In this document: positions 1 to 20,000 of the stretch, piece after piece
Layout: every line of letters starts with the position of its first letter
How positions within the stretch are numbered: the stretch's first letter is position 1
Origin: Seison nebaliae
Taxonomy: Eukaryota
Length of the DNA stretch: 20,000 bases
Assembly: GCA_023231475.1 (NCBI GenBank)
Contig: JALJEE010003013.1
Coordinates: 53,066-73,065, forward strand
Reading direction: 5' to 3'
The notes under the pieces: generated by a model
Told to the model about the DNA's origin: nothing
Database searches by the model: none
What the model saw: only the letters and a program-made list of their open reading frames with translations
Translations under genes and position numbers: made by a program

Positions 1-62
1 AGATTGAATAACGAAAATAAAATTAAAAGTTCAAAATGAAACAACTTGAAAACTTTCAAATA

Positions 63-600
63 TACACTACTGGACTTAAGTTAGTTTTAGCCGAATTTAG
101 TTTTATTGGACAAAGGAGATGAAACAATTTAAAAACTTAAATGAAACACAATTTAGTATGACATCCAGCCTCCGTGCTCCATTTCAAACAGCCTTGATGG
201 CATTGATAATTGATATACAGTTTTCTATTATATTATTATCCATTTTCTCCCACTTTTCTTCAATTTTAGAGAAGAGCTTGTCGGTGGTTCTAAAGGACTC
301 TAATATTTTTGGAATATTGCCCAAACGTCTTCGATTGGATTTAGATGGGGAGGCCGAGCCGGATGGGGAAAAATTTTCATATTTTCTTCTTCCAAATAGG
401 TTAGACTAGCCCTTGATTTGTGAATGGCCGCATTATCCTGCTGGAAAGTGAATTTATTTTCGTAGAAGGTACGACAATCGTTTACAAAATGTTCGTGCAG
501 CATTTTGATTTAATTTTCGCTGTTCATCATTTCTTTTATTAGGATAATTTTTCATTTATAGCCGCCTCCAATGTCGCCCCAAATCATTAGTGATTTTTTA
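63..600 (-). mobile_element. Decayed, one-end-truncated Tc1-family (DD34E) DNA transposon: transposase C-terminal half plus one putative terminus
   Basis: Minus strand reads SLMIWGDIGGGYK*KIILIKEMMNSEN*IKML...FTFQQDNAAIH...HPARPPHLNPIEDVW, with exactly 34 residues between D (QQDN) and E (NPIE). After a frameshift it continues WEKMDNNIIEN...SMPSRLFEMEHGGWMSY* (stop 153-155), like the Tc1 SMPRR...GG.TKY end. In-frame stops are present. TA at 63-64 followed by CACTACTGGAC resembles a TA target plus TIR start; no partner TIR seen. Confidence 0.88.
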
Positions 601-1175
601 TAATGTTTCGCGTATACGTTTATGCTCGACGTATATGTGCTTTAAAGATTCCAAACAAAAATTATCTAGTTCGCAAATGATTTATAAATGTACAAAAAAT
701 CGAATTTCCTCATAAAATGTTGAATATTTAACCATGGTCATTGCAATGAATCACTTGCTATATAAGTCAAATTTTCAACCACAATGTTTTCATCATTCTA
801 TTTTAAAGTTTTTTTTAAAAAATCTCCAATATATAGAATGGCTTCAATTAAATAGGATGACCAAATCACCGTCTTTAGCAAAACAGGATAACAAAACAAT
901 ATTAAGAATAATTCTGATATTTTAGGTCTGCTATGGATTATGTAAAAACAATTTCTCTTATGTTTTCTTCCTTTTCTTTAGTATTCAATTGGCAGCAGAA
1001 AAAATATAAGTTTAATAGATAATTTAATAAGACAAAATGGATCAATATTAGCAACGTTAATCGTATCTTTCTTACGAATTAGTTTTATGAATTAGGAAAT
1101 GACCATTAATTTTTCTAATTTCACTTTGCTCATTTGGATATTTAACTTTCGCTTAATTTCATCAATCCTTATCAG

Positions 1176-2874
1176 ATATCGTTGTTCAAATAAATTTGAA
1201 TATGCCTGTTTGGGTGCAAATAAGAAGTATGATAGTTACACAATTACAGCAACGCTAATCATTACGGGAACCAGTCAGGCGACGATTAGTTGCTCAGCTT
1301 ATGAAAACTTAATTGTTTATATAATTGATTATTAACTTTCATTATTCTCTAATAGCTTATATGTAAAATTATGGAGAATGCCAAAACCATCGTTGTCAAA
1401 CCGGAATTTCAACGAGGAATACCAATCACAATTTATAGGTTGATTTTTCAAGATGAAACTGAAATAAAGGAATTTTTTTGTTTTTCCAATTAATTGAAAT
1501 ATTAGTGGAGAAAGAGCAGAAACACCGATGGAGTTCTCTACACCAGAAGATGAAAAAAAGGTCAGTTTGGTTATCGGAGTAGATGTAAAACATTCATGGG
1601 ACAAACGTCTAGTATATAATTACTACATAACTCCAGTTTAAATTTTTGAACTTCAATTCACAAAAACTAATTTCTTTACATGAACCAGACTGGACAGACG
1701 TTTCGTCAGTATCGCAAGAAAATGGAGGAAAAGTTAAATTTTATGAAAAATTTGTGTATTTTAATATAATTGAGTCGTTTTCTAGACGCTCAAAGCATCA
1801 CTTGGATATAAACTCCAAAGCACATAGTTATCCGAATTTTTTAAAGAAAACTAAACGATTAATGCTATCTCCCGCCTCAACACTAATTCCAATCAATTTA
1901 GATATACACATGATATATGACGTGTTTTTGAATGGTTCCTTAATCACGTCAGAGGAATCAACTTCTCTCATTTACACAGAAGTTCCATTTTGATCAAAAT
2001 ATTAATGAAAGGAACTCTTCGTTTAAACAGATAAAAGCAGCCATATTTCATTCCTTAAAATTCTTAGGCGGTAAAATATTCAAATCGATCAATTCCGTTA
2101 CCGTGACCGGACGAACAATTTATTCGGTAAAGAATAGTATGAAAGTTTATTTTGAAGCACGATTCGCAACACAACTATGCAATTTCAATCAAAAATTTCT
2201 TGAACCTCATGATAAAGAAAAGTCACACGTTATACTCACTACTAAAGCTTATGATAAATTGTCAATTGATCTCCCACAAACTTTGAGACGATCAATGTTT
2301 GTTCATAAATTAAGTTTTCTTTTCCATTTAAGCTTGTTAATGTTAACAAATTTCCATATCTCAGTAATCTTTGATTTCCTGTTAAGACCTCTGAGAAATT
2401 CAGATTTCGATGCAGGAGAACGTCGGACGGCGAAGAATTCATCAAACCATAATATTAAAATTTACATTCTAATTTTGATCATCCTTATGCTAGTAGCACT
2501 CTATATCTATAAAGATCAAACTGAAACATTTGTTAAAAAATTCATATTTTCAAGTTACAAGTTTAAACTCGTCAACTTCCAAATGAATAAGTTCGCTTTT
2601 TTTGTACTCTTTTTAGGAAATTCTAATCCGAAGTCTAAAGAATCTTCATTCCTCTTCAACAGTTTCTATTTAATTCGACATTTTGCCACTTCTATATTTT
2701 TCAGATTCTTCGAAAAATAATCTTTTTCTAAAAGATAAGAGAGGTTCAAAATCAACAGGTAGTTCTGGAAGCATACATATATCTCACCCAAACGCCAAAT
2801 ATCGATCATCATCATTACCTCCTCTTACATCTACACCTTCCTCTGGTTCCCATCGTCAATCAACGCTAACGTGA
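1176..2874 (+). CDS. Multi-exon gene for an unknown single-pass membrane protein (C-terminal TM, Ser/Pro-rich tail); 5' end unresolved
   Basis: Frame-restoring GT-AG introns at 1315-1355, 1439-1505, 1636-1688, 1733-1785, 1982-2030 and 2662-2704 join ORFs 1099, 1646, 2103 and 2683 into one frame. Optional in-frame introns at 1827-1901 and 2554-2616. TM-like IYILILIILMLVALYIY at about 2460-2510; stop TGA 2872-2874. No family recognised. Confidence 0.65.
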
Positions 2875-3086
2875 TACTAACATTTATCTTGTAAGATGCC
2901 TTAAAAGATTTTTTGGAAATTTATATTAAGAAACTGACAATTGACAAAGTTCATGTCGATTTCGTTTCTGAATATTTTTTTATTATATATAAAATTAAAT
3001 TGAAAATTGTTATACTAATAGACATGAATTAGGTTCAATTGAAAATTTTATTTCGATTTTATAATTTCCTAAAAAATTATTTCCTC

Positions 3087-5982
3087 ATGAATTTTTATTA
3101 TTTTCTTATATCAACTCTTGTTATCACGTTGGAGGCTTCTAAGAATAGATTAGGTGTTTATTACTCGTCTAATATTCCTCCTTGTTTTTACTGCGAGGGT
3201 GACACAATTGAAGATCTCAATTTCACATCAACATCCGAGTTGATTTGTAGGGACGAGAGTTCTAATTTAACGGTGAGTTCATTTGTCATTAACCAATACT
3301 TAATTATGTTTGGTAGCTTAGCTATGTATCACCAGAATCAAAGCCCCTTTGCTCCTATGACGAAGTTGAAAATTTTCCATCCCGCTCTGTGGTAAGAGTT
3401 TTCAAATTAACGTTAGTTCATCCTTCTTATTCAGATTTCAACCGAAATCAGATTTGATATGTACCGAAAAAAATTGGATTAAGTTTTTAGATTTTGAATT
3501 TATACTTTAACTGTTCTCAATTCGGATAGTCTTATAATTTATCTTATTTCAGTCATTTCTTCTTTTATTTCAAAATTTAAATTTTGATGAATATTGAAAA
3601 TAAATCTTGTTTGATTGTTTTTAGGAAAGAGCAACCAGTAATTCCCAAATTTACAAAAGATTATGAAGTTTTAGCGATTCTAGATCCGGAAAAATTATTG
3701 AAAACATTCGATGATGTACATTTAGTTATCACTTATACAGTTAAATTTTATAGAATTATTATGATTGATTTTTATTCATCAAATTATACAGCCAAATAAG
3801 AAGCAAGTAAAAATTGTTTCTCCTGAAGATTTTGCTCAATTGTCCGATTCTTCCCCTTCTGAACGGCCGACGATACGAACATTGCTCTCAACCACAACAT
3901 TGGAATCAACCACAGCATTAGAACTAACAACAACATTAGATCCAACAACTAAATTAAACCCAACAACTAAATTGGATACAACGATAAAATTGACTAGAAA
4001 ACGGTCAACAATTGTAACGATGGAGAAAGAGTGGAAAAAAAATAAAATGCCGATTCTCAATAATCCTATAATAAGTAAATCATTAGGTAATTCAAATGAG
4101 AAAAATGTGAAACCTCGATGGAAACATAAGAATGAATCAAGCCTAAACGAAAAAGTGAAAGATGAAGGATTGTCAATAAACGATATCTTGAAGATGGGAA
4201 GATTTAATTTTTCAGCGGAAAATGATATTTTCATACTGATCACCCAAAGTTCAGTTTTGACTTTGAGTAATGCTTATGTGAAAAATACTTGGATCACGAA
4301 TAGCGTTACAAATTTATTTTGTTTTTCAATAATAATGTAAAGTAATATAGATAAGAAATACGATTCGGAAATTAATGTGGAATTTAATAAGAGATCTACC
4401 TAAAAAGCATATCGAGGTGGCTATAGGTACATTAGGACAAAATATTAATAAGAAATTTGAGATCGATATACATTTCAGCATAAGAACGAGAAGATCGAGA
4501 CTATCAAGTCAGTATCCGGATATATTTCATACAAAACATCAGCTCGAAAGATTAATGAATGCAAAAAATTTTACGGATGTATATCAAAGGAGTTTAAGGT
4601 CATCAATAGCTTTAGAGTCGATAGGTTCCATATCCACCTTTCATAAATTTGTTTATTAAAAATATGTTCATTAATTAGCCCTTAAACCAGCTGTGGCGAT
4701 GGCATGGACTGTTAGAATTAAAAATACGGAACATCAAATTTTTCCCATTCATAAATGGTTTATAGTTGGTTGTTGTGCTCTAATGGGACTACTCATGGCA
4801 ATCATGCTAAGTTACCGATATAGGCATCAGATAAGAATGAAATGGCTTAAAACGAGGAAAGAAGTGAAAAAGATGTTTAAACGACGAAAATGGAGTGTAT
4901 TAGCGAAACAATCTGCAAACACTCCAGATATCTCTAAGTTTAATAGACGTACAACTGGTAGCGATCCAAAGAATTTCACAGAAGTTGACGAAGCAGAATT
5001 TGAAGAGTACGGAAAATTCTTCGGACCTTTCGGACATCGAGGTTCTTTTTCATTCAAAATATTTAAGTTTATTCTTATTTTAGTTAATTTCGCACGCAAT
5101 CGATATTATGATATACCTGAAAGTACTGTTGGATCTACAGAACTCTCAGTCTTATATTCGGGATCGGACAGAACTGGTAGAACAAGAGACAGAAATCGAC
5201 TTTCTAGAAACAAGTCCAAAGAATCCATCAAACACAAAGTATCAACATCGAAATCTAAGGCAGATGCTCGTAAATCGAAAATAGAAATGGAACCTAGAAC
5301 GGAAACTCGTAGAGCAAGGTCAGAACCGGTTGTTGAGATAGTAAGACCAAGGGGAGAATCATCGAGACCGAGAGGAGAATCATCTAGACAGAGAGTAGAA
5401 AGCAGACCCGAAACATCCAGATCTAGAGCGGATGCCTCCAGATACAGAGTTGAGTCTTCGAAATCTCGCGAAGATACTCGATCAAGAGTTGAACCTTCAA
5501 AATCGAAAGTAGAAACTTCCAAGTCGAAGTTAGAACAATCAGGATCGAAAGTAGAAAGATCAAAATCCCGGGTTGAAACATCAAAAACAAAAGTAGAACC
5601 TTCCAGATCAAGAGTCGAAGCGGGCAGATCTCGAACGGAACAATCTAAAACAAAACTGGAAGGATCTAAATCGAGAGTTGAAAAATCAAGATCACGAGTC
5701 GAACCGGCTAGATCGAGGACGGAAGGAAGAATTGATCAATCGAGGTCGAGAACGGAGGGAAGAGTAGATCAATCGAGATCGAGGACAGAAGGAAGAGTTG
5801 ATCAGTCGAAATCACGGACAGAATATAGACCTGAAAGAAAAGTGGAACCATCGAAATCAAGAGATATATCACTGAAGGGACAAAACAAAAACAAAGTTAT
5901 TTTCTCCGCCCCACAAAATGAGTCATCCACCCGAATGGATTCGAATAAACAAGGGTCTTCCAGATCTAGAACAAGACATTAA
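3087..5982 (+). CDS. Type I membrane protein: signal peptide, Cys-containing N-terminus, Thr-rich mucin-like stalk, TM helix, long Arg/Ser/Glu/Lys repeat cytoplasmic tail
   Basis: ATG 3087 begins MNFYYFLISTLVITLEA (signal-peptide-like). Introns 3277-3321 (in-frame, optional), 3365-3434, 3483-3624, 3740-3791, 4305-4350, 4625-4678 and 5042-5083 (in-frame, optional) link ORFs 3039, 3584, 3765, 4375 and 4693 without stops. TM WFIVGCCALMGLLMAIMLSY (about 4756-4815) is followed by basic RYRHQIRMKWLKTRK. Confidence 0.72.
3885..3992 (+). repeat. Coding 18-nt tandem repeat (LxxTTx, about 6 units)
   Basis: ttggaatcaaccacagca/ttagaactaacaacaaca/ttagatccaacaactaaa/ttaaacccaacaactaaa/ttggatacaacgataaaa = LESTTA LELTTT LDPTTK LNPTTK LDTTIK. 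Confidence 0.85.
5344..5817 (+). repeat. Coding tandem repeats: 21-nt (7-aa, VExS[KR]S[RK]) array, then three 33-nt (11-aa, TEGRVDQSRSR) units
   Basis: VEPSKSK VETSKSK LEQSGSK VERSKSR VETSKTK VEPSRSR VEAGRSR TEQSKTK LEGSKSR VEKSRSR VEPARSR, then 5719-5817 TEGRIDQSRSR TEGRVDQSRSR TEGRVDQSKSR. Confidence 0.9.
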
Positions 5983-6234
5983 CAATAACTTTATTAATTA
6001 ACTTCATAATTTTTTCAAAAAAATTAATTTTGAATAGAAGAATTTCAAATATTTCTTTCAGCGTATACATCTCATGTGAGTCTCAACTATTATCGACAAT
6101 TTCTATTATTGTACAATTTCTATTATAATTCGAAGAATATTATTGTTTTTTGTTTTAATTATTTCTAATTCAAATTTTTATTATTCACTTTATAAAAATT
6201 TTCTCTAAATTATTTCAAGTAAGATTTTAATTAA

Positions 6235-6815
6235 TTAATTTTAATTATTATTTATTGAAGTACAATCCCAATTAGGGTAAAAGAAAAAAAAAGAAATAAA
6301 TTATAAAAGATTAATAAGATCACCAAAATAATTTTTTAGACCGACAAAATTATTATTGTTGATTAGCTCACGGCCAAGTGAAATACTAGAGACAAGATCA
6401 CCCGGTATGTACTCATCCAACTTGAAGTTGTGTAGCATACCCCTGGCATCAGAGAGAGATGATGGATACGATAAATTATAATATGAACAAAAATAACGGA
6501 GAGGAGTGTTAAATTTCTCACATTGCGAGAATTCCGGGAAGGGAAACGGAGAGGTCAATATAGTTTCCGATAGCGAGAGATAACGATCAAGCATAATAAC
6601 CGGAAAGGGAGATAGTTCCACAATAGAAAACATGAAAGCCCTGCAAAACGGTCTAGGACGGCCCAGTAAGATACGAATGCACCGGTTATAAGCCTTATCC
6701 AAGGAGCCCATGGACTTATTAGAGATACCAAGAGACGCTTGAAGTCCATAGAACCCACAATAGAACGTGACGAAAAGTTTCATCTTCAATTTCACTGGAT
6801 AAAATTTACATTTAT
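6235..6815 (-). mobile_element. 5'-truncated non-LTR retrotransposon (post-RT C-terminal region, RTEX-like) with 3' AATAAA and TAA/TTAA tail
   Basis: ORF 6301-6795 KLKMKLFVTFYCGFYG...LDKAYNRCIRILLGRPR...AFMF matches the recalled LINE post-RT motif K..LF..YC..YG..W....L..AYN...R.LLG.PR.....MF. Intronless and GC-richer than flanks. On the minus strand the stop is followed by a T-rich stretch, then AATAAATAATAATTAAAATTAATTAATT. Clade assignment is tentative. Confidence 0.75.
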
Positions 6816-7384
6816 GATTTAATAATTAAAATAATTATTCAATTTAATTAAAGCAACTTTTAATTTTTTGAAGATAACATCTCTAAGGTAATTAGATTAG
6901 ACGCTTAACCTGAAAATTGAAAGTTTACATCTTTTAGAGATTTTATTATTCTCCGGTTCTTTCTTTAGCAGAATAAATGAAGAATAACTTCAGATATTGA
7001 TATTGAATTATTCTTAGAATTGTAACTATTATATGAAATGTTATGATCGATAAGAAATGTGCACGAAAAATATTCACGGAACTTCATAGTAGAAGGATAC
7101 GAAATTAGAAGGTTAAAGCAAAGAGAAGTGTATGATTAGAAGAGATTATTATGATGAAAAAAGACGTGTAGTGATAGAAGAGCTATAAAATAATGAATGA
7201 GAGAGAAAGAATTAAGAAATTTAAGCTGAATTATCATTCGGAAGATATTGAACATTCTGAATAATTGTCTCGTACCAGAGTCTTGTTACTAGATTGACGT
7301 AAGAGGAAAATAAATAAGAATATAAACAATCAAAGCCTTCATCAAAAAGCAGCAAAAAAACTTATATAATATTCGAGAGAGAAA

Positions 7385-10300
7385 ATGAGAAATATCCGTG
7401 GTGATACAATGCGAGGCTTGTCCGTTTTCATTTCAGACATTCGCAATTGTCGAAGTCGTGAAGCTGAAACGAGAAGAATTTTAAGAGAATTGGCAAATAT
7501 ACGATCGAAGTTTCGTGGTGATCGTGCACTGGATGGATATCAAAAAAAGAAATATGTTTGTAAACTAATTTTCATTTTCCTTCATGGATATGACATCGAT
7601 TTCGGTTATAATGAGGCGGTCAATCTTTTGTCTTCCAATAAATATTCAGAGAAGCAAATTGGCTACCTCTTCATTTCGATTTTAGTGAGTGCCGAGAATG
7701 ATTTGATGCGACTAATCATGCAGAATATCAGAAATGATCTTCAATCTCGCAATCCCATATTCGTTCAATTGGCATTGCAATGTATAGCGAATATGAATGA
7801 TAATCCGGAAATCGTTGAGATGGTAGGACAAGAAATACCAAAATTATTAATTTCTGGTGAATCCATTGACTCGATTAAACAAAGTGCAGCATTATGTTTA
7901 TTGAAATTAGTGAGATTACAACCAAATTTGATCGATCACGATTATGCTCCACGAATTATTCATTTATTAAACGATCAACATATCGGTGTAGTAACGGCAG
8001 CAACTGGTCTATTAGTCCAATTGTGTAAACAATTTCCAGAAGAATATAAGGGATGTGTATCATTGACAGTATCTCGTTTGTCACGTATCATTACCACATC
8101 ATATAAAGATTTACAGGATTATACTTATTATTTCATTCCTGCACCGTGGTTAGCTGTGAAATTGTTGCAAATCCTTCAATGTTATCAACCGTCAGAAGAT
8201 GCTGGAATTAGAAGTCGTTTAAATGAATGTTTGGATACGTTGTTGAAGAGAGTGGTGGATAATCCACGAACGAAAAAAACTCAACATTCCAATGCGAAGA
8301 ATGCTGTTCTATTTGAAGCGATTCTTCTTATTATTCATTTGGATAATGAACCGGAATTATTGATTCGTGCTTGTAATCAATTAGGCGTATTTCTCACTAG
8401 TCGAGAAGTGAATTTACGTTATCTGGCATTAGAATATATGTGTCTATTAGCAACTAGTGAGTTCGCTCATGAAGCTGTAAAGAGACATGATGAAACGGTT
8501 TGTGCTGCACTTCGAACAGAGAGAGATATTAGTGTTCGTCAGAAAGCTGTCGATCTTCTTTATGCGATGTGTGATCAAACGAATACGGAACAAATAGTTG
8601 AACAAATGTTATCTTATCTACAAGCGAGTGCAGCCGATTATTCGATCAGAGAAGAAATGGTATTGAAAGTAGCAATACTAGCAGAGAAATATGCCATAAA
8701 TACCAATTGGTATTTAGACGTCATGTTAAGACTGATTAGATTAGCGGGCGATTTTGTAAGTGAAGAAGTTTGGCAACGTGTCATCCATATCGTAACGAAT
8801 CGTCAAGAAGTACAAGGATATGCAGCAAAGACGGTATTCGAAGCATTGCAAGCACCAGCTTGTCATGAAAATATGGTGAAAGTTGGCGGTTATATTTTGG
8901 GAGAATTTGGGAATTATATTGCTGGTGATCCACGTTCATCACCCGAAGTCTTACTACAAATTCTTCATTCTAAATTTCCATTCTGTACTTTGTCCACGCG
9001 CTACATTCTATTAACGGCATATGTGAAATTTGCCAATTTATTTCCGGAAATGAGATCGAAAATTCTGGAAATTCTCCATTTGGATATGAACATCAGATCA
9101 GCTGATATCGAAATGCAGCAACGTGTATCCGAATATCATCAACTGATAAAGACGAGTTCTGATGATGAATTGGCTTACGTATTTGAGAATATGCCGTCAT
9201 ATCCAGAGAGAGAATCATCAATTCTTTTAAAATTGAAACAGAAGAAACAATTGACAAATGTCGATCATCCTTCTAATGGGAATGTCGATAAGAAGAATGA
9301 TGTCGTCTCATCATCAACTGCTCCTTTCAAAAATGATTTGTTAACTAATAAATCGAATACTTTATTAGAGAAAGCTAAAGTAGAATCTATCACTAATAAT
9401 TTATCTGGTCTCTTAATTGATGATTTAAATATGAATGATTCCTCTCAACCATCATCCAACGGAAACATTATCGATTCGTCCATCAACAACAAACCATTAT
9501 CCAACCAACCAATTCAACAACAACAACAACAACAACAACCAACAGCATCAATACCTAATAATAAAATAGAAACAAATTTGAATGATATTTTTGGTCTTGG
9601 ATCTACATCGACTGATGTACCATCATCCATCGTATCATCATCAATTTCGCCATTTGTCAACAATAACGAAATCGATATTCCGTCAAATGATAATTTGAAA
9701 AAAGCAATCATGAGACATTTGGAAGGTTTTGCAATAACCGAAGATAATTGTCGCATCGACATCACATGTGAAACGAAGAAGAATTTCTGTAAATTACAAA
9801 TAACTTTCTCTAATTCTGTTCCATCCTCCTTTGTCATGATTGACTCTTCGGATATCAATGTTCCAAAATTACAATTATTACAAAATAATTTATCATCCTT
9901 CACTGAACCGAAAGCATTAATCTTTACGGGACAATGTTCCCAAGTATTTCGCACTATCGACAATGCTTCATCCTTACCTGTCATCGACTTTAAGTTTTCT
10001 TCCTTTAAACATTTCATTTTTCTTCAATTCATTCTAGATTTGGTGAGAAAACTTACCATATGACATGTCCATTATTTCTCAATTATTTCGCTAGTGATTC
10101 ACCAATGGAAAAATCCGTATTCCAACAACGATGGACTTATTTAGCATCGTTATTCTTTATTTTCTTCTTTTACATAAAATTCAACATTCTCCTCAACTTT
10201 TTTTTCAATTGATTTTTACAATTTTTCATTCTGCATTTTTCTCTTCCTTTTTAGAAATGGGAAAATGACATCTAAAATATTCGAAGTCTCTTGGACATAT

Positions 10301-10653
10301 GAACCATCGATGAATAATATAATCGATTCGAAAGTTTCTTAAGATATTAATCTTTTTTCCTAATTCTTCTGTCATCTAGTTAATCGGAATGGGATTTGCA
10401 ATAATTGGAAAATCAGAACCGAATCAACTAGAATGGAATGGAGGTCTCATCGTCAATGTCAGTAGTCAAATGAAAGGTGTCTTGCACAAACTACGATATA
10501 ATCAAACAACACAAGTTATATTTTGTATTGAGAAATAATTAATTAAATCGGAAAATTTGTAAATAGATGTGGCAAACGGAAATCTTATCAACTCAACAAG
10601 ATGTTGCTGATGAAATTGCTTCATTGGTTGTCGCGAATATTTCTCATAATTAA
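7385..10653 (+). CDS. AP2A: AP-2 complex subunit alpha (alpha-adaptin), 1006 aa; exons 7385-9993, 10038-10148, 10255-10333, 10380-10514, 10567-10653
   Basis: Diagnostic N-terminus [14 protein letters not shown]...ELANIRSKF...[13 protein letters not shown] and trunk motifs [41 protein letters not shown]. Four introns restore the appendage platform domain (FQQRW...SKLIGMG...QMW...*), collinear with human FFQRW...AKIIGFG...QMYRL. Confidence 0.97.
9515..9538 (+). repeat. (CAA)8 polyglutamine tract in the alpha-adaptin hinge
   Basis: Eight perfect CAA units in frame within the low-complexity N/S/Q linker. Confidence 0.95.
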
Positions 10654-10821
10654 AAAGATTTTTAATGATTTCATTATTTATATTATTAGTCAACGAATTT
10701 ATTCAAAATTTTATTTCCATTCTAAATTTTCGGTCAATCGTTGAAGCTTTTCCTGTCTCTCCACATCATTTCATTCTCTCTTTCGATATTATTCGTGTTG
10801 TCAGTCATCATTAAAATTCCA

Positions 10822-12201
10822 TTAATCGTTCTCTTTATTAGTGCTACTTTCGGTAAAGCCTGAAAAATTATTTTAATGAAAATTTAATTTCATAATTAAA
10901 CAACTCACTTGTCGGTTTAATATCACCGTCTTCTTCTTCTTCAGAATAAACCGTCGTCAACCTTCTACTGACAATTTCTTTGAAAATTTTCTTTCCCATT
11001 TTTTTCATCAACTTTATATTATTCGGTTCCTTACAACATTTTAATCATGAATTTAAATAAGTTTAAAATAATTTAAAAAATAACTGCTGTGATCAATTCA
11101 TTTTGAACGGAAGAGATTTGCTCTCGAATTTCTTGTAAAGTAAAATAATCTAATATCTCCTCATCTGTTACTGTATCAGATTCAGTTTGAGTTGACAGAT
11201 CATCATCACCAAGTTCTAGATTCTATATTTATTTGAAGTTTTGACGAATTCAGAAAAATTAACATCATTTTGTATCTGTTCGTAGCTATTTATACTTGAT
11301 GCGTAACTGATTTCATGTTCTTTGTCCGTTTGTGACAAATCAACAATTGGTTGAGCTTCTCTTAACGGTTGTAATGGTTCAATAGCGTCGTTCAAATATA
11401 ACTTTTATGAAATAAATAAAGAATTTTTTTATAAGAAGTTATACCTTCTTTATCATCACATTTGTTCTTGGTGGTTTTGAGAAACTATGAGAGATTAATC
11501 CATATTGATCTAAAATACTAAATCGAACTATTATTCCAATCAAGTAAATATTTATAGAAAACCATTCTTTGCAGAATGTAATTACATCTTCTTTGTCAGT
11601 TAGAGTGAACACATCTTCAAGTTTATTAAGAATATTTTGTAATTCTTTCAATAAATCACATAATTCAACCAACTCTAACAAAACAGAAAAATTAGGTACT
11701 TTCAAAAATCTAAAACAAACCTCTTATTTTCGCGATAAGAAAAGTACAAATGGCATGGGCATATTTCATTTTTTCACAGAACTCTTCACTGAAGGGAACA
11801 TCACTAAATTTTTTTTCGTCGAGGAAGTACCAAAATAAGTAAGCACATAATTCCGAATAATAAGAAGCCATATGAATCGGTGTTGTCAATTGACTAACAG
11901 CAGTATTTTCATTTCCATAAGTATGAATCATAGAGAAATAGCTTAAAGAGTGATTGATCTCATTACCATTTCAAATTCTCAAAAAGAAAGTTAACTGAAA
12001 AACTTGAGATATAGACAAGTTTTTTACTTCAGGTGTATCAAAATGTAATGAATTTCCATCTCCGTCAATAACCAATCTTTTTAAACTGGCAAAATGAGTT
12101 TCGGTTAAACTTCCGTAAGTGGAAAGAAATTCATCCTTCCACTGAACTTCAGTAGCTTCGTCAGTTTTTGTCGTTTTATTTGAATCGTCCTGCGATTTCA
12201 T
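10822..12201 (-). CDS. Seven-exon gene of unknown function (helical N-terminal half, acidic C-terminal half)
   Basis: ATG 12201 (MKSQDD...). Introns 11942-11995, 11675-11720, 11402-11444, 11223-11263, 11030-11084 and 10860-10908 (or 10860-10904) join ORFs 11971, 11710, 11439 and short downstream exons (LYLNDAIEP, NLELGDDDL, EPNNIKL) in one frame. Confidence 0.7.
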
Positions 12202-12586
12202 GATAATTGATTTAATCTTCACTATGCCAGTTATAATATTAATTATCTATGGATTACGGTTACTTAGTAACAAGAAATAAAAATTTGGCGGAAATGGAAT
12301 ATTTTATTTGCTTCTCTTAATTTTTGAATTAAAAGCCTTATATTTATCGATCATCCATATGTGTTAATATCATTATTCTGTTAAATAAATATTTATATAG
12401 TTTCTATATTTAAGCAATTAACACTATTAATTAGAGTTATTAAACAAATTAATTTAAAAAATTAAAAGAATAAATCTTCAATTAAATTATCAGTTTAAAT
12501 GTTAAGCTTTTATCCGTCATCTATCGAGAAATAGATATAATAGTCAACAAATCCATATATTCTCCTCCAAATTTTTATTCATTAAA
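12202..12586. promoter_or_regulatory. Putative 385-bp bidirectional promoter between head-to-head genes
   Basis: Divergent ATGs at 12201 (-) and 12587 (+); very AT-rich; contains TTTGGCGGAAA (E2F-like) near 12283-12293. Motif function is unproven. Confidence 0.45.
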
Positions 12587-13645
12587 ATGGAAATGATATC
12601 GTTTAACACTGACCATGGATACCTGGAAGGATTATTACGTGGTTTCCGTTCCGGTATTCTTACGACGAATGATTACTTAAATTTGACTTCATGTAATTCG
12701 TTGGATGATTTAAAATCGGTTTTACAAGCGAAAGATTATGGTCAATTCCTTGCAAATGAGAGTAGTGTTTTAACAGTCGCCCTAATCGATGAAAGATTGA
12801 GAGATAAATTAGTCATCGAATTTCAACATATTCGAAGTCAGGCAGTTTCGCCATTAAGTAAATTTTTAGATTACATCACATATGGTTATATGATTGATAA
12901 TATTATTCTGCTGATTACGGGAACTCTTCATCATCGATCATTGAATGAATTATTAAATAAATGTCATCCATTGGGTAGTTTCGAACAAATGAAAGCTATT
13001 CAAGTTGCATCAACATCAGCTGAATTATATAATGCGATTATTGTCGATACACCTTTGGCACCATATTTCCAGGATTGTGTTTCAGAACATGATTTGGATG
13101 AATTGAATGTGGAAGTTATTCGGAACACTTTATATCGTGCTTATCTTGAAGACTTTCATGCTTTCTGCAAATCACTTGGTGGTTCTACAGCCAATGTGAT
13201 GTGTGAATTATTGGCATTCGAAGCAGATCGACGTGCCTTCCTTTTAACTATCAATTCATTCGGCACAGAATTAACTAAAGATGATCGTTCAAAACTCTAT
13301 CCGAAATGTGGGAAATTACATCCGGAAGGATTGGCTAAATTGGCGAATGCTGACGATTATGAACAAGTTCATCGTATAGCTGAAATGTATGATGATTATC
13401 GGAAAATTTTCGATGAAGCAGATACTGGACTTACTGGTCATTCGGGAGAGAGAAGTGTTGAAGATCGTTTCTTCGAGAAGGAAGTTCATCTCAATAAACT
13501 CTCTTTTCTCCAACAATTTCATTTCGGCATATTTTACAGTTATGTCAAATTGAGAGAGCAGGAATGTCGGAATATCATTTGGATAGCGGAATGTGTGGCT
13601 CAACAACATCGTACTAAAATCGATGCATATATTCCAACATTCTAA
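12587..13645 (+). CDS. ATP6V0D1: V-type proton ATPase V0 subunit d, 352 aa, intronless
   Basis: Full-length match to family motifs [82 protein letters not shown]. Confidence 0.98.
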
Positions 13646-13742
13646 AAATATTTATTATAAACTACAATTAATTTTATGTCTATTCTCCTTTTCAATTTAA
13701 ATTATTATCGATTTCATTCTTGTTTTTGATGATTTCCATTTG

Positions 13743-13764
13743 TCATCATCATCATCATCATCAT
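13743..13764. repeat. (TCA)7 microsatellite between convergent 3' ends
   Basis: tcatcatcatcatcatcatcat read directly. Confidence 0.9.
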
Positions 13765-13900
13765 CTAGTCTCTAATTCAATTTCTATTTATTTCCAAAAC
13801 AAATTTTAATAATCGTCTTTCAAACATTTTATTTTACATTATCTATTCACTATTCACTATTCAGATTAATTGATTCATTTCTTTCAATAAGAAATGATAA

Positions 13901-15728
13901 TTACAATGGCATATTCGAATGTTTCTTGTTTGGTAGTTTCTCTTCTTTTCTTATTAAACGTTCCAATTCATTACACAATCGAAATCTTGTCATTTTTGGT
14001 TGAATGATATCGTCAGTATATCCTCTTGTTGCTGCCGGAAATGGATTAGCAAATTTCTCGATATATTCCGCTTCATTCTTCTCTACATCTTTTCCACGAA
14101 AAATAATTTTAATGGCTCCCTAAATACAAGTTATTTATTAAAATATTAAGTTGAATTAGAAATAACTTGAGCTCCCATTACAGCCACTTCTGCTGATGGC
14201 CATGCAAGATTAACATCAGCTAATAAATGTTTCGAACTCATAACATCGTATGCTCCTCCATATGCCTTTCGAGTAATAACTGTCATCTAAATGTAACTGT
14301 TATATAATTTAGTTAAATGAGATTTAGAGAAAACTTTTGGGACAGTCGCTTCAGCAAAAGCATAAAGTAATTTTGCACCATTTCTAATAATTCCTCCATA
14401 TTCTTGTGCAGTTCCAGGTAAGAATCCTGGAACATCAACTAATGTTAATAAAGGAATATTGAATGAATCACAAAAGCGGACAAATCTTGCTGCTTTCACT
14501 GACGCATTTATATCAAGACAACCAGCAGCAACTTTCGGTTGATTAGCTACTACTCCGACGGTATAACCATTTAATCTGGTGAAACCGATGATAATGTTTT
14601 TCGCATATTCAGGCATCAATTCAAAAAATTGTCTATTATCTCCTAATTCCAAAATGATTTCTTTCATATCATATGCTTGTGATGAGTCTAAAGGAATCAT
14701 GGAATCTAACGATTTCACTATTCTATCTTTCGGATCATTATTCTTTTGTTTCATATAATCATTCTTTCGATTCGACAATGGTAAATAATTAAAGAAAATT
14801 CTTAATTGATGAAGAGCGTCAACATCATTCTCGAAAGAATTGGTAGCACATCCCGATATTTTCGTATGAGTATCAGCTCCACCCAATTCTTCTTGTGTCA
14901 CTTTCTCACCAGTCACCGATTCCACTACATCAGGTCCAGTAATAAAAAGAAAAGATGAGTCCTTTGAACATTAAATTTCATTTTGAATATTTTAAAAATT
15001 TCAACTTTTATCATAAATGTAAAATCAGTGAGAGCAGGAGAATACACCGCTCCACCAGCACATGGTCCCATAATAATAGAAAGTTGTGGAATAACACCAG
15101 AAAATCGAGCATTTCTCTATTATGAGAGGAGAGTTTATTGAAAAGTTTAAAAGAAGAAAAATCCAAACTAGAAAAATATCAGCGTAACCGGCTAATGAAT
15201 CGACACCTTCTTGTATTCGAGCACCACCAGAATCATTAATTCCAATCAATGGAATTCCACTTTTGGCAGCATAATCCATTATTTTACATATTTTTGCAGC
15301 ATGTACTTTCGAGAGACTACCTCCGAATACAGTGAAATCTTGACTGAATAAAGCTACTGGACGACCAAATATATTTCCATAACCAGTGACCACACTATCT
15401 GAAGGAAACTTAAAAGAAATTCATTCGAAGAAATTTCTTTAAGGAATTTAAGAACTTTTTGTTTCTCTAATCCAAAATGAGTGCAATCATGTTCTACAAA
15501 CATATCCGTTTCGGTGAAAGAATTTCTGTCTAACAACAACGATATTCTCTCTCGAGCTGACAATTTTCCCTTTTCATGCTGCTTGTTAATTCGATGTTGT
15601 CCACCACCTAATTGTGCCTTCTCTCGACGTTCATTAATCTTCGTTCTGACATTCAACGAATTTTGAGCGGCAGCTGATATAGTTGAAGTACGAACGAAAG
15701 ATTTATTAAAAATCAATTTTGATAACAT
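13901..15728 (-). CDS. PCCB: Propionyl-CoA carboxylase beta chain, mitochondrial, 529 aa; exons 15728-15456, 15408-15169, 15116-15006, 14961-14335, 14286-14167, 14119-13901
   Basis: Motifs [85 protein letters not shown]. Five phase-0 GT-AG introns (47, 52, 44, 48, 47 nt) give a collinear protein. The N-terminus resembles a mitochondrial presequence. Confidence 0.98.
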
Positions 15729-15901
15729 CTCTTCAACAATCTATAATTGATCGTTCAATTAACAGCAGTCAAATAATTTATTTTAAAGATTATATAATAA
15801 TCGAAAGATTTGATGTAAGATTAAGCCTTTTTCTTTAACACAATTTATTATTCTTTTATATTCATCGAAAGTCATCAGTTTAATTTTGTAATATCTTTAT
15901 T

Positions 15902-18900
15902 TCATTCATCGCCATTGAACTTTCCGATAGTTTTATTCTTAACCAATTGATAATACTCATAAAATTTCATTTTTTCTGTCACATGGTTAATTTTTTCAAA
16001 TAGCAAATGATTCTTATTTTTTGCATCAGTCGGGAAGAGAAATAATGAATAAAACCCAGAACTTTTGAATGCAAACTGATTACGAGTGGTGGGACGGTAG
16101 ACAATGGAGAATATCATCTGAAAAATAAAATACTAATTTTAACAAGAATTTTTTAAATTGGATAAGTTAAACAATACCATTGTCTGGTTTTCATATGAAT
16201 TAATTTATTTTTCGATGTTCTGCTGTTCGACTAACCAGAAAAGAAGAAAAACGATGTTTTACAAGTCAGAAGATTAGGTTTTTGATTTTAACTGATTAAA
16301 TTTCGTACGGAAGCTTTGTACGATTAATGTTCGGTGGTTGTCGTATGGAAATTCGTTACCTACACTGAGTGCAAACTAGGTTGTGCACCGAGAGCAGCGC
16401 AATTGGCACGAGTATTCTGATCGATTTTCTTGAATGGAAATCCATCCATATAGGAAGAGATATTTGAACATTATCGATTCGGTGCAAAATTTGATCTCAC
16501 AGAGCCTACTTTCGTACAGTGCGAAACCGAAAATTCTCCAATCAAATTTTTCTGCAGTTATTACTCTTTAAGTTCTCGTGAATCGTATGGTGACGCGTCT
16601 TCGATGCTGTCAAATTTCTCTATTGATTCTTATATACTGAAGAATCAGTTGGTATCTGGTAAGAATCTCATTATCAATAACTCCTCCAAAGAGTTATCTT
16701 CTTTTCTATATAATTTGCTCCGTGGGGATTTTATTTATTAATAAAAAAAAATTAAAAAAATTAGTGTCAGAAGTAACAAATTACGTCAGCCTGAACCAAT
16801 CGAGTTTCTATTAAAATAAGATAAGATAATTTAACGAAAACCACATAAAATAAAAACCTTCATTTGTGGGAATTTCGGAAAATGAAGTCATTGTCTGGTT
16901 GATCCAATTACTGTAATCCATTGTATTAGAGAAACTTTCATCATGTAGTTCTTTTTCATTACCACTTTCCAAATAGAATTCAACTCTCTTTTTCTTATTT
17001 TTGTCGAAGACGTGAAACATAACTGATCGGTTTCTAAACAAATGGAATTAAACAAAATAATGGGAAAAGGAAACTTCGCTTGTTCCGATGACGATTTCAT
17101 CGATCCTTTCATTAAATACTCTTCTTGAAAAATTGCATCTTTCTGTTGAATGAGAGAAATTTTTGCTGAATGTAAAGTAGTAGCAATTTGTTTCTTTAAA
17201 TCTGGTGAAATTTCAGATTGGTCGATCAATGACATAATTTTCAAATCGATCATTGTTCTTGTGAGAATATTAATTTGTCGAATAATTTTTATCATGTTGT
17301 TGGAATGTTTATGACCGTGTATTTTCGCCAACGACTGCTCATCATATAAACCAACTGAGGAAAAATAATTGTCGATAGATAAATATTTATCTGTCTTCTT
17401 TGTATCTTCAAGCAATTGTTGAAAATTATATTTTAATAAATTTTGTAGGTTTTTTCCCGTTAATCTCATCTGGATCTTCGTTGCTTCCTTAGTCATATTC
17501 AGAACAAATAATTCCAATGTTAATGTAATGGACAAAGTCAATGAAATTGTGTTACTATATTTGTATTCGTCGAGAATGAGGACCCAATATTTCACTGGAT
17601 GATGTGTTAATAATTCGTCTAGGAACTGTTTGGCAAATCCTTTCTTATTTCCAGTGTCAATCAATTGGTCTAAAATCCATTCAATTGTTAAATTGATGAG
17701 TGGTGGGTGATGAATCTCTAAAAATAGGATAATTTGACGATCTGAACATTTTGAAAGGAAGAATATGAACTTTTCATAATTTCACATATTCTCAAAACAA
17801 TCTCATCGGAATTTAAGGGAATTTTCAAAAATTCTAATAATGAAATGAATAACAATCAACATTTAAATTTCATCAACCTTTTGTTATATCATCGATATTA
17901 GTGAGAGGAGCATTTTCAACCAAATCTTTTGGAAGTCCAAATAAAATTTTGAATAAATTCTAGTGAGAACAAATTAATTTATTTATATCGTATATTTATA
18001 TTAATTATACAACTATTATAAACCTGTACGTATTTCCCATCGGAATCATATCGATAATTATTGTAATCATTCAAAAATAATAAATTCCCCAAATTTATTT
18101 TTATATCATAAAATATTTCATCCGAATATTTTCCATCAAATAAATTGTGAGTTAATAACTCCAAGTTCTCTTCCACTTTATCTTGATAGAAAATTTTGTA
18201 ATGTGAGTCCAGTTCAATTTTTCTAATGAGAAAATTTTCTTTAATTCCCGTCGTCCAACCTTTCTAAAATAAGTGTTATGATATTAATAGAAATAATATG
18301 AATAAACGAACATGTATTTGAAGAAATTTAATTTTGAGAGTTTTTGCAAATGAATTGAAAATATCGAAATAATTCGAACTTGAAGGCACTAAATATAATA
18401 AAAGAAGTTAAATAATTTTATTTAAAAAATTTACCGTTCATAAATAATCTTACCGAATTCTCCCATTTCGCCTCTCCGTCTTTGTTTTGGAAAAATTTGG
18501 TTATATTCAAAAATTTCTTCAAAAAGAGAATGATTTTAAACAAAATATTTTTATAAAATTTCGAACCTCGTTTGTTGACCGATTCATGGAAAGAAATAAC
18601 ATGGAAAAACCACCATATCGGGCCGATAAATTATTAAAAATTTTTTTCCCATTTGCTGTAACAGCAAATTCTACAATGTCAGAAATTATCGATCTATTTT
18701 ACGCCAAAAACAATTATGGGAAGAAAAATAAAAATTATTAATAAAAAAGATGAAATTATTAAAGATCGGAGAAATAACGGAATAAATATTGGATTAATTG
18801 GATCTTCGTTATCATTTATTGGTTGATCTGAAATATTCTCCGTAGTCTGAGGAGGAACTTGATTTGCATAAGTCTAAAGAAATTATTAAAAGAAATAGAT

Positions 18901-19214
18901 TGTAAAATTAAAACTATCAAAGGCGATCCCTTTAATTCCGTAACTGATTGATTGACATATTCAATTTCAATTGAATCTTCAGATAAATCGTTTTGTAGAA
19001 AACGTTGTTCATTCTTCAAATCATTCGTTTTGGAAAAGAGGAATTGATTTCCCTTCAAATATTTAACCATAATCTTTGTTGAATGACTGAATTTTTCAGG
19101 ATTTATGTTATCTCTCACAAAAATATTTTCATTAGAATAATTGAATTTGATAAAGGAAAGATTATTTACCATTAATTCTTGAAGATTCTTAACGACATCG
19201 TCTGGGAATTTCAT
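15902..19214 (-). CDS. Large multi-exon gene of unknown function; both ends uncertain
   Basis: Introns 18874-18914, 18694-18778, 18517-18566, 18389-18453, 18264-18307, 17960-18023, 17834-17877, 17718-17770, 17034-17074 and 16808-16857 join ORFs 18816, 17979, 16888 and 16811 into one stop-free frame. A longer intron (about 16231-16784) holds a retroelement. Exons below 16230 and above 19214 are not resolved. Confidence 0.65.
16290..16762 (+). mobile_element. Second, decayed 3' fragment of the same non-LTR retrotransposon family, antisense within an intron
   Basis: Stop-free frame 16454-16741 encodes QCETENSPIKFFCSYYSLSSRESYGDASSMLSNFSIDSYI, aligning with QCEKFNTPLRYFCSYYNLSYPSSLSDARGMLHNFKLDEYI of ORF 6301-6795. 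Upstream frameshifted pieces YGSFVRLMFG and KRYLNI resemble YNRCIRILLG and DRYLSL. Ends in AATAAAAAAAAATTAAAAAAA. Confidence 0.75.
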
Positions 19215-19582
19215 TTTTTTATTGATTTGGAAATTAGGTTCTTGGAATTAGGAATCTTATGAACAGAATGAAGAAATCGAAATTTAAAACTTTATCGAAA
19301 TGTTTAAGAAATGTAAGATTATATTCAAAGTGTATATTAGATTCAAAAACATGTAAATAAAGCCGTGTAACAGATATTCGAAATATTTCAAATATTGTGA
19401 AGAAAAATACGATGTTTTCAAGTTTTTAGGATAATTATTAAAGATCAACAATTTAGCTTTCTTCTAATCCGCCGTGAGACTCATTCTATTTATTATTAAA
19501 TTCGAGTTGTATCCGTCTTATACAAAAATCTGACCTCGCGGAACCAATTTTCTAAAAGTACGAGTGCCTATAATATAGACAC

Positions 19583-20000
19583 TACCGTCATGTGGGGCAA
19601 AATGAGATAATTTGTAGTAAGTTTATTTTTTTTCATTTATAATCCCCTCGGGGTAATGTAAAAAGAAATAATGATAATTCAGTGAAGTCATTTGTCTAGT
19701 TCCATATTTGTCAGTTCACTGCCTCGAAAGATAAATGGAAGTAAATTATTAGGAATGAGTTCAGAAATGTTGAGGGAATTCATCATTTCCGCCAATGAAG
19801 CGAGAGATTGTGGATATTCTTAATCGTAACATTTGCGAAAGAATTTAGTAGGAGAGTTGAACTCTTCACATTAATGAAAGGATGGAAATGCGAATAGTGA
19901 ATTACTGATATTGGTAATAAGTGCGCAATACCTCGATATTATCAACAGTGGAAAAGGTGGTAACTCTAAGATCGTAAACATGAACGCTCTATTGAAGGGA
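19583..20000 (+). mobile_element. Possible terminus and decayed 5' part of a pogo/Tc1-mariner-type DNA transposon
   Basis: TA followed by CCGTCATGTGGGGCAAAATGAGA, with a second GGGGTAATG at about 19650, resembles TIRs of TA-targeting elements. The downstream stop-interrupted frame (MLREFIISANEARDCGYS*...KDG) is only faintly like a CENP-B helix-turn-helix. No partner TIR in the window. Confidence 0.3.

What the first reader, a model, noticed from the sequence alone, without database searches (positions are those of the whole stretch)
1315..18914. The (A)|GTT rule assembles the fragmented ORF track into four more genes; a minority G|GTA class coexists
Seen: 24 further frame-restoring introns in the four unknown genes start with GTT, for 33 in total (-1 base A 20, G 7, C 4, T 2; +5 G in only 3). 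Only two clearly non-GTT donors were needed, AAG|GTATAA (11444) and TCG|GTAAGA (18453), both with -1 G. Two more are ambiguous (10908/10904 and 16784/16796). Inference: a dominant derived GTT class and a residual canonical class, possibly read by different U1 variants. Caveat: donors in genes without homologues were picked by hand, so this tally is partly circular.
Basis: partly seen in the sequence, partly recalled or inferred. Interest (0 to 1): 0.72.

Follow-up and report, generated by a model that had tools for sequence, protein, structure and literature searches.

The report
GTT-starting introns in Seison nebaliae
In this stretch of the genome of the tiny marine animal Seison nebaliae nearly all of the short introns begin with GTT instead of the GTA or GTG that other animals use, which likely means that its splicing machinery reads intron starts in a changed way.

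Summary
The window is from the rotifer Seison nebaliae: two NCBI proteins named for that species map residue for residue onto it. The core observation holds. These are 5 in propionyl-CoA carboxylase beta checked against bacterial homologues, 4 frame-forced in AP-2 alpha and 17 in the two NCBI models. That is p = 8e-5 against the 51% T content of introns; +4 and +5 show no T excess. A set of 24 GTT introns in the four unknown genes, 33 in all, can be rebuilt. Only 14 of the 24 have outside support. The 10 in the two genes at 1.4-6 kb stay hand-picked, and a blind rule cannot tell them from background. Non-GTT donors exist: GTATAA at 11444, GTAAAT at 18434 (not 18453 as stated) and GTGAGT at 10908. 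Three donors are too few to define a class, and the link to G at -1 is not significant (p = 0.22). No RNA reads, genome or U1 gene could be reached, so the two-U1 idea is untested. The scan noted GTT-type donors before in protists, not in this genome or any animal. I found no paper on it.

The parts
1371..2874 (+). Unknown gene 1: predicted CDS of about 430 aa, no family
   Evidence: Open spliced models. No Pfam hit on its ORFs. No annotated protein retrieved. Model rests on frame logic only.
1439..1505 (+). Intron, TAG|GTTGAT, 67 nt (gene 1)
   Evidence: Shortest frame-restoring GT-AG; no outside support.
1585..1785 (+). Ambiguous zone of gene 1: one intron 1585-1636 (GTAAAA), or two introns 1612-1688 (GTATAT) and 1733-1785 (GTTAAA)
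   Evidence: Both give an open frame; candidates listed.
1982..2030 (+). Intron, GAA|GTTCCA, 49 nt (gene 1)
   Evidence: Shortest frame-restoring GT-AG; GTG and GTC rivals are 9-15 nt longer.
2662..2704 (+). Intron, ACA|GTTTCT, 43 nt (gene 1)
   Evidence: Only candidate within 18 nt of the shortest.
3087..5982 (+). Unknown gene 2: predicted membrane protein of about 840 aa with an Ser/Arg/Lys-rich repeat tail
   Evidence: Open spliced model. No Pfam hit. Only low-complexity hits among 1.84 billion representatives, none identical.
3365..3434 (+). Ambiguous intron of gene 2: 3365-3416 (GAA|GTTGAA, 52 nt) or 3389-3434 (TCT|GTGGTA, 46 nt)
   Evidence: Both restore the frame; the GTG one is shorter.
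3483..3624 (+). Intron, TAA|GTTTTT, 142 nt (gene 2)
   Evidence: Only candidate.
3740..3791 (+). Intron, ACA|GTTAAA, 52 nt (gene 2)
   Evidence: Shortest candidate.
4305..4350 (+). Intron, AGC|GTTACA, 46 nt (gene 2)
   Evidence: Shortest candidate; a GTA rival 4337-4391 is 9 nt longer.
4625..4678 (+). Intron, TAG|GTTCCA, 54 nt (gene 2)
   Evidence: Shortest candidate.
5042..5083 (+). Possible in-frame intron, GAG|GTTCTT...TTTTAG, 42 nt (gene 2)
   Evidence: Intron-like composition; the frame is open with or without it. Not needed, not verified.
7385..10653 (+). AP-2 alpha adaptin gene (calibration) with four GTT introns: 9994-10037, 10149-10254, 10334-10379, 10515-10566
   Evidence: Adaptin_N E = 8e-137 on exon 1. 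Introns are frame-forced. The tail exons gave no hit on their own.
10822..12201 (-). Unknown gene 3 = NCBI SNEBB_007916, 348 aa
   Evidence: P0002 maps exactly onto the window; no family.
11942..11995 (-). Intron, TCA|GTTAAC, 54 nt
   Evidence: NCBI model; blind parse agrees.
11675..11720 (-). Intron, GAG|GTTTGT, 46 nt
11518..11562 (-). Intron, ATG|GTTTTC, 45 nt, in frame and open if retained
   Evidence: NCBI model only.
11402..11444 (-). Non-GTT intron, AAG|GTATAA, 43 nt
   Evidence: NCBI model, blind parse and shortest-intron rule agree.
11223..11263 (-). Intron, GAT|GTTAAT, 41 nt
11030..11084 (-). Intron, GCA|GTTATT, 55 nt
10860..10908 (-). Non-GTT intron, CAA|GTGAGT, 49 nt
   Evidence: NCBI model; GTT rivals at 10904 and 10901 need other acceptors.
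13901..15728 (-). Propionyl-CoA carboxylase beta gene (calibration) with five A|GTT introns: 15409-15455, 15117-15168, 14962-15005, 14287-14334, 14120-14166
   Evidence: Spliced model aligns without gaps across all five junctions with 8 bacterial PccB proteins.
16767..19070 (-). Unknown gene 4 = NCBI SNEBB_007919, 593 aa (the ORF is open up to an ATG at 19214)
   Evidence: P0001 maps exactly; no family.
18874..18914 (-). Intron, ATA|GTTTTA, 41 nt
18694..18778 (-). Intron, TCC|GTTATT, 85 nt
18517..18566 (-). Intron, GAG|GTTCGA, 50 nt
18389..18434 (-).
   Evidence: Only frame-compatible GT-AG pair; NCBI model.
18264..18311 (-). Intron, CAT|GTTCGT, 48 nt
17960..18023 (-). Intron, CAG|GTTTAT, 64 nt
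17834..17877 (-). Intron, AAG|GTTGAT, 44 nt
17718..17770 (-). Intron, AAA|GTTCAT, 53 nt
17034..17074 (-). Intron, GAA|GTTTCC, 41 nt
16808..16857 (-). Intron, AAG|GTTTTT, 50 nt
   Evidence: NCBI model only.

Best explanation
The introns of this Seison nebaliae locus are short GT-AG introns that begin GTT in 23 of 26 outside-supported cases, and this is likely a lineage-wide change of the preferred third intron base from A/G to U, read by a single spliceosome that is predicted to carry a U1 snRNA altered opposite that base, with the few GTA/GTG starts as tolerated variants. Shown: the introns are 41-106 nt long (median 47.5). They are 51% T and 6% G. They end TAG in 19 of 26 cases. The donor carries information only at -2 (A in 18 of 26), -1 (A 14, G 8), GT and +3 (T 23). 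There is no +4A or +5G preference; +5 is G in 5 of 26. Inferred: such donors match the recalled canonical U1 5' end (ACUUACCU) at little more than G+1 and U+2, so something that contacts +3 must differ. By analogy with Entamoeba, I take a base change in U1 opposite +3 as the most likely step. The G-poor, U-rich make-up of the very short introns would supply the rest of the definition. The four unknown genes are ordinary spliced genes of this organism. Two of them are already modelled at NCBI.
For: Species and gene models. Five of 5 PCCB junctions are verified by gap-free alignment to 8 bacterial homologues, and all five are A|GTT. Four of 4 AP-2 alpha tail introns are GTT. Fourteen of 17 introns of the two NCBI models are GTT. 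The effect is position-specific: +3 T is 23 of 26, while +4 and +5 T are 11 of 26 each; p = 7.7e-5 against intron T content. Donors compared with the other 351 GT sites of the same four genes (36% GTT) give Fisher p = 1e-7. Matches to the canonical 9-mer CAG|GTAAGT number 2-7 per donor and are mostly 3-5. Precedent for U1 changing together with a +3/+4 U donor: Entamoeba preprint 10.1101/2022.06.08.495308 (abstract and passages read).
Against: No RNA evidence could be obtained. No RNA run was listed, and the four runs laid are DNA contigs that run through the introns. No U1 gene could be looked at, so the key mechanistic step is pure inference. The sample is one 20-kb window. How the NCBI models were made is unknown to me; a self-trained predictor could reinforce a GTT preference. 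Only 5 junctions are checked by homology. Unlike Entamoeba, nothing beyond +3 is conserved, so a changed U1 would gain only one base pair. That fits a U1-poor recognition mode at least as well.
Confidence: 0.45

Rival explanations
1. U1 is canonical and pairs only weakly. The donor has shrunk to GU plus context, as in other small-intron parasites. U at +3 is then favoured by a later or different reader. One candidate is a G-U wobble with the U6 ACAGA box. Another is proteins that bind the U-rich stretch just inside the intron. The short, G-poor introns would be recognised as whole units.
For: There is no conservation at +4 to +6, so even an adapted U1 gains little. A second T peak at +9 (21 of 26, p = 0.002 before correction for 12 positions) and a general T-rich, G-poor make-up suggest a U-tract signal. 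Reduced 'GTa' donors are described for myxozoans and Dicyema (PMC13644364, passages). The Entamoeba preprint notes that U at +3/+4 can extend pairing with U6 ACAGA.
Against: The reduced donors described in other animals keep A at +3, not U. A pure loss of constraint in an AT-rich genome should give A and T alike, yet +3 A is 2 of 26. No U6, U1 or protein data are available here.
Confidence: 0.3
2. One reading: two donor classes, A|GTT and G|GTR, each read by its own U1 paralogue.
For: Three of 26 donors have a purine at +3, and two of these have G at -1. GTGAGT at 10908 is a full canonical match at 7 of 9 positions.
Against: The -1 G link is not significant: 2 of 3 against 9 of 33, p = 0.22. 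One of the three has A at -1. Three introns cannot define a class. A minority of mismatched donors is normal for any spliceosome. No U1 copy was seen.
Confidence: 0.12
3. Artefact: the GTT excess only reflects T-rich introns plus hand-picking by the reader and by a gene predictor.
For: GTT makes up 42-58% of all GT sites in the four unknown genes. A blind shortest-intron rule picks GTT in 5 of its 8 wrong calls. For the two unannotated genes, 7 of 8 GTT is not significant against 0.6 (p = 0.11).
Against: The five homology-checked and four frame-forced introns are 9 of 9 GTT. The whole outside-supported set is 23 of 26, p = 1.6e-3 even against 0.6. Neighbouring positions +4 and +5 show no T excess.
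Confidence: 0.06

Closest known systems
Entamoeba transformed 5' splice sites GUUUGU(U) with a co-evolved U1 snRNA (Roy and Bowser, bioRxiv 10.1101/2022.06.08.495308; abstract and passages read)
   Same: U instead of a purine at +3 in nearly all introns; AT-rich short introns; GT-AG kept.
   Different: Entamoeba has a strict hexamer (88-90% GUUUGU) in an intron-poor protist, and a U1 shown to match it. Here only GUU is kept (GTTTGT in 1 of 26). The genes are intron-dense (10 introns in a 1,782-nt CDS). The organism is an animal. U1 was not seen.
Reduced 'GTa' donors of myxozoans and Dicyema japonicum (Mol Biol Evol 2026, PMC13644364; passages read)
   Same: A host-associated animal with very short introns and a donor motif shrunk to about three bases.
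   Different: Those keep A at +3 and have introns near 22-30 nt. Here +3 is T in 23 of 26 (A in 2), and the shortest intron is 41 nt.
Shifted-register donors GTT(A/T)AGT or GTTNNGT
   Same: The intron begins GTT.
   Different: The displaced GT/AGT that defines the shifted register is absent: 0 of 26 donors match GTT[AGT]AGT and 0 of 26 match GTTNNGT.
GTT(T) donors noted by this scan in Bonamia ostreae contigs (e1-9738631, e1-9758096; AI notes, not checked by me)
   Same: GTT start with little further consensus, in a host-associated organism.
   Different: A protist with 19-32-nt introns and T at +4 in most. Here +4 T is 11 of 26.

Membership tests
Major (U2-type) GT-AG spliceosomal introns | GT at the 5' end and AG at the 3' end | tested here: met
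   26 of 26.
Major (U2-type) GT-AG spliceosomal introns | Donor consensus with purine at +3 and G at +5 (animal agGTaagt) | tested here: not met
   Purine at +3 in 3 of 26; G at +5 in 5 of 26; A at +4 in 9 of 26.
Major (U2-type) GT-AG spliceosomal introns | Pyrimidine at acceptor -3 and a T-rich 3' part | tested here: met
   -3 is T 19, C 1, A 6 of 26; introns are 51% T.
Major (U2-type) GT-AG spliceosomal introns | Removal seen in RNA | not testable with these tools
   No RNA run listed; the laid runs are DNA contigs.
Minor (U12-type) introns | Donor [AG]TATCC | tested here: not met
   0 of 26.
Entamoeba-type transformed donor with co-evolved U1 | Near-universal U at +3 | tested here: met
   23 of 26.
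Entamoeba-type transformed donor with co-evolved U1 | Strict extended motif GUUUGU | tested here: not met
   1 of 26.
Entamoeba-type transformed donor with co-evolved U1 | Intron-poor genome | tested here: not met
   In this window: 5 introns in a 1,590-nt CDS, 7 in 1,047 nt and 10 in 1,782 nt. Two genes or exons are intron-free.
Entamoeba-type transformed donor with co-evolved U1 | U1 5' end complementary to the changed donor | not testable with these tools
   No genome held; no snRNA in the window.
Shifted-register (+1) donors | GTT followed by the displaced consensus (GTT[AGT]AGT or GTTNNGT) | tested here: not met
   0 of 26 for either pattern.
Reduced 'GTa' donors of ultra-short animal introns | No information beyond +3 | tested here: met
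   +4 to +8 do not depart from intron composition.
Reduced 'GTa' donors of ultra-short animal introns | A at +3 and introns under 30 nt | tested here: not met
   A at +3 in 2 of 26; lengths 41-106 nt.

The most novel reading that the evidence does not exclude
Seison nebaliae is an animal whose major spliceosome has been re-tuned genome-wide to (A/G)|GUU intron starts, with a U1 snRNA rewritten opposite +3. It would be the first such case in Metazoa and the first in an intron-dense genome. That would show that the donor code can be changed across thousands of introns without prior intron loss.
Probability: 0.35. Interest if true: 0.8.

Novelty: new variant of a known kind. Interest (0 to 1): 0.6.

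Why it matters
The base after GT at intron starts is a purine in almost all eukaryotes because it pairs with U1. The known exceptions in print are intron-poor protists, which fed the idea that the splice code can only drift once few introns are left. An intron-dense animal with about 90% GTT donors would test that idea directly. It would also give a natural system for asking what reads +3: U1, U6 or proteins. Donor models for Seison, and perhaps for its acanthocephalan relatives, need retraining.

Tried and rejected
RNA evidence: no RNA holder was listed. The first 12,438 bases were then laid with 4 runs. All four are DNA contigs that run through the proposed introns. The only joints (2929 to 12171, and 6621 to 6788) are unrelated to introns.

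Whole genome: none held. Rfam on the window: 0 matches at E up to 1.

Coding-potential gene finder blind to +3 (3-periodic Markov model trained on the three conserved genes): it recovered 6-7 of 9 calibration donors but gave truncated models on the unknown genes. I dropped it.

Composition-only intron scan: the intronless controls reached a score of 8.3. Of the 11 hits above that, 7 are GTT and 4 GTA, and several are not real introns. It does not discriminate.

Longest-CDS parse: useful for genes 3 and 4, where it found 15 of 17 annotated donors. It was wrong at 3 of 5 PCCB junctions, and it reads past true stops in three genes (2855 and 2964 in gene 1, 10764 in gene 3, and the AP-2 alpha stop via acceptor 10600).

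Shortest-intron rule: 18 of 26 exact.

AP-2 alpha tail exons tested one by one against PDB and Pfam: no usable hit, so those four introns remain unverified by homology.

Annotated proteins for genes 1 and 2: none found at near lengths for gene 1. There was no identical hit for gene 2 among the representatives.

Protein Atlas and Pfam on P0001 and P0002: nothing.

Metagenome scan with the V-ATPase d protein, meant to find relatives' introns: the 80 loci are mostly 1-2-kb contigs with an uninterrupted match (best 68% identity), so they say nothing about donors in relatives.

Literature searches on Seison or rotifer donor consensus found no relevant paper. Searches in this scan's own notes found nothing on this genome.


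Full report
What the window is. The window is AT-rich (26-40% G+C per kb). A 297-aa exon on the minus strand is 100% identical to an NCBI protein named 'hypothetical protein SNEBB_007919 [Seison nebaliae]' (P0001). A second exon led to SNEBB_007916 (P0002). Both proteins map residue for residue onto the window once introns are allowed. The DNA is therefore from the seisonid rotifer Seison nebaliae.

The window holds three conserved genes. AP-2 alpha adaptin lies at 7385-10653 on the plus strand (Adaptin_N E = 8e-137). V-ATPase subunit d lies at 12587-13645 on the plus strand and has no intron (E = 1e-102). Propionyl-CoA carboxylase beta (PCCB) lies at 15728-13901 on the minus strand. The window also holds four genes without any family: 1371-2874 (+), 3087-5982 (+), 12201-10822 (-) and 19070-16767 (-).

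Calibration introns. In PCCB the frame can only be kept by five short introns (candidates). The spliced model aligns with eight bacterial PccB proteins without a gap at any of the five junctions, with conserved residues on both sides. All five donors are A|GTT. In the AP-2 alpha tail four further introns are needed, and all begin GTT. These four are frame-forced only, because the small tail exons gave no hit by themselves.

The four unknown genes. SNEBB_007916 has seven introns. Five begin GTT (donors at 11995, 11720, 11562, 11263, 11084). One is AAG|GTATAA (11444) and one is CAA|GTGAGT (10908). SNEBB_007919 has ten introns. Nine begin GTT (18914, 18778, 18566, 18311, 18023, 17877, 17770, 17074, 16857) and one is ACG|GTAAAT (18434).

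I do not know how these models were made. [quoted passage not shown] A parse of my own that maximises CDS length and ignores +3 found 15 of these 17 donors.

For the other two genes I could retrieve no annotated protein. A shortest-frame-restoring-intron rule gives GTT at 7 of 8 junctions. One of them has a shorter GTG solution (3389-3434 against 3365-3416). One further junction of the first gene can be solved with GTA donors at 1585 or 1612. That rule is only 18 of 26 exact on the known introns, and its wrong picks are GTT in 5 of 8. So 7 of 8 is not evidence by itself (p = 0.11 against 0.6).

With the optional in-frame segments 1733-1785 and 5042-5083, a set of exactly 24 GTT introns in the four genes, 33 in all, can be rebuilt. 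Its -1 base is A 19, G 9, C 3, T 2, and +5 is G in 4.

Is it more than chance? Introns are 51% T. Positions +4 and +5 are T in 11 of 26 each, so the excess is specific to +3 (p = 7.7e-5; 1.6e-3 against 0.6). Non-donor GT sites in the same four genes are GTT in 125 of 351 (Fisher p = 1e-7).

Other features:
- Length is 41-106 nt, median 47.5, and 23 of 26 introns are 55 nt or shorter.
- G content is 6%.
- Acceptor -3 is T in 19 and A in 6.
- Position -2 is A in 18.
- Position -1 is A in 14 and G in 8.
- T at +9 occurs in 21 of 26 (p = 0.002 uncorrected). This second peak is unexplained.

The minority donors. Three of 26 donors have a purine at +3. Between those exons the only frame-compatible GT-AG pair is 18434 to 18389, which is also the NCBI choice; it too is a G|GTA donor. 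At 10908 the NCBI model takes the canonical-looking GTGAGT with A at -1. G at -1 is found in 2 of these 3 and in 9 of 33 GTT donors (p = 0.22). The data show that purine donors coexist. They do not show a separate class.

What could not be had. No RNA run was listed. The four runs laid are DNA contigs. No genome is held, and the window has no snRNA gene. Every statement about U1 is therefore inference.

Mechanism. The donors match the canonical animal 9-mer at only 2-7 positions, mostly 3-5. They carry no +4A or +5G. I take as most likely (0.45) that the preference at +3 changed lineage-wide and that U1 changed with it. Entamoeba is the precedent: GUUUGU donors with a U1 end AACAAAC (preprint 10.1101/2022.06.08.495308, abstract and passages). 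The G-poor, U-rich make-up of the very short introns would add to recognition.

The main rival (0.3) keeps a canonical, weakly pairing U1 and lets U6 or U-tract-binding proteins favour U at +3. The absence of any conservation beyond +3 and the +9 T peak fit this rival. The two-U1 idea (0.12) and a pure artefact (0.06) follow.

Comparison with what is known. The introns are GT-AG introns of the major type in their ends and acceptors, but they fail the animal donor consensus. They are not U12-type (0 of 26), not shifted-register donors (0 of 26) and not the strict Entamoeba hexamer (1 of 26). They resemble the reduced 'GTa' donors reported for myxozoans and Dicyema (PMC13644364, passages), but with T in place of A and with longer introns.

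My searches found no paper that describes the donor consensus of Seison or of rotifers. The searches were 'Seison nebaliae' + intron; Seison + genome + annotation; rotifer + splice site + U1 snRNA; and rotifer + splice donor + intron + consensus. PMC12256650 has no occurrence of 'intron' or 'splic'. Supplements were not read. This scan has noted GTT-type donors before in a foraminifer, an unidentified protist and Bonamia. It has not noted them in this genome or, among those notes, in an animal.

Verdict. The other 10 remain circular. One coordinate (18453) is wrong. The class and two-U1 interpretation is untested and not supported by the counts.

Noticed in passing
window 100-600, minus strand: Remnant of a Tc1/mariner-type transposase. 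DDE_3 matches at E = 3.7e-8 in 303-509. The reading frame is split over at least two frames (ORFs 509-303 and 405-187), so the element is probably dead.
   Followed up: partly
window 6226-6800: Repeated element. Depth in the four DNA runs is 5-8 times that of the flanks, with several variant contigs. It holds a 174-aa ORF (6825-6304, minus strand) without any Pfam hit.
   Followed up: no
position +9 of the 26 outside-supported introns: T at +9 in 21 of 26 introns (28 of 34 with the blind set). This is p = 0.002 uncorrected against intron T content, while +4 to +8 and +10 to +14 are at background. It may be a second signal inside the intron.
   Followed up: partly
window 11518-11562 (minus) and 5042-5083 (plus): Two intron-like GTT...TAG segments of 45 and 42 nt lie in frame and without a stop, so retention would only add 15 or 14 residues. 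The first is an intron in the NCBI model; the second is unannotated as far as I could see.
   Followed up: partly
window 19070-19214, minus strand: The NCBI model of SNEBB_007919 starts at the ATG at 19070, but the same frame is open from an ATG at 19214, 48 codons upstream.
   Followed up: no
window 7385-9993 and 12587-13645: Intron density is very uneven. The 2.6-kb first exon of AP-2 alpha and the whole V-ATPase d gene have no intron. The orphan gene SNEBB_007919 has ten introns in 1.8 kb of CDS.
   Followed up: no
window 9546-12438: Three of the four DNA runs have almost no contig laid here at 95% likeness, and all runs show a loose end at 10873. The tool warns that a hole proves nothing. 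It could be strain divergence or a filter.
   Followed up: no
window 15905-16132 (minus) and 16454-16738 (plus): Two stop-free stretches of 76 and 95 codons lie between PCCB and SNEBB_007919. Neither has a family hit, and neither was examined further.
   Followed up: no

Follow-up and report, generated by a model that had tools for sequence, protein, structure and literature searches.

We analysed a stretch of 20,000 nt of Seison nebaliae DNA (assembly GCA_023231475.1, contig JALJEE010003013.1, positions 53,066 to 73,065 of the forward strand), hereafter called the window. It is nuclear DNA of this marine rotifer, and deposited Seison proteins match it at 100% identity. Exact mapping of the deposited proteins P0001, P0121 and P0241 onto the window gave 16 annotated introns within 5.7 kb of coding sequence: four in a gene for AP-2 alpha-adaptin, five in a gene for propionyl-CoA carboxylase beta (PCCB) and seven in an orphan gene. 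Together with 15 introns from low-scoring predictions of our own, they form the intron set of this study, all from this one 20-kb window. DNA contigs covering positions 7300 to 12400 retain the introns and show no joint; as DNA, they are silent on expression. A scan of the window with Rfam returned no matches. Public Seison resources comprise the genome, directional RNA-seq reads and small-RNA data, according to passages of PMC8351084 and PMC12256650.

The alpha-adaptin gene (SNEBB_007915, 7385..10653, forward strand) codes for P0001, a protein of 1006 residues that is 100% identical to the window and maps exactly onto five coding exons (7385-9993, 10038-10148, 10255-10333, 10380-10514 and 10567-10653, with the TAA stop codon at 10651-10653). 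Pfam detects Adaptin_N in this protein with an E-value of 1e-136. P0001 can be aligned with six animal homologues, and its best matches are animal AP-2 alpha proteins, with 51-54% identity. PF02883 (Alpha_adaptinC2), carried by most homologues, was not detected in P0001 by Pfam, and the corresponding region aligns weakly.

The four introns of this gene are very short. Intron 1 (9994..10037, 44 nt, phase 2) reads TAA/GTTTTC...TCTAG/, where slashes mark the borders with the exons, and contains no second GT. Intron 2 (10149..10254, 106 nt, phase 2) reads ATC/GTTATT...TTTAG/. They are followed by intron 3 (10334..10379, 46 nt, phase 0; AAA/GTTTCT...TCTAG/), which has stop codons in all three frames, and by intron 4 (10515..10566, 52 nt, phase 0; CAA/GTTATA...AATAG/). 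At each junction, two to five placements of the intron yield identical amino acids (five for intron 1, two for intron 2 and three each for introns 3 and 4), and a single one has GT-AG ends. The exact mapping of P0001 bears out the initial annotation, according to which all four introns start with GTT, at 9994, 10149, 10334 and 10515, and have G neither at -1 nor at +5: their -1 bases are A, C, A and A, and their +5 bases are T, T, C and T.

Another way to read this end of the gene is that the transcript stops with the open reading frame at 10063, the downstream 'exons' being a decayed remnant and the introns an artefact of annotation. This would agree with a tblastn search of the window with the Brachionus and Lingula alpha-adaptins at an E-value of 1e-3, which matched the large exon alone and missed the small C-terminal ones. 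The small exons are supported instead by the exact mapping, the alignment and Pfam. Each of the four pieces can be read through in the frame that it needs, single GT-AG solutions join them, and the joined product harbours a complete Alpha_adaptin_C domain (residues 887-998, profile positions 1-112 of 113, E 9e-11) that crosses three exon junctions and scores 42.3 bits against a Pfam cut-off of 25.4. In the alignment the product ends at the normal C-terminus of the family, and at three of the junctions other animals also have an intron. We thus regard a transcript ending at 10063 as highly improbable.

The PCCB gene (SNEBB_007918, 13901..15728, reverse strand) codes for P0121, also 100% identical and mapping exactly. 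It has five introns of 44-52 nt (15455-15409, 15168-15117, 15005-14962, 14334-14287 and 14166-14120), with one GT-AG solution per junction. Across every junction the product matches the whole Carboxyl_trans profile (1-493 of 493, E 1e-186). All five donors are GTT preceded by A, and one has G at +5 (GTTTGG). Pooling of the two genes gave the counts that had been proposed at the outset: among nine donors placed by exact protein mapping, T is found at +3 in nine, A at -1 in eight, G at -1 in none and G at +5 in one.

The other genes of the window have weaker anchors or no introns. The orphan gene SNEBB_007916 (10822..12201, reverse strand), onto which P0241 maps exactly, has seven annotated introns of 41-55 nt (11995-11942, 11720-11675, 11562-11518, 11444-11402, 11263-11223, 11084-11030 and 10908-10860). 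Five of its donors are GTT, the other two being GTA (11444) and GTG (10908), and G is present at -1 in three of the seven. Because its product belongs to no Pfam family, its junctions are supported by the deposited prediction and by frame continuity, so that seven of the 16 annotated introns have a deposited prediction without homology as their basis. The gene for V-ATPase subunit d (12587..13645, forward strand) is a single exon devoid of introns, with the vATP-synt_AC39 profile matched in full (1-339 of 339, E 2e-102) in one open reading frame; it was used solely to train codon usage.

We also ran a gene finder, by sub-region, that was given no donor context and hence no information on +3. 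It recovered all nine introns of the alpha-adaptin and PCCB genes and four of the seven of SNEBB_007916. It also proposed two orphan genes of low confidence. The first (3587..6222, forward strand, score 22) has six predicted introns, among which are four short GTT introns (3740-3791, 4305-4350, 4625-4678 and 5042-5083); it has no Pfam family, and its open reading frame at 3792-4304 had no match in a library of representative proteins. The second (16995..19214, reverse strand, score 12) has nine predicted introns, eight of them GTT, and no Pfam family was found on its open reading frames. Thus, 12 of the 15 introns predicted in these two regions start with GTT.

Few features of animal introns are as constant as a purine at +3, which mirrors the 5' end of U1 snRNA. 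In the window, all 16 annotated introns have GT-AG ends, with a single such solution at every junction, and GTT donors are found in 14 (all nine anchored by homology and five of the seven orphan ones); a purine at +3 is found in two, one GTA and one GTG. Since these two donors are still annotated, the system seems tolerant of the canonical form. Removal of the nine anchored introns restores the homologous frame, as judged from complete Pfam profiles and alignment, and removal of the other seven leaves simply an open frame. Fifteen of the 16 introns are 41-55 nt long, and they are T-rich and G-poor (T 0.49 and G 0.06 in the interior). Their acceptors are TAG or AAG, the latter in five of the 16, and CAG is rare. 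The donor /RTATCCTT of U12-type introns, considered as a candidate, was found in none of the 16.

The information in these donors sits at five positions, with A at -2 (11 of 16), A at -1 (11), the GT itself at +1 and +2, and T at +3 (14), and +4 to +6 have background composition (A7/T7 at +4; T8/A4/G3 at +5; T8/C4/A3 at +6). The extended animal donor MAG/GTRAGT, which is a tendency and not a strict requirement, is not followed, as two of the 16 donors have a purine at +3 and three have G at +5. The very poor fit to the animal consensus that the initial annotation expected was indeed found: the used donors match CAG/GTAAGT at three to seven of nine positions (median four), no better than unused exonic GTs do. 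Its statements on G fared less well in the larger set. The absence of G at -1 does not generalise, as G is found there in 3/16 donors and makes up 18.7% of exon bases, which is no depletion (P(<=3)=0.65). As for +5, the usual enrichment in G is lost, but G is not absent (3/16). The AAGTT motif alone is insufficient to mark an intron, as the window contains eight unused exonic copies. The sequences downstream of these copies have a G content of 0.19-0.33, against 0.02-0.17 in real introns, and are mostly poorer in T.

With introns so rich in T, the T at +3 might simply reflect compositional drift, +3 to +6 being unconstrained and +3 T mirroring the base composition. The interior of the introns is consistent with such a drift, as is the background-like composition of +4 to +6, and the four alpha-adaptin introns by themselves fall short of significance (P=0.056 at T=0.486). 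As a baseline for chance we took the share of GTT among intron-like GT..AG decoys of the same window, 0.45-0.47, which gives probabilities of ~1e-3 both for nine GTT donors out of nine and for at least 14 out of 16. GTT is also far more frequent among used donors (14/16) than among exonic GTs (78/264; Fisher 5e-6), and T is more frequent at +3 (14/16) than at +4 to +6 (23/48; p=0.008). Moreover, A is found at +3 in only one of 16 donors against 33% A in the introns. Drift is therefore unlikely to account for the pattern, and a comparison with other animals points the same way.

For this comparison we used alpha-adaptin loci of animals in metagenomes, in which 31 of 97 junctions were resolved, in 17 loci. 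Removal of two loci that nearly duplicate others, L064 (of L053) and L017 (of L016), left 28 junctions in 15 loci, with 20 GTA, six GTG, one GTT and one GC donor. These controls include AT-rich loci with introns of 52-65 nt (L034, L053, L016 and L040). GTA or GTG is retained in the AT-rich short-intron loci, against what drift would predict, at nine junctions when the apparent duplicates L064 and L017 are counted. A scan of the metagenomes for relatives of rotifers yielded a sole locus closest to Brachionus, L001, which is intron-free and matched as a single HSP.

Three of the four alpha-adaptin introns of Seison (1, 2 and 4) have the same positions and phases as introns with GTA donors in control animals. 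Intron 1 shares its position and phase with a GTAAGA intron of L034, intron 2 with GTAAGT introns of L033 and L044, and intron 4 with a GTAACG intron of L033 and a GTACGA intron of L053; intron 3 has no matching position among the resolved control junctions. Old donors were thus likely converted in place. This coincidence also bears on a recent origin of the introns, in which a mobile element resembling 'introners' would have brought its own GTT ends. The uniform length (41-55 nt) and composition of the introns would suit such an element. However, no repeat family of at least 40 nt was detected in the window, no shared motif is evident among the introns beyond their ends, and ancestral positions are occupied by three of the four alpha-adaptin introns, all of which makes a recent insertion very unlikely.

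Our favoured reading, to which we give a probability of about 0.5, is that the four GTT segments are very short GT-AG introns of the AP-2 alpha-adaptin gene and that AA/GTT is likely the normal donor signal of Seison rather than a quirk of one gene. The initial annotation had ascribed the pattern to the splicing system as a whole. The intron-containing genes of the window, the gene finder blind to +3 and the GTA donors of the controls all support this view, whose scope is one 20-kb window. The splicing machinery of Seison likely reads the starts of introns in an unusual way, as far as can be judged from genomic sequence. Conversion of ancestral GTR donors in place would mean that the machinery that reads them has changed, rather than that new introns were inserted.

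How such donors might be read was approached through their pairing with U1, scored against its canonical 5' end, whose standard form is ACUUACCU. Twelve of the 16 donors give merely two contiguous pairs with it, and the mean pairing run is shorter in used donors (2.6) than in unused exonic GTs (3.1). None of the registers tried, from -5 to +3, is clearly above the decoys; the -4 register, with AAGU on U1 nucleotides 3-6, has a mean run of 3.8 against 3.3 in decoys, which is too weak to build on. One might also suppose that GTT is an ordinary GTRAGT signal moved along by one base (GTT-RAGT), which standard U1 would read in a +1 shifted or bulged register, as at some human sites. Yet the pairs of bases looked for at such sites, GT at +6/+7 or AG at +5/+6, occur in none of the 14 GTT donors, and the +1 register has pairing runs of two to three pairs only, so a displaced register is hardly credible.

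In the mechanism that we propose for the favoured reading, recognition by the spliceosome would not depend on the classical duplex between U1 and positions +3 to +6. Introns would rather be defined by a five-base core, AAGUU, together with a short T-rich, G-poor body. For the A residues at the end of the exon, the partner could be loop 1 of U5, which is rich in U, and a wobble pair might join the U at +3 to the G in the ACAGA box of U6. A pairing of U(+3) with the ACAGA box has been argued for Entamoeba in a preprint (bioRxiv 10.1101/2022.06.08.495308). Against it, the preference for U at +4, G at +5 and U at +6 that would be expected is little seen in Seison (+5 G in 3/16). The identity of the snRNA that reads +3 is the weakest step of the proposal, and either mechanism, a changed U1 or U5/U6 with intron definition, is inferred. 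A changed U1 would explain the positive preference for U at +3 at least as simply.

This alternative, which we hold to be possible but doubtful, is that U1, or a dominant variant of it, has co-evolved with the donors in intron-rich Seison, its 5' end being changed to pair with AA/GUU. A change of U to A at position 6 and of C to U at position 9 would create five Watson-Crick pairs from -2 to +3, and a residual canonical U1 copy would serve the few GTR donors. Two base changes would account for both A at -1 and U at +3, the information in the donors forms one contiguous block from -2 to +3, and canonical U1 would pair worse with real donors than with decoys. The mixture of 14 GTT and two GTR donors would also fit two U1 variants. 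However, the 5' end of U1 is generally conserved across animals. The preprint on Entamoeba provides a precedent in Entamoeba and Mastigamoeba, but it also indicates that most lineages with atypical donors keep a standard U1 and links such changes to intron-poor genomes, whereas the Seison genes have 16 introns in 5.7 kb (bioRxiv 10.1101/2022.06.08.495308).

Searches of the text of PMC8351084 (by term), PMC12256650 and PMC10125929 returned no statement on a splice-site consensus of Seison. Our literature search found no report of GTT donors for Seison or any animal; intron statistics for Seison could exist in supplements or in the annotation paper (Hagemann et al. 2024, Hydrobiologia). A U at +3 in ~85% of donors would make an animal a natural experiment. 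It raises the questions of how a spliceosome that has to find 45-nt introns in their tens of thousands manages with donors so poor in information, and whether co-evolution of U1, U5 or U6 with splice sites is possible where introns are many. The latter touches on the debate of 'selective loss against co-evolution', as laid out in the Entamoeba preprint (bioRxiv 10.1101/2022.06.08.495308). A co-evolved U1, if true, would have no precedent among Metazoa or among intron-rich genomes, and it would run counter to the view that co-evolution of snRNAs and splice sites requires massive intron loss first. On the practical side, training on the animal consensus will lead gene finders and splice-aware aligners to mis-score the donors of Seison.

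Known systems offer partial parallels. Studies of U6 m6A, in plants as well as in C. elegans, distinguish two donor classes, U5-dependent 'AG//GU' and U6-dependent '//GURAG'. The former would resemble Seison in its exon-side information and in leaning, as proposed for Seison, on loop 1 of U5 rather than on +3 to +6, but its exons end in AG (-2/-1) and its +3 base is still a purine, where Seison has AA and U. Yeasts, Giardia and Trichomonas have atypical GUAUGU donors with an unchanged U1, as reported in that preprint on Entamoeba (10.1101/2022.06.08.495308). They are a model for our favoured reading, since a lineage-wide donor mismatching standard U1 is tolerated there without a change of U1; unlike in Seison, their change is at +4, A is kept at +3, the genomes are intron-poor and the motifs are strict. 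The tunicate Fritillaria borealis has abandoned GT/AG in 95% of its introns, with U2AF paralogues and snRNA m6A involved, to judge from the part of the article consulted (Soo et al., NAR 2026, PMC13326754). Like Seison, it is an animal whose splice-site rules have shifted, genome-wide in its case and with the core spliceosome kept. In contrast, all 16 introns of Seison keep GT-AG ends, and the change is confined to the extended donor context and to the -3 base of the acceptor. The closest precedent is Entamoeba, whose 5' splice site is transformed to GUUUGU(U), with 88-90% GUUUGU and a co-evolved U1, according to the sections drawn on here (Roy & Bowser, bioRxiv 10.1101/2022.06.08.495308). As in Seison, the purine at +3 has been replaced by U as the norm, and the donor is unable to pair with standard U1. 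Entamoeba is, however, a protist with few introns, and its motif is strict over seven bases, whereas Seison is an animal whose genes contain many introns. Its donors show no constraint from +4 to +6 (T at +4 in 7/16, G at +5 in 3/16 and T at +6 in 8/16, one donor being GTTTGT), and they have in addition a preference for AA on the exon side.

The window (about 30% G+C) comes from the nuclear genome of Seison nebaliae, a seisonid rotifer. A search of the protein collection with the large ORF at 7370-10063 returned 4077 proteins at E <= 0.001 among 7996 candidates scored. The top match was P0001, deposited as 'hypothetical protein SNEBB_007915 [Seison nebaliae]' (1006 aa, 100% identical), and the next-ranking matches were animal AP-2 alpha-adaptins. 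The contig that encodes it (73,065 bp) also yields two further deposited Seison proteins, P0121 (SNEBB_007918, PCCB) and P0241 (SNEBB_007916, an orphan). Placing P0001 on the window residue by residue gave a gene of five exons and four introns, at 9994-10037 (44 nt), 10149-10254 (106 nt), 10334-10379 (46 nt) and 10515-10566 (52 nt). At each junction two to five cut pairs yield identical amino acids, just one of them GT-AG. PCCB, mapped likewise, lies on the minus strand and has five introns of 44-52 nt. In the spliced alpha-adaptin the Alpha_adaptin_C domain is complete (residues 887-998, covering profile positions 1-112 of 113 at 42.3 bits for a cut-off of 25.4), and three of the junctions fall within it, and spliced PCCB matches the Carboxyl_trans profile over positions 1-493 of 493, covering all five junctions. 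In alignment, the C-terminal alpha-adaptin exons are colinear with six animal homologues up to the normal end of the family, apart from a gap of four residues at junction 1 and an insertion of three within exon 3.

Other features of these gene models were noted. Residues about 700-880 of P0001 (window about 9480-10020) align poorly with the homologues, and PF02883, the appendage Ig-like subdomain precomputed for most of them, is undetected in P0001. A (CAA)n tract at 9507-9553 encodes a poly-Q run of the hinge, and public contigs from all four runs end there. A good conventional donor, G|GTGAGA at 10042-10047, lies five bases into exon 2; the deposited model does not use it, and neither does the structure indicated by homology. 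The V-ATPase subunit d gene (12587-13645) is a single complete, intronless ORF between two intron-bearing genes.

The four alpha-adaptin donors lie exactly where the initial annotation had placed them, as judged from the window sequence and the P0001 mapping. All begin with GTT, with A, C, A and A at -1 and T, T, C and T at +5; the five PCCB donors are likewise all GTT, all with A at -1, and one has G at +5. The counts proposed for these nine homology-anchored donors are thus correct (+3 T in 9/9, -1 A in 8/9, -1 G in 0/9, +5 G in 1/9). The view that they reflect the splicing system rather than one gene is supported by replication within this one window, except for its '-1 G' component: three of the 16 annotated introns, i.e. 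the nine plus seven in SNEBB_007916, have G at -1, which is no depletion relative to the 18.7% G of exons. The exon side carries a signal of A at -1 (11/16, p=0.006) and AA at -2/-1 (8/16, p=2e-4). The donor core comprises five bases, AA|GUU, with no information at +4 to +6. Fifteen of the 16 introns are 41-55 nt long, their interiors are 48.6% T and 6.1% G, and their acceptors are TAG (10), AAG (5) and CAG (1), i.e. T, A and C at -3. Several introns, e.g. 10515-10566, are devoid of a clear polypyrimidine tract.

We compared these donors with decoys, i.e. GTs followed by AG 40-60 or 38-110 nt downstream, leaving out annotated donors and keeping decoys at least as intron-like in composition as the poorest real intron. 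GTT made up 47% and 45% of such decoys, and the probabilities of 9/9 and of at least 14/16 GTT donors are both about 1e-3. This null is conservative, because unannotated true introns remain among the decoys. GTT is also more frequent at used donors (14/16) than among GTs within exons of the three genes (78/264; Fisher 5e-6), and T is more frequent at +3 (14/16) than at +4 to +6 (23/48; p=0.008). The T at +3 is a specific signal and not a mere piece of a general T-rich stretch. The four alpha-adaptin introns by themselves are non-significant (P=0.056), and the GTT claim rests on replication beyond them.

The SNEBB_007916 introns (41-55 nt) are based on the deposited prediction and frame continuity only; five of their donors begin with GTT and the other two with GTA and GTG, respectively, and the three -1 G are found there. 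A custom gene finder relying on codon usage, intron base composition (with six bases at the start and three at the end of each intron ignored) and GT..AG spacing of 38-130 nt, with no donor context, recovered all nine anchored introns and four of the seven in SNEBB_007916. Regarding the three that differ, it picks a GTC donor at 12016 for the first intron (11995-11942 in the deposited model, GTT at 11995), and leaves in both intron 11562-11518 and the last one. In two further orphan regions it predicted 15 introns, 12 of them GTT (P 0.006-0.01 relative to the decoy rate). These models have low scores (22 and 12) and no family support was found for them, so that the predicted introns represent weak corroboration.

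The window harbours additional ORFs. That at 4675-5982 (+) codes for 435 aa rich in SKSRVE/SRSRTE-like repeats, without a Pfam family, and faces a long open frame at 5106-5735 on the opposite strand. ORF 3792-4304 has no relative, itself included, among 1.8 billion protein representatives; the region of these two ORFs may be unannotated. ORFs 6301-6825 (-) and 16454-16741 (+), neither with a Pfam family, bracket the conserved-gene block in inverted orientation, and their peptides are paralogous, being 45% identical over 76 aa (E 4e-17).

As controls, metagenome contigs were scanned with Brachionus alpha-adaptin. This yielded 66 loci, several of which are genomic alpha-adaptin genes of other animals; no intron-bearing locus among them was assignable to rotifers. 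Of 97 junctions in 17 loci, 31 could be resolved with a custom junction solver; the control is thus partial, two thirds of the junctions having no solution. After removal of two near-duplicate loci, the 28 junctions of the remaining 15 loci comprised 20 GTA, 6 GTG, 1 GTT and 1 GC. Loci L034, L053, L016 and L040, with 28-33% G+C and introns of 52-65 nt, have a purine at +3 at all their resolved junctions. AT-richness and shortness alone are insufficient to account for GTT.

Of the four alpha-adaptin introns in Seison, three share codon and phase with control introns. Intron 1, within the codon after ..IDF (phase 2), is shared with L034 (GTAAGA); intron 2, within the codon five residues past a conserved RW (phase 2), with L033 and L044 (GTAAGT); and intron 4, ahead of the conserved MY/MW..T (phase 0), with L033 (GTAACG) and L053 (GTACGA). 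Introns 1, 2 and 4 are therefore inherited, and their donors have probably switched from GTR to GTT in place, which argues for altered donor reading. The shared positions speak against new insertions bringing their own ends, and no repeat family of at least 40 nt is present in the window. The first 869 alpha-adaptin codons (7385-9993) are intronless and the four retained introns all lie in the last 137, while control loci carry introns across that 5' part, at residues equivalent to 21, 92, 157, 244, 477, 530 and others. Intron loss mediated by reverse transcripts is expected to be 3'-biased, the opposite of this distribution.

Compared with CAG|GTAAGT, the consensus of animals, used donors agree at 3-7 of nine positions (median 4), no different from unused exonic GTs. 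With the canonical U1 5' end, 12 of 16 donors pair at two contiguous bases only (G+1, U+2), and the mean pairing run is 2.6 for used donors compared with 3.1 for unused exonic GTs. A U1 register shifted by one base was rejected, as none of the 14 GTT donors has GT at +6/+7 or AG at +5/+6; the -4 register, which sets AAGU against U1 nt 3-6, scores only marginally above decoys (3.8 vs 3.3). AAGTT alone is insufficient, with eight unused copies in exons; the sequences downstream of these are richer in G (0.19-0.33 vs 0.02-0.17 in real introns) and mostly poorer in T. The five-base core, narrow length class, T-rich, G-poor body and uninformative +4 to +6 positions lead us to conclude that each short intron is probably recognised as a whole, and that selection does not depend on the classical duplex between U1 and positions +3 to +6.

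We favour, with a probability of about 0.5, a mechanism in which a standard U1 would contribute little to donor choice in Seison. The exon-end A's would pair with loop 1 of U5, which is U-rich, while the G in the ACAGA box of U6 would make a wobble pair with U(+3). Such U6 pairing is argued for Entamoeba in a preprint (bioRxiv 10.1101/2022.06.08.495308); the lack of preference at +4 to +6 in Seison weakens this argument. A co-evolved Seison U1 5' end (A at nt 6, U at nt 9) would account at once for both deviations, +3 U and A at -1/-2, and has precedents in Entamoeba and Mastigamoeba, according to that text. We nevertheless consider it less likely, because GTA and GTG donors still occur in Seison and most lineages with atypical donors are described there as having retained a standard U1; we lean to the standard U1 for the same reasons.

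A term search of the Seison genome paper (PMC8351084) gave no mention of a splice-site consensus, nor is there one in a 2025 rotifer paper (PMC12256650); a lamin paper (PMC10125929) refers to alternative splicing in Seison, with no word on a donor consensus. Among the papers covered by our literature search, none describes donor consensus in Seison or in any other rotifer, although an earlier description may exist. The present sample is small, 16 annotated introns in one window; confirmation by genome-wide data and the U1 sequence would make the case highly important for splicing evolution. Within the limits of a single window, the sequences support a donor consensus that is transformed in one particular lineage, in this case an animal rich in introns. 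The nearest described system is that of Entamoeba, which combines a GUUUGU donor with a co-evolved U1 (bioRxiv 10.1101/2022.06.08.495308), and the nearest animal is the tunicate Fritillaria, which has abandoned GT/AG altogether (PMC13326754).

Follow-up and report, generated by a model that had tools for sequence, protein, structure and literature searches.

Animal 5' splice sites, referred to as donors in the following, are thought to need base pairing either on the exon side (G at position -1) or on the intron side (a purine at +3 and G at +5); opposite the base at +3 are position 6 of U1 and one G of the U6 box. Donors pair with the 5' end of U1 and then with loop 1 of U5 and the ACAGA box of U6, with AG//GU and //GURAG as classes; in animals and plants, these are AG//GUNNN sites, which belong to U5 loop 1, and NN//GURAG sites, which belong to the U6 ACAGA box (PMC11732430). 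The only lineage with U at +3 that we found in print is Entamoeba, where GUUUGU(U) donors have co-evolved with a U1 that contains ACAAAC for ACUUAC (bioRxiv 10.1101/2022.06.08.495308); the motif is strict, comprises six to seven letters including G at +5, and occurs at low intron density. In Saccharomycotina, a switch from A to U at +4 is tied to the loss of METTL16 and SNRNP27K (PMC10581693); positions +3 and +5 vary little, and METTL16 loss goes with U at +4, not with U at +3. Among animals, Fritillaria borealis has non-canonical introns on a genome scale, and reduced m6A of U6 has been proposed as part of the cause (PMC13326754). In Fritillaria even the GT-AG rule is abandoned, whereas U1 and METTL16 are retained.

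Seison nebaliae is a tiny marine animal belonging to the Seisonidea within the Syndermata. In the window, which is the whole stretch of 20,000 nucleotides analysed here, the gene of the β subunit of propionyl-CoA carboxylase (PCCB) was the starting point. A sequence-only reading had assigned five minus-strand introns to it, all with A//GTT donors; coordinates and letters were right, and the observation is confirmed for these five predicted introns. Table 1 lists them together with the introns of two further genes, which encode AP-2 alpha adaptin (AP2A) and an orphan protein.

Table 1. Predicted genes and introns of the window (// marks the exon-intron border)
Feature	Position	Strand	Length	Phase	Splice sites	Remarks
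PCCB (propionyl-CoA carboxylase beta) gene	13901..15728	-	529 aa			6 exons
PCCB intron 1	15409..15455	-	47 nt	0	AAA//GTTCTT...AAG	vertebrate border after residue 101
PCCB intron 2	15117..15168	-	52 nt	0	CTA//GTTTGG...TAG	vertebrate border after residue 181
PCCB intron 3	14962..15005	-	44 nt	0	AAA//GTTGAA...AAG	vertebrate border after residue 218
PCCB intron 4	14287..14334	-	48 nt	0	AAA//GTTTTC...TAG	off vertebrate border (426 vs 433)
PCCB intron 5	14120..14166	-	47 nt	0	CAA//GTTATT...TAG	vertebrate border after residue 466
AP2A (AP-2 alpha adaptin) gene	7385..10653	+	1006 aa			four introns, all in last fifth
AP2A intron 1	9994..10037	+	44 nt	2	TAA//GTTTTC	thin score margin, only 5 units
AP2A intron 2	10149..10254	+	106 nt	2	ATC//GTTATT	ancestral position
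AP2A intron 3	10334..10379	+	46 nt	0	AAA//GTTTCT	
AP2A intron 4	10515..10566	+	52 nt	0	CAA//GTTATA	ancestral position
Orphan gene, model P0361	16767..19070	-	593 aa			ten introns, 41-85 nt; no homologue fixes them

Removal of the five PCCB introns gives a product of 529 residues which does not differ from P0121, a public record of S. nebaliae, and matches the Pfam family Carboxyl_trans (1e-186). When compared with 14 homologues, the GT-AG pairs of Table 1 were top-scoring, with margins of 17 to 68 score units; the number of in-frame, stop-free GT/GC-AG alternatives per intron was 3, 4, 4, 17, and 21. At the junctions, the spliced protein aligns with its homologues without gaps, and retention of any single intron leads to a premature stop. 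A donor-neutral spliced aligner, which was written for this analysis and combines a flat intron penalty with the omission of any term for +3 or -1, recovered the identical five introns with all three references. The introns are short (44-52 nt) and have a GC content of 15-27%; all five are in phase 0. One DNA contig corresponds to positions 13890-15259, i.e. to introns 2-5, without a single difference; the window itself may stem from this contig.

The spliced AP2A product equals the S. nebaliae record P0241 and contains the Pfam domains Adaptin_N and Alpha_adaptin_C. Its four introns were recovered by the donor-neutral aligner with each of the three references; in the divergent hinge of the protein, two of these references led to one or two false calls. 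The donors of the orphan gene are located at 18914, 18778, 18566, 18434, 18311, 18023, 17877, 17770, 17074, and 16857; one is GTA, and G occupies -1 in five of the ten. The orphan protein (window positions 16767-19214, about 593-640 residues) belongs to no Pfam family and has no relative among 1.84 billion representatives. A donor-neutral gene model, which contains neither +3 nor -1 terms and was trained only on three conserved genes, the orphan gene not being one of them, found the same ten introns plus one doubtful extra intron and an earlier start. This removes the circularity of taking the orphan introns from the public model. PCCB and AP2A were in the training set, and their recovery by the gene model is therefore no test. 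Thus, PCCB does not stand alone: within the same window, GTT opens all four AP2A introns and nine of the ten orphan introns.

Donor statistics were computed for the 19 predicted introns of these three genes (PCCB 5, AP2A 4, orphan gene 10), all from one window. T is found at +3 in 18 of them and in nine of the nine homology-fixed introns of PCCB and AP2A. Given the intron T content of 0.51, the p-value is 5e-5 for 18/19 and 0.002 for 9/9; for the five PCCB introns it is 0.034, which is modest alone. The enrichment is a spike, as the T fraction is 0.95 at +3 and at background (0.42-0.58) from +4 to +8. A purine at +3, the standard for animal donors, was found only once. At -1, the counts of A/G/C/T are 11/5/2/1; A at +4 occurs in 5/19, G at +5 in 3/19, and T at +6 in 11/19 introns, and the positions -1, +4, +5, and +6 exhibit no preference beyond composition. 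Twelve of the 19 donors possess neither G at -1 nor G at +5. The exon end is rich in A, with A at -2 in 14/19 and A or C at -3 in 15/19 cases. C was never observed among the 18 pyrimidines at +3, whereas about four would be expected from the contents of C (0.13) and T (0.51) if either base were tolerated (p ~0.02, calculated by hand). Intron lengths range from 41 to 106 nt (median 48), and the bodies consist of 51% T and 5% G. All 19 introns are GT-AG by construction; the last three letters are TAG in 16 cases and AAG otherwise.

The T at +3 and the missing G at +5, which the sequence-only reading had noted for PCCB, are real in this gene and extend to the others. Its motif A//GTT did not hold with respect to the A. 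With Lys, Leu, Lys, Lys, and Gln encoded at the junctions and codon usage taken from four genes, the probability of five A at -1 is 0.20. This result and the five G at -1 in the orphan gene rule out A at -1 as a signal. At two-fold A/G sites, G was chosen at -1 in 2/8 cases compared to an expected fraction of 0.20. As codon usage explains the A, the preference for G at -1 has been lost and not replaced by one for A. The remaining donor signal would consequently be U at +3, with no preference at -1, +4, and +5.

Several other readings of the donors were tried and rejected. A U-rich run of the TIA1 type downstream of the donor is not seen in the 19 introns, as T is at background from +4 to +8. 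If the register were shifted, with GTT followed by the consensus one base further on, G at +6 and A at +5 would be frequent; they were found in 1/19 and 5/19 introns, and GTTNAG in 0/19. U12-type introns were rejected on the basis of 0/19 GTATCC or ATATCC donors and of the lack of a fixed branch motif; ZMAT5 is listed as missing in Seison and both acanthocephalans (PMC12256650 supplement). In the search for branch points, matches to YTRAY occurred at scattered distances, and six of the 19 introns contain none.

The unvalidated models of four further genes, together with an additional site, contribute GTT in 14 of 24 cases according to a hand count; for comparison, T follows any GT in 41%. The genome-wide share of GTT may thus be below 95%. 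Plausible GTA donors at 11444 (-), 18434 (-), and 3392 (+) have G at -1, as though a mismatch of A at +3 had to be compensated. G at -1 is lacking from other predicted GTA sites, and only 18434 belongs to a supported model. Some GTA donors, namely 11444 and 18434, both with G at -1, look real.

Two comparisons bear on the age of the introns. Among 118 homologues of PCCB, isoforms with skipped exons reveal vertebrate exon borders. Those after residues 181, 218, and 465/466 coincide with Seison introns 2, 3, and 5; the border after 100/101, which corresponds to intron 1, rests on one isoform record. Intron 4 (426) is seven codons away from the vertebrate border 432/433 and is either new or may have slid. 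The claim of the sequence-only reading that four positions are shared with the human gene stands for the positions, four of the five being at vertebrate borders; the residues given for the fifth junction do not, as it reads AQ//GA in Seison and AK//GA in vertebrates. For AP2A, a metagenome scan with the Brachionus protein gave 66 loci, from which the controls were drawn. At least one intron passing the flank quality filter was present in 32 of them and in 34 none; 9 near-duplicates were dropped and 23 loci kept. Control donors were placed by the same donor-neutral aligner as those of Seison. AP2A introns 2 and 4 are each common to 12 of 19 control loci, and the control donors at these positions are GTA or GTG in 12/12 and 11/12 cases, respectively (23/24 together). 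Altogether, at least six of the nine homology-fixed introns occupy ancestral positions, and the Seison donors were thus rewritten on old introns. This agrees with the idea of old introns with rewritten donors that had been put forward for PCCB.

Four control loci form a long-stemmed clade, the sister group of the Brachionus clade with a support of 0.993; we infer that they are bdelloid-like, the tree containing no named bdelloid. Among their donors, T occupies +3 in 7/34, A at +3 in 26/34, G at -1 in 7/34, and G at +5 in 22/34 cases; for the other animal donors, T at +3 was found in 8/127 and G at +5 in 88/127. Neither G at -1 nor G at +5 is present in 8/34 bdelloid-like and 5/127 other donors. 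The difference between the homology-fixed Seison introns (9/9 with T at +3) and the bdelloid-like ones (7/34) has a Fisher p-value of 2e-5, introns being treated as independent. The bdelloid-like introns have a T content of 0.48 and are as AT-rich as those of Seison. Two control loci, L016 and L037, have a raised proportion of T at +3 (4/7 and 2/5), mostly as GTTTGT with G at +5 kept.

A second sequence was found on PCCB. Contigs of low depth, with about 85% identity to the window, align in four runs (X1-X4) and have the exon-intron layout of the window. None of these runs contains a splice joint, which speaks neither for nor against splicing. GTT is present at all four covered introns (2, 3, 4, and 5), as read from the alignment or from loose ends of single contigs with a depth of 2-4; the donor of intron 1 is not covered. 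In introns 2, 3, and 5, the first visible difference from the window is at +4, whereas intron 4 first differs at +7. Intron 5 has the same length in both sequences, although its body is unalignable. Two lineages of S. nebaliae have been described (PMC8351084), and these contigs presumably represent one of them.

Taken as a whole, these introns likely belong to the ordinary spliceosomal U2 type, with a donor code that has been rewritten throughout the genome of Seison. Like those of Entamoeba, they are GT-AG introns of the U2 type with U instead of a purine at +3, and in both cases existing introns would have been transformed. Unlike in Entamoeba, only U at +3 is fixed: GTTTGT was found in 0/19 introns and G at +5 in 3/19, and a gene may contain up to ten introns. 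With Saccharomycotina, Seison shares the loss of the preference for A at +4 (5/19) and the listed absence of METTL16; it differs in that +3 is changed, +4 and +5 are free, and SNRNP27 is listed as complete. Fritillaria resembles Seison in being an animal that departs from the standard donor, whereas GT-AG is retained in 19/19 Seison introns. The A-rich exon end (A at -2 in 14/19, A or C at -3 in 15/19) resembles the U5-leaning AG//GUNNN class. However, most Seison donors fit neither class, as 12/19 are devoid of both G at -1 and G at +5 and 18/19 of a purine at +3.

A search of the full-text literature, which included PMC10125929, PMC7310846, PMC3464624, and PMC1557818, subscription papers and bioRxiv supplements excepted, retrieved no report of GTT donors in Seison or any other animal. 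In the S. nebaliae genome paper (PMC8351084), no statement on GTT donors was found in the text and the two supplements searched. As far as searched, the GTT donor code is new for animals. We consider GTT very probably the dominant donor throughout the Seison genome; the variant U2-type donor is real and probably extends over the genome.

Judging from the donors, recognition of the beginning of introns by the splicing machinery is likely altered in Seison. As C never occurs at +3 (0/18), A fits better than G as the partner of this base, which favours a changed position 6 of U1, as in Entamoeba, or a changed base of U6. In the mechanism we propose, the snRNA base facing +3 would have become A, either at U1 position 6 or, less likely, within the ACAGA box of U6, where it would replace the G. 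As three informative letters are all that is left, sites would be chosen mainly by intron definition, i.e. by a stretch of about 45-55 nt, rich in AU and poor in G, between GUU and UAG. Of 100 GTT within exons, no more than 4 mark the start of an intron-like window (41-64 nt, AT-rich, G-poor, ending in AG); therefore composition and length could supply the missing information. Pairing of U5 loop 1 with the A-rich exon end (A at -2 in 14/19) would assist, and a loss of U6 m6A through loss of METTL16 would fit the lost preference for A at +4.

That an snRNA change to A caused the GTT donors has, in our estimate, somewhat less than an even chance. The complete scenario, in which a changed U1 or U6 reads the three-letter signal GUU, pairing at -1, +4, and +5 was given up along with METTL16, and old introns were rewritten in their thousands in the first animal of this kind, is put forward more tentatively. 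A qualitative pairing argument against an snRNA change is that a single change of U1 would still leave only about three contiguous pairs. Moreover, U1 is unchanged in most lineages with altered donors, among them Giardia, Trichomonas, Thecamonas, and Micromonas (bioRxiv 2022.06.08.495308), and also in Saccharomycotina (PMC10581693), which counts against an snRNA change. An Rfam search of the 20-kb window gave 0 matches, snRNAs included.

The precedents of an unchanged U1 favour an alternative which leaves the snRNAs as they are: a protein (a diverged U1C or LUC7, a factor of the TIA1/Nam8 type, or the PRP8 pocket) or a changed snRNA modification would read GUU, with U1 pairing relaxed and m6A of U6 lost. 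We regard it as a possibility that deserves attention without being probable. In Fritillaria, too, U1 is standard, and m6A of U1 and U6 is changed instead; the neutrality of -1, +4, +5, and +6 is what one would expect if U1 pairing mattered little. A TIA1-type factor is at odds with the spike of T at +3 and the background level immediately downstream. As to the proteins, a BUSCO table covers 25 syndermatan genomes (PMC12256650 supplement); among its rows listed, METTL16, SPF45, and LSm2 are the splicing-related entries that are 'Missing' only in Seison. SNRNP40 is listed as missing in Seison and one bdelloid; SNRNP27, PRPF8, SF3B1, SF3B3, SF3A3, U2A', SmD1, SmD2, and SmG are listed as complete in Seison (same supplement). 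The listing of METTL16, SPF45, and SNRNP40 as missing would suit a protein or modification change. However, 3/35 splicing-related rows among those listed are 'Missing' in Seison only, compared to a base rate of 76/954 (PMC12256650 supplement). As this share equals the base rate, the loss of METTL16 is a weak lead only, and a true loss of LSm2 is unlikely. Among the rows searched in this supplement, there is none for a U1 snRNP protein or LUC7.

The preferred reading of a changed snRNA is compatible with a further possibility, namely that a GTT-leaning code is common to acanthocephalans or graded from bdelloids, such that Seison is the extreme of a syndermatan trend. In the bdelloid-like loci, T at +3 is raised (7/34, with 4/7 in L016) and G at -1 is low (7/34); these donors nevertheless retain G at +5 (22/34) and A at +3 (26/34), and we deem such a trend rather unlikely.

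It is improbable that no active preference exists and that the donors decayed to a bare GT in an AT-rich genome, with T at +3 reflecting compositional drift and a small sample. The neutral appearance of -1, +4, +5, and +6, the modest p-value of PCCB alone, and the 14/24 GTT in the unvalidated models would agree with drift. Against it, T at +3 exceeds the T content of 0.51 in the 19 introns (p 5e-5) as well as in the homology-fixed ones (p 0.002), the positions adjoining +3 stay near 0.5 T, the bdelloid-like introns, although just as rich in AT (T 0.48), carry T at +3 in only 7/34 cases, and the second sequence keeps GTT and yet diverges right after it. Misplaced junctions or a lack of splicing, due to an assembly error or a pseudogene, are scarcely credible in view of the unique best GT-AG pair per site, the gap-free alignment of the spliced protein, the stops caused by intron retention, the same layout in the second sequence, and the ancestral positions.

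An intron-bearing animal which lacks both kinds of pairing and in which U at +3 became fixed on ancestral introns constitutes a natural experiment. It bears on the question whether the 5' splice site is selected by U1, U5, U6, or proteins, and on the co-evolution of splice signals and the spliceosome. In addition, gene finders and BUSCO runs that rely on conventional donor models may overlook genes of Seison; the numbers of lost genes published for this key taxon would then be too high.

Further observations concern the remainder of the window. The 5' part of AP2A (2.6 kb, 7385-9993) is devoid of all ten intron positions which are common to at least four control loci; the gene keeps four introns near its 3' end, which is the reverse of the usual 3'-biased loss. 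The gene of V-ATPase subunit d has none: its frame 12587-13645 is intronless, spans the Pfam model to its end, and its first 299 residues are identical to a public Seison nebaliae record. The public model P0001 excises an intron of 56 nt (13484-13539 (+), GAA//GTTCAT...CAG) and then ends in another frame; this would be either a wrong call by a gene finder that had learned GTT donors or a cryptic exonic intron. The protein encoded at 4699-5982 (+) is without a Pfam match and has a predicted hydrophobic stretch near its start and a long repeat region rich in Ser, Arg, and Glu; its single predicted intron begins with GAG//GTT at 5042. Finally, a fragment of a Tc1/mariner-like transposase (DDE_3, E 4e-8) is located at 300-509 (-).
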